From Escherichia phage mobillu, in sequence record MN850622.1: a stretch of 64,000 nt of DNA; one strand, 5' to 3'. Positions within the stretch are counted from its first letter, which is position 1. Every line of letters starts with the position of its first letter. A program made the translations under genes and the position numbers. The notes under the pieces were generated by a model. The model made no database searches and was not told the origin of the DNA. It saw only the letters and a program-made list of their open reading frames with translations. This document shows positions 1 to 64,000 of this stretch, in pieces.

Positions 1-374
1 CCACAATTACTACCCATACCACCTGAAACACCAGCCATTCCTAAAAGGAAATCAGTGAACCATGGATAAGTTGCATTACCATCCATTGAAGTAATAGAGC
101 CAACATTTGTTCTTATAATTCTTGTTACGGCAAATACGTTAGAACCACGCATATCAAATACGCCGTGACGGTATTTTTCTTCGTCATCAACAAAAAATAC
201 ATGGAAACCTTTATTCAACCCGTCAAAATGGTATTCGCCATAAAGTTCTAACGCTCGTGAAATACAATCATAAATTTGGTCTGTAGTTAATTCAACATTT
301 ACAATAGGAGCGCCTAAACGACGTAATATTACGTCCTTTAATTCTTTAGGGTTTTGTGCATTATAACCTGACAT
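1..374 (-). CDS. 13: neck protein gp13, N-terminal part; gene runs off the window start
   Basis: Minus-strand ATG at 374; translation [52 protein letters not shown]... matches recalled T4 gp13; no stop before edge; position downstream of wac as in T4. Confidence 0.85.
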
Positions 375-381
375 ATAAATC

Positions 382-404
382 CTTTAGGGCCCGAAGGCCC
401 TTTT
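382..404. other. GC-rich hairpin GGGCC-CGAA-GGCCC plus TTTT in wac-13 intergenic region
   Basis: Perfect inverted repeat with CGAA loop; T-run follows on plus strand, A-run precedes on minus strand, so orientation and function ambiguous. Confidence 0.4.
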
Positions 405-406
405 CA

Positions 407-1855
407 TTAAGCTGTAGGAAGTTCAACCCATGCACCATCTTTGCGAACATAGAATTTACCGTCTGAAGGAGCATCTTCAATATATCCAGCGTCCTTAAGA
501 GTTTGGATTTCAGCTTCTGCAGCGGCCAAATCAGTTTCAAGAGTAGCAATTCTAGAAGTTAAACCATTAATTGTCATATCATGACTTTTAACTGTAGGCA
601 ATATACCGCGTTCTTCAACAGTCGAACCATTTGGGTTGGTGCCATTTATAAGAGTATTTAATGTGTGTACAGAACCCTTAATTCCTGTGCTATTAGTCCC
701 AACATCAGTTTGAATGTTCTGAATGTCATTACTCATCCCACTGATAGTTCCTTCAAGCTCTCGAGTACGATAAAGCAAAGAGCCGTCTGGTTCCGGTTTC
801 CCACCTGAAGCGTCAACACCAACTACGTTATTTAACCATGACACATTAAAACGCAGTCCTGACGAAGAATCAGAGCCGACAACAGTGTTCAATGCTCCGA
901 TAGCATCAGTATTGAGTTTAATACGTCCTTGGATTGTAGTAGGCAAATCATCGGCGCCAATGGCAGTTTCTACTGTAGTCAAACGAGGTTTAATACCACC
1001 TGATTGATTGAGCTCAAGATTAATGTCGTTTATTGCTGAACTATTTGCATTAGTGGTAGTAATAATAGAAGTCGTATTAGGATACCCAATAGACTGTTTA
1101 ATGCCATCCAAGTCAGCATTTTGACGCGACAAAGTTAAATCAATACTGGAAAGACGACTAAACACCGGAGTAGTGAAAGAAGTACGAGGCCCCATTTCTT
1201 CGCGCAAGTGTTCGACTTCAATAGTTAAAGAGCCAACGTCAGAATCAGCAAATTTAGTTTCTAAATCAGTTAATCGAACACCGTGGTCAACAATTACGGA
1301 GCTATTAGTCATAATACGGCGTTTCATACCAGTGCTATCATTTCCTGGAGTAGGAACCCCATTAATATCTTGACCAGTATATTGTCCTAATTCATTTTTA
1401 ATCCAAAGCAGGTCGTTACGAACAGTTCTATAAACTGAATCTGTTTCCTGATTATAAACACCAATATCATCAGTATTCGCATCAATATGTTCATTCAAAT
1501 CGTTCAATTCACTAGCATGGGTTTGAACTGTGACTTTAATGACATCAATATCTTGGGTGTTCTGGCCTATCTGTGCAAGAGCATCAACATCCCCAGAAAC
1601 ATCTAAAATACCTTGAATAACTTTGATATCTTCATTGGCTGTATTCAAAGAAGATGCTATAGTTTTAATATTAACATCTAACGCTTCTACGTTACGTTGA
1701 ACTTCAACAATAGGACGGTTCATTACACCTTCAGAACCGTATTTTGTGTCAGCACCTGTTATTTCTTCATCGTTTTTAATCCATTCAATACGACTCTGAC
1801 CCGCGTCTGGCGGGCCGTCAACATATGGTAAATCTACCAGAGTTATATCAGCCAT
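407..1855 (-). CDS. wac: fibritin (whisker antigen control) with C-terminal foldon
   Basis: 482 aa; N-term [28 protein letters not shown] and C-term GYIEDAPSDGKFYVRKDGAWVELPTA match recalled T4 fibritin/foldon. Confidence 0.95.
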   Translation of the reverse strand: MADITLVDLPYVDGPPDAGQSRIEWIKNDEEITGADTKYGSEGVMNRPIVEVQRNVEALDVNIKTIASSLNTANEDIKVIQGILDVSGDVDALAQIGQNTQDIDVIKVTVQTHASELNDLNEHIDANTDDIGVYNQETDSVYRTVRNDLLWIKNELGQYTGQDINGVPTPGNDSTGMKRRIMTNSSVIVDHGVRLTDLETKFADSDVGSLTIEVEHLREEMGPRTSFTTPVFSRLSSIDLTLSRQNADLDGIKQSIGYPNTTSIITTTNANSSAINDINLELNQSGGIKPRLTTVETAIGADDLPTTIQGRIKLNTDAIGALNTVVGSDSSSGLRFNVSWLNNVVGVDASGGKPEPDGSLLYRTRELEGTISGMSNDIQNIQTDVGTNSTGIKGSVHTLNTLINGTNPNGSTVEERGILPTVKSHDMTINGLTSRIATLETDLAAAEAEIQTLKDAGYIEDAPSDGKFYVRKDGAWVELPTA

Positions 1856-3438
1856 TATTTTACCTTAATGATATAGTTTAAAGAAATATTCCATGGGCGA
1901 GTTTCATTTCCAATTAATTCTGGACGATTCATGGTATATTTAGAGTTACGCTGAGACGCTGGATCAATTTCATATCCTTCGTTAGTAAAATATGAACGGT
2001 TATCCCAGTCAAGTCCTTTACGAGTACCAACAAAGTTTGAACGACGAGTATTACCAAATGCACCGGAATCGTCATGTTCACCAAAACCGCCAGCATGCTT
2101 ATGATATGACATCTGTTGTTTTTGCACTTCACCAACATATCCACCGGTACAACCTACCGCCAGACGAGGTTTACCGAATTGGTCATTACCATTAACATTA
2201 GGGTTAGTTAAATGGTTACCACGACCCGAGCCGCGAACAAATAAACCGCGCATATCAGGCAAGCCTGGGTTAGAAGAACTACCACCATATCGTGTCCCAA
2301 TTCTAGAAGCATATACCGGACATTCTGAAGCAGAAACGGTCCCACCGTGACAGAAGCGCCAGTCAGAACTCGGTAAACTATCTGCAGCCCACATTGTAAT
2401 AGCGCCAACTGGAAGAATTCGGTCTAATTCATTTTGAGTCACAATACGATTGCCTTGAATATAACCACCGGTCATATTGACATTACCCGTTATATTAGCT
2501 CCACCAGAACCAACCGTCAACGTATTATTAATGCGAAGCGTGCCATTAATAGTTTGTCCACCTCGTTGGTGGATAACATCAGCATTCCAAGCAAGGGCAG
2601 AAGAACCATCACCACCTGATTGGCTACCAGCTTGTGTAGTTAAACGAACAACTCCACGTAAAGAAGTTGTAGCCCCTCGCCCGTTTAATGTTGCGCCGGT
2701 CACTACAACTGAAGAGTTGTTACTATTTACTTCAGTCTGTGTCCCTAGTTTAACGACACCTTTATTAGTTTCTGATGCTACTGAATTCATAAAGGTATAA
2801 GGTGAAATTGCATAGCCTTCACGCAGGGTGCCTTGTTGTGCTTGAGCAACTGTAGCCAAACGAACAACACCGGTAATAGATTCGGTGGCGTCACCATTAT
2901 TTGGAGCAATTTGTGAAATAAGTTTAATTGCTAATTGTTGTGTTTTTAACGGGGTCATTGCCGTTGTATCGTCAGAACCAGCTAATGCCGCAGCAGAAGT
3001 TGAAATTTTAATTACACCATTTGTTGCTTCTGTTGATACTTTTGTCTGGAATACATTGTCTATTTTTTGATTCAATTTAAGCGGAGTAATTGATGCATCG
3101 TCAATAGTTCCTGTTACTGCTTCATCTTCAGTAGCATAACGAGTTAAGCCATATTGAGTTTCGGTTGCATTAGGATATTGTAGACGAGCATTCAGTGTTG
3201 CCGGAGTAACAGCTTTACTATTATCTAATCCATCAATAACTTCTTGTGGAGTAGCTATTTGAATAATTCCTGGTGTAGTAGTTGTTGCTTCCGGTACACC
3301 ATTAACACCTGAAGGAGAAATAGCAGCTAATGCGGCTTGGACATTAGTGACTGTATCTGGAAAATTCGACCCCGTAGGGTCGAATTCAACGTAAATGGAT
3401 TCGTTTGAAACGTGTTGGTATGTATTGTTATTACTCAT
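1855..3438 (-). CDS. 12: short tail fibre protein gp12
   Basis: 527 aa, near-identical over long stretches to recalled T4 gp12 (e.g. [28 protein letters not shown]...[11 protein letters not shown]). Confidence 0.95.
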
Positions 3439-4094
3439 GAGGCTCTCACAAAGTGGTAGAAAACGGTAGGAGTATCATGGTTATCAAGAGTAACCGTTTG
3501 GGCACCCAATAAATTCCATGTTCCGTATCCGGATTTTGCTTCAGACAAAATTTCTTGCGAAATTGTTACACCAAACGAAGCATATGTTGGCAACACATGA
3601 CGTTGGTTATCTAAATATGTCACCTGAAGTTTATTACCTTCAGACGGATGGTCTTTATAAGAAGAAATAGCAATTTGATTAGCAATGGCTTCTTGTAAAG
3701 CTATACGAACTTGTGCCGTTAATTCGTTATCAGTCATACCGATTGTTGCTTTAACAGCAAGTCCAAATACGTTAATAACGACCGGCGTTCCATGGGCCAA
3801 AGTATCGTCGAGAACATCACCAGAAAAAGTCCAATAATCAACTTGTGCTGTACCTTCAGGCGATACGCCTGAAGTGTTTGTGACAACAGTACCAATATCA
3901 GCTCGTGCCATATTATGGACATCATTTATTGCAGATTCTACGTTAGCATCATAAAAACCGCGAGCTAACTGAGAAATAGTCACGGAACCTACAGCTTGGT
4001 TGTTTAAAACATCAATTTGAGCTGGATTTTTTCTGTAATTCAAAAAATCAGCATGACGGGAAATAACTCCCGCCTTTGTATTAAGTACAGTCAT
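3435..4094 (-). CDS. 11: baseplate wedge protein gp11
   Basis: Track ORF 3435..4112 begins at a non-ATG codon; internal ATG gives [13 protein letters not shown]..., 219 aa, matching T4 gp11; start overlaps gene 10 stop. Confidence 0.9.
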
Positions 4095-5899
4095 TATGCA
4101 ATCCTTACCCAACGGTATACAGTTATAGATGGCTGAATATTAGTTATAGAACGCGCTGGAACATGAGATCCATTAGTCTTTGCATGGTCTTCACGATATT
4201 TAGTGTAAATAGGACCTTCTTCATCCGGGTCATATTGGCAACCGCCTATAATTACTGTACCATTATCATCAGAAATAAGAACCTTTTCATCGGTTTGTGT
4301 AGCTGGTAAATCAGCATTTTCTAATGTGATGGTTGTTACACCAACGGTACCACCTGCGGTATGAGTAGGGTTACCATTGACGTCAAGGTCATTATTATTT
4401 AATGCAAAATTAGGATCCGACGCGTCGTCATTCCAACCTGCTAATACTTTGCCTTGTCCCCAAATTTTCCACGAACCAAAACCTAAATAAGTGGCCGGAT
4501 TATTAGGGTTAACCGCATTTTCGTAAATAGTCCCGACAGGATAAATTGTATCAAATATTGCTGAGATAGTCGAGAATTCACGTTCATACTTAGGAACAGG
4601 TTCTACATTAGGCCATCCAATTTTATCGAAATCGGTTAATGCAACGTCACCAGTAATTTCAATGTTAGACCCTTGAGAAACATATTTCTCATCAGCGACA
4701 TCAAGGATTTCTTCCATTTCAAGAAGAGTTCCTAAATCGTTATTAAACCATGTGATGGTAATAATGTCTTGGTCTTCAAATTGGCGGTCAAACAGAATTG
4801 CGCTAGGGATATTATCAGTATATTCAATCGCATAATCTGTATACGATTGAGTCCATGTCCCACCGAGATTAGCGCATGACTCTTCAGAATCAGCATCCAC
4901 ACCTTCACAGCGGAAAATAGGAGTTCCAACAGTACCAGCTAATTCTTGGAGAATACCATTGAAGCGAACTTCTAATGAATTCGGGTTAGGTGGTTCTGTA
5001 GGATTAATACCAAATGCTGTAAATGGAATAGACCTGAATGTACTCAAATCAGTGACGTAAATACTTCCATCAATAGACTTTTTAGCAGTTAATTTACTAT
5101 CTAAAATGCGAACTTGGCGACGAGTATATGAACTACGCCACTGAGAAACACCATCTAGGAATGTCTCAATTTGTACAGTGTCCCCAACATTACATGGTTG
5201 GCGTAATCTAATATTAAATCCATCAAGTGCAACCAGTTCACCAGGATTAGCGCCTGGAGAACCAAAATCGCTATTATCACTGAATACATCACCATAATAC
5301 AATTCGTTGCCACGATGTTTTACGCGAATATTGTTAACGTTATAAGAGGTACCGTTAAAAACATCCATGAAATCGGTCTGACCTTGGGTTTCAACCAGAT
5401 ATTCTCTACGAGCAACATTACTAATGTCAGAGCTAACTATTTTATCAATTTGTTTGTTCTTGATGTATTCCCAACGACCAGGAGCACAATAAACTAATTC
5501 TAAATCAGAGAACTGAACGTTAATTTCTACCGGAGATGAAGAACCTTTAATCGTGTCCCCGTTTGCCGGAATTAAAGTAACAGGGTTAATGTTCCAAGTT
5601 GCAAATACGTCACGAGCACGAATAACTTTATTATAGTCTGCAATTGTACCTTTAGGAAGATTTACCGAAACTCGCCCAGAAGTAGTATTAATTGCATAAG
5701 ATTTACCCCAAGCGGCCTTAAGATTAAGACCATCAGCCGCATCATAAGTCTTCCATGCGCCAGCGGCATAAGGAACTTCACCATCACCTAATTCATAATA
5801 GATTTCGTCAAAGTTCTCATTTATTTTTTCACCACCTCGACGAAGGTAATCGCCTTGTCCGTCATCAACGACGTTACCAATTTTAATATTTTGTTTCAT
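4094..5899 (-). CDS. 10: baseplate wedge protein gp10
   Basis: 601 aa; [23 protein letters not shown]... matches recalled T4 gp10; synteny. Confidence 0.95.
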
Positions 5900-6771
5900 T
5901 ATTGAGCGACCCCAATTTTCTGAGTTGAGATAATTTTAACTGCTGAACGTAATCCAATAATATCGGATGTAATCGTCATAGTAGCAAAGTTGTTAATAAT
6001 ACTAAAGCTAATATTAGCAATCTCGTCGGTTTCATCTACATTACCAACTCGCATTACTGCAAATTCGGTAGAAAGAACTTCTGAGTTAATTGTATCTATT
6101 AGAATATTTATTTCGCATGTTTTTATTTTTCTACCGTCGGCGGATTGACATGTAACAAGCAATTTAGCCATATTATAATCTGTGCGATAAAACAGAGGAA
6201 TAGAAACTGTGTTTCCTGTAAGACTCCAAGTCCCATCGACAGGAGATTCTTTCTGCCCAAACATGCTATCAGTAGAATAATTCCATACTGAAGTTGGCCC
6301 ATTAAGTTCAATACAACGAAGAACAACATGGGTATAAGGGGTGGAAATAACAAGATTATTAAGAACACCTTTAATTGAACCATCAGTTACTTGGATACTT
6401 AAAGGATTGTTAACAGAAATAGACCCATTAGAGTTTATGAATTCTACAGAGTCACCTAATTCAGGGCGGTCAATAATAACAATCACACCGCCATCAGAAG
6501 CATCAATATCATGCATAGTGCCTGGTTTAATAGGAGTTTGATAATCGATCGCCTTTCCTTTTTGATAATAACCTGTGGCATGAATAGTTTGACCTGTAGG
6601 TCCGGTTCCATCTGCTACGGCCATTTTACGTTGATCGCCAAATGCATTGTAAATAGCGTTGATATCGTCATTTATTTTATTACCACCGTCGAATAAGATA
6701 TCACCTGTTGAGGCATTACCAATTTCGCCGGTATCGATTAATTGTTTAGGAGTTTGCTTAAAAAATGCCAT
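5899..6771 (-). CDS. 9: baseplate wedge / long-tail-fibre socket protein gp9
   Basis: 290 aa ORF between genes 8 and 10; size and position as T4 gp9. Confidence 0.88.
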   Translation of the reverse strand: MAFFKQTPKQLIDTGEIGNASTGDILFDGGNKINDDINAIYNAFGDQRKMAVADGTGPTGQTIHATGYYQKGKAIDYQTPIKPGTMHDIDASDGGVIVIIDRPELGDSVEFINSNGSISVNNPLSIQVTDGSIKGVLNNLVISTPYTHVVLRCIELNGPTSVWNYSTDSMFGQKESPVDGTWSLTGNTVSIPLFYRTDYNMAKLLVTCQSADGRKIKTCEINILIDTINSEVLSTEFAVMRVGNVDETDEIANISFSIINNFATMTITSDIIGLRSAVKIISTQKIGVAQ

Positions 6772-6803
6772 AATTCTGCCTTTTGTTGTCCGATATTATA
6801 TTC

Positions 6804-6811
6804 TATTTATA
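6804..6811 (-). promoter_or_regulatory. T4 late promoter box TATAAATA upstream of gene 9
   Basis: Plus-strand TATTTATA is TATAAATA on the minus strand, about 30 nt upstream of the gene 9 ATG. Confidence 0.6.
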
Positions 6812-6813
6812 GA

Positions 6814-6840
6814 TACAAAAATGGGAGCCCGAAGGCTCCC
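6814..6840 (-). terminator. intrinsic terminator after gene 8
   Basis: Hairpin GGGAGCC-(CGAA loop)-GGCTCCC followed by T-run on minus strand. Confidence 0.6.
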
Positions 6841-6843
6841 TAA

Positions 6844-7848
6844 TTAAAACATAAACAAAATGTTAATTTCTTCTGTTTGGTCCATTGCCATAATAACAGG
6901 TGGTCGGTTTTCCATATAAATCATTTCACCAGAATGACGTTGCAGGTCTCTAGGGTCGTAATAATCCTTTTCTGCTTTAACATTAGGGTCATTTGGATTT
7001 TTCTTAGCTTCTAATGGGTTTGCGATAATTGATATCTGTCTAAAACCCTTGTTACCAGGCAAAGCTGCCTCAGGGAAATAAACAGAATCAAAATATGCTT
7101 TAAACCGCATCGTATTAGCTTTAACACGGTAAATCAAACCGTAGTCATCTTGTTGCCAAGTTAAGTTATTTTCATATCCCCAACGGGTGGGGTCTTCTTT
7201 AATTTCTTCCGGCCATGGAACTACAAGATATTCGTTAGTGCAACGGTTAATTGACACATCGGCAGGAATCTCATAAAGATATTCCCAAATATATCCATCA
7301 CCGGTTTCGATAACCCCATTAGCATCGCCTCTGCCTTCAGGAGGAGACATAGAACGAACAGACGGAGTCCATTTACCACCTAATTTAAGACATTCATCTT
7401 TATTATCTAAAGATTCTATTGAACAGAGCCCTACGTCAGGGACATCTAAACAACGGTAAATTAACCAACCGGCCCCAACTTCTGTCGCGTTGTACGGAGC
7501 AGTATTACATGCGACTATATCGTTAATTCTAAACGTGTAAGGGTCCGGATATCGCACATCTCCCCAATCACGTCTAGGAATAACAGAATCTAACATTGAA
7601 GGTAAAACTTTAACGGTACCCATCATATGGGTCCACATATCAGTAACACCAAGAACAGAATCTGTAGGATAAGGTGGGGCGAAGCCCACCTCATTTTCAT
7701 TTGACGCCCAAGGCTCTGAACGTCCAAACGTAATATAAATGGAGTTCTTATCATCTCCATCCCCAACTGAATTATAAAAATTCAGCATTTTCTCTGTTCT
7801 AAATTTTGATGTAACTATTGCACGATAGATAACACTTGAATCATTCAT
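6844..7848 (-). CDS. 8: baseplate wedge protein gp8
   Basis: 334 aa; MNDSSVIYRAIVTSKFRTEKMLNFYNS... matches recalled T4 gp8. Confidence 0.95.
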   Translation of the reverse strand: MNDSSVIYRAIVTSKFRTEKMLNFYNSVGDGDDKNSIYITFGRSEPWASNENEVGFAPPYPTDSVLGVTDMWTHMMGTVKVLPSMLDSVIPRRDWGDVRYPDPYTFRINDIVACNTAPYNATEVGAGWLIYRCLDVPDVGLCSIESLDNKDECLKLGGKWTPSVRSMSPPEGRGDANGVIETGDGYIWEYLYEIPADVSINRCTNEYLVVPWPEEIKEDPTRWGYENNLTWQQDDYGLIYRVKANTMRFKAYFDSVYFPEAALPGNKGFRQISIIANPLEAKKNPNDPNVKAEKDYYDPRDLQRHSGEMIYMENRPPVIMAMDQTEEINILFMF

Positions 7849-10800
7849 CTAATTTAACCTGTGGTGGATTCACGGGGTCTCTTGGATTTCCTACATTATC
7901 GATTAACCGTTGTTCAACCAAATCTCTAAATCTAGAGAATGTTGTTCCGGACGCATCAAATAATGGGCTCATCAGTTTACGTCGTTCCGATGGAAGTTGA
8001 CCTTGAAATATGGAGTTATTGTTTTCAGCGTTATAATCTTCAGGCAATGGATAATCTTGACCAGCCATAGGGCCTATTTCATATATCGCTTTACCTGTAA
8101 TAGGGTCAAACTCAACATTTCCTTGTGGGTCTAATTTAGCCACTCGGTCTGCATATTTAGTCGGTAATCCAGAATCCCACTTATAGTTTTTGTATTTATT
8201 AATAATGGTTTCAACATGTTTAAGTGTTAATCCGGTGTTAATAAACATTGTGAGAAGGGTAATTGCGATAAATCCAAATCCAACCGGATGAACAAAACGT
8301 AATACGTCTGATTTCCAACGAGATGATGGAAGTTTAGATTTAATCTTCATTACGTAGTATGCTCTACCACGATTTATGTAATCGATGTTGTTCTGAGAAA
8401 GCTCTTTACCTTTAATACCACGAACAATTTCACCTTCAAAACCAGGGAGTCTTTCAGCTTTAACTTCCTGTCCTTGGATTAAACGTCCTAAGAGGTTGTG
8501 AATTGTTACAGTCCATTGTAATTTACCTTTAGAGTAACTTCTCTCGATATACGTCACATTACAACGTCCTGTCGCGGTGTATATGGTTTGTCCGACCAAA
8601 TCTTCTGTCAACGAATCAGATTCAATGATGATATCATATTCGGTCCCGGAACTAGATTCAATTTCAATTTCAACATCTTCGTTATAAAGCACTTTAAACA
8701 AGAATTTATATGACGCTTCGGTTCCTTTAGTTGAATAGAAGTCATAACTTCTTGATTCAAAGAAACGAGACACTAAATCGCGTTTTTCGGCGTTTAAGTA
8801 AATGTTTCGTTTATAAATCTCGGACCATAAATATTCCCACGCATGTTCTTCTCGCGGATATTGATTTTTAATAAGATTTAAAAGGTTGTTATAATGGGTC
8901 CCATAACCGTCAGAAAGATACTGAATATAAGCCTCGCAGAATGCTTCGAAGTTTGTATTATCTAAAAGATAAGACTCCGGCATCATTGTAGTGAGCAATG
9001 GTCGTAAATCTGGGTCTGCAATACCGTTCTCTTCTACAGGAGTCCATGTGGTATCTTTTTCTTGGTTTTGTAACGATGCTGTTAAGAATATATTAGTAGG
9101 CTTCCAAATTATAGAAACATTATCTCTAACACGATAACTAAAATCATAATAAGAAATAATCTCACCCGATGCTTTATAGAAAATCATGCCGGATGCATAT
9201 TTTTTAAATCCGGTGAAATCTACGTTAGGCATCACTATTGTACAGTCACCGTCCTTCCAATATTCATGAACTTCACGGTCTGAAGAACTAAGTGGATGAT
9301 TCTCAATAACCTTAGTGTAAAGTAAATCAGAATAAATTACAACGGCCTTGTCCGAGTTATTAATCCAACAACGAGTACCAGACTTTCTAGAATAACTAAA
9401 GAATGGCTCAGCATAGTATTCCATTGGTTGTGGAGTGAACGATTCCCATTGAGAGTCTTCAGTTGAAATAAATGACATCATATGATAATGTTTATCAGCC
9501 AACCATTCGCGAGGATACTCATATTTAACAGCACCGATTAAACCGTACTTGACTTGTGTTTTTGGGTCATCAACAATATCCGATTCTAGAAATTTAAAAT
9601 TACTAGATGAAATAGATAACTCAACACCATCAGTAGACATACTGGTGTACCCAGGTTCAATACGACGGCGTTCTTCTTCAGTATTACCAAACACACGTTT
9701 AAATGTGCCAGCATCATGGTCTAGAACGTAAACGCCCTTATCAGCAGAATCAACAATAGGAGTGGTCCTCGGGTCGTCATTAAGATTAACAACTTCGCCG
9801 ATAATCAGTGCAAATATTTTACCGCCAACAGAATCCATTTTATAGCAAACTGCCTTAGGGTTACCTGTGATGTTAAATGTTTCTTGTTCAAACAAACGTT
9901 CGGAATATGTCGGAGATAACGGGTCTGAATCAATAGGGGCATTACTAGTTTTAATAAAACGAACTTTATCTCGAGCAGCAACGTATACATAATCGTCGTT
10001 GCAAACGATAGCTTCTGCAATACGTGATACGTTAGCAGGTAATGATGCGTAGTTACCAAATATTTCTACATCAAATCCTAAATTTAACTGGTCACCAATT
10101 TTAGCAAATGTTATATCTTGAGAACTAAATCTCACATCATCAGCAGACCAACGAACGTCAGTTGATTTACGGCCGTAAAATAATTTATCATACCCAAGAA
10201 CATACGTGGTATAACCTGTCTGGTAATACACTGTTCTTGATACAGGGTACCCTACACGGTCATTAAACAATTTAACCGATTTCCAGGTTTGTCCCTTATC
10301 ATTAGAGACTTTAACCACAGGCTGATATCGTTCAAACAAATAAAGAATTCCTTCGGATTCCATCAAATAAACACGGTTTATATCATGACATACCTGTTGA
10401 ATCGAACCTTGAATTTCATGATACTCATTTTCGCCAATAATGAAATTTTTAATAGATGAAATATCCGCATAAGCAGGGCTAAATTGGAACGATTCATTCA
10501 TTAGAGCTGCCATTATAGTGTCGTTATTAAAATCGACATAAGACATGTTGTTATTTGTAAATTTTTCTCTAATAAAAGTGTTAGCCAATTGCATTTCAAT
10601 CATATGTTGAAATGTATACGCGTTAGTCTGAAATGATTCAAATATTTCGGTATATACCCAATCAGATCTCTCGAAGCCTTCGGCGGCAGTTGATACACGA
10701 ATAATATAAGAAGTTAATGGGTCTAAGCTACTTTCGAACCAGTTGCTATTAGGAGTATATCCTAAATTTATCCATCTGTAGCTGGCAGGTGGAATTATTT

Positions 10801-10939
10801 CCCCGTCTGCCGTTTTAGTCTCAGCGATTTCTACGAAATAGTAGAAATTAGCACCAACGTCATCCCAGCGTATTTGAACTTGGTTAGCGGACAACTTGGA
10901 TATTCTGAGACTTGTGACTGCTGGCGCTTTTACTGTCAT
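7841..10939 (-). CDS. 7: baseplate wedge initiator gp7
   Basis: 1032 aa, same length as T4 gp7; position between 6 and 8. Confidence 0.93.
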   Translation of the reverse strand: MTVKAPAVTSLRISKLSANQVQIRWDDVGANFYYFVEIAETKTADGEIIPPASYRWINLGYTPNSNWFESSLDPLTSYIIRVSTAAEGFERSDWVYTEIFESFQTNAYTFQHMIEMQLANTFIREKFTNNNMSYVDFNNDTIMAALMNESFQFSPAYADISSIKNFIIGENEYHEIQGSIQQVCHDINRVYLMESEGILYLFERYQPVVKVSNDKGQTWKSVKLFNDRVGYPVSRTVYYQTGYTTYVLGYDKLFYGRKSTDVRWSADDVRFSSQDITFAKIGDQLNLGFDVEIFGNYASLPANVSRIAEAIVCNDDYVYVAARDKVRFIKTSNAPIDSDPLSPTYSERLFEQETFNITGNPKAVCYKMDSVGGKIFALIIGEVVNLNDDPRTTPIVDSADKGVYVLDHDAGTFKRVFGNTEEERRRIEPGYTSMSTDGVELSISSSNFKFLESDIVDDPKTQVKYGLIGAVKYEYPREWLADKHYHMMSFISTEDSQWESFTPQPMEYYAEPFFSYSRKSGTRCWINNSDKAVVIYSDLLYTKVIENHPLSSSDREVHEYWKDGDCTIVMPNVDFTGFKKYASGMIFYKASGEIISYYDFSYRVRDNVSIIWKPTNIFLTASLQNQEKDTTWTPVEENGIADPDLRPLLTTMMPESYLLDNTNFEAFCEAYIQYLSDGYGTHYNNLLNLIKNQYPREEHAWEYLWSEIYKRNIYLNAEKRDLVSRFFESRSYDFYSTKGTEASYKFLFKVLYNEDVEIEIESSSGTEYDIIIESDSLTEDLVGQTIYTATGRCNVTYIERSYSKGKLQWTVTIHNLLGRLIQGQEVKAERLPGFEGEIVRGIKGKELSQNNIDYINRGRAYYVMKIKSKLPSSRWKSDVLRFVHPVGFGFIAITLLTMFINTGLTLKHVETIINKYKNYKWDSGLPTKYADRVAKLDPQGNVEFDPITGKAIYEIGPMAGQDYPLPEDYNAENNNSIFQGQLPSERRKLMSPLFDASGTTFSRFRDLVEQRLIDNVGNPRDPVNPPQVKLDE

Positions 10940-12909
10940 TGTGAAATAGGCTCCAAATCTATAGTTAAGTACTGAGGACGTAAGTCATTTTCGAATACGA
11001 TTAAAGAACCATCCTTTGTAAAAATAATATCATCTGCAGGGTCGGAATAAAGTTCAATTGTTTGAACTTCAAAACGGTCTGAAGTGAGGTCAATTTTAGC
11101 AATGTTCCAATAAATCGAATCGGCAGGATAATTCACTTCACCAATTGAATAGTATTTGTTTCGTCCGTCAGTAACAGTAAGTTTATTAAAATCATTACCT
11201 GTATAAGGTTGTATATTTTCGTTTTCAACAACATCACCATCTGCAAATGGACCAATAATAACTTGACCTATGCCACGGTCATTACGGTCAGAAGATACTA
11301 TGCGAACACCGTATTTAATAGTTTCGTTTGCATTTTCTGGATTAGGTCTGTGCGAATCAAACGAGAATATATTAGATTCCATCGATCTATCTTTAATCTG
11401 ATTATTGTATTTAATACCGGCCTCAGGCGTTTTATAGAAGTTTTGTACTTCTCGAACCATTTGAATGGTAGCTGAAGAACCAATAATAGAAATATCTGCA
11501 TCATCGACATAAGTTAGCATTTTAGATTTTGCAAACGATGAGTTAAAAATTTCTACATCTTCAATATAATAACGGTCTATTTTATTAATAATCTGCCCTT
11601 CAAGATATTGTTCTGATTCTTGGAGTTTATTCAACGCGTATGTAACTTTGATATTCATTTTGATAAACAAATAATCAGGCGAAATAACAACAGGTGTAAT
11701 AGTCCCTAAGTTATAATCATTCAAATAGTTTTTGATATCATCACGTTGAACAGAAGTCAAATACAATCCAGATTTAGGCTTAGCAGCAATATATGCGTAC
11801 CCTGGTTTAGATGAATCTGTGAATGTTTGAACCGCTTGAATAATAGAACCAAACCGCTCAGAGACGAATGTGTCATAGTCGGAAGCGGTTACACAACGTT
11901 GTTGAGTTTCGCGTTTAATTGTGCCTAATTCTCGAATACGTTCAATATCTTCAGGGTCGCCACCACCGTCAGCCCCGACAAAGTCTGGGTTATTGCTAGG
12001 GTTCTCGTTAATATCGATTACCGTGATATTAGCTAATGTATCAGCATAAGAAAATCCTACAGCACCGTTAGCATCTGCACCATTAGTAGAAATATACTCA
12101 ATTACGATTTTAGAACCCTGAACAGGTTTAAGGCCACCAATATAGTTAGATGTTAACGCACCTTCTGACGTGTTAATAGAGATTTCGCCTTCACCAAAAT
12201 AAAATTCGGTGTTCCCGTCAACTGTTTCACGCATATAATAGATTGTTGACGTAGAACCAGCGTGAACCATCGACTTACGAGTCCAGTTAATCCATTCTGC
12301 TCCGTCAACATACAACTTAACCAAATTACGGTCAATATTCTTATCACGAATAATGATAGGTTTTAATTTGTCAAATGTTAATTCAGTGCGAACAATACGT
12401 CCTTGAGCTAATCGAAGACGTGGAAAATATTGATTATTTTTGTCTTTAACTACAATGACATCTTCAGTAGAAACAAAGTTATACGGGTTAACAGAAGTAT
12501 CTTTAGCGTATGCTAAGAAACGAGTGCCACGTGGAATGGTGATATAGTTTCTATTTAATGCATCCGTACATGTGAGCATAATTTCTGTTTGTGCTGCTGA
12601 TTTAGATGAAGGCAGATATCCGTTATCTTGAGCCGCTTGTACAACAGAACTACGCAAGTTTGCAGTACGCATAAAACTTTCATACACTGCACTATTACTG
12701 AACTGTTGGATGTAAAGAGTGTTATATGCTAAAAGGTCGCACAATACGTTTAAGCGTGAACCTTCAAAATCATAATCAAGAAATTCATTCTGTCCATTAA
12801 GCCATTCGATAATGTTCTGTTTGATTTCGGCAAATGTGCCCCCGATAAAAATCTCGGGAATAGCATTCGCTGTTCGGGTTAATTGATAATTTACAGGAGT
12901 GTTTGCCAT
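10936..12909 (-). CDS. 6: baseplate wedge protein gp6
   Basis: Track ORF extends to 12966; internal ATG gives MANTPVNYQLTRTANAIPEIFIGG... matching T4 gp6 N-terminus. Confidence 0.9.
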   Translation of the reverse strand: MANTPVNYQLTRTANAIPEIFIGGTFAEIKQNIIEWLNGQNEFLDYDFEGSRLNVLCDLLAYNTLYIQQFSNSAVYESFMRTANLRSSVVQAAQDNGYLPSSKSAAQTEIMLTCTDALNRNYITIPRGTRFLAYAKDTSVNPYNFVSTEDVIVVKDKNNQYFPRLRLAQGRIVRTELTFDKLKPIIIRDKNIDRNLVKLYVDGAEWINWTRKSMVHAGSTSTIYYMRETVDGNTEFYFGEGEISINTSEGALTSNYIGGLKPVQGSKIVIEYISTNGADANGAVGFSYADTLANITVIDINENPSNNPDFVGADGGGDPEDIERIRELGTIKRETQQRCVTASDYDTFVSERFGSIIQAVQTFTDSSKPGYAYIAAKPKSGLYLTSVQRDDIKNYLNDYNLGTITPVVISPDYLFIKMNIKVTYALNKLQESEQYLEGQIINKIDRYYIEDVEIFNSSFAKSKMLTYVDDADISIIGSSATIQMVREVQNFYKTPEAGIKYNNQIKDRSMESNIFSFDSHRPNPENANETIKYGVRIVSSDRNDRGIGQVIIGPFADGDVVENENIQPYTGNDFNKLTVTDGRNKYYSIGEVNYPADSIYWNIAKIDLTSDRFEVQTIELYSDPADDIIFTKDGSLIVFENDLRPQYLTIDLEPISQ

Positions 12910-12917
12910 TTTAATTC

Positions 12918-13211
12918 CTATTTTATAAAGACTTTTGACGAGGCCTGAGAAACAGTATCCCCGCATGAAATTGGGTCAGCCATTTGAACGGCCTTTTTAC
13001 CGGTGACGTATACTTTAGATGTACGAGGTTCAGTAACACCTCCATGAGTCTCGTATGGTTTTTTAATTTCTGTATGAGGTGTTATTTGGTCTCCTGCTAC
13101 AAGAACAGGAATACCGCCGGTGAACACTTTAGATTGGGAAGCATTTATTACAGTAGGAGGCCATGCTTCATGACCTGTTGTAACGCACTTGTCGTAACTT
13201 AAGCCAGACAT
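12918..13211 (-). CDS. 5.4: PAAR-repeat spike-tip protein gp5.4
   Basis: Internal ATG gives 97 aa [30 protein letters not shown]..., near-identical to recalled T4 gp5.4. Confidence 0.88.
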
Positions 13212-13213
13212 TT

Positions 13214-13729
13214 TCATGGCCTCACATAAACATAGTTTCGTAATTGATGAGCCCATTTGCTCCAATTTCCTACTATAGTTTTTGTATAAACCTTAGTAAG
13301 AGTTTTTTGTATTGGAGCCGGTGGAGGTTCTGTACCAGAGTCACTTCTAGAACCGCCTGATGAACTTTCTTCTTGGTAGTTATAAATCATTTCAACCGTA
13401 TAACTAAACACTTTACGAAGATTCTGAGGAGCTCTCCACAAATATAACTGTGTGGACTCATCTTTTGGTAAATCATCCCATGAAGATGCGGTTTCAAAAT
13501 CATCATTTAATCGGTATTTCAATGCATCCGAAGAAAAGCTAAACACACTTTCATATGTTCCATATAAACGATTACCATCTACCGTAATGCCTTGTGTCGG
13601 TTCATAATCTGTTATATTTATTGACACTAAAGTTTCGGTTGTTTCTAACTGTGGAGTAAAAAGGACGTCAATAGACGCCCCTTCCATGTCTTCTCCTAAG
13701 TCGGTATTTAAAGGAAGTATTTGTGCCAT
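13214..13729 (-). CDS. 5.1: conserved hypothetical protein gp5.1
   Basis: 171 aa ORF between 5 and 5.4 as in T4. Confidence 0.7.
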
Positions 13730-13732
13730 ATA

Positions 13733-15466
13733 TTACCCAATATCAATACGAGATCCGTCAACAGTGTATTGTCCTGAAGCTACTGAGCTCATTGTAGACA
13801 TTGTTTCTGCCCAATCCCCGGCAACAGTCATATCAACATTACCATTAACAGTCCATTTAACGTTTCCGTTGACGGTGTAATCATGATTCCCTTCGACCTG
13901 AGTTTTAGCATCACCTTTAACAAGAATATCTGCATTTCCGTCAACAACTATTTTGATATTACCCTTAACGTAAAGAGTTCCATCGCCTTCAACAGTTTTA
14001 GTTTGGTTACCACGAATAAAGATTGTGTCATTGCCGTCTATTTGATGGAGGCGGTCTGCCATGTTATAATATATTTCATTAGCACCAACGTTAACAAGCT
14101 TATCGCCAGAAATCAAGAAGTTCCCATCGCCATTAGTGATGTCAAAAAGGTCTTCTACAGTTTTACGAGTACGACGCCCAGACGGAGAAACTTCCTCATA
14201 TGACCCTGTTGGATGAACTAAGCGATAACGTTCATTACCTGGAGTATCGTCAAATTCTTGGATATGACCACTTTCTGTTTCCATAGCATGAACATATGGG
14301 TACTCACCACGATAACTTGATTCCGGTTCTTTAAAAAGGATGCGTGAATCTAATGGGACAGGAGGACCAGCCGGGTCTTCTGAATCGGTATTTCTAGTAA
14401 CTAAATCAGCACCAACTCCTGGTGAAGGCGGTGTTTTAACAGGAACACCGTATGATTCCATGTTACCGGTTAAAATAATTGTTGTTACACGTGAAGCGCG
14501 TCCTTTAGTCTGTTGGAACCATAATGAATCGCGTCCAGATTTGTATGCAGTTTTCCAATCACCTTCGGCCATTGCTTTAAGCATAGTATTGAATTTTGCT
14601 ACACCACCAACGCCCATTTGGAAGCACATGTTTTCTAATGCCATTTGGCGAGATCTGTTCATTTTAGCATAAACAGGACCTACTTTAGAATTAGAACGAA
14701 TGTCTTTCTGCATCTTAGCAAGGTCTTTCTCAAATAATGCTGTTGCTTCTTCTAATGTAATAGTTCCCGGATTTCCTGTTACTTCACGCCCTACTTGATC
14801 AGATAGCAATTTATTAATTCGAGACATATCTCGGGTCTTTTCCATTACGATAAGGTGTCCAATACCTACGGTAGGATATCCGAGATGGTCCCAATACACT
14901 TTATCACGAAGACCTTCGTCACGACGTAACATTTCTGTTATTGTAAAATTAGGGTCGTCATCTTCTGGAATATTTGCTAAATCTGTATCATCTGGGTTTA
15001 TACCATAATCCAAGTTGTTATCTTGAATTACGTTAGAGTTTGAATAATAACCAGCTTCACCACCTTGGTTTAATACGTTCGTATCATTACCTAAACGTCG
15101 CGGATACTGGCCTGTCGGGTCTGAAAAACCTTCAAGTCTATTAGGCTTTTCACGTACTATTCCGCCGTATGTACCAAGTACAATCCCGTTTGTTTTCCAT
15201 TTGTCTAAGAAATGACCATATACTCGAGTTCCTTCAACAGGACCTGTAACAGAACCACCAATACCTGACATTGATGCAGACGTAATAGGTTGAATAACAG
15301 TCATCCATGGAAGTTTTTCTGTAGGAATACCCTGCACATCGCCTTGTACTCTCTGTGCGGGATGAAGCCCAACTACTCGAACTCGAACTCGCCCTTGTTT
15401 TAATGGGTCCATTCTGTCCTCGACAACACCCACGAACCAATTAAGGCTACTGCTAATCATTTCCAT
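13733..15466 (-). CDS. 5: baseplate hub / cell-puncturing device with lysozyme domain gp5
   Basis: 577 aa; MEMISSSLNWFVGVVEDRMDPLKQGRVRVRVVGLHP...; lysozyme-like segment and C-terminal VxGxxxx beta-helix repeats. Confidence 0.95.
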   Translation of the reverse strand: MEMISSSLNWFVGVVEDRMDPLKQGRVRVRVVGLHPAQRVQGDVQGIPTEKLPWMTVIQPITSASMSGIGGSVTGPVEGTRVYGHFLDKWKTNGIVLGTYGGIVREKPNRLEGFSDPTGQYPRRLGNDTNVLNQGGEAGYYSNSNVIQDNNLDYGINPDDTDLANIPEDDDPNFTITEMLRRDEGLRDKVYWDHLGYPTVGIGHLIVMEKTRDMSRINKLLSDQVGREVTGNPGTITLEEATALFEKDLAKMQKDIRSNSKVGPVYAKMNRSRQMALENMCFQMGVGGVAKFNTMLKAMAEGDWKTAYKSGRDSLWFQQTKGRASRVTTIILTGNMESYGVPVKTPPSPGVGADLVTRNTDSEDPAGPPVPLDSRILFKEPESSYRGEYPYVHAMETESGHIQEFDDTPGNERYRLVHPTGSYEEVSPSGRRTRKTVEDLFDITNGDGNFLISGDKLVNVGANEIYYNMADRLHQIDGNDTIFIRGNQTKTVEGDGTLYVKGNIKIVVDGNADILVKGDAKTQVEGNHDYTVNGNVKWTVNGNVDMTVAGDWAETMSTMSSVASGQYTVDGSRIDIG

Positions 15467-16041
15467 TATGCAATCTCCATCTCACGAATCAAATCTGTGA
15501 TAAACGAGTTTATATCTTCTTTTGCAACAATTTTTATTTTACGAAGCTTTTCATTATCTAATACTGCCGCTTCATAAGTATCTACTGCAGCTAAAGGTCC
15601 TTTATATTGCGGATACTTACGAGCTTCATCACCTTTATCGTACCACACTAAAGGCTCATCAGGATATGAAACCAAATTGTAAAATTTCTCACGGTTCTCG
15701 TTAATATGATAAAGAATTTGGTCGCCGCCTGCATTAGCATATTTCTGAATAGAAGCTTGATACGCTGCTTCCTGAGATGTAATCCAACCATAATACGGGT
15801 CGTAGTTATCGTTGCACATCAAAAGAACCCAGTATAATTGCGGGTTGCCATAAATGATATTCGCTAGTTCTTCAGGACGCGGAGAGCCTTTAATATAATA
15901 AGAACGTAATCTATAATTGGCAGCAACACGCTTAAAGTACTCTTTATAGTTACGAAATATGTCTGTCATAGGAATAGTAGGTGCATTCTTATCAACTGTT
16001 TTAGCACTATATCCTATTGGGTCGAAGAATGTAAATAACAA
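15466..16041 (-). CDS. 53: baseplate wedge protein gp53
   Basis: 191 aa; MLFTFFDPIGYSAKTVDKNAPTIPMTDIFRNYKEYF... matches recalled T4 gp53. Confidence 0.9.
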   Translation of the reverse strand: MLFTFFDPIGYSAKTVDKNAPTIPMTDIFRNYKEYFKRVAANYRLRSYYIKGSPRPEELANIIYGNPQLYWVLLMCNDNYDPYYGWITSQEAAYQASIQKYANAGGDQILYHINENREKFYNLVSYPDEPLVWYDKGDEARKYPQYKGPLAAVDTYEAAVLDNEKLRKIKIVAKEDINSFITDLIREMEIA

Positions 16042-16068
16042 GATAGTCTCCTTCCAATATGAAATTGG

Positions 16069-16076
16069 TATAAATA
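16069..16076 (+). promoter_or_regulatory. late promoter TATAAATA for gene 4
   Basis: Exact TATAAATA about 27 nt upstream of the gene 4 ATG in the divergent 53/4 intergenic region. Confidence 0.65.
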
Positions 16077-16083
16077 ATAATAC

Positions 16084-16091
16084 TATTTATA
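16084..16091 (-). promoter_or_regulatory. late promoter TATAAATA for gene 53 (divergent)
   Basis: Plus-strand TATTTATA is TATAAATA on minus strand, upstream of gene 53 start at 16041. Confidence 0.6.
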
Positions 16092-16102
16092 AGGAGGACA
16101 AC

Positions 16103-16552
16103 ATGGCCTACTCTGGTAAATGGGTCCCAAAAAATTTAAAAAAATACCGTGGAGACCATACCAAAATAACGTATCGTTCAAACTGGGAAAAATTCTTTTT
16201 CGAATGGTTGGATAAAAATCCAGAAATTATTGCATGGGGTAGTGAAACAGCAGTAATTCCATATTTTTGTAATGCTGAAGGTAAGAAACGTCGATACTAT
16301 ATGGACATATGGATGAAAGATGCATCAGGTCAAGAGTTCTTTGTAGAAATAAAACCAAAGAAAGAAACTCAACCACCTATTAAGCCTGCAAATCTTACTA
16401 CCGCAGCAAAGAAACGTTATATGAATGAAATATATACATGGTCTGTGAACTGCGACAAATGGAAAGCTGCCTCAGCTGTTGCTGAAAAGAGAAATATAAA
16501 ATTTCGAGTTCTAACCGAAGATGGTCTTAGAAAACTCGGATACAAGGGGTAA
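16103..16552 (+). CDS. 4: head completion protein gp4
   Basis: ATG with AAGGAGG SD; [48 protein letters not shown]... near-identical to recalled T4 gp4; the track N-terminal extension is antisense to gene 53. Confidence 0.92.
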
Positions 16553-16554
16553 TT

Positions 16555-17376
16555 ATGAGCATATTCCAAATTATATCTGAAGGCGTACAAGCCCCTAAGA
16601 TTGCTCAGTCTATGAATGAAAGAAAATGGATTGAGATAGGATTAGAATACAAGAAAGCTAAAGAGAAAGGAATCACTGCAAAAGCATTTGCAGAATCAAA
16701 AGGAATAAAATACTCGTCGTTTACATCTGCAATGTCTAGATATGCATCATCTATTAAGACTGCACAGAAAATTGAAACGCTTGAATCTAAACCTAAAAAT
16801 AAACTCAATAAGCAAGAACGTCAACTTCTGATGATAAACTCGTTTCGCAGTTCAATACGAGAAAAGATTAGAAATGAAGGCGCAGCAGTAAACAACAAAT
16901 CATCTAAGTGGTTTGCTGAAACAATTAAGAAAAGTGTAAAAGGTCATAAAGTAGTCAAGCCTACGCCAGGCAAAATTTATACTTACGTGTATGATGCTAA
17001 ACATAAAGATACTCTGCCATACTGGGACAGATATCCTTTGATTATTTATTTAGGATTAGGTAAACATAATTTGATGTATGGGTTAAACTTGCACTATATC
17101 CCACCTAAAGCACGACAACAGTTTCTTGAAGAATTGCTGAAGCAATATGCTAGCACAACTACTATTACTAATAACACAAAGTTGAAGATAGACTGGAGCA
17201 AGGTGAAAGGATTTCAAGGTGCTGACAAAATGATTAAAGCATACCTGCCAGGCCACATTAGAGGAACAATAACAGAAATAGCTCCTAAAGACTGGGCTAA
17301 CATAATCATGTTACCTACTCAGCAGTTTATGTCAAAAGGAAAACGTTTCTCTGCGAATACTGTTTGGAAATCTTAA
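16555..17376 (+). CDS. 2: DNA end protector protein gp2
   Basis: 273 aa basic protein at the T4 gene 2 position (T4 gp2 about 274 aa). Confidence 0.8.
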
Positions 17377-17478
17377 TTCTATTCTCTTCCGTTCTTCTGA
17401 TATTCTGTTGAACCGGATTAATGGAAGAGACCTAAAACCATTATACTGCATTTTTATTAAAGCGTTTTTGAGGTGCTT

Positions 17479-18063
17479 ATGACTCGTCCAGCGAGACAGA
17501 TTTTTAACCAAACAAATATAACAAACTTTGTTGTGGATATCCCGGATAGTACACGAACTTCAGGTTTTGTGCTTAATGCTCAAACGGCTCCATTACCTGG
17601 TGTGAGAATTCCTGTTGTTGAAACTGTGACGGGCACAATGGGGTTAGGACGTGCAATGCGCGCAGGCACTACATTTGAATATGACCCTTTTATTGTACGC
17701 TTTATAGTTGATGAAGACATGACGTCCTGGATGAACATGTATAAATGGATGCTCAGCACTAATAACTATATAACCGGTCATAATACAGCCCACTCCGATG
17801 GTCCTGAGTTTGTTACTTTGCACATTTTAAACAACAATAAGACTGAAGTAGTTTTGACGGCGAATTTCTATAAACCATGGATTTCTGATTTGAGTGAAAT
17901 TGAATTTAGTTACACTGAAGACTCTGACCCTGCCGTTACATGCGTAGCAACTATTCACTATGCGTATATGACGATAGAAAAGGATGGTGAAGTCATTGTA
18001 TCTCAACAACCACGTCAAGCAGTCGAATCTAAATCCATTTCTAGACACCCTTCCTTGCGTTAA
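17479..18063 (+). CDS. 3: tail completion / sheath stabiliser gp3
   Basis: ATG after GAGGTG SD (track used upstream GTG); position between 2 and 1. Confidence 0.8.
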   Translation: MTRPARQIFNQTNITNFVVDIPDSTRTSGFVLNAQTAPLPGVRIPVVETVTGTMGLGRAMRAGTTFEYDPFIVRFIVDEDMTSWMNMYKWMLSTNNYITGHNTAHSDGPEFVTLHILNNNKTEVVLTANFYKPWISDLSEIEFSYTEDSDPAVTCVATIHYAYMTIEKDGEVIVSQQPRQAVESKSISRHPSLR

Positions 18064-18116
18064 TCGCTTCTAGCTCCGTATGTTATAATCACTCATAAAT
18101 TATATGAGGAAAACCT

Positions 18117-18851
18117 ATGGAGCTAATCTTTTTAAGTGGCATCAAACGTAGTGGCAAAGATACTACTGCTGATTACATCAATTCAAACTTTAAATCTGTA
18201 AAATATCAATTAGCATATCCAATTAAAGACGCATTGGCAATCGCATGGGGTCGTAAACATGCTGAAAACCCTGATGTATTCACCGAGTTGAAATACGAAT
18301 ACTTTGAAGGCATTGGATACGACCGTGAAACACCATTAAATCTCAATAAGTTGGATGTTATTGAATTATTGGAAGAAGCGCTAATTTATTTGCAAAGTCA
18401 TTATTTACCGATTAATAATGTTAAAGTATTATCATCGTTAGAAGGTGGATATTCGTATCTAGATATTAAACCATATGAAGCCCTGCGTGAAGCTATAAAT
18501 AATATCAACGACACATGGTCAGTCCGCCGTCTTATGCAAGCCCTCGGTACGGATGTTGTCGTTAATTTATTTGACCGTATGTATTGGGTTAAACTTTTTG
18601 CATTAAACTATATGGATTATATTGGAAGTGATTTCGATTACTATGTTGTAACCGATACACGCCAAGTCCATGAAATGGAAACCGCTAGAGCGATGGGTGC
18701 TACAGTTATTCATGTGGTTCGCTCTGGTACGGAATCCACCGATAAACATATTACAGAAGCTGGGTTGCCTATTGAAGAAGGCGATTTAGTTATTACAAAC
18801 GACGGCTCTTTAGAAGAGCTTTATTCTAAAATTGAAACAATCTTAAGGTAA
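18117..18851 (+). CDS. 1: deoxynucleoside monophosphate kinase gp1
   Basis: 244 aa; MELIFLSGIKRSGKDTTADYI (P-loop) ...WSVRRLMQALGTD...RAMGATVIHVVR... matches recalled T4 gp1. Confidence 0.92.
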   Translation: MELIFLSGIKRSGKDTTADYINSNFKSVKYQLAYPIKDALAIAWGRKHAENPDVFTELKYEYFEGIGYDRETPLNLNKLDVIELLEEALIYLQSHYLPINNVKVLSSLEGGYSYLDIKPYEALREAINNINDTWSVRRLMQALGTDVVVNLFDRMYWVKLFALNYMDYIGSDFDYYVVTDTRQVHEMETARAMGATVIHVVRSGTESTDKHITEAGLPIEEGDLVITNDGSLEELYSKIETILR

Positions 18852-18855
18852 TAAA

Positions 18856-19541
<686 letters not shown>

Positions 19542-19555
19542 TTTTCACAAAACAG

Positions 19556-19595
19556 TTTACATAAGGATGATGGTGTGTTACTATCATCCTATCAA
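19556..19595 (+). promoter_or_regulatory. T4-type early promoter in stem-loop (PeSL-like) upstream of ipI
   Basis: GTTTACA -35 box, about 17-bp spacer, -10 TACTAT inside inverted repeat AGGATGAT/ATCATCCT. Confidence 0.6.
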
Positions 19596-19618
19596 ATAAA
19601 TAACCTCAAGGAAATAAA

Positions 19619-19906
19619 ATGAAAACCTATAAAGAATTTATATCACCTTTTGCTAACGTTTCTACTCTGACCGAAGCAACCCTTACTTCCGAAGTTATTA
19701 AAGCAAATAAAGGACGTGAGGGTAAACCAATGATTAGCCTGGTTGACGGCGAAGAAGTAAAAGGTACTGTTTACTTAGGGGATGGATGGTCTGCTAAGAA
19801 AGACGGCGCTACTATTGTTATCTCTCCGGCAGAAGAGACTGCATTGTTTAAAGCTAAGCATATTTCTGTAGCTCAGCTTAAAATTATTGCAAAAACTCTT
19901 CTGTAA
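19619..19906 (+). CDS. ipI: internal protein I (capsid-targeted, injected; anti-GmrSD in T4)
   Basis: 95 aa; N-terminal capsid targeting sequence MKTYKEFISPFANVSTLTE then ATLTSEVIKANKGREGKPMISLVDGEE... matching recalled T4 IPI; 19-aa propeptide ending LTE. Confidence 0.88.
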   Translation: MKTYKEFISPFANVSTLTEATLTSEVIKANKGREGKPMISLVDGEEVKGTVYLGDGWSAKKDGATIVISPAEETALFKAKHISVAQLKIIAKTLL

Positions 19907-19909
19907 GTA

Positions 19910-19948
19910 GTTTACATCTTGATAGGACTATGTTATAGTAGTCCTATC
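19910..19948 (+). promoter_or_regulatory. PeSL-like early promoter
   Basis: GTTTACA, 17-bp spacer, TATAGT inside perfect 10-bp inverted repeat GATAGGACTA/TAGTCCTATC. Confidence 0.65.
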
Positions 19949-19976
19949 AAAACAAATGAGTAAATGGAGAAATAAA

Positions 19977-20162
19977 ATGAAACGCGCTGAACTGATTCGT
20001 AATGTTGCTGTAGTAATTGCTTCAATGGCTTTTAGTTTTTCGATGTTTGTAGGATTCATTTGCGGACTACTGACAACAACTGAAAATTCTATCTCATTGG
20101 TAGTAGCATTTCTAATCGGTTTAATCGCTATCGTTATGGATAAAATTGCAAAAGGTGAGTAA
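19977..20162 (+). CDS. small hydrophobic (membrane) protein
   Basis: ATG preceded by GGAG SD; hydrophobic core; the upstream in-frame ATG at 19956 lacks an SD. Confidence 0.5.
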   Translation: MKRAELIRNVAVVIASMAFSFSMFVGFICGLLTTTENSISLVVAFLIGLIAIVMDKIAKGE

Positions 20163-20163
20163 A

Positions 20164-20526
20164 ATGAAATATCACGTATATGCGGATTTTGAAGCAAATC
20201 CTTCTAAAGACCCTGATTGTCGTTTGATACGCAAACCATTTGATTCAGCAGCTCAAGCATGGACTTGGATTAAATCTAAATCGCCTGGTTATATGTTCTT
20301 TGAAGTAGTCGATGACAATGGTACACTGCATCCAGAACCTACAGAAACTATTAATTTCCTTATGTTTGCTGGTTACGACTGTTATCCTCTTGGCGGTATT
20401 GACGACCTTGTTGCTACAGGAAAAACTGTTGAGGCTCTTCGCGAAATTTATAAAAACGCAGAAGAAAATTTTGACTGGTATCATATTGTTGATGCTCATA
20501 CCTTTGAAATGGTGGAACATTCATGA
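20164..20526 (+). CDS. hypothetical protein
   Basis: ORF with AGGTGAG SD before the internal ATG; tightly packed with neighbours. Confidence 0.55.
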   Translation: MKYHVYADFEANPSKDPDCRLIRKPFDSAAQAWTWIKSKSPGYMFFEVVDDNGTLHPEPTETINFLMFAGYDCYPLGGIDDLVATGKTVEALREIYKNAEENFDWYHIVDAHTFEMVEHS

Positions 20527-20813
20527 TTCTTTATGCTAAAGTATCGTCCATTGAGAATGGATACGAAAGCGATCAACGTGCAGCTAAAGCACTAGTCGAT
20601 GACTACGGTATTCTGACTAACTTTGAGGTTGAAAAGGTTTATATCGACCGTTCATCTTCGCAAGTTAAATTACTCTGTGAAGACGGTAAATTTAACACAG
20701 TTAACTTTGATTTCTTTATTGAAACAGAAAAAGGCCCTCTTGAATATGATATTTTCAAGAATCCTTTGAAATTACGTTGCATTGAATATAATTACATTAA
20801 TATGGTACGGTGA
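20523..20813 (+). CDS. hypothetical protein
   Basis: ORF with ATGA start/stop overlap. Confidence 0.55.
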   Translation: MILYAKVSSIENGYESDQRAAKALVDDYGILTNFEVEKVYIDRSSSQVKLLCEDGKFNTVNFDFFIETEKGPLEYDIFKNPLKLRCIEYNYINMVR

Positions 20814-20817
20814 GTAA

Positions 20818-21333
20818 ATGAATATTTGTTTAGGCAGTACAATTCCTAAGGGTTACGTAATTGATGTCACTACTTGGGAAAATGACGGCGACAACTATAA
20901 AACTAAAACGTTGTTTGGTGTAGAAGAGCATGAGCTCCAACAGTTTAAATATCTCTTGAAGAAATTTAAGAGCCGTCATTCTAGCACCAAAGCCGAACGT
21001 TATTGCGGTAATACACCATTCAGTGATTGCTCGCTTTTAATCTATGAATACCTGGTTGAAGGACTGTTCTCAGACCAACTCCATCCGGAATTTATTAAAA
21101 AGGTCTTTGGTGTCGAAGTAGACCTTGGTGATAAATCTGAAGAAGACGAAGCCCGTGTATTCGACCTGTTCTTTGTGAAAGGCGATGAGATATCTCAAGG
21201 ACTTATTGATATTCTTGGCTATGCTTCTGAATATTATGATTACGATTTCTTGCGTGTAGTTGAACGTGTCGAATTTGCTTATATTGAAAAAGAAATTGTT
21301 TTGCCAACCGTTAAAATGGTTGATTTGCTTTAA
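20818..21333 (+). CDS. hypothetical protein
   Basis: 171 aa ORF, acidic, phage-typical codon usage. Confidence 0.6.
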   Translation: MNICLGSTIPKGYVIDVTTWENDGDNYKTKTLFGVEEHELQQFKYLLKKFKSRHSSTKAERYCGNTPFSDCSLLIYEYLVEGLFSDQLHPEFIKKVFGVEVDLGDKSEEDEARVFDLFFVKGDEISQGLIDILGYASEYYDYDFLRVVERVEFAYIEKEIVLPTVKMVDLL

Positions 21334-21412
21334 GAATTATGTGTTATTATTAATTCATACCCTCTATTACCAAAGGTGCTCTAAAGTGCCTTTCATAATA
21401 GAAAGTTATTAA

Positions 21413-21487
21413 GGCCCTGTAGCTCAATGGGAGAGCTGTCAGCTCATAACTGATAGGTAGCTGGATCGAAACCAGCCAGGGCCACCA
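21413..21487 (+). tRNA. tRNA with CAU anticodon (Met or lysidine-type Ile; T4 synteny suggests Ile)
   Basis: Cloverleaf by hand: acceptor GGCCCTG/CAGGGCC, D arm GCTC-AATGGGA-GAGC, anticodon arm GTCAG-CTCATAA-CTGAT, T arm GCTGG-ATCGAAA-CCAGC, encoded CCA. Confidence 0.75.
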
Positions 21488-21490
21488 ATC

Positions 21491-21567
<77 letters not shown>

Positions 21568-21585
21568 ACTTCAAGTGAGGAAAAT

Positions 21586-21930
21586 ATGAAAGGCAATATT
21601 TATCTGGTAGTTCATGACTTAACGTTTTATTTTAACGAACGTGAAACAGTTATTTCCGATAGGTTAATTAATTCATTATATCAACATGCTGATTATGTTT
21701 ATTTTCAAAATGAATTCGGACATTGGAAGTTTCTTAAAAACCGTTCAGGGTTAACTAGTTTTGAATACTTTGACCGTAAAGACCTTTTAAACGAAATTCC
21801 ATTACAACATCGGTTCCAGAAACGCGAATCACTATACTATTGTCGTCATATACCAAATGCTGAATGTGTTAATGAAGCGATTAATCTATGGCGTCGGCGT
21901 CGAGAGCAAATTGATGATATGCCAAAATAA
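21586..21930 (+). CDS. hypothetical protein between tRNAs and stable-RNA candidate
   Basis: ATG MKGNIYLVVHDL... with GAGG SD; the track's upstream extension overlaps tRNA-Arg. Confidence 0.55.
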   Translation: MKGNIYLVVHDLTFYFNERETVISDRLINSLYQHADYVYFQNEFGHWKFLKNRSGLTSFEYFDRKDLLNEIPLQHRFQKRESLYYCRHIPNAECVNEAINLWRRRREQIDDMPK

Positions 21931-22039
21931 GAAGCCGGGTCGCTACCGGCAAGTCGTCGGACTGATGTTCCCTGAGTAAGGACTGGTCTTAATAAATCTT
22001 TACGATTTGTTAATATCCCCTTACATCACAGCAGAAACG

Positions 22040-22190
22040 GCGCACCGAATTATCGATTCGAGGAAATATCTTTGCCGTAAGCCGAGTAGCGTTTTTGACG
22101 GAACGTTCGGATATGGTCGAGATATGGCCTTTTAAAAATATTGAGTAGCGTCAACTGCTTAATAACCGGGTTCGAATCCCGGCGTTTCGT
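22040..22190 (+). ncRNA. candidate small stable RNA with tRNA-like 3' domain (possible counterpart of T4 species 1/2 RNAs)
   Basis: GC-rich non-coding stretch; canonical T arm CCGGG-TTCGAAT-CCCGG (22165-22181) followed by acceptor-like CGTTTCG able to pair with CGGAACG at 22098; a full cloverleaf could not be folded by hand. Confidence 0.35.
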
Positions 22191-22242
22191 ACAAACACTC
22201 GCCTTAGCAGGTGGAACCCCGACAAGGTTGCCGCAAGGCTTA

Positions 22243-22269
22243 GCCCCTTCCGAAAGGTCGGGGCTTTTT
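22243..22269 (+). terminator. intrinsic terminator
   Basis: AGCCCC-TTCCGAAAGG-TCGGGGCT hairpin followed by TTTTT. Confidence 0.7.
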
Positions 22270-22276
22270 GGCATAA

Positions 22277-22285
22277 TAATAAATA
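22277..22285 (+). promoter_or_regulatory. late-promoter-like box TAATAAATA
   Basis: One mismatch to TATAAATA; same 9-mer recurs before e and gene 49; followed by palindrome AAGTTAATTAACTT. Confidence 0.4.
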
Positions 22286-22314
22286 GATAAGTTAATTAAC
22301 TTAGGAAAAGCAAC

Positions 22315-22779
22315 ATGAAATCATACGCTGAATTTTTGACTGAACAATCTAGTTCAGATGTAAAAGCCGCTGCGATTGCAGCAATTCAAGCAGGTAAATA
22401 TTCTTACAAAGACGCCTCTGATGAAGAACGTTTCCGTTTTATTAGAGATTTTAAAGCCGAAGGTTTTACTAATGCTAATACTGTTAGCCGAGTTTTTAAA
22501 AGCCTAGCTGCATCAGGTGAATTGTTCCAGAAAGCTACAGGTAAAGCACCTGCGCCAAAAACAGACCCTAAAGCAGCTCAAGAAAAAAATATCGCCAAAG
22601 GAATTATTTCTAAGTATGAAGCAATTCTTAAAGAGCTTTTAGTAATCAAAACAGAAGGCCAGAAACTGGCACGAGCACATAGCTTCAAAGATAATCCTCA
22701 CGCTCATAGCCTTGAGTATGTTGAAGATATCCAAAAACTTATTAAAGACCGTATCTGGTCTGCTAAACAAATTAAATAA
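22315..22779 (+). CDS. internal-protein-like, capsid-targeting sequence at N-terminus
   Basis: 154 aa; N-terminus MKSYAEFLTE matches the IP capsid targeting sequence consensus (MKTYQEFI.E) with LTE cleavage motif. Confidence 0.65.
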   Translation: MKSYAEFLTEQSSSDVKAAAIAAIQAGKYSYKDASDEERFRFIRDFKAEGFTNANTVSRVFKSLAASGELFQKATGKAPAPKTDPKAAQEKNIAKGIISKYEAILKELLVIKTEGQKLARAHSFKDNPHAHSLEYVEDIQKLIKDRIWSAKQIK

Positions 22780-22785
22780 TAGAAT

Positions 22786-22812
22786 GCCCCTTCCTTATGG
22801 TTGGGGCCTTTT
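22786..22812 (+). terminator. intrinsic terminator
   Basis: GCCCC-TTCCTTATGGTT-GGGGC hairpin then CTTTTGG. Confidence 0.6.
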
Positions 22813-22845
22813 GGTATCTAGGGCATAAAAATATTTCATAAAGAT

Positions 22846-22892
22846 GTTTACTTCTTCTAAGGACATGATACTATAGACTTATCAACCATAGA
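22846..22892 (+). promoter_or_regulatory. PeSL-like early promoter
   Basis: GTTTAC, -10 TACTAT, partial inverted repeat reaching the SD. Confidence 0.55.
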
Positions 22893-22902
22893 GGAAAATG
22901 TT

Positions 22903-23406
22903 ATGAGTCTTTACACTGAACTGAATAAAAAATCTGAAGAATCTGCTGAAACTATTTTTAAAAACGTGCAAAAGCGTATTTTGGAAAAGATGTACGATGC
23001 AGCATCTAAAGGTGAAAAATCTTGCCGGTTTCCGATGAGGTGTTCTTCTGATTTATGCGCAAATACTATTGAATGGCTGGAAAGTGAAGGTCTTACGGTA
23101 GAGAAAAACCCGGCGACTTCTATTGACGGCGAATCATATATTAGTATTTCTTGGGATAAATCAAGGGTAGAAGAGAAAGATGGTGATTGGGTTGTAGATG
23201 TTAAAACTTCTGATGGTGGACGTTCTGTTGAAGTTTCGGCTGTAGTTAAAGGTACCCACGAACAAAGGACTTGGGGTTGGGGTGGTGAAGAAAAAGAAAT
23301 TGTTCTTAGTGTGATTGCCAGGTCAACTAGTAATAAAATTGCACAAAGCATCATTGACGCTGCAATTGCTGAAGCAGAAAAAATTTGCAAAATTAAAAAT
23401 AAATGA
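22903..23406 (+). CDS. hypothetical protein
   Basis: 167 aa charged protein after GAGGAAAA SD; fully antisense ORF 22911..23420 judged artefactual. Confidence 0.6.
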   Translation: MSLYTELNKKSEESAETIFKNVQKRILEKMYDAASKGEKSCRFPMRCSSDLCANTIEWLESEGLTVEKNPATSIDGESYISISWDKSRVEEKDGDWVVDVKTSDGGRSVEVSAVVKGTHEQRTWGWGGEEKEIVLSVIARSTSNKIAQSIIDAAIAEAEKICKIKNK

Positions 23407-23455
23407 TGTACAAACGCCAAGGATGGTGGTACTATAGACTTATCAACTACAGAGG
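23406..23455 (+). promoter_or_regulatory. PeSL-like early promoter
   Basis: TGTACA -35 variant, 17-bp spacer, TACTAT; downstream arm contains GAGGAG SD. Confidence 0.55.
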
Positions 23456-23464
23456 AGTAACAAA

Positions 23465-23629
23465 ATGACTACTTTAATTATTTGGTTCGATGAAAATGAA
23501 GAAACATACTGTGTGAATATTGATGAAAGTCCAATGCCTGAATTTGAATCCTCGGATAAAAACTCTGTTGTATCTTGGGCTGAAGGTTATAAAGCAGCTA
23601 AAGGTGACGTTGAAATAATTTACATCTAA
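23465..23629 (+). CDS. small hypothetical protein (54 aa)
   Basis: ATG 8 nt after GAGGAG; below the 60-aa track cutoff. Confidence 0.4.
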   Translation: MTTLIIWFDENEETYCVNIDESPMPEFESSDKNSVVSWAEGYKAAKGDVEIIYI

Positions 23630-23660
23630 GTAAGTTTATGTTATAGTAGTCCTATCAAAT
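23617..23660 (+). promoter_or_regulatory. PeSL-like early promoter
   Basis: TTTACA, 17-bp spacer, TATAGT, right arm TAGTCCTATC. Confidence 0.55.
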
Positions 23661-23675
23661 CAAGAGGAAAACAAA

Positions 23676-23903
23676 ATGGCTAAAGTTAGTATTGATGTCG
23701 TTGATTATGAATACACAGAAGAAGTTATTCGCAACCGCCACCCTGAAGTTCGTATCGATTCAGTCCAAGATTCCAAGTTCTGGACAACTGAGCTTAATCT
23801 GAGTGGTCCTTATGAAGCTGTTAAGAAGTTCATGGTTGAAGAATACTGCGAAGGCATGCACCCCGAAGACGCCAAGTTTTATGTCAATTTGATTAAAAAA
23901 TAA
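23676..23903 (+). CDS. hypothetical protein
   Basis: 75 aa ORF after AGAGGAAAA SD. Confidence 0.55.
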   Translation: MAKVSIDVVDYEYTEEVIRNRHPEVRIDSVQDSKFWTTELNLSGPYEAVKKFMVEEYCEGMHPEDAKFYVNLIKK

Positions 23904-23945
23904 TTTACAAACTCTTGAGAGCAGAGTATAATGCTCTCGTTGGAT
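23903..23945 (+). promoter_or_regulatory. PeSL-like early promoter (near-identical copy at 53513)
   Basis: TTTACA, 17 bp, TATAAT flanked by inverted repeat GAGAGC/GCTCTC. Confidence 0.6.
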
Positions 23946-23973
23946 AATAAACCACCAATTGAAAGGTAATAAT

Positions 23974-24567
23974 ATGAACACACTGAAGAAACTTGTTGAA
24001 TTCATCCGCACTAAACTGGGTACTGCTATGGCTAAAAATCTGACTGTCGAAGAACAGTATAACGCAGCTGCAGATAAGTTGATTACCCAAATCAAAGAAC
24101 TAAAAACGGCTTCTGTTAAATCTATTAATGAAGAAAAACGTATTCGCGAACTTGTTAATGAAAAGAACAAGCAAGCCGCTTCTAAGGAACGTGAAATTCG
24201 TAAGCTCCTGGCTGAAGGACAAGATGTTACCATGCATGCTAAGCTTGGTCTTCTGTATCGTCGAACTGCCGAACAACTTAATACAAAAGCTGACGGGTAT
24301 GCCGCTATGCGAATTGAAATTGCTCGTAAGGTGGTTGAACTTGATGATGCTCGTCAGAATCTGGCAATCAAACTCGAATACATTCGTGAAACTCGAGCAG
24401 CCAATGCCCTTGGTATCTCTACGGCTGATGATGTAATTGAAATCGCTGCACTGACTAAGGTTGATATCGAAGACACTCTGACTCGTGTTGAAACGTTCAA
24501 TGGCACTCCAGCCGGCGTCGAAACCACTTCTGCTGATGTACAAGAATATATTAACTCTTTGAAATAA
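23974..24567 (+). CDS. coiled-coil protein, possibly PspA/IM30-like
   Basis: Internal [19 protein letters not shown]... with AAAGGTAA SD; long heptad-like helical sequence; family call is weak. Confidence 0.55.
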
Positions 24568-24575
24568 AATAATAC

Positions 24576-24597
24576 GGAGGACTCCGGTCCTCCTTTT
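24576..24597 (+). terminator. intrinsic terminator
   Basis: GGAGGACT-CC-GGTCCTCC hairpin then TTTT. Confidence 0.7.
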
Positions 24598-24616
24598 GGA
24601 TAATAAAGGAGTTAAC

Positions 24617-25219
24617 ATGCGAAACCAAAATAATGATATTGACTCAATGTTCGAAGAGTTCCGAGATAAGGTAAATCCACCTACGTCTTTAGTTGATTCA
24701 TTACGATATGTTGCAACCGGACGTAAATGGTACTGGTCGTCTTCTTATGAGACCACCGAGAAAACGGCTAGCCATAGCAGAAAATCTTTATTAGCCCCAG
24801 GTATTATGATTCATGATATCGGAGCTATTGCTAAACTAGTTGCAGACCATGATATTAGATTCACTGATTTCGTTGCTCCTACGTGGTCTGTTTGTTGTTT
24901 AAACACTGAATGGGAATATATCAGCGAACGCTCTGAAGATTATTATGGCTTTAGAGATAAGCTTCTGAGGTCTAATATGTTTTATATCGATACAGAAGTT
25001 CTAGTCGATAATAAAAAATATTACTTTACGTTAATCATCGATTCTGAAACTATGTATGAAGGCAAGCCTTTGCTTAAAAGAGTTGATGCTTTAAGTGCTA
25101 TTGATGCGCTTTATGAAACTATGGTTGTTAGTCCTAATTTCACTAACAATTTAATCCTTGAGCAATTTATTATGGAATGTAGAGAATATGTCAAAGCCAA
25201 CCCTATACATGCCAAGTAA
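24617..25219 (+). CDS. hypothetical protein
   Basis: ATG MRNQNNDIDSMFEEF... after AAGGAG SD. Confidence 0.6.
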   Translation: MRNQNNDIDSMFEEFRDKVNPPTSLVDSLRYVATGRKWYWSSSYETTEKTASHSRKSLLAPGIMIHDIGAIAKLVADHDIRFTDFVAPTWSVCCLNTEWEYISERSEDYYGFRDKLLRSNMFYIDTEVLVDNKKYYFTLIIDSETMYEGKPLLKRVDALSAIDALYETMVVSPNFTNNLILEQFIMECREYVKANPIHAK

Positions 25220-25583
25220 GCCCTGGGCGTATGAATACAAGCGTAAATTAATCCCAAATGAAGTACTATTTGGCCCTATTTTAGCTTTAGCATTTTTAAT
25301 CTTTATGATTATAGGAGCTGTTTTAGATTCTAGTGAAGTTATATCGTCTGATGCAGCATTTTCATTAATGTTCGTCGCACCACTTATTGTACCGTTTTTA
25401 TTAATGCCTATTAATTGGGTAGGATATTGGCACCAAGGCCGTCATCACAGAGCCCGATTAAGAGAATGGAAAGTTCAGTGCGCAAAAGCCCAAGCTCAGT
25501 ATGATGAAGCTGTTAAAAAGTATGAATATGAAGAAGCTATGGAATTCGTTAAGGAAATAAGATGCAAAAGCCTCAACTCTTAA
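25188..25583 (+). CDS. small membrane protein, C-terminal ...EFVKEIR family
   Basis: Hydrophobic segments; start uncertain (overlaps upstream gene). Confidence 0.45.
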   Translation: MSKPTLYMPSKPWAYEYKRKLIPNEVLFGPILALAFLIFMIIGAVLDSSEVISSDAAFSLMFVAPLIVPFLLMPINWVGYWHQGRHHRARLREWKVQCAKAQAQYDEAVKKYEYEEAMEFVKEIRCKSLNS

Positions 25584-25921
25584 CCGTATGGCCTTCTCTT
25601 GGTGAGAACATTCTAATTTTTATTATGAGTATTGGCATGGGATTTGCCTTTGGATTAGTTGGATTTCTTATTGACGGCGTTGTGTTAGGATTTATAGGGA
25701 ACACTGGTGGATTCACAGACCAATGGCAGGACTTACGGTATACCCAAGCCTTTGCATCCATCGCATCATTTTGTACTGTAGTCTATTTTTACTACGATTT
25801 TATAAACCATAACAAGAAAAATAAAAAGATTTACGCTTCTCAAATGATTAGTTATAATGAACTTCTAGCTAAACGTGAAAATGAAACAATCGAAAACTTT
25901 ATTAAGGAATGTAGAAAATGA
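25562..25921 (+). CDS. small membrane protein, C-terminal ENFIKECR family
   Basis: ATG after AGGAAATAAG; two predicted TM stretches; conserved C-terminus shared with 28339 and 29540 ORFs. Confidence 0.55.
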   Translation: MQKPQLLTVWPSLGENILIFIMSIGMGFAFGLVGFLIDGVVLGFIGNTGGFTDQWQDLRYTQAFASIASFCTVVYFYYDFINHNKKNKKIYASQMISYNELLAKRENETIENFIKECRK

Positions 25922-26223
25922 GTAAGATTATTGAAATTAAAGTACCAGAGTTTAATGATGCCAAATCCGCTTCAGATGCAATTTATAAACTTCTGAATCA
26001 AGCTGAACGTATCGAAGAAGAAGCAACAAAGATCGCAGACCAATATGCCGTATCATTTTCTGTAGGTGATTATGGTAGCGGTCGTACTTATTATCCTAAG
26101 GGTGAAATCGTATCCCAGTGGATGAAAGATGAAATTGAAAATAATGGTGGCGATGTTAAGCGTGAAGGTAATGGTTACGTTATTACTGAAGGTGCTTGGG
26201 TTTCGTCTTCTGCGTTGTGCTAA
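25918..26223 (+). CDS. small protein, tandem paralogue 1 (C-terminal GWVSSS..C)
   Basis: 101 aa; C-terminus EGAWVSSSALC; ATGA overlap with upstream gene. Confidence 0.6.
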   Translation: MSKIIEIKVPEFNDAKSASDAIYKLLNQAERIEEEATKIADQYAVSFSVGDYGSGRTYYPKGEIVSQWMKDEIENNGGDVKREGNGYVITEGAWVSSSALC

Positions 26224-26232
26224 GGAATCGTT

Positions 26233-26505
26233 ATGTCTAAAGAACAAACCGAACTGGCTGAAGCTGTAGCAAAAATCTATGCAGCTATTGAGGCTGCCAA
26301 AGAAATTGCTGATAAACAAAACACAACATTCAACTTGTACCCAGCTTATGGTATGGGTGGAACCTATCATTCACCCGGACATCTTAAAGCCGATCTTGAA
26401 CGTTGTACAAAAAACGGCTATGCTGAATGGGCTGACGTTTACCAATACGACTACAACCTGAGCCTCGAAACCGGTGGTTGGGTCGCATCTTCTCACACTT
26501 GCTAA
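26233..26505 (+). CDS. small protein, tandem paralogue 2
   Basis: 90 aa; C-terminus GGWVASSHTC; junction TGCTAAGGAA shared with paralogue 1. Confidence 0.6.
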   Translation: MSKEQTELAEAVAKIYAAIEAAKEIADKQNTTFNLYPAYGMGGTYHSPGHLKADLERCTKNGYAEWADVYQYDYNLSLETGGWVASSHTC

Positions 26506-26514
26506 GGAAACAAT

Positions 26515-26712
26515 ATGTCTCGTGAATTAGATTGTGCTGTACGTACGGCAGTAGCTGCTCTGGAAAACCTGTTCCAAATTGCAACAGAAGAACGCGAAGA
26601 AGTTACATTATGGATTGAAGATAACGCAGGTCTGAATCTCCAGGACGCGATCTCATTATCCCACAATAGTATCACTGTTCAAGGCTGGGTATCATCTAGT
26701 TATTCTTGCTAA
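26515..26712 (+). CDS. small protein, tandem paralogue 3
   Basis: 65 aa; C-terminus QGWVSSSYSC. Confidence 0.55.
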   Translation: MSRELDCAVRTAVAALENLFQIATEEREEVTLWIEDNAGLNLQDAISLSHNSITVQGWVSSSYSC

Positions 26713-26715
26713 AAC

Positions 26716-26756
26716 AGTTTACAACAAGATAGGGCTATGTTATAGTAGTCCTATCA
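26716..26756 (+). promoter_or_regulatory. PeSL-like early promoter
   Basis: GTTTACA, TATAGT, inverted repeat GATAGGGCTA/TAGTCCTATC. Confidence 0.6.
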
Positions 26757-26774
26757 AAACAAATGGAGTCCACA

Positions 26775-27014
26775 ATGATTTATTACGAAAGTATCGGAAC
26801 CAAAGTGGTTGGTAAAACCATTACTCGTGAAAAGTTTGCAAAGATATTCGATATGCGTTATAAAAAATCTGAACACAAAGGCATCCGATTCGAAGATGCG
26901 CACTGTACAATTTGCCCTTATAATGAAGACATAAACGGTACAATCGTTCCATTGGTAGAGGCTTCACATGATGACCTCTGGGATGAATATAATATCGCAT
27001 GTCGTGAAATTTAA
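26775..27014 (+). CDS. hypothetical protein (Cys/His-containing)
   Basis: ATG MIYYESIG... 7 nt after GGAG. Confidence 0.5.
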   Translation: MIYYESIGTKVVGKTITREKFAKIFDMRYKKSEHKGIRFEDAHCTICPYNEDINGTIVPLVEASHDDLWDEYNIACREI

Positions 27015-27042
27015 GTTAATGAATTAATCCGAGGAAAATATT

Positions 27043-27999
27043 ATGTTGTTAGTTATTGGTTCTCGTGCACTTCACTATCACGGTCTTATTGATTCTAGCG
27101 CTATTAAAAATAGTGATTGGGACTTTATTGCGGACCAAGGTTCTTGGAATGCATTCAAAAATCAAATGATGGGTGTATATGTTCACCAAGATAACCCTGA
27201 TGTCCAAGTTTTCAAATGCTTCCATAATGGACGCGAAACTCATTTTGAAGCATACATCGTTCCGGCTATCACTAACGTTCGCGAACTAGTCGGTGAACTC
27301 ACTCCTGAAGATTTCACGTCTTCTTATGACCTTTTAAAATACGCCAAGAAAAATTTGGCTAAAGACCGTTTGAACGGGTTTTACTGGGCAACTCCTGAGA
27401 TATGTCTTGCAATTAAGATGTCTCATCGTTTCAAGAAAAATAATCCATTCTTTTTAAAGACTATGAACCATATTCAGTATCTTCGTGGTAAAGGTGTTAC
27501 ACTGAACGATGAACTTACTGAAATTATGCTGAAACGCCAGAAAGAAACCTTGAATTATGCTCACCCAGTTCTTGACACTTCTAAAAGTGCGTTCTTTAAA
27601 GATGACATCTATACGTATGACCATGATACTATCCATGAAGCCATTGCACTAACTGACCAGCCTGCTTATAAGTTTTATATGAAAGAAGGCTCAGAAGTTA
27701 TGACATCACGCGAGAAGTTCGAATCATTACCAGAAATGGTTAAATTAGCCGGTGTATATGAAGAAGCTTGTGTATTAGCTCTTGAACGTTCACAGATTCC
27801 TAACGACTTTAAAATCCATCCACGTGATAGTTTTATGATGGCCCTTGAAAAGGTCTGTACATCAATCACATCAGGATGGTTCCGTGAGTTCGCTTGGGAA
27901 AATTATAGCAAAGTAGTAAGTATGTACCAAAGCTTAGGACACGACGATTACGTCAAGCGTTTCAAACAAAACTTTCATATGGTAAAACCTTTCAAATAA
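27043..27999 (+). CDS. hypothetical protein with nucleotidyltransferase-like N-terminal motif
   Basis: 318 aa; N-terminus VIGSRALHYHGLIDSSAIKNSDWDF resembles the G-S...D-x-D Pol-beta NTase signature (spacing longer than typical). Confidence 0.6.
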   Translation: MLLVIGSRALHYHGLIDSSAIKNSDWDFIADQGSWNAFKNQMMGVYVHQDNPDVQVFKCFHNGRETHFEAYIVPAITNVRELVGELTPEDFTSSYDLLKYAKKNLAKDRLNGFYWATPEICLAIKMSHRFKKNNPFFLKTMNHIQYLRGKGVTLNDELTEIMLKRQKETLNYAHPVLDTSKSAFFKDDIYTYDHDTIHEAIALTDQPAYKFYMKEGSEVMTSREKFESLPEMVKLAGVYEEACVLALERSQIPNDFKIHPRDSFMMALEKVCTSITSGWFREFAWENYSKVVSMYQSLGHDDYVKRFKQNFHMVKPFK

Positions 28000-28011
28000 T
28001 TTCACAAAACA

Positions 28012-28050
28012 GTTTACAAGGTCTGTAGTTGTTGATACTATAGACCTATC
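28012..28050 (+). promoter_or_regulatory. PeSL-like early promoter
   Basis: GTTTACA, 17 bp, TACTAT, inverted repeat around -10. Confidence 0.6.
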
Positions 28051-28079
28051 AAAACAAATGAGTGAATGGAGATATAAAA

Positions 28080-28280
28080 ATGACTACTTTGAATAAACGT
28101 TTCGGTAAAGCTAAACCTGGTTGTGCAGCAGAACGTCGTTATGTTTTCGCTCAGTTAGAAGATGTAGAGTATCAGATTAATCAAGTTCACATTACTGGTA
28201 TCGAGCCTATGTGTGGCCTTGAAGCTCTTCGTGAAGTTCGTGATGGGTATCGTCGTGACATCGAAGAAATGTCAAAATAA
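28080..28280 (+). CDS. hypothetical protein
   Basis: ATG MTTLNKRFGKAKPG... after TGGAGA SD. Confidence 0.5.
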   Translation: MTTLNKRFGKAKPGCAAERRYVFAQLEDVEYQINQVHITGIEPMCGLEALREVRDGYRRDIEEMSK

Positions 28281-28320
28281 GTGTACAAACTGATAGGACT
28301 ATGTTATAGTAGTCCTATTA
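28281..28320 (+). promoter_or_regulatory. PeSL-like early promoter
   Basis: TGTACA, TATAGT, inverted repeat GATAGGACTA/TAGTCCTAT. Confidence 0.6.
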
Positions 28321-28338
28321 AAACATGAGGAGAATATT

Positions 28339-28644
28339 ATGAAATTAGGCGAAACCAACCGAATTGGTCTTTTAACAATATTTGTATCACTTTTTTACGC
28401 AGCTCTTTCTGTTGCAGTATTACAAAAGGCTTACAGTATGGATGGTGTTCCTGGTTTTGTATTCTTATCGCCGTTTTTGCTATTCGTTGGAGCATTGTTA
28501 TTATATGCCACGACTAGTTTCGACCATAACGTCTGGGTCAATTATAAATGTAAATTGTCTGAAGAAGAACACGCAGAAGCTCGTAAAAAAGCTATTGAAT
28601 CTACCAATCTAGAAAATTTCATTAAAGAATGTCGAGGAAAATAA
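28339..28644 (+). CDS. small membrane protein, C-terminal ENFIKECR family
   Basis: 101 aa, two hydrophobic helices, C-terminus NLENFIKECRGK. Confidence 0.6.
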   Translation: MKLGETNRIGLLTIFVSLFYAALSVAVLQKAYSMDGVPGFVFLSPFLLFVGALLLYATTSFDHNVWVNYKCKLSEEEHAEARKKAIESTNLENFIKECRGK

Positions 28645-28645
28645 T

Positions 28646-29332
28646 ATGAATAGTTCTAAAGTGTTTAATAGTCAAGCTCGTGCAGTTGGTAGTTTTGCAC
28701 ATAACGTACAAAATGACCGAATCAAAAATGAACCAATGTTCTTTAATTGTGATTTGGGTTTTGCTTGGGATAATGGTGGCTCAATCACTCGTAGCTTTAT
28801 TGCCAATCTCCCAATTGATTGGACTAATCAACATGTTGTATTTGATTCTCGGGTTCATATGCTGATGCCTGGGTGGTATCCTGCTATCCCTGGATACCAC
28901 CATGACGATGTTCCTCGCCCTGATATTCCAGTTGGTCAACACTTTATTACTGCAGGACAACCTGACTATGACAACCCTCGTTACCATTCTGAACATATTC
29001 TTGGTCTTGTTAACGCTGACGTGTGTCCTACTCATTTTGCAACAGGAACTGCAGAGTTCAGTCAGATTCCTGATGGCGAACTTATCTATCGCCAGTGGCA
29101 CAAAGAAGTCCTCGAAAAAATTGAAAAAGGTGAACTAGAGAAATGGGAAGCTCCAGACCGTACTCTTCTTCAGTTTGATTGGCAAACATGGCACACTGGT
29201 TCTCGTGCAATTAGTAATGGATGGCGTTGGTTCGGACGTGTATCTCGTAATACAGACCGAGTTAAAAAGATTACCAATGAAATTCGTGTCAACGCTCAAG
29301 TTTATCTGGAATTCCCTATGGAAGGCTGGTAA
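28646..29332 (+). CDS. hypothetical protein; candidate 2OG-Fe(II) oxygenase fold
   Basis: 228 aa; GYHHDDVP (HxD-like) and WHTGSRAISNGWRWFGRVS (His then R-x-S about 12-15 residues later); motif-level only. Confidence 0.6.
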   Translation: MNSSKVFNSQARAVGSFAHNVQNDRIKNEPMFFNCDLGFAWDNGGSITRSFIANLPIDWTNQHVVFDSRVHMLMPGWYPAIPGYHHDDVPRPDIPVGQHFITAGQPDYDNPRYHSEHILGLVNADVCPTHFATGTAEFSQIPDGELIYRQWHKEVLEKIEKGELEKWEAPDRTLLQFDWQTWHTGSRAISNGWRWFGRVSRNTDRVKKITNEIRVNAQVYLEFPMEGW

Positions 29333-29613
29333 TGATTAACAAAACATATTGGTCTAATATAGACGACGGCAATAAAGGTATTTCATACTATTCAATAGAT
29401 TGGACAGGATGTCCATCCTACTTAGTTAAACGTATTTGCCAAGAATTTAAAATCGACCAGCCAGCAGGTATTATCGTGAACAGATACATTAACGGTTATC
29501 AACCTATCGATGAAGTAATACGAACAACTCAAGCTGATCTTGAAAAGTTTTTCAATAAGTGCCAATGGATCGCAGGATGGATTATATTTGTACCATCGGT
29601 ATGGTTTTTTTAG
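29332..29613 (+). CDS. hypothetical protein with hydrophobic C-terminus
   Basis: 93 aa; ends at a T7 homopolymer overlapping the next reading frame. Confidence 0.55.
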   Translation: MINKTYWSNIDDGNKGISYYSIDWTGCPSYLVKRICQEFKIDQPAGIIVNRYINGYQPIDEVIRTTQADLEKFFNKCQWIAGWIIFVPSVWFF

Positions 29614-29824
29614 TACTAAGGTGAGTTCTTTCGGTTTTGTTGATATTATTGCTATCTTATTAGCATCTACTATCGTAAGTATTATTGGTGGCATCATTGG
29701 CGGCGGCACTGTCGCTATCATTATTAATCTTATTAAAAGTAGTTTACAAGAACATAAAGACAAGATAAAAGCCAAGAATAATGAAGTTGAACGTTTTATT
29801 ACCGAATGCAGGAATTTGAGATGA
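29540..29824 (+). CDS. ENFIKECR-family C-terminal module; start undefined (possible frameshift fusion with 29332 ORF)
   Basis: Frame has TM segment and C-terminus NNEVERFITECRNLR but no ATG near the previous gene's stop; GTG at 29621 possible. Confidence 0.4.
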   Translation: MKSFSISANGSQDGLYLYHRYGFFSTKVSSFGFVDIIAILLASTIVSIIGGIIGGGTVAIIINLIKSSLQEHKDKIKAKNNEVERFITECRNLR

Positions 29825-30057
29825 GTATAGCAATTTACATTAAATCAGAATCATGTGATAGTTATCTGTACACATACGATAAAGATGTGTCAGAAGAAAA
29901 AATCAAAGACGACCTTAATATGGACCTTGATATGTTCTGTCCTATTGCAGATTACAAACTTGCGGTCTCTAATAGTGAAAGTCCATCTAAAGAAACGCGC
30001 ATTGAAGAATTTATGTCCGAATTAATGGCCAAATCATGGGACCGAGTTGATGAGTAA
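29821..30057 (+). CDS. hypothetical acidic protein
   Basis: ATG MSIAIYIKSES... with ATGA overlap. Confidence 0.5.
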   Translation: MSIAIYIKSESCDSYLYTYDKDVSEEKIKDDLNMDLDMFCPIADYKLAVSNSESPSKETRIEEFMSELMAKSWDRVDE

Positions 30058-30505
30058 GAAAAATAAAGTGAAAGAACTATCAGCCGGTATTATTTTCCTT
30101 ACCGAAGATAAAGAATTATTCATGGGGCGTGTAACTGGTTCTCGTCCTAAAGGTGCATTAACTCATCGGTGGGATATTCCTAAAGGACGTGTCGAACCTG
30201 GCGAATCTCCTATTGAAGCCGCTATTCGTGAATGCGAAGAAGAAACTGGGTTTACACAATATGACCCTGCCTTCCTGAAAGACCTAGGTGAACATCATTA
30301 CTCAGACAATAAGAATATTCATCTGTTCCTATATACCATCCCTGTAGAGCACGAGCAATTCAGAAACAGTGTTTGTAATTCATATCATACATTCCCAGAC
30401 GGACGACAGATTCCTGAATTTGATGCATTCGCTTTAATTAAACCTTCTCAATGGGAATATGTAATGGGCAAATCATTATATAAGGTGCTCACTACACTCC
30501 TATAA
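30047..30505 (+). CDS. nudE: Nudix hydrolase
   Basis: 152 aa; Nudix box GRVEPGESPIEAAIRECEEETGF; position next to e as in T4. Confidence 0.9.
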   Translation: MMSKKNKVKELSAGIIFLTEDKELFMGRVTGSRPKGALTHRWDIPKGRVEPGESPIEAAIRECEEETGFTQYDPAFLKDLGEHHYSDNKNIHLFLYTIPVEHEQFRNSVCNSYHTFPDGRQIPEFDAFALIKPSQWEYVMGKSLYKVLTTLL

Positions 30506-30506
30506 G

Positions 30507-30537
30507 TAATAAATACCTCCTATAAACGTGGGAGGTA
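30507..30537 (+). promoter_or_regulatory. late-promoter-like TAATAAATA plus SD-sequestering hairpin upstream of e
   Basis: TACCTCC-(TATAAACGTG loop)-GGAGGTA stem-loop encloses the GGAGG SD of the lysozyme gene, as in the known T4 e regulation. Confidence 0.65.
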
Positions 30538-30539
30538 TT

Positions 30540-31028
30540 ATGAATATATTTGAAATGCTTCGTAATGACGAAGGTCTTAGACTGACTTTATACAAAGACA
30601 CTGAAGGCTTTTGGACGATTGGCATAGGCCATTTAGTAACAAAGAACCCGTCTTTAGCCGTAGCTAAAGCTGAACTTGACAGAATGATCGGTCGTAAATG
30701 CAACGGTACAATTACCCTTGATGAGGCTGAAAAGCTATTTAATGAAGACGTTGATAAAGCCGTCCGCGGAATCTTGGGTAATGCTAAACTTAAACCGGTA
30801 TATGATTCTTTAGATGCAGTTCGTCGGTGTGCATTGGTCAATATGGTCTTCCAAATGGGTGTAGCAGGCGTCGCTGGTTTTACTAATTCTCTTCGTATGC
30901 TTCAACAGAAACGTTGGGATGAAGCGGCAGTAAATCTAGCCCAATCTAAATGGTATCGTCAGACACCTAATCGCGCGAAACGCGTAATCTCAACATTTAA
31001 AACAGGAACTTGGAAAGCGTATATATGA
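30540..31028 (+). CDS. e: endolysin (T4 lysozyme)
   Basis: [39 protein letters not shown]... near-identical to recalled T4 lysozyme. Confidence 0.96.
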
Positions 31029-31306
31029 AAACATATAGTGAATTTTTATCAGAATCTATTCTTAACGAAGCTACTGACACATTTGCAACTAAGCTAGGTG
31101 CAGCTTTGGTTGAAGCCGAAAGTCTATTAGCACGTATTTCTGAACTTGCTAGTAAGATAGATACTCGCAAATTTGAACGTACCAGCGATATCGCTAAGCT
31201 TGAAGCCTTGTTACGTATGTGCGATAAACCGGAAGAAATCGCTAAGAACGGCTCGCTAATGAAACAACGTCTTGAAAAATATATTTCAGGCGCTTCAGAA
31301 AAATAG
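31025..31306 (+). CDS. internal-protein-like, capsid-targeting sequence at N-terminus
   Basis: 93 aa; N-terminus [10 protein letters not shown]; ATGA overlap with e stop. Confidence 0.65.
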
Positions 31307-31307
31307 T

Positions 31308-31362
31308 GTTTACTTCCTCCAAGGACTTTGATACTATACATTCATCAACTACTTGGAGGAAA
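31308..31362 (+). promoter_or_regulatory. PeSL-like early promoter upstream of denV
   Basis: GTTTAC, TACTAT, long inverted repeat ACTTCCTCCAAGG/CCTTGGAGGAA whose right arm is the SD. Confidence 0.65.
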
Positions 31363-31364
31363 TT

Positions 31365-31778
31365 ATGACCCGTATCAATTTAACACTTGTTTCTGAACTG
31401 GCCGTCCAACATCTTATGGCTGAGTATCGTGAATTACCACGCGTATTTGGTGCAGTCCGTAAACATGTTCAAAATGGTAAACGTGTAAAGGATTTTAAAA
31501 TCTCTCCAACATTTATCTTAGGCACAGGTCACGTAACATTCTTTTACGACAAACTCGAATTTTTACGTTTACGTCAAATCGAGCTAATCACTGAATGCTT
31601 GAAACGTGGTTTCAAAATCAAGGACACGACTGTCCAGGATATTTCCGACATCCCTGCCGAATTTCGTAATAATTATGTCCCGTCCGAAGCGTCCATTGCG
31701 ATAAGTCAAGCACGCTTAGATGAAAAAATTGCTCAACGGCCGTCTTGGTACAAATATTATGGCAAATCAATTTACTAA
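31365..31778 (+). CDS. denV: endonuclease V (pyrimidine-dimer DNA glycosylase)
   Basis: [35 protein letters not shown]... near-identical to recalled T4 DenV. Confidence 0.96.
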
Positions 31779-31793
31779 CTAATGGACATAAAA

Positions 31794-32054
31794 ATGAAAA
31801 CGTATCAAGAATTTATCACAGAAGCAGTCGTTAAAGGCCCTAAATTTAAAGTTAAAGCATTCGCAGGTGATGCTGAAGACTTTGGCTCATTAAAACGTAA
31901 TGGATATTCTTTCTTAGGTGGTGACGGTAAAGAAATCAATACCTATGCAAAGCGCCGCGAAATCGCATACATCGTAGCGGGACCTAAAGTGGATGCTGAT
32001 GATATTGAATACGATTTTGATAACTTTGGAATTGTTTCTGGTGGTAAAGCTTAA
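31794..32054 (+). CDS. internal-protein-like, capsid-targeting sequence at N-terminus
   Basis: 86 aa; N-terminus MKTYQEFITEA (IP consensus). Confidence 0.65.
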   Translation: MKTYQEFITEAVVKGPKFKVKAFAGDAEDFGSLKRNGYSFLGGDGKEINTYAKRREIAYIVAGPKVDADDIEYDFDNFGIVSGGKA

Positions 32055-32164
32055 ATAATTCCTGTCTAATAAAGGGGAACGCAACCTCTCCTCATGAACG
32101 TCGAGTCCTCTGAGTGATGTACCTTTTCCAACCTGTAATAAGGTCGAGCGCAATGCGGTAATGG

Positions 32165-32194
32165 GTTTACATAGCGAGTCGAAGGACCTAACAT
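32165..32194 (+). promoter_or_regulatory. early-promoter-like GTTTACA / TAACAT
   Basis: GTTTACA with 17-bp spacer to TAACAT, about 35 nt upstream of next ATG. Confidence 0.4.
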
Positions 32195-32230
32195 GTGCCA
32201 CGGAATGGCCCAAACCTTAAGAGAAATAAT

Positions 32231-32770
32231 ATGAGAACATTTTTAACTGGACCTTATCTATCCCTGATGAATGCTTTTACACACCATTCTGATGCTAGAG
32301 TAGAAGAAATTTGTAAGAACGGTTATGTCCCACCGTTTGAAGACGTACTCAAGCAGTACTGTACACTTCGTTTAGACGGTGGCCGACAATCAGGTAAATC
32401 AATTGCTGTGACTAACTTTGCTGCTAATTGGCTGTATGATGGTGGAACGGTTATTGTTCTTTCTAATACTTCAGCTTATGCTAAAATTTCTGCTGGCAAC
32501 ATTGAAAAAGAATTTTCTCGTTATTCTAGCGACGATATTCGATTCCGTTTATTTACTGATTCTGTTCGTAGTTTTATTGGCAATGAAGGTTCTAAATTCC
32601 GTGGATTAACGCTTTCTCGTATTCTGTATATAATTGACGAGCCTATTAAAGCTCCTGATATGGATAAGATTTACAATGTACATATTAAAACAGTCCAACA
32701 CTGTTGCAAAAACAAATATTGCAACGGCGGTATTGCTCGTCCTCAATTTTTTGTGATTGGAATGCAATGA
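32231..32770 (+). CDS. P-loop NTPase-like protein
   Basis: Walker A-like GGRQSGKS and Walker B-like LYIIDE. Confidence 0.6.
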   Translation: MRTFLTGPYLSLMNAFTHHSDARVEEICKNGYVPPFEDVLKQYCTLRLDGGRQSGKSIAVTNFAANWLYDGGTVIVLSNTSAYAKISAGNIEKEFSRYSSDDIRFRLFTDSVRSFIGNEGSKFRGLTLSRILYIIDEPIKAPDMDKIYNVHIKTVQHCCKNKYCNGGIARPQFFVIGMQ

Positions 32771-33075
32771 TGACCACTATTGAAGTTTTTGAATATTGTT
32801 ATAATAGCCCGGTATGCAATAAAAGGGCTCTTGTAGAAAATTATGAGATTTACCATTTTAAACCTAAACGATATCGTTTGACTAAAGGTCCGTTCGCAGG
32901 TCAGCAGGTTCTTTGTACTGCTCCTAATGCACGGTTGATGACTAGTATTCCACATTTCAAAATGGAATTTATTGATGGGCCATTTAAGGGATTAATCACT
33001 CAAAGTTTAATGGCGTTTAATTCCAACCCATTTTTGATTAAAGAAAAAACTTGGATAAATTTATTTTCTAATTGA
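32767..33075 (+). CDS. hypothetical protein
   Basis: 102 aa, ATG overlapping previous stop. Confidence 0.55.
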   Translation: MMTTIEVFEYCYNSPVCNKRALVENYEIYHFKPKRYRLTKGPFAGQQVLCTAPNARLMTSIPHFKMEFIDGPFKGLITQSLMAFNSNPFLIKEKTWINLFSN

Positions 33076-33081
33076 GGTTAT

Positions 33082-33444
33082 ATGAAAGCATATCAAATTC
33101 TTGAAGGCACACACAAAGGCACTATTTATTTTGAAGACGGTACTCAAGCCCGGATTATTGTCTCTAAGACTTTTAAAGAAGACGCTATTGTAGACCCAGA
33201 AATTTTCTACGGTTTGAATGCCCGTGAAATTGAAATTGAACATCAACCTAAAGTTAAAATTGAAGGTGGTCAACATCTGAACGTTAACGTTCTGCGTCGT
33301 GAAACTCTGGAAGATGCAGTTAAGCATCCGGAAAAATATCCGCAGCTGACCATCCGTGTATCCGGTTATGCAGTTCGCTTTAACTCTCTGACTCTGGAAC
33401 AGCAGCGTGACGTTATCGCTCGCACCTTTACTGAGAGTCTATAA
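33082..33444 (+). CDS. autonomous glycyl-radical cofactor (GrcA/YfiD-like; T4 Y06I-type)
   Basis: C-terminal [60 protein letters not shown] contains the RVSGYA glycyl-radical motif; host-like codon usage in this tract. Confidence 0.85.
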
Positions 33445-33668
33445 TGGCTAAATTGATTATAGAAGGGTCTGAAGATGTTTTAAAATGTTTTGCCGCCTGG
33501 TTTAGTTGCTCAGGCGAGCAATCATTCATTGAATCATTTAGAATGGGTGATATTACTGGAAACTATCCGACAACTGATATCACTGTACGTGGATATGGTA
33601 TTAATGAGCCTATCCAATTGGTCGAATATGACCTTGCCGCCGATGAGGAAATTCCTTATGTCGATTGA
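33444..33668 (+). CDS. hypothetical protein
   Basis: 74 aa ORF, ATGA coupling. Confidence 0.5.
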   Translation: MAKLIIEGSEDVLKCFAAWFSCSGEQSFIESFRMGDITGNYPTTDITVRGYGINEPIQLVEYDLAADEEIPYVD

Positions 33669-33924
33669 AGATATTAAAGGCTACAAGCCACATACCGACG
33701 ATAAAATTGGTAAAGTGAACGCTATTAAAGATGCAGAAGTCCGTCTTGGATTGTTGTTTGATGCTCTGATTGAAGAAGCATATATCTTGAAAGAAAATGA
33801 AACAGAGCAACAAACCAAAGAAGATATGGATGCAGTACAGGCTCTTAAGTATGCTAAGCAACATCTAAAAGAAGCCAGCATGTGGGCCTGTCGTGCAGTA
33901 TTTCGACCTGAGGAAAAATACTAA
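33658..33924 (+). CDS. hypothetical helical protein
   Basis: [15 protein letters not shown]...; the long track ORF from 33490 is an out-of-context extension. Confidence 0.5.
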
Positions 33925-34223
33925 TGGCTCAAATCCTATCAGGCTTTGGAACTCATTATGAAGCGTCTAGACGCATAACTGAAAGCAATCCTTTTGGCCT
34001 TGTTCCGAAGCACAAGAAAATTCAAAGCCTTGATGACTTTGAGAACCGCCTATGGGCCCTCTTTAATGAGTACAAGGCATATCTGAAAGAAGACGCTGAC
34101 GATTGTCTTGAAGAAGATGAGATTGCGTATTACGAACAACGCCTTGAACAGCTAAAGAACTTCCATCAGGTTCGTGACGAAGTATCTAAAGCAGTTAAAA
34201 AGTTAATTCCTTTCAAAGAGTAG
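33924..34223 (+). CDS. hypothetical helical protein
   Basis: 99 aa, immediately upstream of regB. Confidence 0.55.
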
Positions 34224-34273
34224 TTTACTTCTCCTCTAGTTGTGTTACTATAGACTTGTCAACTAGAGGAGAA
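34223..34273 (+). promoter_or_regulatory. PeSL-like early promoter upstream of regB
   Basis: GTTTAC, TACTAT, 14-bp inverted repeat TTCTCCTCTAGTTG/CAACTAGAGGAGAA with SD in right arm. Confidence 0.65.
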
Positions 34274-34279
34274 ATCAAA

Positions 34280-34738
34280 ATGACTATCAATTCGGAAGTT
34301 TTTATCCGCCGTAATAAACTCCGTCGAATCTTTGAAACGGAGTTCCGCAAAATAAATGCCGGTATAAAAGATGCTGCAAAGTCTCTTGGACTACCAGGCT
34401 TTCATATCAAGTATTCTCAACATCTCTTAGATCGTGCCATCCAGAGAGAAATAGATGAGAATTACGTTTTTGAATTATTTCATAAAGTAAAAAATCACGT
34501 TAAAGAAGTTGCAGAATTTTTATCAATGCCGGCACGTCCGGATGTTGATGAAGATTTTGTCGAAGGTGTCGAATATCGCCCAGGCCGTTTAGAAATAACT
34601 GACGGAAATCTTTGGTTAGGACTTACAGTTTGTCGCGAAAATCCGGCATTCAAAATGAAGACTCTTCAATGCAGAATGGCTATTATTAACAGTAAACGAC
34701 TACCAGGAAAAGCTTCTAAAGCAGTGATTAAAATCTAG
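34280..34738 (+). CDS. regB: RegB site-specific endoribonuclease
   Basis: MTINSEVFIRRNKLRRIFETEFRKIN...LQCRMAIINSKRLPGKASKAVIK matches recalled T4 RegB. Confidence 0.92.
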   Translation: MTINSEVFIRRNKLRRIFETEFRKINAGIKDAAKSLGLPGFHIKYSQHLLDRAIQREIDENYVFELFHKVKNHVKEVAEFLSMPARPDVDEDFVEGVEYRPGRLEITDGNLWLGLTVCRENPAFKMKTLQCRMAIINSKRLPGKASKAVIKI

Positions 34739-34746
34739 AGGTAAAC

Positions 34747-35289
34747 ATGAGAAAAGCACTACTCGCTGGTCTATTTGCTCTTTCATTATCAGCACATAGC
34801 TCCGAGCATACTTTTAGTAATGTCCAACTCGATAACTTGAATTATGCTTATCAGTTTGGGGAACAGTTTTCTAAGGACGGAAAATTTAAAACGCATGAAA
34901 ATATGCATAAGAAAGGGCTTGGATACATAATGGCCGCAATACTATGGCAGGAATCATCCGCCGGTATTAATTTTAAAGATAAGAAAGGTCACCATGCGTA
35001 TGGAATGTTCCAAAATTATCTACCAACAATGAGGGCAAGAATTAACCAGCTTGGTTATAATATGACTGATGCCCAAATTAAGAAAATGCTATCTAAGCGG
35101 TCTAATTCAGCCAGATGGGCTTATATCGAATTTTCTTATTGGTTAAATATACATAACGGGGATATAAGAAAAGCTATATCCTCATATAATGCGGGATGGA
35201 AGACAAGTGCTGGAAGTAAATATGCTTCTGAAGTCCTAGAAAAGGCTAATTACCTTAAATCAAATAAACTACTGGAAATAAAAGAATGA
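34747..35289 (+). CDS. secreted lytic-transglycosylase-like (SLT-type) protein
   Basis: N-terminal signal peptide MRKALLAGLFALSLSAHS; ILWQESSAG resembles the SLT catalytic E-S motif. Confidence 0.6.
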   Translation: MRKALLAGLFALSLSAHSSEHTFSNVQLDNLNYAYQFGEQFSKDGKFKTHENMHKKGLGYIMAAILWQESSAGINFKDKKGHHAYGMFQNYLPTMRARINQLGYNMTDAQIKKMLSKRSNSARWAYIEFSYWLNIHNGDIRKAISSYNAGWKTSAGSKYASEVLEKANYLKSNKLLEIKE

Positions 35290-35633
35290 CCAAAATGTTG
35301 GCTTTAATAGTTAGCTTGGTTTCATTTAACGCTCTTGCTAATACTACATATACTGATGTAACGGAGTATACAAACAGAACGGCGTCTGATTATTGTGGTA
35401 AAAGTCAAGAGTGTAAAGTAGATTTTTCACAAAAATTGTTATACGCGTATAAAGACGGAGAAAAAGATGGGGCGTCTAGTAGGTTCAAGGCGTCTACCTT
35501 AATTAAAAGATACTATAAAAAATGGCAAATATTAGAATGCTCGGTGGCGGAACCTAAAGATAAGGCAGCATGCAATTCTATGGTGGACCGTCTAGTTGAC
35601 TCTTATAATAGAGGACTTGCAGCAAGTGATTAA
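35286..35633 (+). CDS. small secreted protein
   Basis: Signal peptide MTKMLALIVSLVSFNALA; four Cys. Confidence 0.6.
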   Translation: MTKMLALIVSLVSFNALANTTYTDVTEYTNRTASDYCGKSQECKVDFSQKLLYAYKDGEKDGASSRFKASTLIKRYYKKWQILECSVAEPKDKAACNSMVDRLVDSYNRGLAASD

Positions 35634-36093
35634 AAACTATATCAAGGGCGATATTGTCGCCCTGTTTTCTAAAGGTAATAATATTGCTCATGGGTGTAAT
35701 TGTTTTCATACAATGGGCGCCGGTGTAGCAGGACAATTAGCAAAGGCTTATCCAAAAATTCTTGAAGCAGATAAACTTCAAACCGAATTCGGAGACAAGT
35801 CTAAACTCGGGACTTATTCGGTTTATGAAAAATATTTTAAGACCCATAAAGCTTATTGCTTTAATCTTTATACACAGTTTGAGCCGGGACCTAATTTTGA
35901 GTACTCTGCTTTAATGAATTGTATAATAGAATTAAATGAATTCGGAAAGAATAAGATAACAAAGCCTGTAATTTATATGCCAAGAATTGGTGCAGGTATT
36001 GGTGGTGGAAACTGGGATGTCATCGAAGAGATTTTAGATACGTATTCTACTAAACTAGAAATTGTGATTGTTGATTGGGAACCGTTATTATGA
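35626..36093 (+). CDS. macro-domain-like protein (candidate ADP-ribose binding/processing)
   Basis: GTG start 10 nt after GAGGA SD; GDIV...HGCNCFHTMGAGVAGQLAKA and PRIGAGIGGG resemble macro-domain glycine-rich loops; no ATG in the N-terminal region. Confidence 0.5.
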   Translation: MIKNYIKGDIVALFSKGNNIAHGCNCFHTMGAGVAGQLAKAYPKILEADKLQTEFGDKSKLGTYSVYEKYFKTHKAYCFNLYTQFEPGPNFEYSALMNCIIELNEFGKNKITKPVIYMPRIGAGIGGGNWDVIEEILDTYSTKLEIVIVDWEPLL

Positions 36094-36302
36094 ATATACA
36101 TTATCCACATCCATATGACCCAAAGAATAAGGCAGTAATTATTCGTCAATGGGAACGCATTTGTCGTACCAAATGTCCAATTAATAGTCCACATGATGTA
36201 GATAAAGACTACATCGGAACATTCGTTGAATATACCTTTATTGATAAGAAAGGCCGTAAACAACATGTAGAAGAATATTGCTTAAAGGTGACATGGCTAT
36301 GA
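36090..36302 (+). CDS. hypothetical protein
   Basis: 70 aa ORF, ATGA coupling. Confidence 0.5.
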   Translation: MNIHYPHPYDPKNKAVIIRQWERICRTKCPINSPHDVDKDYIGTFVEYTFIDKKGRKQHVEEYCLKVTWL

Positions 36303-36505
36303 GTCAAACAAAAATTCTTACAGGTGCTAAATGCGAAAAATGCGAATGGCCTGTAGTTTTTGCTTTATGCAATGACGAAATGGCTTGTGATTTTGATTAT
36401 TGGTGTTACTGTTCGAACAAAGGTTGTAGCAATCATAAAGGTGAAGGGTTTTACTCAGGATTTTACCCTTACCCAGATTTCGTTAAAGAAGGTGAACCTA
36501 AATGA
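36299..36505 (+). CDS. Cys-rich small protein (zinc-ribbon-like)
   Basis: CEKCEW...CNDEMACDFDYWCYCSNKGC. Confidence 0.5.
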   Translation: MSQTKILTGAKCEKCEWPVVFALCNDEMACDFDYWCYCSNKGCSNHKGEGFYSGFYPYPDFVKEGEPK

Positions 36506-36684
36506 AATTGACTAAAGAAGAGAAAACTAAACTGTTTGAACTTATCCATGACCTATTGGATGAGCAAGCAGCCACCAATGCGTATGATGAATATGCTCCT
36601 TTGACGGACGAAGAATATCAAGCATTGTTGGAATCATTTGACAGGAAAGAACAAGAACTCATTGACTACGTGAATTCACTATAA
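36502..36684 (+). CDS. hypothetical acidic protein
   Basis: 60 aa ORF coupled to neighbours. Confidence 0.5.
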   Translation: MKLTKEEKTKLFELIHDLLDEQAATNAYDEYAPLTDEEYQALLESFDRKEQELIDYVNSL

Positions 36685-36693
36685 GGGACTCTT

Positions 36694-37275
36694 ATGGCTA
36701 GTTTAATTTTTACCTATGCCGCTATGAACGCTGGTAAGTCTGCTTCATTACTTACTGCCGCACATAACTATAAAGAACGCGGCATGGGTGTATTAGTTCT
36801 TAAACCGGCTATTGATACTCGCGATTCAAAAGGTGAAATAGTCTCTCGTATTGGTATTCGTCAGGACGCCAATATAATTACAAAAGACATGGATATCTTT
36901 GAATTCTATAAATGGGCTGCAGCACAAAAGGATATTCACTGCGTATTTGTTGACGAAGCTCAGTTCTTAACTACTGAAAAGGTGTATCAACTTAGTCGTA
37001 TTGTTGACGTATACAATGTGCCGGTAATGGCATATGGACTACGAACAGATTTTAAAGGTAATCTATTTGAAGGTTCTCAAGCATTAATGGCTATTGCCGA
37101 TAAGCTTGTTGAACTTAAAGGTGTCTGTCATTGTGGTAAAAAGGCCACAATGGTAGCTAGAGTCACGGAAGACGGACTTCCAATTACAGATGGCAGTCAA
37201 ATTGAAATTGGTGATACCGATAGATATGTGTCATTATGCCGGAAGCATTGGAACGATTTGACAGGGTTGTTATAA
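36694..37275 (+). CDS. tk: thymidine kinase
   Basis: 193 aa; P-loop AAMNAGKS, FVDEAQF, C-terminal CHCGKKATMVARV...SLCRKHW zinc motif. Confidence 0.95.
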   Translation: MASLIFTYAAMNAGKSASLLTAAHNYKERGMGVLVLKPAIDTRDSKGEIVSRIGIRQDANIITKDMDIFEFYKWAAAQKDIHCVFVDEAQFLTTEKVYQLSRIVDVYNVPVMAYGLRTDFKGNLFEGSQALMAIADKLVELKGVCHCGKKATMVARVTEDGLPITDGSQIEIGDTDRYVSLCRKHWNDLTGLL

Positions 37276-37278
37276 ATA
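37271..37278 (+). promoter_or_regulatory. late promoter TATAAATA
   Basis: Exact TATAAATA about 25 nt upstream of ATG 37303, just inside the tk 3' end. Confidence 0.5.
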
Positions 37279-37302
37279 CTAATATCTAACCAAGAGGTAT
37301 AT

Positions 37303-37515
37303 ATGCAGCAATTAAACGAAAGACAACTTCGTAATCTTACTGTAACCCAATTGGATGAAATCCGAAGAGAATTAGGACATTCTATTTCTCATTTAAACGA
37401 GGATATCCGTCAAACTGGTTCTAAAGCTGATTATACACGCAAGCGCAAGCTGGAAAAATACCTCGCAGATGTTAAGGCCGTCCAAAGGCGAAAAATAAAT
37501 ACTGGCCAAAATTAA
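37303..37515 (+). CDS. hypothetical protein
   Basis: 70 aa after GAGG SD. Confidence 0.55.
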
Positions 37516-37527
37516 CAGGAGGCCTAT

Positions 37528-37830
37528 ATGGCCTTAAGAGCGATAGCTGTCATAGCGATGCTGGGGTTTTTTGCAGCAACAACTCCTATCGTTGGTACTG
37601 CAAATATCGACCCATATTTTGATAACTTTATGGAATCAGGGATTAAAAACGTATATACTTTGTTTGAAATTCAAAATGTCGAGAATTCTGAAAAATTCTA
37701 TAAGTATATGGCAAAGCATTACAAAAATAGCCCCTGTGATGATGCATTTGAATGTCATGAACAAGGCATAAAAACTGCCAGACAATTTGCCGAGTTCATG
37801 AAAATAAAATTAGAGCCTACATCTATCTAA
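37528..37830 (+). CDS. rI: lysis inhibition regulator RI
   Basis: MALRAIAVIAMLGFFAATTPIVGTANIDPYFDNFMESGIKNVYTLFEIQ... matches recalled T4 RI (N-terminal signal anchor). Confidence 0.85.
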   Translation: MALRAIAVIAMLGFFAATTPIVGTANIDPYFDNFMESGIKNVYTLFEIQNVENSEKFYKYMAKHYKNSPCDDAFECHEQGIKTARQFAEFMKIKLEPTSI

Positions 37831-37836
37831 TTTACT

Positions 37837-37864
37837 AGCCCCTTCCGAAAGGTTGGGGCTTTTT
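37837..37864 (+). terminator. intrinsic terminator (near-identical to 22243 copy)
   Basis: AGCCCC-TTCCGAAAGG-TTGGGGCT then TTTT. Confidence 0.7.
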
Positions 37865-37875
37865 GGCATCTATCA

Positions 37876-37928
37876 GTTTACTTCTCCTCAGGTTGTGTTA
37901 TAGTAAACCTTACTTACTAGAGGAGAAC
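37876..37928 (+). promoter_or_regulatory. PeSL-like early promoter
   Basis: GTTTAC, TATAGT, inverted repeat TTCTCCTC.../...GAGGAGAA. Confidence 0.6.
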
Positions 37929-37931
37929 GTT

Positions 37932-38111
37932 ATGTCACGTAAAGAAAAAATTTCTAAGTTAATGTTTTTGATTGAAGAGTACGCTAATGCGGTATCTGAT
38001 TGGGAAAATGCTCATGGTTGCGAAGATGGAGACATCGACATTAACAGAGCTATGAAAAAGATGGCTGACGCCCACACCGAATTGCAAATGTATGTTAACG
38101 AGATTATGTGA
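37932..38111 (+). CDS. hypothetical protein
   Basis: ATG MSRKEKISKLMFL... after GAGGAGAA. Confidence 0.5.
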   Translation: MSRKEKISKLMFLIEEYANAVSDWENAHGCEDGDIDINRAMKKMADAHTELQMYVNEIM

Positions 38112-38118
38112 GGATATT

Positions 38119-38325
38119 ATGCTTTACGATTATACTGGAAAATCTGAAGACGGTGTACTTGAGCTTTTACCTGAAAGCGCTGAAGATGATGATATGGTGG
38201 TGATGTTTTGTAAAAATGGACCTGGGGATAAGGGATGGATTTATCTTCGTCAAGAAAATGACTTAATTGTTTTGGACCCTAAACAAGTTGAAGAACTTTA
38301 TCAACATTTAAAACACAATCGGTAG
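38119..38325 (+). CDS. hypothetical acidic protein
   Basis: ATG MLYDYTGKSEDG... after GTGAGGA. Confidence 0.5.
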   Translation: MLYDYTGKSEDGVLELLPESAEDDDMVVMFCKNGPGDKGWIYLRQENDLIVLDPKQVEELYQHLKHNR

Positions 38326-38363
38326 TTTACATCTTGGTAGGACTATGTTATAGTAGTCCTATC
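38325..38363 (+). promoter_or_regulatory. PeSL-like early promoter
   Basis: GTTTACA, TATAGT, inverted repeat GGTAGGACTA/TAGTCCTATC. Confidence 0.6.
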
Positions 38364-38382
38364 AAAACAAACGGAGAACAAA

Positions 38383-38493
38383 ATGAAACTTTTGCTTATC
38401 GCTTATGTTGTAGTACAATACAATTATCCGATGTTTACTTATAACATGGTAAACGGCATAGTGAATCTTATTGAAACGAGTATGGTAAAATGA
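38383..38493 (+). CDS. very small hydrophobic peptide (36 aa)
   Basis: ATG after ACGGAGAA; MKLLLIAYVVVQYNYPMFTY...; below track cutoff. Confidence 0.3.
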   Translation: MKLLLIAYVVVQYNYPMFTYNMVNGIVNLIETSMVK

Positions 38494-38669
38494 CCCGTGA
38501 ACAAGCTAATAAATTGATGGACCTTATCCGTGACTTACGTGAAGCCGATTCAGATTTGAATGATGTAGCTTATCATGCGGTAAATGATAACGAAGACTTT
38601 TATGAAAATCAGGTTGATGCTTGTCTGAATGATTTGGTGAATTTTGTTGAAACTTTAATTGGTGAATAA
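38490..38669 (+). CDS. small acidic protein (59 aa)
   Basis: ATGA overlap; MTREQANKLMDLIRDLREADSDLNDVAYH... Confidence 0.45.
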   Translation: MTREQANKLMDLIRDLREADSDLNDVAYHAVNDNEDFYENQVDACLNDLVNFVETLIGE

Positions 38670-38670
38670 T

Positions 38671-39201
38671 ATGAAAACTGTAATTGAAACAACCGAGTTG
38701 TTTGGCGATTTATGTATCGAAAAACGTGGTTATGCTTACGTTCTGACACAAGAAGATGATGCTGTTACTATTCTTCCTATGGAACTGGACAAGATTTTGA
38801 AACTCAATCCGCCCGGCCATGCATCTGTAATTAACATTGATGAAGACCTTCAAGTTCGTTTTTATCACGGTCTTTATAGTGGGGTTAATATCGAAACAGA
38901 AGATGAATGCCTTTCTATCAATAATTGGAAAACATTCGTCACTAAGGTGAAAGAATTCATAGAATCTGAAACTGCCAAAAAGGCCAAACTTCAATGGGCT
39001 AAATGCCGTAATGCTTTTATTACAAATCAGGACCACCCTGACTATACAACAGTCCTAGGCGTTAATCCTTCTTATGAAGACGGTGATGTCGTAGTTATTC
39101 GCCAAATTGATGACCTTCGTCAGCATATCATTACATTAGACAAAGATGAAGCAGTTGCTCTTAAAGCTTATCTCGATTCTATTATCCCAACTTTGAAATA
39201 A
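38671..39201 (+). CDS. hypothetical protein
   Basis: 176 aa from ATG MKTVIETTELFGDL... Confidence 0.6.
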   Translation: MKTVIETTELFGDLCIEKRGYAYVLTQEDDAVTILPMELDKILKLNPPGHASVINIDEDLQVRFYHGLYSGVNIETEDECLSINNWKTFVTKVKEFIESETAKKAKLQWAKCRNAFITNQDHPDYTTVLGVNPSYEDGDVVVIRQIDDLRQHIITLDKDEAVALKAYLDSIIPTLK

Positions 39202-39210
39202 GGAATTATT

Positions 39211-39684
39211 ATGATTATCAATGAAAACTCTTGGCACTTTAAAATTTATGCCGCGTTCAATAGTACATGGAATCGCCCGAAAACGTTGTGTGCTTATTTT
39301 TGGAAAACGTTAATCCCGGTATTGGCTGTTTCAATTATTGGATTTGCGATTTTAGCAGCAGTCACAATTATTGGCCAGGAAATTTTAACTAAATTCTTTG
39401 TTTTTAGCAGTCTATGGACATTAGTTCCGGCCTCAATTGGCGTAGGCATTTTAATGGTAGCAGTCATGGCTTTTATTGCTACCGGGTTGGTAATTGGTCC
39501 GTCTTGGTTGTTAGACAAATATAACGACAGAAAATATTATAAAGAAATTGAGTTCATTGCACAAAACCAAGAACGAATTAAAAATGGACTTGAACCTATT
39601 GAACGTAAGAAATCATTAATAGGTGAATACCTTAAAGCTCGTAAAGAAAAAGTCTGTCCTACTCTTGAATATAAGGCTAAATGA
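39211..39684 (+). CDS. membrane protein (3-4 predicted TM helices)
   Basis: 157 aa with long hydrophobic stretches; stop overlaps next ATG. Confidence 0.6.
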   Translation: MIINENSWHFKIYAAFNSTWNRPKTLCAYFWKTLIPVLAVSIIGFAILAAVTIIGQEILTKFFVFSSLWTLVPASIGVGILMVAVMAFIATGLVIGPSWLLDKYNDRKYYKEIEFIAQNQERIKNGLEPIERKKSLIGEYLKARKEKVCPTLEYKAK

Positions 39685-40670
39685 TGAAAACGATTGTTAA
39701 GGCTTACTTTGGTAGCCACCTTTATGGAACGTCTACTCCTGAATCTGACGTCGATTTTAAAGAAATTTATGTCCCTCATGCTCGTGATATCTTGACCGGT
39801 AACGTTAAAGAACACATGAGCAAGAACACGAATAACACATCTTCTAAGAACACAAAAGACGACGTGGACCATGAGTTGTATAGTCTCAAATATTTCTTTA
39901 AACTAGCTGCGGATGGTGAAACCGTCGCATTAGATATGCTTCACACTCCACAAAGTCTAGTAGTTAAATCTGATTTGCCTGATGTATGGAAGTATATTCA
40001 AGATAACAGGTCTCGTTTCTATACCACTAACATGAAATCTTATTTAGGGTATGTCCGTAAGCAAGCTTCTAAATACGGTGTCAAGGGTTCTCGACTGGCT
40101 GTTCTTCGTCAAGCCCTTAAACGTTCTAATGAATGGGGACAATACTTTGATAATGGTGCAGTAATTCGTTTATCACATATGAAGAATGTTCTGCCTGTAG
40201 GTGAATTTGCTTCATGGGTTGAAACCGAAAACGAGAAAACAGGTAAGCAAACATTCTATAATCTGTTAGACCGTAAATTCCAAGACACATTAACCAATAA
40301 AGAGTTCAATGCCATCCTGGTTAAACTGGAAGAGAACTATGGTGAACGTGCTCGTAAGGCAGAAGCCAACGAAGGTATTGACTGGAAAGCATTGAGTCAT
40401 GCATGTCGTGGTGGACTTCAACTATTGGAAATTTACAAAACCGGCGACCTGGTTTACCCACTTCAGGATGCTCCATTTATTCTCGATGTTAAGCTTGGTA
40501 AACATACGTTTAAAACTGTACAAGAATTCCTAGAAGATATCGTTGACCAAGTTGAACATGCGTCAGAACAAGCCGCTAAGAACGGTATGCAACAAAAAGT
40601 AGATATGAGTTTCTGGGATGATTTCCTTGAGCAAGTCTATCTCGAAAATCATAATTCTTACTATAAATAA
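39681..40670 (+). CDS. Pol-beta superfamily nucleotidyltransferase
   Basis: 329 aa; N-terminal FGSHLYGTSTPESDVDF fits G-S-x(9-13)-D-x-D NTase signature; later acidic residue (ALDML). Confidence 0.7.
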   Translation: MMKTIVKAYFGSHLYGTSTPESDVDFKEIYVPHARDILTGNVKEHMSKNTNNTSSKNTKDDVDHELYSLKYFFKLAADGETVALDMLHTPQSLVVKSDLPDVWKYIQDNRSRFYTTNMKSYLGYVRKQASKYGVKGSRLAVLRQALKRSNEWGQYFDNGAVIRLSHMKNVLPVGEFASWVETENEKTGKQTFYNLLDRKFQDTLTNKEFNAILVKLEENYGERARKAEANEGIDWKALSHACRGGLQLLEIYKTGDLVYPLQDAPFILDVKLGKHTFKTVQEFLEDIVDQVEHASEQAAKNGMQQKVDMSFWDDFLEQVYLENHNSYYK

Positions 40671-40701
40671 ATAGATAAATAACCATTAACTTGAGGTAAA
40701 T

Positions 40702-40968
40702 ATGAAAAAATTAGTAATTGGTTTATTCGCTGTAATGATGGCATTCTCTGTTGGTGCTACCACGGGCGCAGGAGCTGATGGTAACCAGTCTTCTGGGCCT
40801 TCTAACGGTTCGGTAAATGCATCACATTCTCAGGGTATTGAGAATATCAAATCAAGCTATATTAATAGCACGGCCGGACAAGCAACTGAAGCATGGTCAA
40901 AGGGTCGAGTAGTTACTCGCTCTGTATTCTGTGATATGCCTAATTATGTTGCTAAGTGTGATAAGTAA
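40702..40968 (+). CDS. small secreted protein
   Basis: Signal peptide MKKLVIGLFAVMMAFSVGA; Gly/Ser-rich mature part. Confidence 0.6.
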   Translation: MKKLVIGLFAVMMAFSVGATTGAGADGNQSSGPSNGSVNASHSQGIENIKSSYINSTAGQATEAWSKGRVVTRSVFCDMPNYVAKCDK

Positions 40969-40972
40969 ATGT

Positions 40973-40993
40973 GGGGACCTTCGGGTCCCTTTA
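40973..40993 (+). terminator. intrinsic terminator
   Basis: GGGACC-TTCG-GGTCCC then TTTA. Confidence 0.65.
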
Positions 40994-41019
40994 GGGGGTT
41001 AAAATATTTTTAAAAAGTA

Positions 41020-41058
41020 GTGTACATGCTTTTAGGATATGATACTATAGACCTATCG
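41020..41058 (+). promoter_or_regulatory. PeSL-like early promoter
   Basis: TGTACA, TACTAT, inverted repeat around -10; leader nearly identical to the 19948 and 28050 leaders. Confidence 0.6.
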
Positions 41059-41086
41059 AAACGAAATGAGTAAATTGGAGAATAAA

Positions 41087-42067
41087 ATGTTCAACGTTCA
41101 AATCAAAAAAGGTATCTATCGTAATAACGAAATCTCTGGTTCTTATGTTGCCACAAAGACCTGGTTCCCGGCAAAGCTTAATCCTGAATGTTCCCACTTA
41201 GGTGATGGTAAAATTTTCGTTATGATTGATGGATCTGAACGTGGAGTATGGGTCTTCAAATCAGACATCGTAATGGAAGGAGTTGAGACGTCACCAGTTG
41301 CAGTTGTTGAAAGCACTGAAGATATGAAAACTCGTATCAACAAACGCTTTAAAGTAATGAACATGATGACGAATGGCATTATCGATGGCAAAATTCGTTC
41401 ACTCATTATTTCAGGTGCAGCTGGTATTGGTAAGACGTATTCTCTGGATAAAGCACTTAATAATGCTAATGATAATGGTTTCATCAAATACAAAAGCATT
41501 AATGGTAAAATCTCTGGTATTGACCTTTACGAACAACTTTGGCTCAACCGTGATGCAGACAGCGTTCTCTTAATCGATGACGTTGACGTATTCTCAGATA
41601 TGGACATCCTGAACCTTCTTAAAGCAGCATTAGATACCGGAGATAAACGCAAAGTTTGTTGGAGCACTGCGTCATCTTATCTCGAGGATAAGGGTATTGA
41701 TAAAGAATTTGAGTTTGAAGGTACTATCGTTTTCATTACAAACGTTGATATCGATAAAGAGTTAGAACGGGGTTCGAAACTTGCTCCACACCTTCAAGCT
41801 TTAGTATCTCGTTCAGTGTATCTCGACCTTGGAGTACACTCTAATGAAGAGATTATGGTTCGAGTTGAAGATGTAATATTATCTACTGACATGATGCAGA
41901 AACGTGGTCTGACGGATGCAGAAACGTATAAAGCATTGTCCTGGATGAAGGCTAACGTATCTCGTCTTCGCAATGTATCATTACGTACGGCTCTTTATGT
42001 AGCAGATTTTATTTCAACTGATAAAGATGGTTGGGAAGAAATCTCGGAAGTTACTTTACTGAAATAA
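41087..42067 (+). CDS. AAA+/P-loop ATPase
   Basis: Walker A GAAGIGKTY and Walker B VLLIDDVD; about 100-aa N-terminal domain. Confidence 0.7.
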   Translation: MFNVQIKKGIYRNNEISGSYVATKTWFPAKLNPECSHLGDGKIFVMIDGSERGVWVFKSDIVMEGVETSPVAVVESTEDMKTRINKRFKVMNMMTNGIIDGKIRSLIISGAAGIGKTYSLDKALNNANDNGFIKYKSINGKISGIDLYEQLWLNRDADSVLLIDDVDVFSDMDILNLLKAALDTGDKRKVCWSTASSYLEDKGIDKEFEFEGTIVFITNVDIDKELERGSKLAPHLQALVSRSVYLDLGVHSNEEIMVRVEDVILSTDMMQKRGLTDAETYKALSWMKANVSRLRNVSLRTALYVADFISTDKDGWEEISEVTLLK

Positions 42068-42205
42068 GCTTATAGGAAGTTCTGAGGTAACAAAAGCCAT
42101 AAAGATGAATAATCATATGGCTTACCTCAAAGAAGGACACCAGGAACCTACTGAGGGCATAGAAATATTTAAAAATAATGATGTACAAATCAAAGAGGAT
42201 ATGTT

Positions 42206-42493
42206 ATGGATTTTATGCAAAAAATTAAAGCCGCAGTCGAACTCTATGCTCATCGTATGGTTAGTTCTACAATGCAATATAGCGAGGAGGTTCGCCAGGA
42301 CTCTTCCTTGAAAGGAAAAACTAAAGCCTTAATTACCTTAGATCGTTTGCAAAAGAATGCCATAGAGATGCTCCAGTACGACAAGGGTGTATATAAGAAA
42401 GAACAGGAAGAGAAACTTAAATCTGAAAAATTAAAGAAAATCCCGAAGTCGGTTTGGTTCAGTGGAAAAAATACCGAAAAAAGTTTCTTTTAG
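42206..42493 (+). CDS. hypothetical protein
   Basis: 95 aa after AGAGGA SD. Confidence 0.5.
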   Translation: MDFMQKIKAAVELYAHRMVSSTMQYSEEVRQDSSLKGKTKALITLDRLQKNAIEMLQYDKGVYKKEQEEKLKSEKLKKIPKSVWFSGKNTEKSFF

Positions 42494-42495
42494 TT

Positions 42496-42540
42496 GTTTA
42501 CAAGGTCTATGGTTATGTTATTATAGACCTATCAACTACT
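42496..42540 (+). promoter_or_regulatory. PeSL-like early promoter
   Basis: GTTTACA, 17 bp, TATTAT, inverted repeat GGTCTAT/ATAGACC. Confidence 0.55.
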
Positions 42541-42551
42541 GGAGGTAAAAC

Positions 42552-43079
42552 ATGAACGCTAAAGATATTTTCAACCTGGTGAATTATAACGACGGTAAAT
42601 TTAAATCTGAAGCACAAAGCAAGTTCTTTAATGACGTTGCTTATGGTAACGAGATTACCGTGGACGGAGGTCAGATTTTCAAATCTCGCTGGAATTGGAT
42701 TGTTATCATCGATTCAGTTGGAATTGTGGAAGTCTACAAAAACACTAACAAAAAACGTACATTATTCTGGTCTCGTGAAACTAACGAGCAGTACAAAAAG
42801 GATAAAGCATCTCGTTTATCCAAAGTAACCCAGGAAGATATCGAGTTTATCAAGAAAGATATCGAGATGTACGAAAATTTAATTGCTGAAGACCAGGCAG
42901 TACTCGATAAGTTTGATGAAATTAAAGCTTCTCGTGAAATCCCTGACTTCATGAAAGAAACAGTAAACGAACGATACGCTCTCACTTCAGAACGTATTGC
43001 AAACTATACAAAACAGAAAGCAGAACGTATTAGTACTCTTCGGAAATTTGAAGAACGTTTAAAGACGGTTCACGCATAA
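42552..43079 (+). CDS. hypothetical protein with C-terminal coiled coil
   Basis: 175 aa after GGAGG SD. Confidence 0.6.
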   Translation: MNAKDIFNLVNYNDGKFKSEAQSKFFNDVAYGNEITVDGGQIFKSRWNWIVIIDSVGIVEVYKNTNKKRTLFWSRETNEQYKKDKASRLSKVTQEDIEFIKKDIEMYENLIAEDQAVLDKFDEIKASREIPDFMKETVNERYALTSERIANYTKQKAERISTLRKFEERLKTVHA

Positions 43080-43080
43080 A

Positions 43081-43106
43081 CGCTTTACCCAAGGACGGGT
43101 TATAAT
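43081..43106 (+). promoter_or_regulatory. middle-promoter-like (MotA-box-like CGCTTTA + TATAAT)
   Basis: GCTTTA core 13 bp upstream of TATAAT; same CATAAACGCTTTA context as 59205. Confidence 0.45.
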
Positions 43107-43141
43107 GGTTTTGAGTTCCAATTCAATCTGAGGAAATAGTT

Positions 43142-44137
43142 ATGAGCATTACATCTGATGCGGTAAAACATGAAATTAACGGTTTATGTGCTTCACAGAT
43201 TAAAGTGTGGTTTAAAGACCATAACGATCGCAGAGCACTTAATTATGAACAAATTGCTATCCAAGTTCATCAATTACTGGTTAGTAAATTTGATTTTCAT
43301 ATGCCGTCTGAAATCTATACTAATCTGCCGCGAGCACTTATTAAAGCGTGTAAAGGTTATGGAAAATCAATGGCTGATGGAATCTTCAGCGCGCTGAATA
43401 AACTTAACGTTCTGTCGATGATTAACTCTAACAACATCCTGCGTAATCTAGGACGTACTGATTTGTTCGGCCGTGAACAGTGTAAAATGCCTTTGAAATG
43501 GATTGTTGCTCATCTTAACGAGAACCAAACACGTTTTATGGCCGTAACAGCACGCTTACAAATGGGCCTAGATCGTCAGATGAACTTTAAAACTCATCCA
43601 CGTTATTCAGGTTCAACTGACTTTTATAAATGTGAGCTTCAAAAGGTCGGTGGCAAAACCGTCTTAGTAGTTCGTGTAACGTTTGAAGGACGACGTCAAG
43701 GATATTTTGACATAATCGGCTCTGGACTTAAACATTGTGGATTTATCGACGAAGTTGATATCAAGCGAGACGGCGTTGGATACCGTATTGGGTATGTTTG
43801 TACTCTTAAAGAAGAGATTTCAGGACCAGCTCCAGGACTAAAAGACGTTAGATATAAAGACGAGCTCGTTGAAGAAATAAAAGAAGTTGAATATGATATC
43901 AACCAAGAAGATGCTCTTAAAGACCTTATTGATGAACTGAACCAAGACGTTATTCCGGTTCAGAAATTTGAATCAAAACATGCTGAGCAAATCAAATACT
44001 TTGAAGCTTTGATTAACGAACTTAATGTAACTATTCAACAGACTGACGATGAAATCTCACGATTAGCAGGCTTAAACGGTAAAAATAAAACAGAACGAGC
44101 TAATCTTATTCAAGTAGTAAAACTTCTTAAGGAATGA
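43142..44137 (+). CDS. hypothetical protein (about 330 aa, C-terminal coiled coil)
   Basis: ATG after GAGG; first of three tandem, similarly sized genes. Confidence 0.65.
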   Translation: MSITSDAVKHEINGLCASQIKVWFKDHNDRRALNYEQIAIQVHQLLVSKFDFHMPSEIYTNLPRALIKACKGYGKSMADGIFSALNKLNVLSMINSNNILRNLGRTDLFGREQCKMPLKWIVAHLNENQTRFMAVTARLQMGLDRQMNFKTHPRYSGSTDFYKCELQKVGGKTVLVVRVTFEGRRQGYFDIIGSGLKHCGFIDEVDIKRDGVGYRIGYVCTLKEEISGPAPGLKDVRYKDELVEEIKEVEYDINQEDALKDLIDELNQDVIPVQKFESKHAEQIKYFEALINELNVTIQQTDDEISRLAGLNGKNKTERANLIQVVKLLKE

Positions 44138-44166
44138 TGTACAACCAAGGATGGTTGGAGTATAAT
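44137..44166 (+). promoter_or_regulatory. early promoter (repeat copy A)
   Basis: TGTACAACCAAGGATGGTTGGAGTATAAT; palindrome CCAAGGATGGTTGG in spacer. Confidence 0.55.
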
Positions 44167-44192
44167 AAATTTTTCAACATGAGGAATATAAA

Positions 44193-45152
44193 ATGGCTTT
44201 TATTACACGTAGAGAACTTATCAAAGAATTTACCTCGAACGCATATACTCCAGGACCTAATCCTATCCGTATGCCTGTAAAGACTCCTGAAGAGATTGAG
44301 GAAATCTGTTCATATTATGGGATTACTTCTCGTAAGTTTACTCAATTTGAATGCGTTACTAACACACCCGTTAAAGAGTTCATTAAAAATGGCGAGTTCA
44401 GCCGTTTATTGGCCAAACAGAAACTTCGTAATTTTTGTATTGGCGGTGAAGGACAATATTTCGCTAAGCAGTTCCGGAATAACCTTAACAATCTGATGGC
44501 CATTGCTTCTCGTATTCGTCCTCAAGCAATTAACATGAAACATTTGAAATATACTTACGATAAGTTGGAAATCATGGTTATCAGTGAGAACGAGTTCACT
44601 CTCACGTATAAACCTAAGAATGATAACGTTGCTCGTGTATTCCACCAAGCGTTGGAAGTGTTAGGTGATAATATTCACCAGATTAAAGCAATTTATTCTC
44701 GTGAGCTTAATATTATCAACCCTATCAAGAATAAGGGCCATATCGCTATCCAGGCTCGTGTATCTATTGGTAAAAAGGTTCCTGCGCCATGGTGGCACAA
44801 AGACTCCGAATATTATCAAAATCTTAAAAAGGAAAATGCATTGTTTGAAGCATCGCTTACTGGGACCCCAATTGAACAGGCCGAAGTCCTAAGTGCTTAT
44901 TCTACTTCGGGTAAATCAATGTTTAAAGGTTTGCCAAATGTGTGCAAACTGTCTGCAGTAAAACTAAATGTTTCTAATGACCTTCTTCCGGTCGAAGATT
45001 ACCATTACAATCAAATCAAGGCCACTATGGACCAACTGTCTGTTGAACTTGACAAAGCACAAGCTAAGCTTCGTGATGCTCAAAGTGTTGTAACGAATCT
45101 CCAGTTGCAGTATTCTAAACTTTTTAACGCAATGAATGCGTTAAAATCATAA
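44193..45152 (+). CDS. hypothetical protein (319 aa, C-terminal coiled coil)
   Basis: ATG after GAGGAA. Confidence 0.65.
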   Translation: MAFITRRELIKEFTSNAYTPGPNPIRMPVKTPEEIEEICSYYGITSRKFTQFECVTNTPVKEFIKNGEFSRLLAKQKLRNFCIGGEGQYFAKQFRNNLNNLMAIASRIRPQAINMKHLKYTYDKLEIMVISENEFTLTYKPKNDNVARVFHQALEVLGDNIHQIKAIYSRELNIINPIKNKGHIAIQARVSIGKKVPAPWWHKDSEYYQNLKKENALFEASLTGTPIEQAEVLSAYSTSGKSMFKGLPNVCKLSAVKLNVSNDLLPVEDYHYNQIKATMDQLSVELDKAQAKLRDAQSVVTNLQLQYSKLFNAMNALKS

Positions 45153-45156
45153 ATCA

Positions 45157-45186
45157 GTTTACAACCAAGGATGGTTGGAGTATAAT
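45157..45186 (+). promoter_or_regulatory. early promoter (repeat copy B)
   Basis: GTTTACAACCAAGGATGGTTGGAGTATAAT, near-identical to 44137 copy. Confidence 0.6.
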
Positions 45187-45214
45187 GAATTTATCTTAAC
45201 GAGAGGAAAATATT

Positions 45215-46165
45215 ATGACACGTTCACATTACATTGAATACTTTGCAGGTCTTATCGCTAACGTTCATGCCCAACGTGCTTCTGGTGTACTAGGATTTGA
45301 TGTTCCACACCGAGATGTAGTAAGTGGTATTCTTCGAGATTTTGGTACATACGTAGGCCAAGAAAATCATATCTGTAAAGATACTCAAAATGCATATTCT
45401 CATTCATTAGGGACACTGCTTCAATGGTTCAAACGTTCTCGTTTATTATCTTCTACTGTAGCTCGCGATAACATTAAAAACTTTATGAAGCCGAGCTTTA
45501 TTAAATCTGTGACATCTAAAACCGATTTGGTTGAATTCACTATTGTTAATGATGTTAAAAAGACTCATTTGGCTGATTGGTTAACTACCATTCCTGAAAC
45601 TAAATTTGCCGATAAATTTGCTTGTGAATTCAATAACCAAGTGAATATGCTTTTTAAACATTCTCGTAAATTATTCACAGGCGGCGATTCTCGTACAAAT
45701 ACAGTTCATGCTAAAGATTGGGTTACTGCAGTGTTCAAACCAACCGGTAATGGTACCGCATCATTATCAATTGATATTCAGGTTCCTTATTATCACTCAC
45801 GTAATCTCGGCACCATGAAAGCTGAAGAAATTAAGAAGCACAATAAAACCATTCGTTCGCTGTCTTATAAACTTCGCATGATGTTAAGAATCATGGACGT
45901 GGTAGAAATGTATGATGAAACCGAAGATAATGGTTCAATGTTATACAGTTCTCGCATTCAAATTAAGTTGAAGAACCCTAACGAGTATAAGCCTAAGCCT
46001 ATTAAAGAGCCTAAAGCAGAAAAAGTTGATAACTTAAGAGAAGAACGCGAATATCTCAAATCTCGTCTGAAAGAAGTCGAAGCCCAGATTGCAGAACAAA
46101 CTAAATCGTTAAAAGCTCTGAATGCGAAAGCGGATGGTTTACGAAATGCCATTGAGGTGTTATAA
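45215..46165 (+). CDS. hypothetical protein (316 aa, C-terminal coiled coil)
   Basis: ATG after AGAGGAAAA. Confidence 0.65.
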   Translation: MTRSHYIEYFAGLIANVHAQRASGVLGFDVPHRDVVSGILRDFGTYVGQENHICKDTQNAYSHSLGTLLQWFKRSRLLSSTVARDNIKNFMKPSFIKSVTSKTDLVEFTIVNDVKKTHLADWLTTIPETKFADKFACEFNNQVNMLFKHSRKLFTGGDSRTNTVHAKDWVTAVFKPTGNGTASLSIDIQVPYYHSRNLGTMKAEEIKKHNKTIRSLSYKLRMMLRIMDVVEMYDETEDNGSMLYSSRIQIKLKNPNEYKPKPIKEPKAEKVDNLREEREYLKSRLKEVEAQIAEQTKSLKALNAKADGLRNAIEVL

Positions 46166-46470
46166 TGAAACTACGTCTTTTAGAGGATATTGATATGAGC
46201 ACTAATCATGGCTTGGTTAAGTTTATTGACGATAGTTCAAAGATTGAATTTGTTCAGCGAGATAAAATCCACGGTGAAGAAGAGTTTGTTCCTCCGGCAT
46301 GGAACGAAATAATGAAAATGGTTGAACGACGTGAAAATGCTGCCAAATCGGCAGCAAAACATCCATGCCCGGAATGTGGAACTATCCAAGTCCAACTGGT
46401 TAACTGGACAACTGATAACTTGAAATTGAAATGCCGTAAATGCTTCCACAAATTTGAGAGAACATTATAA
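46165..46470 (+). CDS. zinc-ribbon protein
   Basis: CPECG...CRKC pairs; ATGA coupling. Confidence 0.6.
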   Translation: MKLRLLEDIDMSTNHGLVKFIDDSSKIEFVQRDKIHGEEEFVPPAWNEIMKMVERRENAAKSAAKHPCPECGTIQVQLVNWTTDNLKLKCRKCFHKFERTL

Positions 46471-46883
46471 TGAGATATAGCCTTCATTGTTTTATCGCAG
46501 CTTTAGTTTTTGCCATCATTCCATTCATTTGGAACAGCCAGAATACTTACATGGAAACTAAAGTAATTCCTGTGGAGGTAGTGGAATTAATCTCAGGTCA
46601 ATCTACAGGAAAATATTCTAAATTAGAATTTATTGCCGTCTATAAAGATGAGCAAGGACGAGTTTTTGACAGGCGTGTATCGCCATCGTTTTATACGCTT
46701 CTGAATAAAGGTGATACGATAGCTATAGAAATTCGTGAGATGGATATCAAACAAACTACTAAAGATAACTTGATTTGGTTCTTTGGTATGGTGTTGTTGG
46801 TTTCTATCTGTATCACAGGTTTTATTACATGTATTGTATTTGGCGTTGCATATTTAATCGATGAAAGGAAAAATAATGTTTAA
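46470..46883 (+). CDS. membrane protein
   Basis: N- and C-terminal hydrophobic helices. Confidence 0.6.
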   Translation: MRYSLHCFIAALVFAIIPFIWNSQNTYMETKVIPVEVVELISGQSTGKYSKLEFIAVYKDEQGRVFDRRVSPSFYTLLNKGDTIAIEIREMDIKQTTKDNLIWFFGMVLLVSICITGFITCIVFGVAYLIDERKNNV

Positions 46884-47139
46884 AGTGTACGGGTATGACT
46901 CTACTATTCATAAATGCATTTATTGTGATAATGCGAAACGATTGCTGACTGTTAAGAAACAGCCATTCGAATTCATTAATGTTATGCCAGAAAAAGGTGT
47001 TTTTGATGATGAGAAAATTGCTGAGCTTCTGGTTAAGCTTGGACGTGAATCACAAGTCGGATTGACTATGCCTCAAGTGTTTGCTCCTGACGGAAGTCAC
47101 ATTGGTGGATTTGATCAACTGCGAGAATATTTTAAATGA
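46876..47139 (+). CDS. nrdC: glutaredoxin/thioredoxin NrdC
   Basis: MFKVYGYDSTIHKCIYCDNAKRLL...GGFDQLREYFK matches recalled T4 NrdC (87 aa). Confidence 0.92.
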   Translation: MFKVYGYDSTIHKCIYCDNAKRLLTVKKQPFEFINVMPEKGVFDDEKIAELLVKLGRESQVGLTMPQVFAPDGSHIGGFDQLREYFK

Positions 47140-47351
47140 TGCTTGAAGGAACTGATTATATCCATGACTACCGTGGAAACGCGGTATATGTAGGTGATGA
47201 AGTTGCAGTTTACTATGGGTATGGAACTTTGATGACAGCCAAGGTTATTCAAATTAAAAATAATCGTGCTAAACTCGAAGTTTATTATTCTAATGGCGAA
47301 AAGTCTATTTCTAAATGGAAATACGGCGATTGCATGGTCAAACTGGGGTAA
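47136..47351 (+). CDS. hypothetical protein
   Basis: 71 aa coupled ORF. Confidence 0.55.
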   Translation: MMLEGTDYIHDYRGNAVYVGDEVAVYYGYGTLMTAKVIQIKNNRAKLEVYYSNGEKSISKWKYGDCMVKLG

Positions 47352-47353
47352 AT

Positions 47354-47524
47354 ATGATTTACGATATTAGTGCAGCAAGAGCTCCATCAATGGTTACTAT
47401 TCCTGTTGAAGAATTAGATCGTCTTCAGAAAATTGAAGAGCTTCTTTGGGAAATTGAATCAGCTTTGCCGTCCGGACTAGAATCCTGGATTGATTATGAA
47501 GAGCTCAATAAACTCCGGGGTTAA
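47354..47524 (+). CDS. small hypothetical protein
   Basis: ATG MIYDISAARAPS... Confidence 0.45.
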   Translation: MIYDISAARAPSMVTIPVEELDRLQKIEELLWEIESALPSGLESWIDYEELNKLRG

Positions 47525-47652
47525 ACCATGGTATTCGGCTCGATGGGAAACTGTCGAGCCAGACGTCGAAACAGTTTACAACGACGAAGAAACGTGTTAT
47601 GATGAACCTACAGTAAACGATATGATTGATTTGGAAATGGGAAGAGATTATT

Positions 47653-47823
47653 ATGCAAGTTAAATTGTTATACCGTTTATTAAAAAGTGGCGAACACGAT
47701 TGGTATGTGTTGATTAAAACTGAACCAAATTTTTTCTCCGGACGACCATTTACGGTTCGACCAACTAAACGTCAGCTTCGCAAAGCGAAACGCACGCATC
47801 GCAACTTTTATAGAGGATATTGA
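47653..47823 (+). CDS. small basic protein
   Basis: ATG MQVKLLYRLLKSGEHDWYV... Confidence 0.45.
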   Translation: MQVKLLYRLLKSGEHDWYVLIKTEPNFFSGRPFTVRPTKRQLRKAKRTHRNFYRGY

Positions 47824-47824
47824 T

Positions 47825-48250
47825 ATGAATATTTCTGACACACGTGGTAAGTGGTTCAAGATTGTTAAAGATGACGAAGAACTCCAAGATAAGTTTCCTG
47901 AATTAAAGAAAGATACAATCATCAAGGTAATTGGTACTACGACCGAAGATGGTTATGGCGACCATGGCATTATTGAAGTGATGTTGAACACTGGTGAGAA
48001 ACTTTGCATCTATGACCGTGATACTTCTCTTTGGTGCTTCTGGGAATCACATTCAATAGATGAACTCGAAGAAATTGATTCGGCTGATATTGCGGATGTG
48101 CTAGGTAGTAAACTTGGTGAATTCGAAGGTGAACGAATTTCTTATGCATTAGCTAAATTAGCCGGACAAGAAAATAACGACGGCTATGAAGGTAACCTGA
48201 TGCAAGCAGCCGCAGAATACATTGAATATTTAGAAAGACGTTTAAGTTAA
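47825..48250 (+). CDS. hypothetical acidic protein
   Basis: 141 aa ORF upstream of gene 49. Confidence 0.6.
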   Translation: MNISDTRGKWFKIVKDDEELQDKFPELKKDTIIKVIGTTTEDGYGDHGIIEVMLNTGEKLCIYDRDTSLWCFWESHSIDELEEIDSADIADVLGSKLGEFEGERISYALAKLAGQENNDGYEGNLMQAAAEYIEYLERRLS

Positions 48251-48280
48251 TAAATACCCTTATCTATTTAAGGTAAGGGT
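48248..48280 (+). promoter_or_regulatory. TAATAAATA box plus SD-sequestering hairpin upstream of gene 49
   Basis: ACCCTTA-(11-nt loop)-TAAGGGT stem encloses the AAGGG SD 8 nt before the gene 49 ATG; same arrangement as described for T4 gene 49. Confidence 0.6.
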
Positions 48281-48285
48281 TTATC

Positions 48286-48759
48286 ATGTTATTATCAGGC
48301 GCAAAATATAAAGAAGAAAAACAAAAATTTTATGATGCACAGAATGGTAAGTGTCCTATTTGCCACCGTGAATTAGACCCTGATGTTCAAGGTAACCATC
48401 TTGACCACGACCACGAATTAAACGGGCCAAAAGCCGGTAGAGTTCGTGGATTACTCTGTAATCTGTGCAACGCAGCAGAAGGCCAAATGAAGCATAAGTT
48501 CAATCGTTCCGGTCTTAAAGGACGTGATGTTGACTACCTCGAATGGCTTGAAGCTCTTCTTGCTTATTTGAAACAAGATTATTCTGATAATAATATCCAT
48601 CCTAATTTTGTTCCAGACAAAACTAAAGAGTTCTCAAGACTAGGTAAAGAGGAAATGATGGCTGAGATGCTTCAAAGAGGATTTGAATATAATGAATCTG
48701 ACACCAAAACACAGTTAATAGCTTCATTTAAGAAGCAGCTTAGAAAGAGTTTAAAATGA
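48286..48759 (+). CDS. 49: recombination endonuclease VII (Holliday junction resolvase)
   Basis: 157 aa; MLLSGAKYKEEKQKFYDAQNGKCPICHREL...HLDHDHELNGPKAGRVRGLLCNLCNAAEG near-identical to recalled T4 EndoVII. Confidence 0.96.
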   Translation: MLLSGAKYKEEKQKFYDAQNGKCPICHRELDPDVQGNHLDHDHELNGPKAGRVRGLLCNLCNAAEGQMKHKFNRSGLKGRDVDYLEWLEALLAYLKQDYSDNNIHPNFVPDKTKEFSRLGKEEMMAEMLQRGFEYNESDTKTQLIASFKKQLRKSLK

Positions 48760-50573
48760 CAATTGAAAAAGAAATTGAAGGATTGATTCATAAAACTAAT
48801 AAAGACCTTTTAAACGAGAATGCTAATAAAGATTCTCGTGTTTTTCCAACTCAACGGGACCTTATGGCCGGTATTGTGTCTAAACACATTGCCAAAAATA
48901 TGGTCCCGTCTTTTATTATGAAAGCGCATGAAAGCGGAATTATTCATTTCCACGATATTGATTATTCCCCTGCTCTTCCATTTACTAATTGCTGTTTAGT
49001 AGATTTAAAAGGAATGCTTGAAAACGGATTTAAGCTAGGTAATGCACAGATTGAAACTCCTAAATCAATTGGCGTTGCTACTGCAATTATGGCACAAATT
49101 ACTGCACAAGTTGCTTCCCATCAATACGGCGGAACGACTTTTGCTAATGTAGATAAAGTACTTTCTTCTTATGTTAAACGCACCTATGCAAAACATATTG
49201 AGGATGCAGAAAAATGGCAAATCGCTGATGCGTTGAATTATGCTCAATCTAAAACAGAAAAAGACGTATACGATGCATTCCAAGCTTATGAATATGAAGT
49301 AAATACTCTCTTTAGTTCAAACGGACAAACTCCTTTTGTAACAATTACATTTGGTACGGGAACTGACTGGACTGAACGAATGATTCAGAAAGCAATTCTG
49401 AAAAATCGTATTAAAGGTCTTGGTCGTGATGGAATAACTCCTATTTTCCCTAAGCTTGTTATGTTCGTTGAAGAAGGCGTTAATCTTTATAAAGACGATC
49501 CGAACTATGATATTAAGCAGCTTGCTCTAGAGTGTGCAAGCAAAAGAATGTATCCTGACATTATTTCGGTTAAGAATAATAAAGCTATTACCGGTTCTTC
49601 AGTTCCTGTTTCTCCAATGGGTTGCCGTAGTTTCTTGAGCGTATGGAAAGATTCAACCGGTAATGAAATTCTTGATGGTCGCAATAATCTTGGTGTTGTA
49701 ACATTGAATCTTCCTCGTATCGCGTTAGATTCTTATATTGGAACACAGTTCAATGAACAGAAATTTGTTGAGCTATTTAATGAACGAATGGATCTGTGTT
49801 TTGAAGCCTTGATGTGTAGAATTAGTTCCTTAAAAGGAGTTAAAGCAACTGTTGCTCCTATTCTTTACCAAGAAGGTGCATTAGGGGTTCGTCTTAAACC
49901 TGATGACGATATAATTGAGTTATTTAAAAACGGTAGAAGTTCAGTGTCTTTGGGATACATTGGTATTCACGAATTGAATATTCTTGTCGGTCGTGATATT
50001 GGGCAAGAAATTTTAACTAAAATGAATGCTCATCTTAAACAGTGGACTGAAAGAACCGGATTTGCTTTTAGTTTATATTCGACTCCTGCTGAAAACCTTT
50101 GTTATCGCTTCTGTAAACTTGATACAGAAAAATATGGAAGTGTAAAGGATGTCACTGATAAAGGCTGGTACACTAATAGTTTCCATGTTTCAGTAGAAGA
50201 AAATATTACTCCGTTTGAAAAGATTTCTCGTGAAGCGCCATATCATTTCATTGCGACAGGTGGTCACATTTCTTATGTTGAACTTCCTGATATGAAAAAT
50301 AACTTAAAGGGTCTTGAGGCCGTGTGGGATTATGCTGCACAACATTTAGATTATTTTGGTGTTAATATGCCAGTGGATAAATGTTTTACATGCGGAAGTA
50401 CTCATGAAATGACTCCCACTGAAAACGGATTTGTTTGTTCAGTTTGTGGAGAAAGTGATCCTAAAAAGATGAACACCATAAGAAGAACATGCGGTTATTT
50501 GGGAAATCCGAACGAACGAGGATTTAATCTCGGTAAAAATAAAGAAATCATGCATAGGGTTAAACACCAATGA
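48756..50573 (+). CDS. nrdD: anaerobic ribonucleoside-triphosphate reductase, intronless
   Basis: 605 aa continuous ORF; C-terminal Cys cluster CFTCGSTHE...CSVCGE and glycyl-radical region. Confidence 0.95.
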   Translation: MTIEKEIEGLIHKTNKDLLNENANKDSRVFPTQRDLMAGIVSKHIAKNMVPSFIMKAHESGIIHFHDIDYSPALPFTNCCLVDLKGMLENGFKLGNAQIETPKSIGVATAIMAQITAQVASHQYGGTTFANVDKVLSSYVKRTYAKHIEDAEKWQIADALNYAQSKTEKDVYDAFQAYEYEVNTLFSSNGQTPFVTITFGTGTDWTERMIQKAILKNRIKGLGRDGITPIFPKLVMFVEEGVNLYKDDPNYDIKQLALECASKRMYPDIISVKNNKAITGSSVPVSPMGCRSFLSVWKDSTGNEILDGRNNLGVVTLNLPRIALDSYIGTQFNEQKFVELFNERMDLCFEALMCRISSLKGVKATVAPILYQEGALGVRLKPDDDIIELFKNGRSSVSLGYIGIHELNILVGRDIGQEILTKMNAHLKQWTERTGFAFSLYSTPAENLCYRFCKLDTEKYGSVKDVTDKGWYTNSFHVSVEENITPFEKISREAPYHFIATGGHISYVELPDMKNNLKGLEAVWDYAAQHLDYFGVNMPVDKCFTCGSTHEMTPTENGFVCSVCGESDPKKMNTIRRTCGYLGNPNERGFNLGKNKEIMHRVKHQ

Positions 50574-51040
50574 ATTATGATAGATTTTATCCTTGCGATT
50601 TTGTGAATGGCCCTGGTTGCAGGGTCGTTCTTTTCGTTACAGGTTGTTTGCATAAATGTGAAGGGTGTTATAATAAATCAACATGGAATGCTAGAAATGG
50701 TATTCCATTCACTGGTGAAACACTAGAACAATTAATTGAATGTTTGAATAATGATTATATAGAAGGATTGACTATAACCGGAGGAGACCCTCTCTATCCT
50801 GACAACCGAGATGTTATTCATTGCATTGCTCAAACAGTAAAAAATCTTTATCCCAATAAAAGCATTTGGTTGTGGACAGGATATAAGTTTGAAGATATTA
50901 AACAGCTAGAAATGCTTAAATATGTTGATGTTATTATTGATGGGAAGTATGAGAAAAATCTTCCGACCAAAAAACTGTGGCGAGGATCAGATAATCAGCG
51001 ACTTTGGTCAAATACCGATGGGGTGTGGAAACATGATTAA
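50570..51040 (+). CDS. nrdG: anaerobic RNR activating protein (radical SAM)
   Basis: CxxxCxxC radical-SAM cluster motif GCLHKCEGCYN; coupled to nrdD. Confidence 0.9.
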   Translation: MNYDRFYPCDFVNGPGCRVVLFVTGCLHKCEGCYNKSTWNARNGIPFTGETLEQLIECLNNDYIEGLTITGGDPLYPDNRDVIHCIAQTVKNLYPNKSIWLWTGYKFEDIKQLEMLKYVDVIIDGKYEKNLPTKKLWRGSDNQRLWSNTDGVWKHD

Positions 51041-51150
51041 ATTGAATTACATTATGGATACTATAAATGATATGATTTTTCGTTTTGGTCCAGAATTTTA
51101 TTCGCAATATAGTTTAATGATTATCAATGCTTAGTTAATTAAGGGTAAAT

Positions 51151-51366
51151 ATGTACAAATTTCGTAAAGGTTTAGCTGATTTTCTTACAACTGTAACGTT
51201 CTTTTTGTTTATGGCAGTTGGAGCTATTTTTCTTATTCCTTTTACTGGTGTATTTTTCGTGATTAGTTTAATTTCTCCAGAAAAGGGTTTATCCTCCAGC
51301 GAATTCAATGAACGTTTGGACAAAATTACTAATAAACTGAATTCTGTTCTTGATAAAAAGGCTTAA
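51151..51366 (+). CDS. small membrane protein
   Basis: 71 aa, hydrophobic core. Confidence 0.5.
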   Translation: MYKFRKGLADFLTTVTFFLFMAVGAIFLIPFTGVFFVISLISPEKGLSSSEFNERLDKITNKLNSVLDKKA

Positions 51367-51368
51367 TT

Positions 51369-51686
51369 ATGATTAGTTTTGAGCGGTATGTAGTAGAGAG
51401 TTGGAATGGTTTTGATATGTTCGGTAATGACTATTATTTCTATGAATGTAGTCTGAACCCAAGCTTCTGGGCTGGACGTGAACAAGACCTCGAAGAAATC
51501 AACGCTCGTGCCGATTTGTTAGGTGAACTGCCTACGGTTTATTTTACCTTTGATGAATCCGGCTTCGTTATCCAGGTTTATTTTCCTGAAGAAAACTCTG
51601 GTGAGGATTCTGTTAATCCTCCTTATTGGGCTTACCAAGGAATTATTTCTCGTGGAACAAAACTCGAACTTAAAGAACAAGATTGA
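51369..51686 (+). CDS. hypothetical protein
   Basis: 105 aa ORF; its stop overlaps the start region of the glutaredoxin-like frame. Confidence 0.55.
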   Translation: MISFERYVVESWNGFDMFGNDYYFYECSLNPSFWAGREQDLEEINARADLLGELPTVYFTFDESGFVIQVYFPEENSGEDSVNPPYWAYQGIISRGTKLELKEQD

Positions 51687-51975
51687 AATTTATGGCATCC
51701 CTGAAGAAGTTGGACGTTGTCCAGGATGTTATACTGTTACAAAACTTTTAAAGGAGCTCAATGCTCCTTATACATTTTATAAAGTCCTCACTAATAATGG
51801 TAAGATTGAATATGACCGTCCTTTAATCGTATCTCTTGCTAAACGTGCAGGATTCACTTCACTTAATATTCGTTATCCTGTCATATTTTTAAATGATAAG
51901 AAACAAAAGAATATTGCAGAGTTTAAAAAGTCCTTGATTTCATTAGGATATGACTCTGATATCATAGAAGATTGA
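51682..51975 (+). CDS. glutaredoxin-like protein (NrdH-type), start codon uncertain
   Basis: IEIYGIPEEVGRCPGCY has a CxxC redox motif; no in-frame ATG near the N-terminus (ATT/TTG candidates only). Confidence 0.5.
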   Translation: MEIYGIPEEVGRCPGCYTVTKLLKELNAPYTFYKVLTNNGKIEYDRPLIVSLAKRAGFTSLNIRYPVIFLNDKKQKNIAEFKKSLISLGYDSDIIED

Positions 51976-52084
51976 CCAGGTGCCGCCTGGTCTTCTTTAT
52001 CTCATTTCTAATATAATCCATTGGAATCTTCACTTCACTATCTCCTTGTGCCCCTCTCAAATCAAAAAATATTTTCATAAAACA

Positions 52085-52135
52085 GTTTACATCCTCAATA
52101 AATGTGTTAAGATTAAACCATCTACTATAGAGGAA
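52085..52135 (+). promoter_or_regulatory. early promoter (PeSL-like, weaker stem)
   Basis: GTTTACA, about 16-17 bp, TAAGAT; downstream GAGGAAAA SD. Confidence 0.45.
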
Positions 52136-52141
52136 AATAAA

Positions 52142-52324
52142 ATGACAATTGAAGATAAAGAAATTAAGGTTGACCAGTACTATTCTGTCAATGGTAATGC
52201 AGTACAGATAACCAGAGTTTCAAGCCTGGATGTTTGGTACCGTTCAATCAAATATCCAGAAATTGGCGAAATGCTTTGTGACCGTGGTATCTTCTGTTCA
52301 ATTGCGAAGGAAATTAAGCTATGA
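52142..52324 (+). CDS. hypothetical protein
   Basis: ATG MTIEDKEIKVDQYY... after AGAGGAAAA. Confidence 0.5.
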   Translation: MTIEDKEIKVDQYYSVNGNAVQITRVSSLDVWYRSIKYPEIGEMLCDRGIFCSIAKEIKL

Positions 52325-52569
52325 TTAGTTTAGATTCAAAGAAAGTTGTTCTAACCCTTAAAGTTAATGACGAGCGACCGGTATTCGTTACCATTTCCGA
52401 TTTGCATGTTGAAATTGCTAATGGCGTCCGTACTTATCAAACGTCTAAAACACATTGGGACTATATCCCGATGTTGACGCTTACTCAGCGTTTAGAATCA
52501 ATCGGTCTTAAAGACCTTTCAGTAAGTGAAGTGAATTTTATCAAACGCATTGTATCAATCAACCTCTGA
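52321..52569 (+). CDS. hypothetical protein
   Basis: 82 aa, ATGA coupling. Confidence 0.55.
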   Translation: MISLDSKKVVLTLKVNDERPVFVTISDLHVEIANGVRTYQTSKTHWDYIPMLTLTQRLESIGLKDLSVSEVNFIKRIVSINL

Positions 52570-52576
52570 GGTACTT

Positions 52577-52870
52577 ATGGGTAAAACGTATCGTCGTAAA
52601 GATTTGAAAGTTCGTGATTATGACTATTTTGGTAAACGTAAAGCTCCTGACGGTGTTAGCCACAAAGACATGGTTGAAAACATTTTCCGCTCAGATAAAT
52701 GGAAACGTATGAAAGGCGTTGATTCCGAAGTCAAGAATGAAATGAATCGACAACTCCGCAAAGAAGTTCGTAAGTTGAAAAAAGATGTTTACAGTAAAGA
52801 AGATTATGATTATAATACTTCTCATACTGAAGCCAAACGTAAAGCTAACGAATGTTATCGTTACAGTTGA
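52577..52870 (+). CDS. hypothetical basic protein
   Basis: ATG MGKTYRRKDLKV... after GAGG. Confidence 0.55.
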   Translation: MGKTYRRKDLKVRDYDYFGKRKAPDGVSHKDMVENIFRSDKWKRMKGVDSEVKNEMNRQLRKEVRKLKKDVYSKEDYDYNTSHTEAKRKANECYRYS

Positions 52871-52877
52871 GGAAATT

Positions 52878-53012
52878 ATGAATATCAAACGAATGCTTTT
52901 TAAGCAGGGATTATATACTTTAAATGTTAATCCAAAGGGTGATACAACTAAATGGTCCGTAAATGACTGGATTAAGTTCATCGATGAAAATGGGGCCTGG
53001 AACACAAAATGA
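52878..53012 (+). CDS. small hypothetical protein (44 aa)
   Basis: ATG after GAGGAAA. Confidence 0.4.
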   Translation: MNIKRMLFKQGLYTLNVNPKGDTTKWSVNDWIKFIDENGAWNTK

Positions 53013-53209
53013 ATCCTGAATCTATGTTATCGCAAAAGCTTCGTGAAGAACGTGCCGAATTCTTTGCCAATATGAAACTCAACGGCGTTGAGGATGAAGA
53101 CTTCTTACGCTGGTTCTGGATTTACAAATACAAAGAATGCCAGCACGCTGTACTACTGACTTGTGCAGTTATGTACGAAGGCTGGAAAGGCGCTAAAAAG
53201 TTCGGTTAA
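53009..53209 (+). CDS. hypothetical protein
   Basis: 66 aa, ATGA coupling. Confidence 0.5.
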   Translation: MNPESMLSQKLREERAEFFANMKLNGVEDEDFLRWFWIYKYKECQHAVLLTCAVMYEGWKGAKKFG

Positions 53210-53211
53210 TA

Positions 53212-53250
53212 ATGTACAACGATAGGAAGACATGTTATTATCTTCCTATC
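53212..53250 (+). promoter_or_regulatory. PeSL-like early promoter
   Basis: TGTACA, 17 bp, TATTAT inside perfect inverted repeat GATAGGAAGA/TCTTCCTATC. Confidence 0.6.
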
Positions 53251-53272
53251 GTCTTAAAATGAGGAAAATATC

Positions 53273-53512
53273 ATGGCCCAAGAATTAGATTTTATCAAAT
53301 TCAAAAAACACCTCGACGTTAAAATTGGGGATTCAATTGTTAGGATTGAGTATGACATTTTAACAGATGCTATTACTATTAGTTGTGATGGAAATAGTTT
53401 CAGCTTCGATACAACCGAAAACAAATACCCAATCTATAAAGGCATCTTTGATATGGGTGTTGATATTACTCCACGTGATACAAATTACTTACTTTTCATG
53501 CTTAAAAAATAG
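53273..53512 (+). CDS. hypothetical protein
   Basis: 79 aa after TGAGGAAAA. Confidence 0.55.
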   Translation: MAQELDFIKFKKHLDVKIGDSIVRIEYDILTDAITISCDGNSFSFDTTENKYPIYKGIFDMGVDITPRDTNYLLFMLKK

Positions 53513-53550
53513 TATACAAACTCTTGAGAGATGAGTATAATTCTCTCGTT
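53513..53550 (+). promoter_or_regulatory. PeSL-like early promoter (near-identical copy of 23903)
   Basis: TATACAAACTCTTGAGAGATGAGTATAATTCTCTCGTTGGATAATAAA. Confidence 0.6.
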
Positions 53551-53578
53551 GGATAATAAAATAACCGAGGAAAATAAT

Positions 53579-53911
53579 ATGTCTACTAAAATCAAAAACG
53601 TAGTTAATTCTTTCGCTTTCGATAAAGTTGTTGCTCTTCTGGAATCTGGCAATATTGTTACTCCTCAAGTTCTTGACGCATGGGAATTCCGTCTTTATGA
53701 AATCATGCAAAAACACAACCAGAAAATTGGACGTAATTCTATTCGTGAAATTCTAGTGCAATATATTCTTTCTGAATTTGACGTTGCTGCGTTTGGTGTT
53801 GAATCTAAAGCTTATCAGAAACATGAAATCTCTGAAAAGACTATCCGTCGTATGAAAAATCAACGTAAGAAAAAATTCGTTGACCTGAAAATTGTTAAGG
53901 CGGCAAAATGA
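53579..53911 (+). CDS. hypothetical protein
   Basis: ATG MSTKIKNVVNSFAF... after CCGAGGAAAA. Confidence 0.55.
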   Translation: MSTKIKNVVNSFAFDKVVALLESGNIVTPQVLDAWEFRLYEIMQKHNQKIGRNSIREILVQYILSEFDVAAFGVESKAYQKHEISEKTIRRMKNQRKKKFVDLKIVKAAK

Positions 53912-54135
53912 GTGTATTAACAGAAACTTTGATTAATGACCTGCGTCTAGCTGGTTACGAAGTTGGTACAAATAGCCTAGGTCTTCCTCAGATTGAAGGT
54001 CCTGGATTTATTCTAGAATACGAATTCAAACAATGGTGGTTATATGCTACGGTTGACGATGCGTTGAATATTGATTTCGTTGACCAATTTGATTCGCTGG
54101 ATGCTGCTCTTGAAGCAGCAAAGGAACTAGAATGA
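53908..54135 (+). CDS. hypothetical acidic protein
   Basis: 75 aa, ATGA coupling. Confidence 0.5.
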   Translation: MSVLTETLINDLRLAGYEVGTNSLGLPQIEGPGFILEYEFKQWWLYATVDDALNIDFVDQFDSLDAALEAAKELE

Positions 54136-54401
54136 AATTAACTCGAATCAGTATAACTGAAGAAAAGCTGGGCGAATTTTATGTTGACGAATACATGAAA
54201 GTCACGTATTTTCCATTCGTTAAAGGTGTTGGTTTTTGGGAAACTCATGTATCTCAATTAAACGAAGGCGACTATAACGAAACACATGAGAACTTTTTAG
54301 ATTTTCTTTATAATGCCGGTCTTACTGAGCTTTATATCGATATCCATGAGTTCAAACGTTTAATGGAAAAAGTGTTTCAGGCTTATTGTTTGCTCCGATA
54401 G
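54132..54401 (+). CDS. hypothetical protein
   Basis: 89 aa, ATGA coupling. Confidence 0.55.
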   Translation: MKLTRISITEEKLGEFYVDEYMKVTYFPFVKGVGFWETHVSQLNEGDYNETHENFLDFLYNAGLTELYIDIHEFKRLMEKVFQAYCLLR

Positions 54402-54408
54402 TATCTCG

Positions 54409-54444
54409 TGCTTTAAGATAGGTCTCTAAATATTATGATATAAT
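54409..54444 (+). promoter_or_regulatory. promoter region upstream of gene 55 (MotA-box TGCTTTA, inverted repeat, TATAAT)
   Basis: Exact TGCTTTA; inverted repeat ATAGGTCTCT/ATAGACCTAT; TATAAT at about 54439. Confidence 0.5.
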
Positions 54445-54473
54445 AGACCTATGAATTGAGCCAAGAGGTACTT

Positions 54474-55031
54474 ATGACTGAACAAAAACCTAAAAATAAC
54501 TATGTGAATAATAAAGAGCTTCTCGCCGCTATAATCGAGTGGAAAAAGGAGCTCTTAAATAATAAAGACCCAAACAAAATTATTCGTCAGAATGATACCA
54601 TCGGTTTAGCAATTATGCTTATCGCCGAAGGCCTGTCCAAACGTTTCAACTTTTCAGGATATACCCAGTCTTGGAAGCAGGAGATGATTGCAGATGGGAT
54701 TGAAGCCTCTATTAAGGGACTTCATAATTTCGACGAAACTAAGTACAATAACCCACATGCATACATAACTCGAGCTTGTTTTAATGCTTTTGTCCAACGT
54801 ATCAAAAAAGAACGTAAGGAAGTTGCAAAGAAATATAGTTACTTCGTTCATAATGTCTACGACAGTCATGACGATGATATGGTAGCGTTGGTAGATGAAA
54901 CGTTTATTCAAGACATCTACGATAAAATGACGCATTATGAAGAATCCGCTTATAAAGCTCCTGGGGCTGAAAAGAAGGAAGTTGTTAGCGATTCGCCTAG
55001 TTTGGATTTTTTATATGAGGATGACAATTGA
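54474..55031 (+). CDS. 55: late-transcription sigma factor gp55
   Basis: [28 protein letters not shown]... after AGAGG; near-identical to recalled T4 gp55 (185 aa). Confidence 0.93.
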
Positions 55032-55230
55032 CATCTCTAACTACTTAGAAGAACCTTTTGACGAAGCAATCCCTTATTTGGTAAAACTGTTGGGTCGAGA
55101 ATTTAAAATTAATTTTGACATCGACCCTTTGAACCCACATGACGTGTCATTTTCGATAAATGGGACCCCAGTTGAATATGAGTTCTGTATTGAAGAGGAT
55201 GGGCGTTTTTATTTTAATTTAATGAGATAA
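55021..55230 (+). CDS. hypothetical protein
   Basis: [16 protein letters not shown]... overlapping gene 55 stop. Confidence 0.5.
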
Positions 55231-55231
55231 T

Positions 55232-55555
55232 ATGACTACCGAGATTATTGAAAATAAAGAAGCAGAAGATGCAGTAGCTAAAATGCTACAAGAAATCCAA
55301 AAGAAAAATGAAGCTGAAGCACGTAAAAAATCTGAAAAGATTCTTAAAAAGAATCGTTTTGAACTAAACCGTCTTTATGCTCATGCTCAAGAAGCAGCAA
55401 TTCAAAACAACTTCGAAGCTTATGAATATGCTATTAAGAAATCTCGGGATATTCTACGACAACCATATAATGACAAGTTAATTAAAATCCAGTGGATTAC
55501 TACTCGTCAGGCTATTGAGGACATCATTAATGGCGCTAGTTCAAACAAAGTTTAA
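55232..55555 (+). CDS. hypothetical coiled-coil protein
   Basis: 107 aa Lys/Glu-rich. Confidence 0.55.
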   Translation: MTTEIIENKEAEDAVAKMLQEIQKKNEAEARKKSEKILKKNRFELNRLYAHAQEAAIQNNFEAYEYAIKKSRDILRQPYNDKLIKIQWITTRQAIEDIINGASSNKV

Positions 55556-55736
55556 ACGTCTGAAGCTGAACGCAGGGTTCACCATTAAATTGGGTGGTCC
55601 TCTTTGTGTTAAAATTTCCGAAAAGGAATATCACGACGGTTCTATTACAGAAATTTGTCCGCCTATTGTAAAGGCAGACCCAAAACAACTCGTGTGGGTT
55701 GATTCATTCCAAGTTAAGAAATGGTGGAAACGATGA
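55530..55736 (+). CDS. hypothetical protein (start uncertain)
   Basis: Frame overlapping 55232 ORF end. Confidence 0.4.
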   Translation: MALVQTKFKRLKLNAGFTIKLGGPLCVKISEKEYHDGSITEICPPIVKADPKQLVWVDSFQVKKWWKR

Positions 55737-55775
55737 GAGAAATCGATTTAGGCATTTTCTGAGAGGTGCTTATGC

Positions 55776-55949
55776 ATGACGAACATCCCGACTTCTGAAA
55801 ATTTTGATAAAATCCGTAAAGGCAAAGCAGAAAGAATGAGACGTTTTAAAGAGTCTTATGATAAAGCTAAAGCCGAAGGAACTATTACGTACAAGCCCAT
55901 TCGATTTAAAAGTTCAAATGAGCCTCTGTACGGTGTACTATGTGGATAG
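55776..55949 (+). CDS. small hypothetical protein (57 aa)
   Basis: ATG after GAGAGGTG; followed directly by a terminator. Confidence 0.4.
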   Translation: MTNIPTSENFDKIRKGKAERMRRFKESYDKAKAEGTITYKPIRFKSSNEPLYGVLCG

Positions 55950-55972
55950 GAACTCTTCGGAGTTCCTTTTTT
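55949..55972 (+). terminator. intrinsic terminator
   Basis: GGAACTC-TTCG-GAGTTCC then TTTTTT. Confidence 0.75.
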
Positions 55973-55976
55973 GCTT

Positions 55977-56000
55977 TATAAACGGATGATAGAATGAATT
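55977..56000 (+). promoter_or_regulatory. middle promoter (MotA box TGCTTTA + TAGAAT) for gene 47
   Basis: Exact MotA-box consensus core, 11-bp gap, -10-like TAGAAT, 19 nt before gene 47 ATG. Confidence 0.55.
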
Positions 56001-56018
56001 AACTAATGAGGAAATAAT

Positions 56019-57038
56019 ATGAAAATTTTGCACTTAGGCGACTTCCATATCGGAGTCAAACAAGACGACCCATGGGTTCAAGATATTCAACGTGATGGTA
56101 TTCAACAAGCAATTGAATACTCTAAGAAACACGGGATTAAAACTTGGATTCAGTACGGTGATTGGTTTGACGTCCGTAAAGCAATAACACATCGTACAAT
56201 GGAATTCAATCGTGAAATCGTTGATATGATTTCTAAAGCAGGCATTCACGTTCATGTCACGATAGGAAACCATGACATGGCGTTTAAGAATACAATAACA
56301 CCTAACACTGTTTCTGAATTGTTAACTCAATTTGAAAACTTTACTATTTACGAACATCCAACTACTGTAGATTTTGACGGATGTCTGATTGATATCGTTC
56401 CATGGATGTGTGAAGAAAATACAGGTGAAATCTTAGAGCACATCAAGACTTCTTCCGCCGCGTATTGTGTTGGGCACTGGGAATTAAATGGCTTTTATTT
56501 CTATAAAGGAATGAAGTCTCATGGGCTTGAACCTGATTTCTTAAAGACCTATAAACAAGTCTGGTCTGGCCACTTCCACACAATCTCTGAAGCTGCTAAC
56601 GTCAAATATATTGGGACACCATGGACCCTTACTGCAGGCGATGAGAACGACCCGCGCGGATTCTGGGTATTTGACACTGATGTTGAACGTATGGAATTTA
56701 TTCCTAATGAAACAACATGGCATCGACGAATCACTTATCCGTTTAAAGGCAAAATTAATTATTCTGATTATACTAATCTAGCCGTACGTGTTATAGTATC
56801 AGAAATTGATTCAGAGTTGACTAAGTTTGAATCTGAACTTGAAAAAGTAGTTCACTCTCTTCGTATGGTTTCTAAAGTTGATAACAGTGTTGAATCTGAT
56901 GACGACCAGGAAATCGAGATTAAATCACTTCAAGATATCATTAAAGAATATATTGACGCGATTCCAGATATCTCAGACGAAGACAGAGAAGCGCTGGTCA
57001 AATATTCCAACGAACTTTATATTGAGGCAACACAATGA
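56019..57038 (+). CDS. 47: recombination nuclease subunit gp47 (Mre11-like)
   Basis: 339 aa; phosphoesterase motifs LHLGDFHIG, GNHD; matches recalled T4 gp47. Confidence 0.95.
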   Translation: MKILHLGDFHIGVKQDDPWVQDIQRDGIQQAIEYSKKHGIKTWIQYGDWFDVRKAITHRTMEFNREIVDMISKAGIHVHVTIGNHDMAFKNTITPNTVSELLTQFENFTIYEHPTTVDFDGCLIDIVPWMCEENTGEILEHIKTSSAAYCVGHWELNGFYFYKGMKSHGLEPDFLKTYKQVWSGHFHTISEAANVKYIGTPWTLTAGDENDPRGFWVFDTDVERMEFIPNETTWHRRITYPFKGKINYSDYTNLAVRVIVSEIDSELTKFESELEKVVHSLRMVSKVDNSVESDDDQEIEIKSLQDIIKEYIDAIPDISDEDREALVKYSNELYIEATQ

Positions 57039-57292
57039 CTTTAGATGAATTTAACAATGCTGGTCTCAGGCTTGAAGTTGAAATGGACGTTAAAGACGAT
57101 GATGGATTCGAGGACACTATCAAGTATTGGATTGAGCCATTACGCGTTGAAGGCAATGAAGTTAAAGCAGTTCATGTCTGCACCGACTGGGCTATTGAAT
57201 TTAGCTTTAATATAATGGACAACGATACTCCCGGCTCTATTCTTAAAATGGCTGAAGCGTGTATTGAGGATGCGTATAATGACGAAGACTGA
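57035..57292 (+). CDS. hypothetical protein (46.x position)
   Basis: 85 aa acidic, ATGA coupling to gene 47. Confidence 0.55.
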   Translation: MTLDEFNNAGLRLEVEMDVKDDDGFEDTIKYWIEPLRVEGNEVKAVHVCTDWAIEFSFNIMDNDTPGSILKMAEACIEDAYNDED

Positions 57293-57518
57293 TTATGAAA
57301 TCCATCGTCATGAATTTAGTATTGGTGACGGTTATATTGGTATCGTTGAATGGACTGAGAATTACGAGGAATCAACTCCTCGTTTCTTTGGAACAATGTA
57401 TGTTACCTGTGAGTACGCACCAGGTGTTGTTATGTATGCAGAACTAGATGAATATTTTGCTGATAGAGATGGCATGTTAAAATATGTAGAGGACTTCATT
57501 CGAAGAGAATACATATGA
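57270..57518 (+). CDS. hypothetical protein (46.x position)
   Basis: ORF overlapping the previous gene's end; first ATG in frame. Confidence 0.5.
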   Translation: MRIMTKTDYEIHRHEFSIGDGYIGIVEWTENYEESTPRFFGTMYVTCEYAPGVVMYAELDEYFADRDGMLKYVEDFIRREYI

Positions 57519-59203
57519 AATCATTTAAATTAAATCGTGTTCGTTATCAAAACATCATGTCTGTAGGTGGGAATCCTATTGATATCCAATTAGATAAAGT
57601 CCAAAAGACCTTAATCACCGGTAAAAATGGCGGTGGTAAATCTACGATGTTAGAAGCCATTACTTTCGGACTTTTCGGTAAACCATTTCGTGATGTTAAG
57701 AAAGGACAAATCATTAATAGCACGAACAAGAAAGAGCTCTTAGTTGAGCTTTGGATGGAATTCGATGATAAAAAATACTTCATTAAACGTGGCCAAAAGC
57801 CCAATATTTTCGAAATCTCCGTTGACGGTGTTCGTCTCGATGAATCTGCCAGCAGTCGTGACTTCCAAGAAGAATTTGAACGTAGCATCGGAATGTCATA
57901 CGCGTCTTTTAAACAGATCGTTGTGCTTGGGACGGCAGGGTATACCCCTTTCATGGCTCTTAGCACCCCTGCTCGTAGAAAACTTGTCGAAGACCTTTTA
58001 GAAGTCGGCACACTCGCTGAAATGGATAAAATCAATAAGTCTCAAGTTCGAGAACTTAATTCCCAGGGACAAGTTCTCGATGCCAAGAAAGATGGTATTA
58101 TCCAACAAATTAAGATTTATAACGAGAATATCGAACGTCAAAAGAAATTATCTGGTGATAATGTAGCGCGTCTACAGAATATGTATGACGACCTAGCCAA
58201 AGAAGCTCGTTCATTAAAAGCAGAAATCGAAGAAGCTAATGAGCGACTACTTAATATCGTTCTTGATGAAGACCCTACTGAGGCATTCAACAAGATAGGA
58301 CAAGAAGCATTCTTGATTAAATCTAAAATCGACTCATATAACAAAGTTATTAAGATGTATCATGATGGCGGTACATGTCCTACTTGTGCATCACAGTTGC
58401 ACCAGGGTGATCCTATTGTCTCTAAGATTACCGATAAGCTTCATGAATGTAATCACTCATTCGAGCAACTTACATGTCACAGAGATAATCTGAGTGTCCT
58501 AGTGGACGAATATAGAGCTAATGTTAAGACTAAACAGGACCTTGCATCTGATATTCGTACCAAGAAACAAGCAATGATTGCCACTATTGATAAAGCTAAG
58601 AAAGTTAAAGCTGCAATAGAGCAAGCCTCAGCAGAATTTATCGACCATGCCGATGAGATAGCTTTGCTTCAAAAAGAACTTGATAAAATCATTAAAACAA
58701 AATCAGATATCGTTCTTGAAAAATACCATCGTGGTATTATCACAGATATGTTAAAAGATTCTGGTATTAAAGGTGCTATCATTAAAAAATATGTGCCTCT
58801 GTTCAACAAGCAGATTAACCATTATCTTAAAATCATGGAAGCTGATTACGTGTTTTCTATTGACGAAGAATTCAATGAATCTATAAAATCACGTGGTCGT
58901 GAAGATTTTAGTTATGCTTCATTTAGTCAAGGTGAAAAGGCACGTATCGATATCGCATTGTTGTTTACATGGCGAGATATTGCTGAAAAGGTCTCTGGTG
59001 TTAAAATCAACACTCTGATTCTTGATGAGGTTTTTGATGGTGCTGTTGATTCTGAGGCTGTTAAGGCTATAGATACCATTCTTGGAAGTTTACAAAATAC
59101 TAATGTGTTCATTATCTCTCATCGAGACCATGACCCTCAACGTTATGGACAACATCTTCAAATGAGCAAAGTTGGACGATTTACGGTAATGACTGTTTCA
59201 TAA
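57515..59203 (+). CDS. 46: recombination nuclease subunit gp46 (Rad50/SbcC-like ATPase)
   Basis: 562 aa; Walker A GKNGGGKST, long coiled coil, C-terminal LILDEVFDGAVD. Confidence 0.95.
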   Translation: MKSFKLNRVRYQNIMSVGGNPIDIQLDKVQKTLITGKNGGGKSTMLEAITFGLFGKPFRDVKKGQIINSTNKKELLVELWMEFDDKKYFIKRGQKPNIFEISVDGVRLDESASSRDFQEEFERSIGMSYASFKQIVVLGTAGYTPFMALSTPARRKLVEDLLEVGTLAEMDKINKSQVRELNSQGQVLDAKKDGIIQQIKIYNENIERQKKLSGDNVARLQNMYDDLAKEARSLKAEIEEANERLLNIVLDEDPTEAFNKIGQEAFLIKSKIDSYNKVIKMYHDGGTCPTCASQLHQGDPIVSKITDKLHECNHSFEQLTCHRDNLSVLVDEYRANVKTKQDLASDIRTKKQAMIATIDKAKKVKAAIEQASAEFIDHADEIALLQKELDKIIKTKSDIVLEKYHRGIITDMLKDSGIKGAIIKKYVPLFNKQINHYLKIMEADYVFSIDEEFNESIKSRGREDFSYASFSQGEKARIDIALLFTWRDIAEKVSGVKINTLILDEVFDGAVDSEAVKAIDTILGSLQNTNVFIISHRDHDPQRYGQHLQMSKVGRFTVMTVS

Positions 59204-59204
59204 A

Positions 59205-59229
59205 CGCTTTAACACGATGTGGTTATAAT
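59205..59229 (+). promoter_or_regulatory. middle-promoter-like (CGCTTTA + TATAAT)
   Basis: GCTTTA core 12 bp upstream of TATAAT; inverted repeat GATGTGGT/ACCACATC around -10. Confidence 0.45.
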
Positions 59230-59257
59230 GACCACATCAAATTAAATGGAGAACAAC

Positions 59258-59446
59258 ATGGAGTATTCAACTGGCCAACATCTTCTCGTTGTCCCTGAAA
59301 TTAAAAAATATGTTTTGACCAATACGTTTTCAGGTGAAGAACATATTGTTACTGAACAAATGCTCAAATCTGCTTTTAAAGATGAGTATAATAAAATAAT
59401 GTCTAATCGCAATTCCGCATGGACAGTTACCGACTTCTACGAATAA
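59258..59446 (+). CDS. hypothetical protein (45.2 position)
   Basis: ATG MEYSTGQHLLVVPE... 8 nt after GGAG. Confidence 0.55.
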   Translation: MEYSTGQHLLVVPEIKKYVLTNTFSGEEHIVTEQMLKSAFKDEYNKIMSNRNSAWTVTDFYE

Positions 59447-59458
59447 GAGAGAAATAAT

Positions 59459-59875
59459 ATGTTTACTACTGCTAAAGGTTTTACCGCTGCTGATCTGAAA
59501 GTTACTTCTATCCGTACTGACGCTAACCCGCATAACCATAATCGTGTTCGTAAAGCATGGGTCCTGCATTGTGATGACGCAAGTGCTAAAAAACTCCAAT
59601 CTTTGCCACAAGAAACTCGTTTTATGATTTATGGTTTTATTGATAACGATGTATCTGATATGTGGATTCATCTGATGCGTAAGCACTATAAAGATTCTAT
59701 CGAAGCAGGTGCTAAAATCGTTCTTGATAAAGACGGTTCTGAACGCCTTGAAGATTTTTACTGTGTTGATGCCGACGAACAACTAATTGCAGCTGGCGAA
59801 ATTGTTGCTTCTAAAATTCCAGAATATATTGAATCACTGCCTGAAGCTATTAAAAAGCAGATGGTTGCTGCATAA
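59459..59875 (+). CDS. rpbA: RNA polymerase-binding protein RpbA
   Basis: 138 aa at the T4 rpbA position between 46 and 45. Confidence 0.8.
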   Translation: MFTTAKGFTAADLKVTSIRTDANPHNHNRVRKAWVLHCDDASAKKLQSLPQETRFMIYGFIDNDVSDMWIHLMRKHYKDSIEAGAKIVLDKDGSERLEDFYCVDADEQLIAAGEIVASKIPEYIESLPEAIKKQMVAA

Positions 59876-59917
59876 TAAATTTGTTATAAACTTTGAATTG
59901 TCTTGAAAGGAAATAAA

Positions 59918-60604
59918 ATGAAACTGTCTAAAGATACTATCGCTATTCTGAAAAACTTTGCCTCTATTAACTCTGGCATTCTGCTGAGTCAAGGTAAATT
60001 TATTATGACTCGTGCAGTTAATGGCACCACTTATGCGGAAGCAAATATCTCTGATGAAATTGATTTTGACGTAGCACTTTATGATTTGAATAGCTTCTTA
60101 AGCATTTTGAGTCTAGTGTCTGATGATGCCGAAATTTCAATGCATACTGATGGCAATATTAAAATTGCAGATACACGTTCCACAGTTTATTGGCCTGCTG
60201 CCGACAAGAGCACCATTGTTTTTCCTAATAAGCCAATTCAATTCCCAGTGGCTTCTGTGATTACTGAAATTAAAGCTGAAGACCTTCAACAATTGCTTCG
60301 AGTTTCACGTGGTCTTCAGATTGATACAATTGCTATTACAAATAAAGACGGTAAAATTGTTATCAATGGCTATAATAAAGTTGAAGATTCAGGACTAACT
60401 CGTCCTAAGTATTCTTTGACTCTTACTGATTATGACGGTTCTAATAACTTTAACTTCGTAATCAATATGGCTAATATGAAAATCCAGCCAGGTAACTATA
60501 AAGTAATGTTGTGGGGAGCTGGTGATAAAGTTGCAGCCAAGTTTGAAAGCTCTCAAGTAAGTTATGTTATTGCGATGGAAGCCGATTCTACCCACGACTT
60601 CTAA
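59918..60604 (+). CDS. 45: sliding clamp gp45
   Basis: ATG MKLSKDTIAILKNFASINSGILLSQGKFIM... 228 aa, near-identical to recalled T4 gp45. Confidence 0.96.
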   Translation: MKLSKDTIAILKNFASINSGILLSQGKFIMTRAVNGTTYAEANISDEIDFDVALYDLNSFLSILSLVSDDAEISMHTDGNIKIADTRSTVYWPAADKSTIVFPNKPIQFPVASVITEIKAEDLQQLLRVSRGLQIDTIAITNKDGKIVINGYNKVEDSGLTRPKYSLTLTDYDGSNNFNFVINMANMKIQPGNYKVMLWGAGDKVAAKFESSQVSYVIAMEADSTHDF

Positions 60605-60610
60605 GTCAAA

Positions 60611-60634
60611 GCTTTACGTTTATTGTGATACGAT
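60611..60634 (+). promoter_or_regulatory. middle-promoter-like (GCTTTA + TACGAT) upstream of gene 44
   Basis: AAAGCTTTAC then 11 bp then TACGAT; followed by hairpin GGAGGA-GAAA-TCCTCC (60638-60653). Confidence 0.45.
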
Positions 60635-60679
60635 TATGGAGGAGAAATCCTCCAGTTTAATGATAATGAGGAAAATTAC

Positions 60680-61642
60680 ATGATTACTATCAATTCCAAA
60701 GAACACATTCTAGAACAGAAATATCGTCCTTCTTCCATTGACGAATGTATTCTGCCTGCGTATGACCATGAAACATTCAAGTCTTTAGTATCTAAAGGAA
60801 AACTTCCTCATATTATTTTACACTCTCCATCTCCTGGTACCGGTAAAACAACCGTAGCAAAAGCATTATGTAATGATATCAATGCCGAAATGATGTTCGT
60901 CAACGGTTCTGATTGTAAGATTGATTTTGTGCGTGGTCCATTAACTGCATTCGCTCGTTCAGTCTCAATGGAAGGCAAGCCTAAAGTTATTGTTATTGAT
61001 GAATTTGACCGTAGTGGCCTCGCTGAATCACAACGTCACCTTCGTACATTCATGGAAGAATTCTCTAGTAACTGTTCTATTATTATTACTGCCAACAACA
61101 TCGATGGAATTATCGAACCGTTACGTAGTCGTTGTCGAGTTATCGAATTCGGACGTCCAACCGAAGAAGATAAAATCTCAATGATGAAGAAAATGATTCA
61201 TCGCATGGTTGAAATCTGTAAGAACGAAAATATCGAAATCGCTGATATGAAAGTTGTTGCAGCTCTGGTTAAAAAGAACTTCCCGGACTTTCGACGTACA
61301 ATTGGTCAATTAGACCAGTACTCATCTAAAGGTGTTCTTGATGCAGGTATTTTGTCGATTGTAACCAATGATCGTGGCACGGTAGATGATGTCATAGAAG
61401 CAATGAAAAATAAAGATATCAAACAGCTTCGTGCGTTAGCTCCAAAATATGCCGCTGATTATTCATGGTTCATCGATAAATTAGTTTCTGAGTGTTATGA
61501 CAAAGTTGCACCAGGTAAAAGTATTATTTCGCTTTATGAAATTGCAGGCGAAAATAATAAGTTTCATGGATTAGCAAGTAATATTGAATTACATGTTATG
61601 TATATGCTTCTTCAACTGACCTGCGAACTGACTTGGAAATAA
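60680..61642 (+). CDS. 44: clamp loader large subunit gp44
   Basis: 320 aa; Walker [11 protein letters not shown], Walker B VIVIDEFD; matches recalled T4 gp44. Confidence 0.95.
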
Positions 61643-61643
61643 T

Positions 61644-62207
61644 ATGAACTTATTTGATGATGCCGTCCAACTTAACGAGCACCAAATTGCATGGAAGTCT
61701 AACGACGCTGATGCGATTCAAAAATGTGCTGACATGTTTAAAGAAAAACCTGAGAATGAATTCTTTAAAATCATTAATGCTATTAATGAAAAGAAATCTA
61801 TGTCAATTGCTCAGGTCGACTACTCAAAATTTATGGTTGAGAACTCATTATCCCAGTTCCCAGAATGTATGCCAGCTGTTTACATGATGAACTTAGTCGG
61901 TTCTGAATTAAGTGATGAAGCGCACTTCAACTATATGATGGCAGCAATTCCGCGTGGTCGTCGATTCTCTAAATGGGCTAAACTAGTCGAAGACACTTCA
62001 GAGTTACTAGTTATCAAACTGTTGATGAAACGTTACACAATCAACATGAATGATGCTACCGAGTATAAGCGGCTCCTTGAAAAAAATAACAAGTTGCCAA
62101 TAGTCCTTAAAGAACTGAAGGCCATGGTCACTGATGAGTTTCTCAAAGAAGTTACAAAAAATGTGAAAGAACAAAAACAATTTAAAAAATTAGCATTGGA
62201 ATGGTAA
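61644..62207 (+). CDS. 62: clamp loader small subunit gp62
   Basis: 187 aa; ...[34 protein letters not shown]... matches recalled T4 gp62. Confidence 0.92.
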
Positions 62208-62209
62208 AA

Positions 62210-62578
62210 ATGATTGAAATTAAATTGAAGAACCCTGAAGATTTTCTGAAAGTCAAAGAGACTTTGACCCGTATGGGCATCGCTAATAACAAGGATAAAG
62301 TTCTTTATCAGTCCTGTCATATCCTCCAAAAGCAAGGTAAATACTACATCGTCCACTTTAAAGAAATGTTGCGTATGGATGGACGTCAGGTTGATATTGA
62401 TGGTGAAGACTATCAGCGACGTGATTCGATTGCTCAGTTGCTTGAAGACTGGGGATTGATTGTTATTGAAGACTCTGCTCGTGAAGATCTGTTTGGCCTT
62501 ACTAATAACTTCCGTGTTATCTCTTTTAAACAGAAAGATGACTGGACTTTGAAAGCAAAATATACAATTGGTAATTAA
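62210..62578 (+). CDS. regA: translational repressor RegA
   Basis: ATG MIEIKLKNPEDFLKVKETLTRMGIANNKDKVLYQSCHIL... 122 aa, matches recalled T4 RegA. Confidence 0.92.
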   Translation: MIEIKLKNPEDFLKVKETLTRMGIANNKDKVLYQSCHILQKQGKYYIVHFKEMLRMDGRQVDIDGEDYQRRDSIAQLLEDWGLIVIEDSAREDLFGLTNNFRVISFKQKDDWTLKAKYTIGN

Positions 62579-62582
62579 AGCA

Positions 62583-62602
62583 ATGGGACTTCGGTCCCAT
62601 TT
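62583..62602 (+). terminator. hairpin after regA (terminator-like, weak T-run)
   Basis: ATGGGAC-TTCG-GTCCCAT followed by TT. Confidence 0.4.
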
Positions 62603-62631
62603 GGAGTATAATAAGTTCATCAACAAACAAA

Positions 62632-62647
62632 AGACAATAACTCGTCT
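62632..62647 (+). promoter_or_regulatory. gene 43 autogenous translational operator hairpin
   Basis: AGAC-(AATAACTC)-GTCT: the 8-nt loop AAUAACUC is the wild-type gp43 operator loop known from T4; lies just 5' of the AAGGA SD of gene 43. Confidence 0.7.
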
Positions 62648-62659
62648 AAAGGAAATTAA

Positions 62660-64000
62660 ATGAAAGAATTTTACTTAACGGTTGAACAGATTGGTGATTC
62701 AATTTTTGAACGTTACATCGATTCTAATGGCCGTGAACGTACTCGCGAAGTAGAATATAAACCATCACTGTTTGCTCATTGTCCAGAAAGTCAGGCTACG
62801 AAATATTTCGATATCTACGGTAAGCCGTGTACTCGTAAATTGTTCGCTAATATGCGTGATGCCTCCCAATGGATTAAACGCATGGAAGATATCGGACTTG
62901 AAGCACTTGGCATGGACGATTTCAAATTGGCGTATTTGTCTGACACTTATAACTATGAAATCAAATACGACCATACAAAAATTCGTGTGGCTAACTTCGA
63001 CATCGAAGTAACATCTCCGGACGGGTTCCCTGAGCCGTCACAAGCAAAACATCCGATTGATGCTATCACCCATTATGACTCAATTGACGACAGGTTCTAC
63101 GTATTTGATCTATTGAATTCTCCATATGGTAATGTGGAAGAATGGTCTATCGAAATTGCGGCTAAGCTTCAAGAACAAGGCGGTGATGAAGTTCCATCCG
63201 AAATTATCGATAAAATCATTTATATGCCGTTTGATAATGAAAAAGAATTATTGATGGAATATCTCAACTTCTGGCAACAGAAAACTCCTGTCATTTTGAC
63301 TGGATGGAACGTTGAGTCATTTGATATTCCATATGTGTATAACCGAATCAAGAATATTTTTGGCGAATCTACTGCGAAACGTTTATCGCCACATCGTAAA
63401 ACTCGTGTTAAAGTTATCGAAAACATGTATGGTTCTCGTGAAATCATTACATTGTTCGGTATCTCTGTTCTTGATTACATTGACCTTTACAAAAAATTCT
63501 CTTTTACCAATCAACCGTCGTATTCTCTGGATTACATTTCAGAATTTGAATTGAACGTTGGTAAACTGAAATATGACGGCCCTATTTCTAAGCTTCGTGA
63601 AAGCAATCACCAACGATATATTTCTTATAACATTATCGACGTGTATCGTGTATTGCAAATTGATTCTAAGCGTCAGTTCATCAACTTGAGCTTGGACATG
63701 GGTTATTATGCTAAAATTCAGATTCAATCTGTGTTTAGCCCAATTAAAACATGGGATGCTATTATTTTTAATAGCCTTAAAGAGCAGAACAAGGTGATTC
63801 CACAAGGTCGTTCTCACCCGGTTCAACCTTATCCTGGCGCTTTTGTTAAGGAACCTATTCCAAATCGATACAAATATGTAATGAGTTTCGACCTTACATC
63901 TCTGTATCCAAGTATTATTCGCCAAGTGAATATTAGCCCTGAAACAATAGCAGGAACGTTTAAAGTAGCTCCACTGCATGATTATATTAACGCAATCGCT
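62660..64000 (+). CDS. 43: DNA polymerase gp43, N-terminal part (3'-5' exonuclease domain onward); runs off window end
   Basis: MKEFYLTVEQIGDSIFERYIDSNGRERTREVEYKPSLFAHC...; exo motif FDIEV; ...SFDLTSLYPSIIRQVNISPET; near-identical to recalled T4 gp43; no stop before edge. Confidence 0.96.
   Translation, partial: MKEFYLTVEQIGDSIFERYIDSNGRERTREVEYKPSLFAHCPESQATKYFDIYGKPCTRKLFANMRDASQWIKRMEDIGLEALGMDDFKLAYLSDTYNYEIKYDHTKIRVANFDIEVTSPDGFPEPSQAKHPIDAITHYDSIDDRFYVFDLLNSPYGNVEEWSIEIAAKLQEQGGDEVPSEIIDKIIYMPFDNEKELLMEYLNFWQQKTPVILTGWNVESFDIPYVYNRIKNIFGESTAKRLSPHRKTRVKVIENMYGSREIITLFGISVLDYIDLYKKFSFTNQPSYSLDYISEFELNVGKLKYDGPISKLRESNHQRYISYNIIDVYRVLQIDSKRQFINLSLDMGYYAKIQIQSVFSPIKTWDAIIFNSLKEQNKVIPQGRSHPVQPYPGAFVKEPIPNRYKYVMSFDLTSLYPSIIRQVNISPETIAGTFKVAPLHDYINAIA

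Follow-up and report, generated by a model that had tools for sequence, protein, structure and literature searches.

The 64,000-nt stretch of Escherichia phage mobillu DNA analysed here (sequence record MN850622.1, hereafter the window) encodes a stand-alone 17-kDa macrodomain protein, orthologous to T4 Tk.4 and syntenic with it. It is probably the early-made Mosigvirus form of Tk.4 (AdfM) and would shield phage DNA from DarTG2, a toxin-antitoxin defence of the host. This reading builds on what is established, namely the fold, the orthology, the conserved residues and, for T4, the anti-DarTG2 phenotype. The protein would act as a hydrolase on thymidine-linked ADP-ribose, using a Gln-based mechanism, and the T4 phenotype would extend to Mosigvirus. 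The gene and its initiation signals are the following:

35626..36093, + strand: ortholog of tk.4/adfM, 155 codons plus TGA, GTG start, single macrodomain
35611..35615, + strand: Shine-Dalgarno sequence GAGGA, 10-nt spacer to the GTG (read directly)
35626..35628, + strand: GTG initiation codon, in an 8-nt overlap with the last codons of vs (GTGATTAA)

The translation of 35626-36093 (+) carries GDIV...HGCNCFHTMGAGVAGQLAKA and PRIGAGIGGG. The program-made ORF list opens this frame at TTG 35596, and the start-type codons between the in-frame TAG at 35593-35595 and the conserved domain are TTG 35596, TTG 35617 and GTG 35626 only. The original prediction had chosen the GTG, 10 nt after a GAGGA Shine-Dalgarno sequence, and had seen no in-frame ATG. 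The coordinates are as claimed and the comparative data agree with this choice; the statement about ATG is true of the region preceding the domain, the earliest in-frame ATG being codon 30, within the conserved MGAG loop. GTG occupies the same codon in four close, near-identical Mosigvirus relatives. Two of these four (L005 and L006) carry an in-frame TAG two codons upstream, which leaves the GTG as their sole possible start and cuts off both upstream candidates, TTG 35596 and TTG 35617. The latter also lies merely 1 nt past the Shine-Dalgarno sequence. Among the 52 related loci compared, the aligned codon is ATG in T4 and most homologs, and the N-terminus M-I-x-x-Y-I-K-G-D is conserved. The homologous T4 site has GAGGA 11 nt ahead of its ATG, which is immediately preceded by a stop codon. 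The GenBank annotation of phage G2469 uses a start identical to GTG 35626, and strand β1 of the AlphaFold2 model starts at residue 2. The codons of the relatives, the G2469 annotation and the position of β1 together make the GTG start well supported. As to translation, the Tk.4 protein was detected in a T2 proteome (bioRxiv 10.64898/2026.06.19.733364).

Over the surrounding 2 kb, identity to Escherichia phages AV111, NicPhage, G2469, mogra, mar005P1 and others amounts to 99.0-99.5%, and these near-identical phages are classified as Mosigvirus, Tevenvirinae (T4-like coliphages). The gene order is that of T4, with a glycyl-radical protein at the T4 vs.6 position and regB-vs.1-vs-tk.4-tk.3-tk.2-tk.1-tk. 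The following elements were located:

35286..35633, + strand: ortholog of vs (valyl-tRNA synthetase modifier), overlapping the start of tk.4 from upstream (T4 synteny and G2469 annotation)
35645..35671, + strand: terminator-like hairpin (8-bp stem, loop of 3) with T-tract, within codons 7-16 of the tk.4 ortholog (consensus scan)
36090..36302, + strand: ortholog of tk.3 (DUF7202), its ATG overlapping the tk.4 stop (ATGA)
36090-36684: tk.3, tk.2 and tk.1, three small genes separating tk.4 from tk
36694-37275: tk

The gene had been described as next to tk. It does belong to the same cluster, upstream of tk, but is not its immediate neighbor, tk.3, tk.2 and tk.1 being located between them. The overlaps between vs, tk.4 and tk.3 probably reflect tight packing and translational coupling. 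The hairpin has a fold ΔG of -13 kcal/mol and also occurs in T4; the distant homologs L029 and L031 keep it with an altered stem, and the record of phage fPS-2 annotates the corresponding hairpin as a terminator.

The protein and T4 Tk.4 have identical length and align without gaps, with 130 of the 155 residues identical (84%). This identity and the same gene order make the gene the syntenic ortholog of T4 tk.4. The flanking genes and all family-invariant residues are common to both proteins. T4 tk.4 differs in having an ATG start and a 4-nt overlap with vs, as opposed to GTG and 8 nt in the Mosigvirus gene, and the proteins are distinguished by 25 substitutions, one of which affects the phosphate loop (K127 in T4, G127 in the Mosigvirus protein).

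T4 deprived of adfA and adfN remains resistant to DarTG2 (PMC11825919). A further factor was therefore expected, and tk.4 filled that gap. In the HIDEN-SEQ preprint of November 2025, in which T4 transposon mutants were screened on a DarTG2-expressing E. coli host, tk.4 was the sole significant hit (bioRxiv 10.1101/2025.11.20.689424). A clean knockout sensitised T4 to DarTG2 and the gene was renamed adfM (anti-DarT factor Macrodomain); it is dispensable on plain K-12, and the authors go no further than writing that an enzymatic release of ADP-ribose from DNA 'seems likely' (same preprint). A role in countering DarT-type DNA ADP-ribosylation, the first of those originally suggested for the gene in the window, is thus supported, because the published genetics concern a syntenic ortholog with 84% identity. 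The gene family and the counter-defence role of the T4 ortholog are already known. The novelty implied by the original prediction is consequently not sustained: macro domain annotations already exist for near-identical genes, and the T4 ortholog has a functional name. Labels in near-identical phage records include 'macro domain protein', 'T4-like phage protein with Macro domain, Poa1p_like family' and 'phosphatase'. Hundreds of T4-like genomes carry annotated members of the family, and little is new in this respect.

Pfam, structure prediction and fold search all agree with the macrodomain assignment, initially made by eye. The protein matches Pfam Macro (PF01661) with E=1.7e-6 and 28.4 bits, above the gathering cut-off of 22, over profile positions 2-117 of 118; Macro alone was matched in Pfam, neither ThsA_Macro nor other families being recovered. 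A profile built from 76 relatives and compared to solved structures retrieved BT1257 (1e-17), TARG1 (1e-16), SCO6735 (1e-14), Poa1p (2e-13), M. tuberculosis DarG (1e-12) and T. aquaticus DarG (1e-10). The AlphaFold2 model, computed from the alignment of these 76 relatives, is a macrodomain (pLDDT 95.8, pTM 0.91; 6 strands and 5 helices) with a predicted three-layer α/β/α fold and central mixed sheet. Profile search and structure prediction had both been proposed as checks of the assignment. Foldseek gave 137 matches at E<=0.001, the top 50 of which are all macrodomains or designed enzymes of that fold. The nearest solved folds (probability 1.00) are TARG1, Poa1p, DarG, BT1257 and SCO6735, belonging to the class named ALC1-like (TARG1/DarG) (PMC9411070). 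The two glycine-rich loops, MGAG (30-33) and PRIGAGIGGG (119-128), align with those of TARG1, DarG and SCO6735. The resemblance to macrodomains is far beyond chance.

The original prediction also mentioned Thoeris or other NAD-derived immune signalling, for which nothing found gives support. In such a role the protein would degrade or sequester cyclic ADP-ribose signals of the TIR/Thoeris type. One distant family member (P0250) does weakly match ThsA_Macro (26.5 bits), and a processing of ADPr-derived signals by some phage macrodomains has been proposed from comparative genomics (PMC9503650). However, the Mosigvirus protein does not match ThsA_Macro, and neither genetic nor biochemical evidence for a Thoeris role was found, so that this function is hardly credible.

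Another alternative is a small-molecule substrate. The protein matches PHROG 335 at E=6.5e-67, a group labelled 'phosphatase' whose source names include 'O-acetyl-ADP-ribose deacetylase'. It could accordingly be a Poa1p-like ADP-ribose-1''-phosphate phosphatase or an O-acetyl-ADP-ribose deacetylase clearing NAD-derived by-products, DNA not being its main substrate. Yeast Poa1p is the top structural match by TM-score (0.80). It has the H-x-C-N-C motif in common with the Mosigvirus protein, H22 matches Poa1p H23, and structures of Poa1p H23 mutants are among the PDB matches. Also in favor of such an enzyme, the genes of bacterial relatives stand alone in housekeeping contexts, and a Macro-NUDIX fusion (P0256) exists among the relatives. 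However, the 'phosphatase' and 'deacetylase' labels were inherited via distant homology to Poa1p and YmdB-type enzymes. Poa1p itself carries a Ser at the Gln position ('...CCLFTSSFGG') and its alignment breaks after residue 98. Moreover, no T4-specific source of ADP-ribose-1''-phosphate was found, and DarTG2 sensitivity is the sole genetic phenotype known for the ortholog. A main function of this kind is therefore unlikely, though phosphatase or deacetylase may be side activities. Phage macrodomains of the Tk.4 family labelled "phosphatase" are to be read as probable anti-DarT2 factors.

Residue conservation was counted in 261 relatives (90%- and 50%-identity representatives). The invariant or near-invariant positions are H22, G23, N25, C26, G33, A35, D49, N80, Y82, Q84, P119, G122 and G124. 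They are concentrated in four segments:

35689..35703, + strand: H22-G-C-N25-C26 motif with the predicted active-site His/Asn (H22 254/261, N25 260/261, C26 259/261)
35713..35730, + strand: M30-G-A-G33-V-A35, ADP-ribose pocket loop 1, GxG after strand 2 (G33 and A35 260/261)
35863..35877, + strand: N80-L-Y82-T-Q84, end of the central strand (Q84 and Y82 261/261, N80 260/261)
35980..36009, + strand: P119-R-I-G122-A-G124-I-G-G-G128, phosphate-binding loop (P119, G122 and G124 essentially invariant)

H22-G-C-N25 aligns with H24-V-C-N27 of SCO6735, and N25 with N22 of DarG; the M30-A35 loop aligns with the MGAG/MGKG loops of TARG1 and DarG. In profile alignments, Q84 occupies the position of catalytic K84 in TARG1, of K80 in T. 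aquaticus DarG and of the essential Gln85 in SCO6735, while D125, the second catalytic residue of TARG1, corresponds to G126. Since Q84 replaces the lysine and G126 replaces D125, the lysine mechanism of TARG1 and DarG cannot operate, and the predicted active site of the Tk.4 family is not DarG-like. The protein instead presents the hallmarks of Gln-type ALC1-like macrodomains, a Gln at the K84/K80 position together with a conserved Asn (Q84=Q85, N25=N27). The SCO6735 sequence was obtained through a PDB search with BT1257 as query, and hhalign paired it with the Tk.4 family with a probability of 98.5% (E 2.9e-15; H22=H24, N25=N27, Q84=Q85, G124=G128). A PDB query with the C-terminal half of the protein gave a SCO6735 alignment spanning the phosphate loop alone (G124 = G128).

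SCO6735 efficiently hydrolyses thymidine-linked ADP-ribose on single-stranded DNA and protects against DarT in vivo; its Q85A and Q85E variants are inactive and N27S nearly so. The mechanism proposed for it is water-mediated, with an Asn27-held Gln85 positioning the distal ribose (PMC9411070). Because the Tk.4 family has the key residues of SCO6735, a lysine-independent DNA de-ADP-ribosylation is the best-supported mechanism. DarT2 attaches ADP-ribose to thymidine in single-stranded DNA and thereby blocks replication. In the proposed scheme, the two glycine-rich loops of the phage macrodomain would most likely bind the ADP-ribose, and the thymine-ribose bond would most likely be hydrolysed to release ADP-ribose and intact DNA. 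Q84, in the lysine position, would be held by N25 with H22 nearby, as in the SCO6735 arrangement. Identity to SCO6735 and DarG is remote (~20-24%), and the DNA-positioning lysines K34 and K89 of SCO6735 correspond to A32 and G88. The pI is near-neutral (6.3 versus 9.9 for SCO6735). With A32, G88 and this pI, DNA binding is not obvious from sequence. Position 60 is nevertheless basic (K/R) in 259 of the 261 relatives, and this residue, together with R/K120, might substitute for K34 and K89 of SCO6735.

The anti-DarTG2 effect could also be mainly non-catalytic, the protein binding and inhibiting the DarT2 toxin or shielding ADP-ribosylated sites. In vitro inhibition of DarT has been reported for catalytically dead forms of SCO6735 (Q85A), DarG (K80A) and TARG1 (K84A), SCO6735 being the strongest inhibitor (PMC9411070). 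However, the Mosigvirus protein is a single domain of 155 aa without the C-terminal DarT-binding domain of DarG, and the conservation of H22, N25, Q84 and G124 in the 261 relatives points to selection on catalysis. Protection of this type is very improbable.

T-even phages encode several ADP-ribosyltransferases, which raises the possibility that the main substrates are ADP-ribosylated RNA or protein, either CmdT-type marks on host mRNA or the marks of phage Alt, ModA and ModB, the DarTG2 effect then being a side activity. The Alt and Mod enzymes, however, modify arginine, a linkage that macrodomains of the ALC1-like class are not known to cleave. The ability of T4 to do without tk.4 on plain K-12 also argues against such substrates. 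ALC1-like macrodomains are admittedly promiscuous, SCO6735 and TARG1 acting on Glu/Asp-linked protein ADP-ribose as well (PMC9411070), but CmdTAC defends robustly against T-even phages despite their tk.4 (PMC11618068). We therefore consider RNA or protein as main substrate to be quite improbable and retain DNA de-ADP-ribosylation by an AdfM ortholog.

Relatives of the protein are widespread. Tblastn identified them in 2,800 phage records, and a profile search of 1.84 billion representatives retrieved 17,809 clusters at E<=1e-3, of which 8,673 reach E<=1e-10 and 1,155 reach E<=1e-30. Fusions occur in part of the family, with NADAR plus DUF4326, with DUF4326 only or with NUDIX; P0250, mentioned above, is one of those carrying NADAR. 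NADAR is a guanine-ADPr DNA hydrolase fold, and its fusion to family members counts in favor of the proposed mechanism. A scan of reference genomes showed that 369 bacterial loci encode a relative. Neither DarT nor any recurrent neighbor family was found beside the bacterial relatives in the 65 loci analysed, and a NADAR gene lies just upstream in 3 of the 65. Given the lack of DarT and of a recurrent neighbor in these 65 loci, the phage gene seems to have been recruited from a large cellular family of stand-alone proteins and not to be a DarG antitoxin that lost its partner. As no DarT neighborhood is conserved in the bacterial relatives, the ancestral job of the family may have been something other than anti-DarT.

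Among known systems, human TARG1/OARD1 and yeast Poa1p come closest in fold among solved structures (Foldseek E 3e-10 and 2e-09). TARG1 has the catalytic dyad K84/D125 where the Mosigvirus protein has Q84/G126. Poa1p, which has the HxCNC motif in common, exceeds the Mosigvirus protein by 25 residues and carries Ser in place of the Gln. The Gln-type ALC1-like proteins SCO6735 (PDB 5E3B) and BT1257 (2FG1/2AFC) resemble the Tk.4 family in having Gln at the catalytic-Lys position, and have in common with the Mosigvirus protein an H-x-C-N motif and a PRIGxGxxGG.W loop. However, SCO6735 shows ~24% identity and does not carry C26, D49 and Y82, which are invariant in the Tk.4 family. The DarG macrodomain (T. 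aquaticus 5M31/5M3E, M. tuberculosis 5M3I) has the same fold (TM ~0.75), an Asn (N22) equivalent to N25, and the same target pathway, DarT2, as T4 Tk.4. It differs in its catalytic K80, located after an N-F-P-T strand, for which the Mosigvirus protein has Q84. It is also encoded beside darT with a C-terminal DarT-binding domain, whereas the Mosigvirus gene is flanked by vs and tk.3. The protein scores 31.3 bits with NCBIfam DarG (NF048014; cut-off 250), over model positions 4-146 of 338, and 33 bits with PADLOC DarG. Membership in the DarG family was rejected on score, catalytic residue, domain architecture and neighborhood.

A second phage stand-alone macrodomain countering DarTG2, gp104 of PhiKZ, has also been named AdfM (Cell Rep 2026, PMC13309987). 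It strips DarT2-made ADP-ribose from DNA in vitro, an activity weakened by N23A (PMC13309987). PhiKZ gp104 is genuinely DarG-like and of the Lys type, carries an FPTK motif, and matches DarG in the PDB (E 9e-25) and in PADLOC (133 bits). Its BLASTP alignment with the Mosigvirus protein spans just 23 residues and, gp104 being of DarG type, orthology between them was rejected. Perhaps, and we advance this only tentatively, two unrelated lineages of phage macrodomains bear the name AdfM, the T4 Tk.4 type, to which the Mosigvirus gene belongs, being no captured DarG antitoxin but an offshoot of a very large family of stand-alone Gln-type macrodomains (8,673 clusters at E<=1e-10), present on many bacterial chromosomes away from any DarT and using an SCO6735-like mechanism that does without lysine. 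In that case the cellular members may be general repair enzymes for nucleic-acid de-ADP-ribosylation, and the phage copies may cover substrates beyond the products of DarT2. Because T4-type AdfM is without the catalytic lysine of DarG, Q84, N25 and H22 should be tested before mechanistic conclusions and inhibitor or mutant designs are carried over to it from DarG or PhiKZ AdfM. The two AdfM proteins have an analogous role and a common fold but are not orthologs and differ in their key catalytic residue.

The start of tk.4 carries a terminator-like hairpin that lies within the coding sequence, in codons 7-16:

35609-35671, + strand: terminator-like hairpin and Shine-Dalgarno pairing region (sequence and minimum-free-energy fold)

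The hairpin reads AGGGCGAT-ATT-GTCGCCCT and is followed by GTTTTCT. In the minimum-free-energy fold (dG -19.1 kcal/mol, z = -2.9) the U-tract 3' of the hairpin pairs with the Shine-Dalgarno region UAGAGGAC. Both the hairpin and this pairing are kept in T4, where AGAGGA/UUUUCU becomes CGAGGA/UUUUCG. The hairpin is also present in two distant homologs, L029 and L031, the latter with an altered stem (GGGAGAT/ATCTCCC); the other tk.4 homologs compared are without it. It is annotated as a terminator in Yersinia phage fPS-2. The tk.4 hairpin could serve either to terminate the regB-vs unit or to control translation.

The fPS-2 gene was compared with that of T4 (L001):

L003 1501-1980: tk.4 of Yersinia phage fPS-2

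As far as the hairpin, over its first ~13 codons, this gene matches T4 exactly, and the upstream vs region also resembles that of T4. Beyond the hairpin, protein identity to T4 falls to about 58%. This suggests that recombination has joined two sequences in this gene, with the junction at the hairpin or close to it.

In some Tk.4 relatives the macrodomain is joined to other ADP-ribose-processing domains: Macro-NADAR-DUF4326 (P0250, 472 aa), DUF4326-Macro (P0244, 302 aa) and Macro-NUDIX (P0256, 247 aa). The Macro-NADAR fusion would bring thymine-ADPr and guanine-ADPr DNA hydrolase folds together in a single protein. The genome scan also placed a putative NADAR-like gene directly 5' of a Tk.4-like macrodomain gene in three bacterial loci, called by eye from the motif FSNF..EH.FQA.K and including:

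L116 3444-3995: putative NADAR-like gene, directly upstream of the Tk.4-like gene (motifs read by eye)

No conserved neighbor of the Tk.4-like gene was found in the remaining 60-odd bacterial loci. In Acinetobacter phage vB_AbaM_B09_Aci02-2, a macrodomain homolog (H46, 86217-86672; 36% identity) overlaps or adjoins a gene whose annotation is putative nicotinamide phosphoribosyltransferase, which hints that in this lineage the macrodomain is tied to phage NAD+ salvage.

The name AdfM designates both PhiKZ gp104 (DarG-like, Lys-type; PMC13309987) and T4 Tk.4 (Gln-type; bioRxiv 10.1101/2025.11.20.689424). These are non-orthologous phage macrodomains, each named independently, and moving annotation between them would be misleading.

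Further upstream, at the T4 vs.6 position, the phage encodes a small GrcA/YfiD-type protein, a glycyl-radical module that stands alone; it matches the C-terminal Gly_radical domain (Pfam, E 3.9e-18) and has an RVSGY motif:

33082-33444, + strand: 120-aa protein, Pfam Gly_radical match

Both immediate neighbors of tk.4 overlap it:

35286-35633, + strand: vs, 3' end overlapping the tk.4 5' end
36090-36302, + strand: tk.3, 5' end overlapping the tk.4 3' end

The tk.4/tk.3 overlap is ATGA. The vs/tk.4 overlap is GTGATTAA (8 nt), whereas in T4 it is a 4-nt ATGA; the end of the vs reading frame therefore differs between the two phages.

Follow-up and report, generated by a model that had tools for sequence, protein, structure and literature searches.

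T4 NrdC.5 restores infection of cells that carry the Dsr1 defence (SIR2/NADase, sirtuin), and a T4 clone from which nrdC.5 had been lost by deletion still infects MG1655 without dsr1 (Srikant, Guegler and Laub, 2022, PMC9391042). A literature search found no account of the mechanism of NrdC.5. Two further described systems bear on the locus. One is the PeSL ('promoter-early stem-loop') mechanism of modular exchange in T4-type phages (Arbiol, 2010, PMC2839356; Comeau, 2014, PMC4122927). The other is the CsrA/RsmA hairpin, for which SELEX gave RUACARGGAUGU and which is represented in the CsrB repeats as CAGGA(U/A/C)G (PMC7652899).

The window (the whole stretch of DNA analysed, 64 kb) has Mosigvirus mar005P1 as its closest DNA match (99.4%) and is from a Mosigvirus, an RB69-like T-even phage. 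The three tandem ORFs of 331, 319 and 316 aa claimed by the sequence-only reading were all recovered:

43142..44137, + strand: gene 1, nrdC.6-like, 331 aa, PHROG 2257 (PF26899 recorded for its cluster)
44193..45152, + strand: gene 2, nrdC.5-like, 319 aa, Pfam DUF7235 (PF23882), present or absent among Mosigvirus genomes
45215..46165, + strand: gene 3, nrdC.3 orthologue, 316 aa, PHROG 1435 (PF26897 recorded for its clusters)

Comparison with the T4 nrdC.x region identified nrdC.6, nrdC.5 and nrdC.3 as the counterparts, and RB69 is annotated likewise. The genes are therefore already known, and our analysis refines known biology rather than describing a new system. The explanation we favour, and consider rather probable as a whole, is that the Mosigvirus nrdC.6, nrdC.5 and nrdC.3 are counter-defence paralogues of one superfamily, carried in promoter cassettes that recombine at repeats.

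Relationship of the three proteins

The gene order nrdC.11, nrdC.10, nrdC.9, nrdC.8, the three-gene block, nrdC.2 was found in the window, RB69, T4, RB3, Bp7, VR25 and ESCO47. Genes 1–3 share 25–55% identity with T4, compared with 78–92% for most flanking genes. Gene 1 matched phrog_2257 (E 2e-127), T4 NrdC.6 (29–33% identity, BLASTP E 1e-19) and, in tblastn, genes annotated nrdC.6 in T2, RB51 and Bp7. Gene 2 matched PF23882 (E 1.6e-124), phrog_2351 (E 5e-100) and T4 NrdC.5 (25% identity, BLASTP E 2e-11, ∼ 80% of length aligned). Gene 3 is 55% identical to T4 NrdC.3 (E 1e-120) and matched phrog_1435 (E 1e-104), a family to which a T4 record with PHROG annotation assigns nrdC.3 as well as nrdC.4. 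The block thus shares its position between nrdC.8 and nrdC.2, its protein size and its architecture with T4 nrdC.3–.6; gene 3 is a clear NrdC.3 orthologue, whereas gene 1 corresponds only distantly to NrdC.6, and gene 2 to NrdC.5. The window phage differs from T4 in that nrdC.4 is absent, its slot between two hairpin promoters being taken by the nrdC.5-like gene, and in that nrdC.7 lies at another place.

Pfam/NCBIfam searches returned DUF7235 and weak coiled-coil noise but no functional domain, and PDB sequence searches gave coiled-coil or chance matches only. Those of the family profile were exclusively coiled-coil, which fits the architecture that had been claimed for all three proteins, a globular N-terminus followed by a C-terminal coiled-coil-like segment. 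The AlphaFold models bear this out for gene 1 (mean pLDDT 72, C-terminal helix 281–330) and gene 3 (C-terminal helix 275–315). The model of gene 3 is poor (pLDDT 54) because the alignment is shallow, T4-type NrdC.4 and NrdC.5 having been missed by word-indexed searches. IMG/VR scans anchored on gene 3 found only 7 close loci.

By eye the proteins had not looked obviously similar, and BLASTP among the three indeed finds nothing (best E-values 0.25–2.9). Databases place them in three or four separate families (PF26897, PF23882, PF26899; PHROGs 1435, 2351, 2257). Both observations favour a reading in which the proteins are unrelated cargo, alike only in size and C-terminal coiled coil and gathered by one promoter cassette. 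Profile–profile comparison gives another picture. With hhalign, NrdC.3 matched NrdC.4 (97.2%, E 3e-11), NrdC.4 matched NrdC.5 (96.4%, E 1.4e-9) and NrdC.3 matched NrdC.5 (86.6%, E 4.5e-6); controls against NrdC.10 and NrdC.11 gave E 0.03–0.7. NrdC.6 had no match to NrdC.3, NrdC.4 or NrdC.5 taken singly (probability < 1%), a further point in favour of unrelated cargo, and was joined to them only through the merged NrdC.3/4/5 profile (83.4%, E 8.4e-6, 145 columns in the globular part) and through a bridging group. The latter consists of four distant proteins of 288–345 aa, found when the NrdC.6 profile was used in an exhaustive HMMER search; as a group they match both NrdC.6 (99.1%, E 1.2e-18) and NrdC.5 (98.0%, E 1.6e-13). 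Relatives of this group occupy the same map position in T4-like phages of Enterobacter, Kosakonia, Edwardsiella, Klebsiella and Pectobacterium. Helices and strands follow the same order in the AlphaFold models of gene 1 and gene 3, which also have Foldseek neighbours in common (E5EYP0, E5E4A2 and A0A4D6BJV0), and the gene 1 model matches an NrdC.3-type protein with a Foldseek probability of 0.90. Foldseek TM-scores are low (0.2–0.5) because the domains are loosely arranged.

NrdC.3, NrdC.4, NrdC.5 and NrdC.6 are mutually homologous, the NrdC.6 link being the weakest. The profile matches fall outside the coiled coil, in the globular regions at the N-terminus and in the middle, and together with the bridging family and the parallel models they make unrelated cargo very improbable; of the two alternatives in the sequence-only reading, divergent paralogy is the one that held. 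That reading had also named what would speak against it, namely that the three are well-conserved, mutually unrelated nrdC.x orthologues. Distinct T4 counterparts do exist, but two of the three genes are poorly conserved and all three are related to one another. The superfamily would comprise fast-diverging proteins of ∼ 300 aa, here from T4-like phages only, built of an N-terminal helical domain, a small alpha/beta part in the middle and a coiled coil at the C-terminus, its members standing in tandem in the variable stretch that separates nrdC.8 from nrdC.2. In practice the gain is modest: the assignment corrects widespread 'thioredoxin' labels on these genes.

Promoter repeats and the presence or absence of gene 2

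The following promoter elements were identified:

43082..43106, + strand: third, diverged copy, upstream of gene 1 and its predicted middle-type promoter; MotA-box-like GCTTTA 43082–43087, hairpin ACCC-AAGGAC-GGGT 43087–43100, -10 TATAAT 43101–43106
44138..44175, + strand: repeat copy 1, early-type promoter; -35 TGTACA 44138–44143, hairpin CAACCA-AGGA-TGGTTG 44142–44157, GGAG 44156–44159, -10 TATAAT 44161–44166
45158..45195, + strand: repeat copy 2, early-type promoter; -35 TTTACA 45158–45163, hairpin CAACCA-AGGA-TGGTTG 45162–45177, GGAG, -10 TATAAT 45181–45186
23407..23435, + strand: fourth, related element; TGTACA, hairpin CGCCA-AGGA-TGGTG with a G-U pair, -10 TACTAT

The third and fourth copies (43082–43106 and 23407–23435) were missing from the sequence-only reading.

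The near-identical element reported before genes 2 and 3 is present as described: the 26 nt ACAACCAAGGATGGTTGGAGTATAAT is identical at 44141 and 45161 and occurs exactly 2 times in the 64 kb window, where 0 are expected (100 shuffles). The direct repeat extends to 36 nt, 34/36 identical (44140–44175 and 45160–45195). Among sigma-70-like promoter matches in 39.5–47.5 kb the two copies rank highest (TTTACA-17-TATAAT 11/12, TGTACA-17-TATAAT 10/12), each is followed by GAGGAA and then ATG, and the site equivalent to copy 2 is annotated as a promoter in phage NBG1. The gene 1 promoter is, judged by its motifs, a predicted MotA-type middle promoter homologous to T4 PnrdC.7. Its cGCTTTA is followed after 13 nt by TATAAT, in agreement with the MotA arrangement of a box ∼ 12 bp before the -10, and in T4 it corresponds to the element CGCTTTATACCAAGGATGGTATAAT that precedes nrdC.7; PnrdC.7 is an experimentally mapped middle promoter with its start site at 53325 (PMC2988021, Table 1). 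Each gene would therefore be a self-contained expression cassette, gene 1 with a MotA-type middle promoter and genes 2 and 3 each with an early sigma-70-type promoter.

The idea of a cassette gains support from related phages, some of which have and others lack the middle gene, with the two repeats as the limits of the variable segment. An empty site lacking gene 2 and one repeat was found in 21/155 records (FL31, ESCO47 and 19 others), with the crossover inside the repeat. The FL31 junction combines the left flank of copy 1 with the right flank of copy 2, and ESCO47 carries a hybrid hairpin. We suggest that the 26-nt identity of the two promoters would be a substrate for homologous recombination, which would take out or bring in gene 2 plus one repeat in the style of PeSL exchange; the empty site fits either direction. 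The empty-site genomes would then be a natural example of gene swapping at promoter repeats.

The likeness to PeSLs is considerable. In both cases an early promoter and a stem-loop form an intergenic composite where the genome is hyperplastic, variable ORFs stand between copies, an ORF is lost or gained when neighbouring copies recombine, and the crossover may plausibly fall within the loop. The promoter fits the T4/PST PeSL consensus TTTACW-N17-TAYWAT; like that of a PeSL it is strong, early and sigma-70-like, with a Shine-Dalgarno sequence and a start codon after it. However, the stem-loop of a PeSL is upstream of the -35, whereas that of the window lies within the promoter spacer, and no PeSL terminator stem-loop was found just upstream of the promoter at the repeats. 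The window hairpin is short (4–8 bp), has an invariant AGGA loop, lacks a U-tract and is no terminator, and a hairpin of the same kind also occurs within a MotA-type middle promoter. On our reading the PeSL model would come to include RB69-like phages and a hairpin that lies inside the promoter.

The repeats could instead be a good early promoter present twice and kept alike by selection or gene conversion, with gene loss as a by-product and no dedicated mobility. Both copies are near-consensus promoters, short homology suffices for T4 recombination, as the PeSL paper notes, and recombinase or mini-circle support is lacking for the window phage. Yet promoter function does not need 26/26 identity, given that the T4 copies on either side of this slot differ much more from each other. 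Identical flanking repeats are the expected scar of single-crossover integration, the element flanks other tandem genes in another variable region in L096, and the hybrid hairpin of ESCO47 points to repeated exchange at the site. We therefore regard a mere by-product as unlikely.

The hairpin in the promoter spacer

The hairpins of the gene 1 promoter and of the repeats are predicted in the minimum-free-energy fold. Intergenic RNA folding energies are no better than those of shuffles (z -0.9 to +0.9), so the case for the hairpin rests on covariation: 89.7% of cells are paired compared with 64.6% in shuffles, the score is 0.59 compared with 0.14, and 0/500 shuffles reach the observed value. C9, A10, A11, G12, G13, A14 and G16 are invariant in 13 variants while the stem covaries. 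Compensatory changes thus maintain, within the promoter spacer, a short hairpin whose CA-AGGA-NG core is invariant. A scan of the whole collection for CCAAGGATGG...TATAAT gave mostly chance matches and was used only for a few T4-like variants. We rejected an intrinsic terminator, since there is no U-run and a terminator scan listed no site at 43087–43100, 44142–44157 or 45162–45177. The hairpin also contains a small upstream ORF (ATG GTT GGA GTA TAA), which we dropped because the copies do not conserve it, and Rfam covariance models had no match up to E = 1 in 42400–46600.

The hairpin would occur only on read-through RNA from upstream promoters. Its sequence has the GGA in the loop of a short hairpin (CANGGANG) that is characteristic of CsrA sites; the invariant C-A-A-G-G-A-N-G coincides with the positions at which the CsrB repeat is conserved, the SELEX core is matched in full by ACAAGGAUGU in the T4 nrdC.4 copy, and a second GGA is found in the Shine-Dalgarno sequence ∼ 30 nt downstream in the three window genes. 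On the other hand, at 5–8 bp the stems exceed most SELEX ligands in length, and the motif also looks like an ordinary Shine-Dalgarno sequence. In a text search of the literature, no paper connected CsrA with gene regulation in T4. We take the resemblance to a putative CsrA site as a lead only. A bolder proposal, which we think quite improbable, is that the hairpin is an RNA signal on read-through transcripts, a putative CsrA-type site joined in some copies by a RegB-like GGAG-UAUAAU cleavage site. Transcripts from upstream would be silenced or cut by a host or phage RNA-binding protein, whereas transcripts from the gene's own promoter, without the hairpin, would be translated. If so, each counter-defence cassette would be insulated post-transcriptionally.

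Counter-defence or host takeover

Gene 2 belongs to the same Pfam family as T4 NrdC.5 and is, like it, an early gene in a non-essential, deletable region. However, the two are just 25% identical, and the Dsr1 phenotype is known for T4 nrdC.5 alone. Homology to T4 NrdC.5 is direct for gene 2 and at the superfamily level only for genes 1 and 3. Because T4 NrdC.5 is published as overcoming Dsr1, the array is most likely a set of diversified counter-defence proteins. Each paralogue would bind a different host immunity protein or variant, and the coiled coil would serve oligomerization or target binding. DSAD1 of SPbeta, an inhibitor of the Dsr2 SIR2 defence, is another phage protein that neutralizes a SIR2-type NADase defence, and this parallel suggests that NrdC.5-type proteins may act by direct binding. 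If NrdC.3, NrdC.4, NrdC.5 and NrdC.6 are one family, the NrdC.5–Dsr1 phenotype gives a hypothesis for as many as four tandem genes in a single phage, and for many T4-like phages, with the prediction that each paralogue or allele neutralizes a different defence variant.

A role in host takeover or housekeeping, for example RNA or nucleoid remodelling, would be consistent with expression of the genes before replication and with a fold that is uninformative. In addition, a tk-to-nrdC.2 deletion in T4 loses host-mRNA destabilization, although the review does not name the responsible gene (PMC3014915). Weighing against such a role, a direct anti-Dsr1 phenotype is on record for one family member, whose loss is tolerated on MG1655 without dsr1. 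We consider takeover or housekeeping a rather poor prospect and counter-defence the better account of the array: the family's extreme divergence, copy-number variation and presence or absence among close relatives form the pattern of an arms race, not of housekeeping.

Three diverged nrdC genes

The three tandem ORFs of about 320 aa picked out by a sequence-only reading are present as follows.

43142-44137, + strand, gene 1 (nrdC.6-like), ORF of 331 aa
44193-45152, + strand, gene 2 (nrdC.5-like), ORF of 319 aa
45215-46165, + strand, gene 3 (nrdC.3-type), ORF of 316 aa

At the DNA level the window shares 99.4% identity with Escherichia phage vB_Eco_mar005P1; a related record, NBG1, is classed as Mosigvirus, the RB69 group. 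The region corresponds to the nrdC-mobD block of T4, and the comparison with T4 and its relatives that had been proposed identified genes 1-3 as counterparts of NrdC.6, NrdC.5 and NrdC.3. In pairwise BLASTP against T4, gene 3 is the orthologue of NrdC.3 (55%, E 1e-120), while genes 2 and 1 are distant counterparts of NrdC.5 (25%, E 2e-11) and NrdC.6 (29%, E 1e-19). Gene 2 also matches Pfam DUF7235 (E 1.6e-124). RB69 is annotated with nrdC.6, nrdC.5 and nrdC.3 at the equivalent positions; the genes are already known and annotated in RB69 and T4. The block is missing nrdC.4. When the flanks were compared, T4 identity was 33%, 25% and 55% for genes 1, 2 and 3 and mostly 78-92% for flanking genes; nrdC.2, nrdC.7 and nrdC.9 are likewise diverged (35-51%).

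The proteins had appeared not obviously similar by eye, and BLASTP likewise finds no similarity among genes 1-3; the earlier reading had left divergent paralogues or unrelated cargo as alternatives. ORFs of 180-420 aa from the nrdC block of 16 T4-like loci fell into three clusters (NrdC.3 together with NrdC.4; NrdC.5; NrdC.6), and the profiles were compared with hhalign.

Profile comparisons by hhalign (probability, E)
NrdC.3 vs NrdC.4: 97.2%, 3e-11
NrdC.4 vs NrdC.5: 96.4%, 1.4e-9
NrdC.3 vs NrdC.5: 86.6%, 4.5e-6
NrdC.6 vs NrdC.3, NrdC.4, NrdC.5 singly: <1%, 0.06-0.08
NrdC.6 vs merged NrdC.3/4/5 profile: 83.4%, 8.4e-6
Bridging group vs NrdC.6: 99.1%, 1.2e-18
Bridging group vs NrdC.5: 98.0%, 1.6e-13
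Controls vs NrdC.10 / NrdC.11: <=1.5%, 0.03-0.7

The match of NrdC.6 to the merged profile covers 145 columns of the globular part and pairs LSRxNAxxILRNY with LSxxxARxxLxNF and NQRRLLALGARL with FRxxxxxILxxASRL. The bridging group comprises four distant full-length proteins (288-345 aa) found when the NrdC.6 profile was used for an exhaustive HMMER search; its relatives lie at ~46-48 kb in most matching T4-like phage records, from phages of Enterobacter, Kosakonia, Edwardsiella, Klebsiella and Pectobacterium. The structure comparison that had been suggested gave agreement between the predicted models of genes 1 (pLDDT 72) and 3 (pLDDT 54). Both begin with five N-terminal helices, followed by a long pair of helices and a beta hairpin, then helix, strand, linker and C-terminal helix, and they share the BFVD neighbours E5EYP0, E5E4A2 and A0A4D6BJV0; an NrdC.3-type protein is a further match of the gene 1 model (probability 0.90). 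From the profile matches, the bridging group and the likeness of the models we conclude that genes 1-3 are probably very diverged paralogues and not unrelated cargo, NrdC.6 membership being the least secure link.

A T4 clone minus a non-essential gene block infected neither ECOR17 nor MG1655 carrying the sirtuin defence Dsr1, and expression of T4 nrdC.5 restored infection (PMC9391042). The NrdC.3/4/5/6 family shows extreme divergence and gene presence/absence, and its copy number varies: phages have between one and four of the genes at the loci that were compared. Because of these features and the T4 result, the best-supported reading, which we infer for all three genes, is an array of diversified counter-defence proteins. 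The present analysis adds that the NrdC families, until now kept separate, belong to one superfamily, which includes an anti-Dsr1 protein.

Promoter repeats and their hairpin

The near-identical element reported before the second and third genes proved to be promoter-like: the 64 kb window contains the 26 nt ACAACCAAGGATGGTTGGAGTATAAT in exactly two places, 44141 (copy 1) and 45161 (copy 2), and chance predicts none. The direct repeat reaches 36 nt, 34 of them identical. Both copies (TTTACA-17-TATAAT and TGTACA-17-TATAAT) are the top sigma-70-like matches within 39.5-47.5 kb, and these early-type promoters fit the T4/PST consensus TTTACW-N17-TAYWAT of PeSL ('promoter-early stem-loop') cassettes. 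Upstream of gene 1 lies GCTTTA-hairpin-TATAAT; its T4 counterpart is the element upstream of nrdC.7, namely PnrdC.7, which has been mapped as a MotA-dependent middle promoter. A fourth promoter-hairpin element (TGTACA, CGCCA-AGGA-TGGTG, TACTAT) lies at 23407-23435, upstream of a short ORF and distant from the nrdC block.

Every promoter copy, in six T-even phages and an IMG/VR T4-like contig, holds a 4-8 bp stem with an AGGA loop. This covarying hairpin inside the promoter spacer is another addition of the analysis. The core C-A-A-G-G-A-N-G is invariant in 13/13 distinct variants, and the outer stem covaries, with A-U, U-A, C-G and G-C at one position. Stem pairing is found in 89.7% of cells (64.6% in shuffles), and the covariation score is 0.59 vs 0.14 in shuffles, none of 500 reaching the observed value; slid controls gave <=0.18. 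Most variants were collected as upstream regions before stems were considered, which lessens selection bias. Rfam gave no match in 42400-46600, and folding energies of the intergenic RNAs are unremarkable. Since the hairpin precedes the proximal start site, it would be confined to read-through RNA.

The core coincides with a CsrA site, and the 3' arm of early-type copies continues into GGAGUAUAAU, near the strong RegB site GGAGRAYARAA; both are likenesses of sequence only. CANGGANG occurs 29 times on both strands of the window (16.8 +/- 3.9 expected). Most of these sites read CATGGA(A/T)G and fall inside coding sequence, so codon usage rather than a regulatory motif probably accounts for the excess.

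Presence and absence of gene 2

The suggestion of a cassette gained ground, as the promoter repeats bound a natural presence/absence polymorphism of gene 2, a further addition of this work. Gene 2 is missing from Mosigvirus FL31, whose junction joins the sequence to the left of copy 1, as far as the repeat, to the sequence that follows copy 2 on the right; a 161-nt junction probe found this empty site, lacking gene 2 and one repeat, in 21/155 records. ESCO47 also lacks gene 2 and retains one promoter-hairpin element (L013:~7990-8036, upstream of nrdC.3). Its left arm, CAACCA, is of Mosigvirus type and its right arm, CGGATG, of Dhakavirus type, and they pair incompletely; arms of two phage types suggest a crossover in the loop. 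Integration of a circle with one promoter copy would leave identical repeats on both flanks, and deletion would account for them equally well. The repeats behave like those described for PeSL cassettes, but they depart from them in one defining feature: the stem-loop here is not a terminator and lies within the promoter spacer.

In the dda-dexA region of a T4-like phage (IMG/VR contig L096:1331-2866), the same hairpin promoter, CAACCA or CATCCA-AGGA-...GAGTATAAT, stands before two of a tandem set of three paralogues, ORFs of 139-186 aa (mutual BLASTP 1e-9 to 5e-29); the cassette is thus also used by a second tandem family, in a different variable region.

Neighbouring genes and annotation

In Mosigvirus the nrdC.7 homologue (46470-46883; phrog_2547, predicted membrane protein) is placed between nrdC.2 and nrdC, in T4 upstream of nrdC.6; the PnrdC.7-type promoter kept its place upstream of the nrdC.6-like gene. 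RB69 reference nrdC.5 (L010:6976-7878, 300 aa) has a frameshift near the C-terminus, which reflects either a genuine truncation or an error in sequencing. Its tail matches an alternative-frame ORF of the window (compared at 44968-45093), so the coiled coil is missing. Across public T4-like records (many GenBank entries; in the window the block at 39681-47139), nrdC.x genes mostly bear the label 'thioredoxin', which appears to have spread from gene names; no thioredoxin domain was found in eight nrdC.x genes checked. The nrdC.10 homologue (41066-42067) weakly matches P-loop, AAA and STAND NTPases, and the nrdC.11 homologue (39681-40670) is an RlaP-type nucleotidyltransferase; unlike genes 1-3, both are well conserved with T4 (78-79%).

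Follow-up and report, generated by a model that had tools for sequence, protein, structure and literature searches.

In phage T4, the gene a-gt lies between genes 55 and 47 and encodes the DNA alpha-glucosyltransferase of PDB entry 1XV5. In Escherichia phage mobillu (MN850622.1; the 64,000-nucleotide stretch analysed here is called the window), the same two genes are separated by a short interval of small genes. This raises the question whether a-gt is truly missing from this phage, and what its cytosines would carry in place of alpha-linked glucose. The cytosine sugar of a T-even phage decides whether the DNA is visible to GmrSD, BrxU (type IV), Brig1, CRISPR-Cas and BREX.

Genome alignments place the window in an RB69-like coliphage (Mosigvirus, Tevenvirinae). 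It covers ~38% of a ~169-kb genome, with ~105 kb lying outside, and is colinear with positions 31,688-96,139 of the complete genome of phage NBG1, which is classified as Mosigvirus mar005p1. Identity to NBG1 is mostly 97-98% at the nucleotide level, with a few short divergent or unmatched patches and several small indels. The window aligns similarly to mar005P1, JK42, moskry and AlbertHofmann, which assigns it to the genus Mosigvirus. At the 55-47 locus, nucleotide identity is 98.9% to NBG1 and JK42, 98.6-98.9% across many isolates, and 98.7% to Bas47, the BASEL Mosigvirus isolate also named AlbertHofmann (PMC8594841). The window proteins gp55, gp47 and gp46 are 99.5, 99.7 and 97.3% identical to those of RB69.

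The gene order in T4 is 55, a-gt.5, a-gt.4, a-gt.3, a-gt.2, mobB, a-gt (400 aa), 47.1, 47. An earlier note on this DNA, which placed an a-gt gene of about 400 codons between 55 and 47 in T4, was thus right about this gene and its size but incomplete, because T4 has more genes there. In the window, the order is 55, a-gt.5, a-gt.4, a-gt.3, a-gt.2, a terminator, a MotA-dependent middle promoter, and 47:

54474-55031, plus strand: gene 55, late-transcription sigma factor gp55, 185 aa (PHROG 234, E 3.7e-68)
55021-55230, plus strand: a-gt.5 orthologue, 69 aa, DUF5491 (47% aa identity to T4 a-gt.5, E 1e-14; Pfam 5e-13)
55232-55555, plus strand: a-gt.4 orthologue, 107 aa, DUF2654 (58% aa identity to T4 a-gt.4, E 3.5e-32; Pfam 1.6e-27)
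55530-55736, plus strand: a-gt.3 orthologue, 68 aa (71% aa identity to T4 a-gt.3, E 2e-29; PHROG 1648, E 4.9e-34)
55776-55949, plus strand: a-gt.2 orthologue, 57 aa, DUF5486 (76% aa identity to T4 a-gt.2, E 3e-24; Pfam 4.5e-28)
55948-55973, plus strand: intrinsic terminator, hairpin and T6 (pattern scan, fold, NBG1 annotation)
55969-55995, plus strand: predicted middle (MotA/AsiA-dependent) promoter of gene 47, with MotA box TTTTGCTTTA at 55969-55978 and -10 element TAGAAT at 55990-55995
55979-56018, no strand: junction, the slot of the ~2.2-kb mobB, a-gt and 47.1 block of T4, empty in the window (DNA alignments, T4 annotation)
56019-57038, plus strand: gene 47, SbcD/Mre11-like nuclease subunit, 339 aa (PHROG 100, E 1.9e-135)

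According to the window ORFs, the interval between the end of gene 55 (55031) and the start of gene 47 (56019) measures 987 bp. Its content of four small ORFs (69, 107, 68 and 57 aa), one intrinsic terminator and one MotA-box middle promoter bears out what the earlier note had read in under 1 kb. The flanking proteins are 89-91% (gp55) and, over the full length, 76% (gp47) identical to their T4 counterparts. All four small ORFs match PHROGs (E 2.5e-23 to 3e-33), Pfam recognises DUF5491, DUF2654 and DUF5486 among them, and each corresponds to one of the T4 genes a-gt.5, a-gt.4, a-gt.3 and a-gt.2; they are therefore real genes and not chance ORFs. The Pfam search matched no family to the a-gt.3 orthologue, which has 68 aa if read from ATG or 73 aa from a TTG at 55515. 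The a-gt.5 orthologue shares 11 nt with the end of gene 55, has another possible ATG at 55015, and is placed like a-gt.5 of RB69. The a-gt.4 family also occurs in Roth79, Cronus and RB49-like phages. The a-gt.N names reflect position in T4 only. A role of these genes as accessories of a-gt is unsupported, and any dependence on it is improbable, because they are kept in phages and lineages that lack a-gt. RB69 has the same order, 55, a-gt.5, a-gt.4, a-gt.3, a-gt.2, 47, and likewise lacks a-gt, mobB and 47.1. The same compact layout is found in the Mosigvirus phages NBG1, mar005P1, JK42, APCEc01 and Bas47, from which the window differs at this locus by point differences only.

The terminator hairpin (55948-55967) was found by a pattern scan and consists of an 8-bp stem, AGGAACTC/GAGTTCCT, with four GC pairs and a TTCG loop, followed by T6, as is characteristic of Rho-independent terminators. 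Its fold has a free energy of -15.2 kcal/mol (z = -2.6), and the NBG1 annotation places a terminator at the same site. A hairpin with a T-run is kept at this position in five phages: the window phage, T4, RB69, Roth79 and Cronus. In the predicted promoter, an 11-nt spacer separates TTTTGCTTTA from TAGAAT, and transcription is predicted to start near 56002. The site matches TGCTTYA-N10-13-TANNNT exactly, a pattern with 13 occurrences in the window versus 2.45 expected. Its MotA box and the spacing to the -10 element also agree with the published consensus of middle promoters, WWWTGCTTtA located 12+/-1 bp upstream of a sigma-70 -10 element (PMC2988021). The -10 element of RB69 is TAAAAT in place of TAGAAT. 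In alignments, the window promoter corresponds to two middle promoters of T4, PmobB and P47, with starts mapped to 38,682 and 36,576, respectively (Hinton 2010 review, Table 1); a full-text literature search for such promoters at the T4 a-gt gene gave no result. The motA gene is annotated in NBG1 (locus tag 260), beyond the region that matches the window, and we infer from sequence that the site would act as a middle promoter in the window phage.

Searches with the T4 gene confirmed the claim that a-gt is absent between 55 and 47, and extended it to the whole window. The best tblastn match had E = 0.016, and an HMM built from three a-gt sequences, which recognised T4 a-gt as positive control with E 2e-248, found nothing better than E = 0.37. 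The tblastn match (24704-24883; 27.5% over 69 aa) lies inside a 218-aa ORF (24563-25216) and was judged to be a chance match, because this ORF has no Pfam domain, is not among the HMM hits at E<10, and aligns only with a-gt residues 18-86. Searches for the other T-even modification genes, of which the earlier note had named b-gt and gene 42, also yielded no orthologue in the window or in NBG1. In tblastn searches of the window, T4 b-gt found nothing better than E 1.9, RB14 ba-gt had no match at E <=1, and T4 gp42, the dCMP hydroxymethylase, had no match. In the complete NBG1 genome, a-gt reached only E 0.038 (tblastn) and 0.33 (HMM), b-gt and ba-gt had no match at E <=0.1, and the sole match of gp42 was the orthologue of RB69 gp48 (25% identity). 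Searches for mobB and 47.1 likewise gave no match, either in the window or anywhere in NBG1. The absence of a-gt is real and lineage-wide, as observed in the window and in NBG1 as its proxy. For gene 42 and b-gt, whose region lies outside the window, the whole-genome statement draws on NBG1 and on the published RB69 data (Thomas 2018, PMC6024577).

Such a short interval might also be peculiar to this isolate, as a private deletion or an assembly artefact, and a-gt frameshifts and deletions are indeed readily selected in T4 under pressure from Brig1 (PMC11078745). However, in 146 independent phage records at least 80% of the 55-47 query aligns in one place, with 95-99% identity overall in 136 of them, and these records share the compact interval; among them is RB69, which was sequenced in 2003. 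Moreover, the junction contains no a-gt remnant but a clean and functional-looking arrangement of terminator, promoter and Shine-Dalgarno sequence. Because the compact interval is common to these 146 records, the possibility of a private deletion or artefact is practically nil and was rejected.

A further alternative is that a-gt has moved to a site outside the 64 kb. With only ~38% of the genome covered by the window, the statement that the gene is not found elsewhere in this genome rests on near-identical relatives. In favour of such a move, T4-like genomes are mosaic, and the window and NBG1 differ by several small indels. Nevertheless, a relocated a-gt is extremely unlikely, as the complete NBG1 genome gave only the background scores listed above and RB69 has no a-gt either (Thomas 2018, PMC6024577). 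No RB69-like phage is among the a-gt matches listed (60 of 657 records), which come from Tequatrovirus-like coliphages, Klebsiella-group phages and Erwinia phage Cronus. In all three lineages examined for context (T4, Roth79 and Cronus), the gene is located between 55 and 47. The absence of a-gt from the genome as a whole is the preferred reading.

What replaces glucosylation can be deduced from RB69, which lacks homologues of all three glucosyltransferases of the T-even phages and has arabinose in its DNA (Thomas 2018, PMC6024577). Its modified base is mono- or di-arabinosylated 5-hydroxycytosine (5hoC), made via the 5hodCMP synthase gp48 (Lee 2026, PMC13326640). In experiments, RB69 gp48 makes 5-hydroxy-dCMP and not hm-dCMP, and RB69 DNA, the only virion DNA in which arabinosylated 5-hydroxycytosine has been shown, is fully substituted with the mono- and di-arabinosylated forms (PMC13326640). 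The hydroxymethylcytosine (hmC) scheme of T4 is therefore inapplicable too, because the base is arabinosylated 5-hydroxycytosine. NBG1 possesses the corresponding set of genes and encodes RB69 gp3, gp45, gp46:47, gp48, gp50-53, gp55 and the gene 56 dCTPase with 97-100% aa identity. These arabinosylation genes are located at 2.5-3.6 kb and 23.7-30.3 kb of NBG1, between gene 43 and uvsX and next to rIIA, and thus just beyond the window, which corresponds to 31.7-96.1 kb and ends inside gene 43. The compact interval (at least 90% nt identity), gp48 (at least 95% aa identity) and gp46:47 (at least 95% aa identity) were each found in 153 records, an agreement between totals and not a record-by-record intersection.

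The window phage most probably uses the arabinosyl-5-hydroxycytosine pathway of RB69 and DLP3 instead of a-gt and b-gt, an assignment extrapolated from relatives, as all pathway genes lie outside the window. A thymidylate-synthase-like enzyme of the RB69 gp48 type would convert dCMP to 5-hydroxy-dCMP, proteins of the gp50-55 type would supply the NDP-arabinose donor, and two GT-B transferases, first of the gp46:47 type and then of the gp3 type, would add one or two arabinoses to 5-hydroxycytosine. The basis for this putative pathway is the 97-100% identity of the relatives in the proteins concerned. Alternatively, the cytosines of the window phage might be unglycosylated and consist of plain C, hmC or 5hoC only, because tblastn and Pfam found no glycosyltransferase in the window. 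In the Pfam search, ten large window ORFs, mostly annotated as hypothetical, showed no glycosyltransferase domain and matched DUF7275/7277, RlaP, DUF7235 and, below threshold, AAA/HTH. Three window ORFs of 320-340 aa have little or no Pfam annotation and might conceivably include a cryptic glycosyltransferase; the RB69 study, which surveyed the RB69 genome for glycosyltransferases, listed none there (PMC13326640). However, the genomes of ~98% identical relatives encode both the NDP-arabinose pathway and a pair of GT-B transferases, and RB69 DNA is fully arabinosylated (PMC13326640), which makes unglycosylated cytosines very improbable. The conclusion that the phage would not alpha-glucosylate hmC in the manner of T4, also drawn in the earlier note, is supported by the Mosigvirus identity of the window, the gene content of NBG1 and the RB69 publications. 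Judged by its relatives, the window lineage very probably does not make glucosyl-hmC.

Whether Mosigvirus lost a-gt or never had it is a separate matter. Breakpoints were located by aligning window and RB69 DNA with the modules upstream and downstream of the T4 block, and relative to T4 the break lies within the promoter module, a short distance 5' of the start codon of gene 47. In T4 and Klebsiella phage Roth79, the a-gt block is flanked by two terminator/middle-promoter modules, which in T4 contain the experimentally mapped promoters PmobB and P47. The window has a single module that appears to be a hybrid, as its MotA-box half resembles PmobB and its -10 half resembles P47 in the alignments. 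This is what would be expected from a deletion between direct repeats. Tentatively, a-gt might thus be a self-contained cassette between direct copies of the module, and the single module of Mosigvirus the scar of its deletion by recombination, although we regard this scenario as somewhat doubtful. The deletion could then date to the switch of the lineage from glucosyl-hmC to arabinosyl-5hoC. If true, T-even phages would exchange their DNA-modification cassettes at repeated regulatory modules. These cassette-like boundaries of a-gt are the one slightly new detail of this analysis.

Conversely, the compact interval may be ancestral, and the cassette may have been gained at the terminator/promoter module, by insertion or horizontal spread, in the Tequatrovirus, Klebsiella-phage and Roskildevirus lineages. 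Among the sampled matches, most other T4-like groups have a compact region here, of 1.7-3.1 kb and free of an annotated a-gt within the match; by organism name they are JS98-like, RB49-like, Proteus and Acinetobacter phages and Salmonella phage KM16, and several of them carry the gp48/arabinosyltransferase pair. Also in favour of a gain, the T4 a-gt block lies next to the homing endonuclease gene mobB. On the other hand, T4, Roth79 and Cronus all have a-gt at the same site, and its aa identities (66 and 57%) track those of the flanking gp47 (70 and 66%) and gp55 (76 and 71%). The similarity between T4 and the window (gp55 89%, gp47 76%) also exceeds that of either to Roth79 or Cronus. Because a-gt tracks its flanks and T4 and the window are so close, vertical inheritance followed by loss in Mosigvirus is favoured, and a later gain, while a serious contender, falls short of being probable. 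Neither this argument nor the hybrid module is decisive, as the polarity is inferred from pairwise identities.

The expectation that the missing a-gt alters the sensitivity to modification-dependent restriction has a direct counterpart in Mosigvirus. Brig1, which excises alpha-glucosyl-hmC, restricts phages Bas35-45, whereas two Mosigvirus isolates, Bas46 and Bas47, escape it (Nature 2024, PMC11078745). Arabinosylated DNA would not be a substrate for defences that target alpha-glucosyl-hmC, such as Brig1, and would still block ordinary restriction enzymes. The conclusion has already been published for RB69 and the BASEL Mosigvirus isolates, and the finding therefore confirms known biology. Calling the arabinosyl-5-hydroxycytosine versus the glucosyl-hmC class from a genome fragment helps annotation and the choice of therapy phages and of DNA-handling enzymes.

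Compared with T4, the window shares genes 55 and 47 and the four a-gt.N orthologues (47-91% aa identity), as well as the terminator and MotA-box promoter after a-gt.2 that match PmobB and P47. The additional ~2.2 kb of T4 are exactly the mobB homing endonuclease gene, a-gt and 47.1. T4 makes hmC via gp42 and then glucosylates it, whereas the window lineage probably combines 5hoC with arabinose. Other T4-like phages, such as the JS98-like MX01 and QL01, the RB49-like JSE, Proteus phage Pm5461 and Acinetobacter phages, also have a compact 55-47 region with no glucosyltransferase annotated, and share small ORFs of the a-gt.5/a-gt.4 type with the window. They differ from it in nucleotide sequence (65-74% identity) and in the number of small ORFs, with JSE keeping only a-gt.5 and a-gt.4. 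Many of these phages carry a gp48-type enzyme together with the first arabinosyltransferase.

Genes 55 and 47 are separated by only 987 bp in the window. The features of this region are as follows.

54474-55031, plus strand: gene 55, late sigma factor (ORF and PHROG match)
55021-55230, plus strand: a-gt.5 orthologue, 69 aa (47% amino acid identity to T4, E = 1e-14)
55232-55555, plus strand: a-gt.4 orthologue, 107 aa (58%, E = 3.5e-32)
55530-55736, plus strand: a-gt.3 orthologue, 68 aa (71%, E = 2e-29)
55776-55949, plus strand: a-gt.2 orthologue, 57 aa (76%, E = 3e-24)
55948-55973, plus strand: intrinsic terminator, hairpin AGGAACTC-TTCG-GAGTTCCT followed by T6 (terminator scan)
55969-55978, plus strand: MotA box TTTTGCTTTA, overlapping the T-run of the terminator
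55990-55995, plus strand: -10 element TAGAAT, 11 nt beyond the MotA box
56019-57038, plus strand: gene 47, SbcD-like nuclease subunit (ORF and PHROG match)

The earlier note, which had described a short interval with four small ORFs, a terminator and a MotA-box promoter, was accurate in every particular. All four ORFs match PHROG families, and DUF5491, DUF2654 and DUF5486 of Pfam are represented among them; judged by these matches they are conserved genes, not chance ORFs. The a-gt.2 orthologue matches PHROG 17354 (62 positions, E = 1.9e-14), labeled 'head maturation protease', and the same label appears under the 55-47 locus of the Salmonella phage KM16 record. For so short a protein, this seems to be an annotation error carried over between records. 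The terminator hairpin (-15.2 kcal/mol, z = -2.6) lies directly 3' of this last small ORF, and the authors of the record of NBG1, the closest complete genome, annotated a terminator at the equivalent site. The element at 55969-55995 conforms to the T4 middle-promoter rule of a WWWTGCTTtA MotA box 12±1 bp from the -10 element (PMC2988021). By analogy with the mapped T4 promoters, gene 47 transcripts are predicted to begin near 56002; a GAGG Shine-Dalgarno sequence is found at 56008-56011. The window has 13 matches to TGCTTYA-N10-13-TANNNT, where shuffling predicts 2.45, in keeping with middle promoters being densely spaced in this early-gene region. Positions include 21326, 35907, 48668, 55972 and 58665 (plus strand), the last of which is inside gene 46 and recalls the internal P46i promoters of T4.

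In the T4 RefSeq genome the order is 55, a-gt.5, a-gt.4, a-gt.3, a-gt.2, mobB, a-gt (400 aa), 47.1 and 47. The arrangement given in the earlier note, with a-gt between 55 and 47, was right in substance, and exactly mobB, a-gt and 47.1 (~2.2 kb) are extra in T4 compared with the window. The T-even glucosyltransferases a-gt and b-gt (T4) and ba-gt (RB14), the dCMP hydroxymethylase gp42, mobB and 47.1 (all T4) had no significant tblastn match in the window; the best a-gt match reached E = 0.016 over 69 aa. An a-gt HMM built from three sequences (T4, Roth79 and Cronus) gave a best E of 0.37 on the window versus 2e-248 for the T4 control, and Pfam detected no glycosyltransferase domain in ten large window ORFs, mostly annotated as hypothetical. 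Since the window covers only ~38% of the genome, the searches were repeated on the complete NBG1 genome, assembled from five consistently overlapping pieces. None of a-gt, b-gt, ba-gt, mobB and 47.1 is present in it, and T4 gp42 matched a single gene (25% identity). RB69 likewise yielded no homologue in BlastP searches with T4 a-gt, T4 b-gt and T2 ba-gt (Thomas et al., 2018; PMC6024577). The observation is confirmed, and its interpretation, that the phage would lack T4-type alpha-glucosylation, is supported.

Many coliphages, including NBG1, JK42, mar005P1, APCEc01, moha and AlbertHofmann, share the 55-47 locus at 98.6-98.9% identity, and 146 phage records cover at least 80% of this query. NBG1 is classified as Mosigvirus mar005p1. 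The window is colinear with NBG1 31,688-96,139 in reversed orientation, mostly at 97-98% identity, with a few small indels and more divergent patches. Short stretches at 22274-22786 and 23163-23389 are unmatched or only 92% identical to NBG1, ~730 bp of NBG1 (64,098-64,827, ORFs 119 and 120) are missing near 32055, ~250 bp at 47139-47388 replace ~530 bp of NBG1, and the adjoining 47388-48250 is only 88% identical. Such patches are typical mosaic variation of accessory genes in the nrdC and tRNA regions. For a 338-aa ORF at 41051-42064 (plus strand), with a counterpart labeled hypothetical in NBG1, Pfam gave matches below threshold to the P-loop NTPase families AAA_22, AAA_16, nSTAND3 and AAA_14 and to a C-terminal HTH_37; the product may be a STAND-like NTPase that also carries a DNA-binding domain. 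The window has two tRNA genes, fewer than T4, and the NBG1 record annotates the same pair.

21413-21487, plus strand: tRNA-Met(CAT), adjoining tRNA-Arg
21491-21567, plus strand: tRNA-Arg(TCT), adjoining tRNA-Met

RB69 DNA contains arabinose, not glucose, and ORF003c, a remote GT-B relative, is a candidate arabinosyltransferase (Thomas et al., 2018; PMC6024577). In the revised chemistry, mono- and di-arabinosylated 5-hydroxycytosine stands in place of all cytosine in RB69. The 5-hydroxy-dCMP is produced by gp48, a thymidylate-synthase homologue, and the sugar donor by gp50-55, with gp46:47 and gp3 proposed as the enzymes that add the first and the second arabinose (Lee et al., 2026; PMC13326640). 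The full RB69 modification pathway has counterparts in NBG1 at 97-100% amino acid identity, with gp3, gp45, gp46:47, gp48, gp50, gp51, gp52:53, gp55 and the gene 56 dCTPase all encoded there. The genes lie at 2.5-3.6, 15.3-15.9 and 23.7-30.3 kb of NBG1, just past the window end inside gene 43. The RB69 RefSeq splits two of them into the ORF pairs 46/47 and 52/53 (RB69 piece L003, 24597-25497 and 28094-29780), where NBG1 has single ORFs of 299 and 561 aa (NBG1 piece L005, 24278-25177 and 27774-29459). The compact interval (at least 90% nucleotide identity), the gp48-type enzyme and the gp46:47-type transferase (both at least 95% amino acid identity) each occur in 153 phage records, an agreement of totals rather than a record-by-record intersection.

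Homologues of a-gt occur in 657 phage records, and in all three inspected lineages (T4, Klebsiella phage Roth79 and Erwinia phage Cronus) the gene lies between an a-gt.2-like ORF and gene 47. Among the sampled matches, JS98-like, RB49-like, Proteus and Acinetobacter phages and KM16 have compact 55-47 intervals with a-gt unannotated, and several of these T4-like groups possess the gp48/arabinosyltransferase pair. In T4, a terminator/MotA-box module conserved with the window follows a-gt.2 ahead of mobB, and a second, similar module follows a-gt ahead of 47.1 and 47 (DNA alignment). They correspond to the middle promoters PmobB and P47, mapped to 38,682 and 36,576 (PMC2988021, Table 1), each start being 7 nt downstream of its own -10 as counted in the T4 sequence. 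Roth79 also has a module on each side of a-gt. In the window, as in RB69, there is just one copy, whose MotA-box half TTGCTTTATAAA matches PmobB and whose -10 half ACGGA..GATAGAATGA resembles P47.

T4 piece L002, 3675-3742 and 1575-1636, minus strand: module copies flanking the a-gt block (alignment)
Roth79 piece L010, 3424-3506 and 4692-4773: module copies flanking the a-gt block (alignment)
Window, 55948-55995: single module, left half like the upstream copy, right half like the downstream copy

The paired modules and the single, hybrid-looking copy suggest that the a-gt block may be a cassette with a direct repeat at either end, a side issue perhaps worth pursuing by comparison. Gain or horizontal spread of this cassette is a plausible, if somewhat less probable, history. 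The a-gt proteins of Roth79 and Cronus (66% and 57% amino acid identity) diverge in parallel with the flanking proteins; T4 and the window share 89% (gp55) and 76% (gp47) identity, and either shares 66-76% with Roth79 or Cronus. This closeness of T4 and the window, together with the parallel divergence, is mild evidence that a-gt is ancestral and later disappeared from Mosigvirus, possibly when the two modules recombined.

The sensitivity to modification-dependent defence that the earlier note expected to be altered is indeed so in published phages: Brig1, an alpha-glucosyl-hmC glycosylase, restricts the BASEL phages Bas35-45 and not the Mosigvirus isolates Bas46 or Bas47, and T4 escapes it via a-gt mutation (PMC11078745). 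AlbertHofmann is Bas47, and arabinosylation has been described as a Mosigvirus hallmark (Maffei et al., 2021; PMC8594841). Both the inference and its predicted consequence are already in the literature. For RB69-like phages, a 55-47 locus without a-gt is normal and has been published. The type Mosigvirus, RB69, shows the identical layout 55/a-gt.5/a-gt.4/a-gt.3/a-gt.2/47, and its gp55, gp47 and gp46 match the window proteins at 99.5, 99.7 and 97.3% identity.
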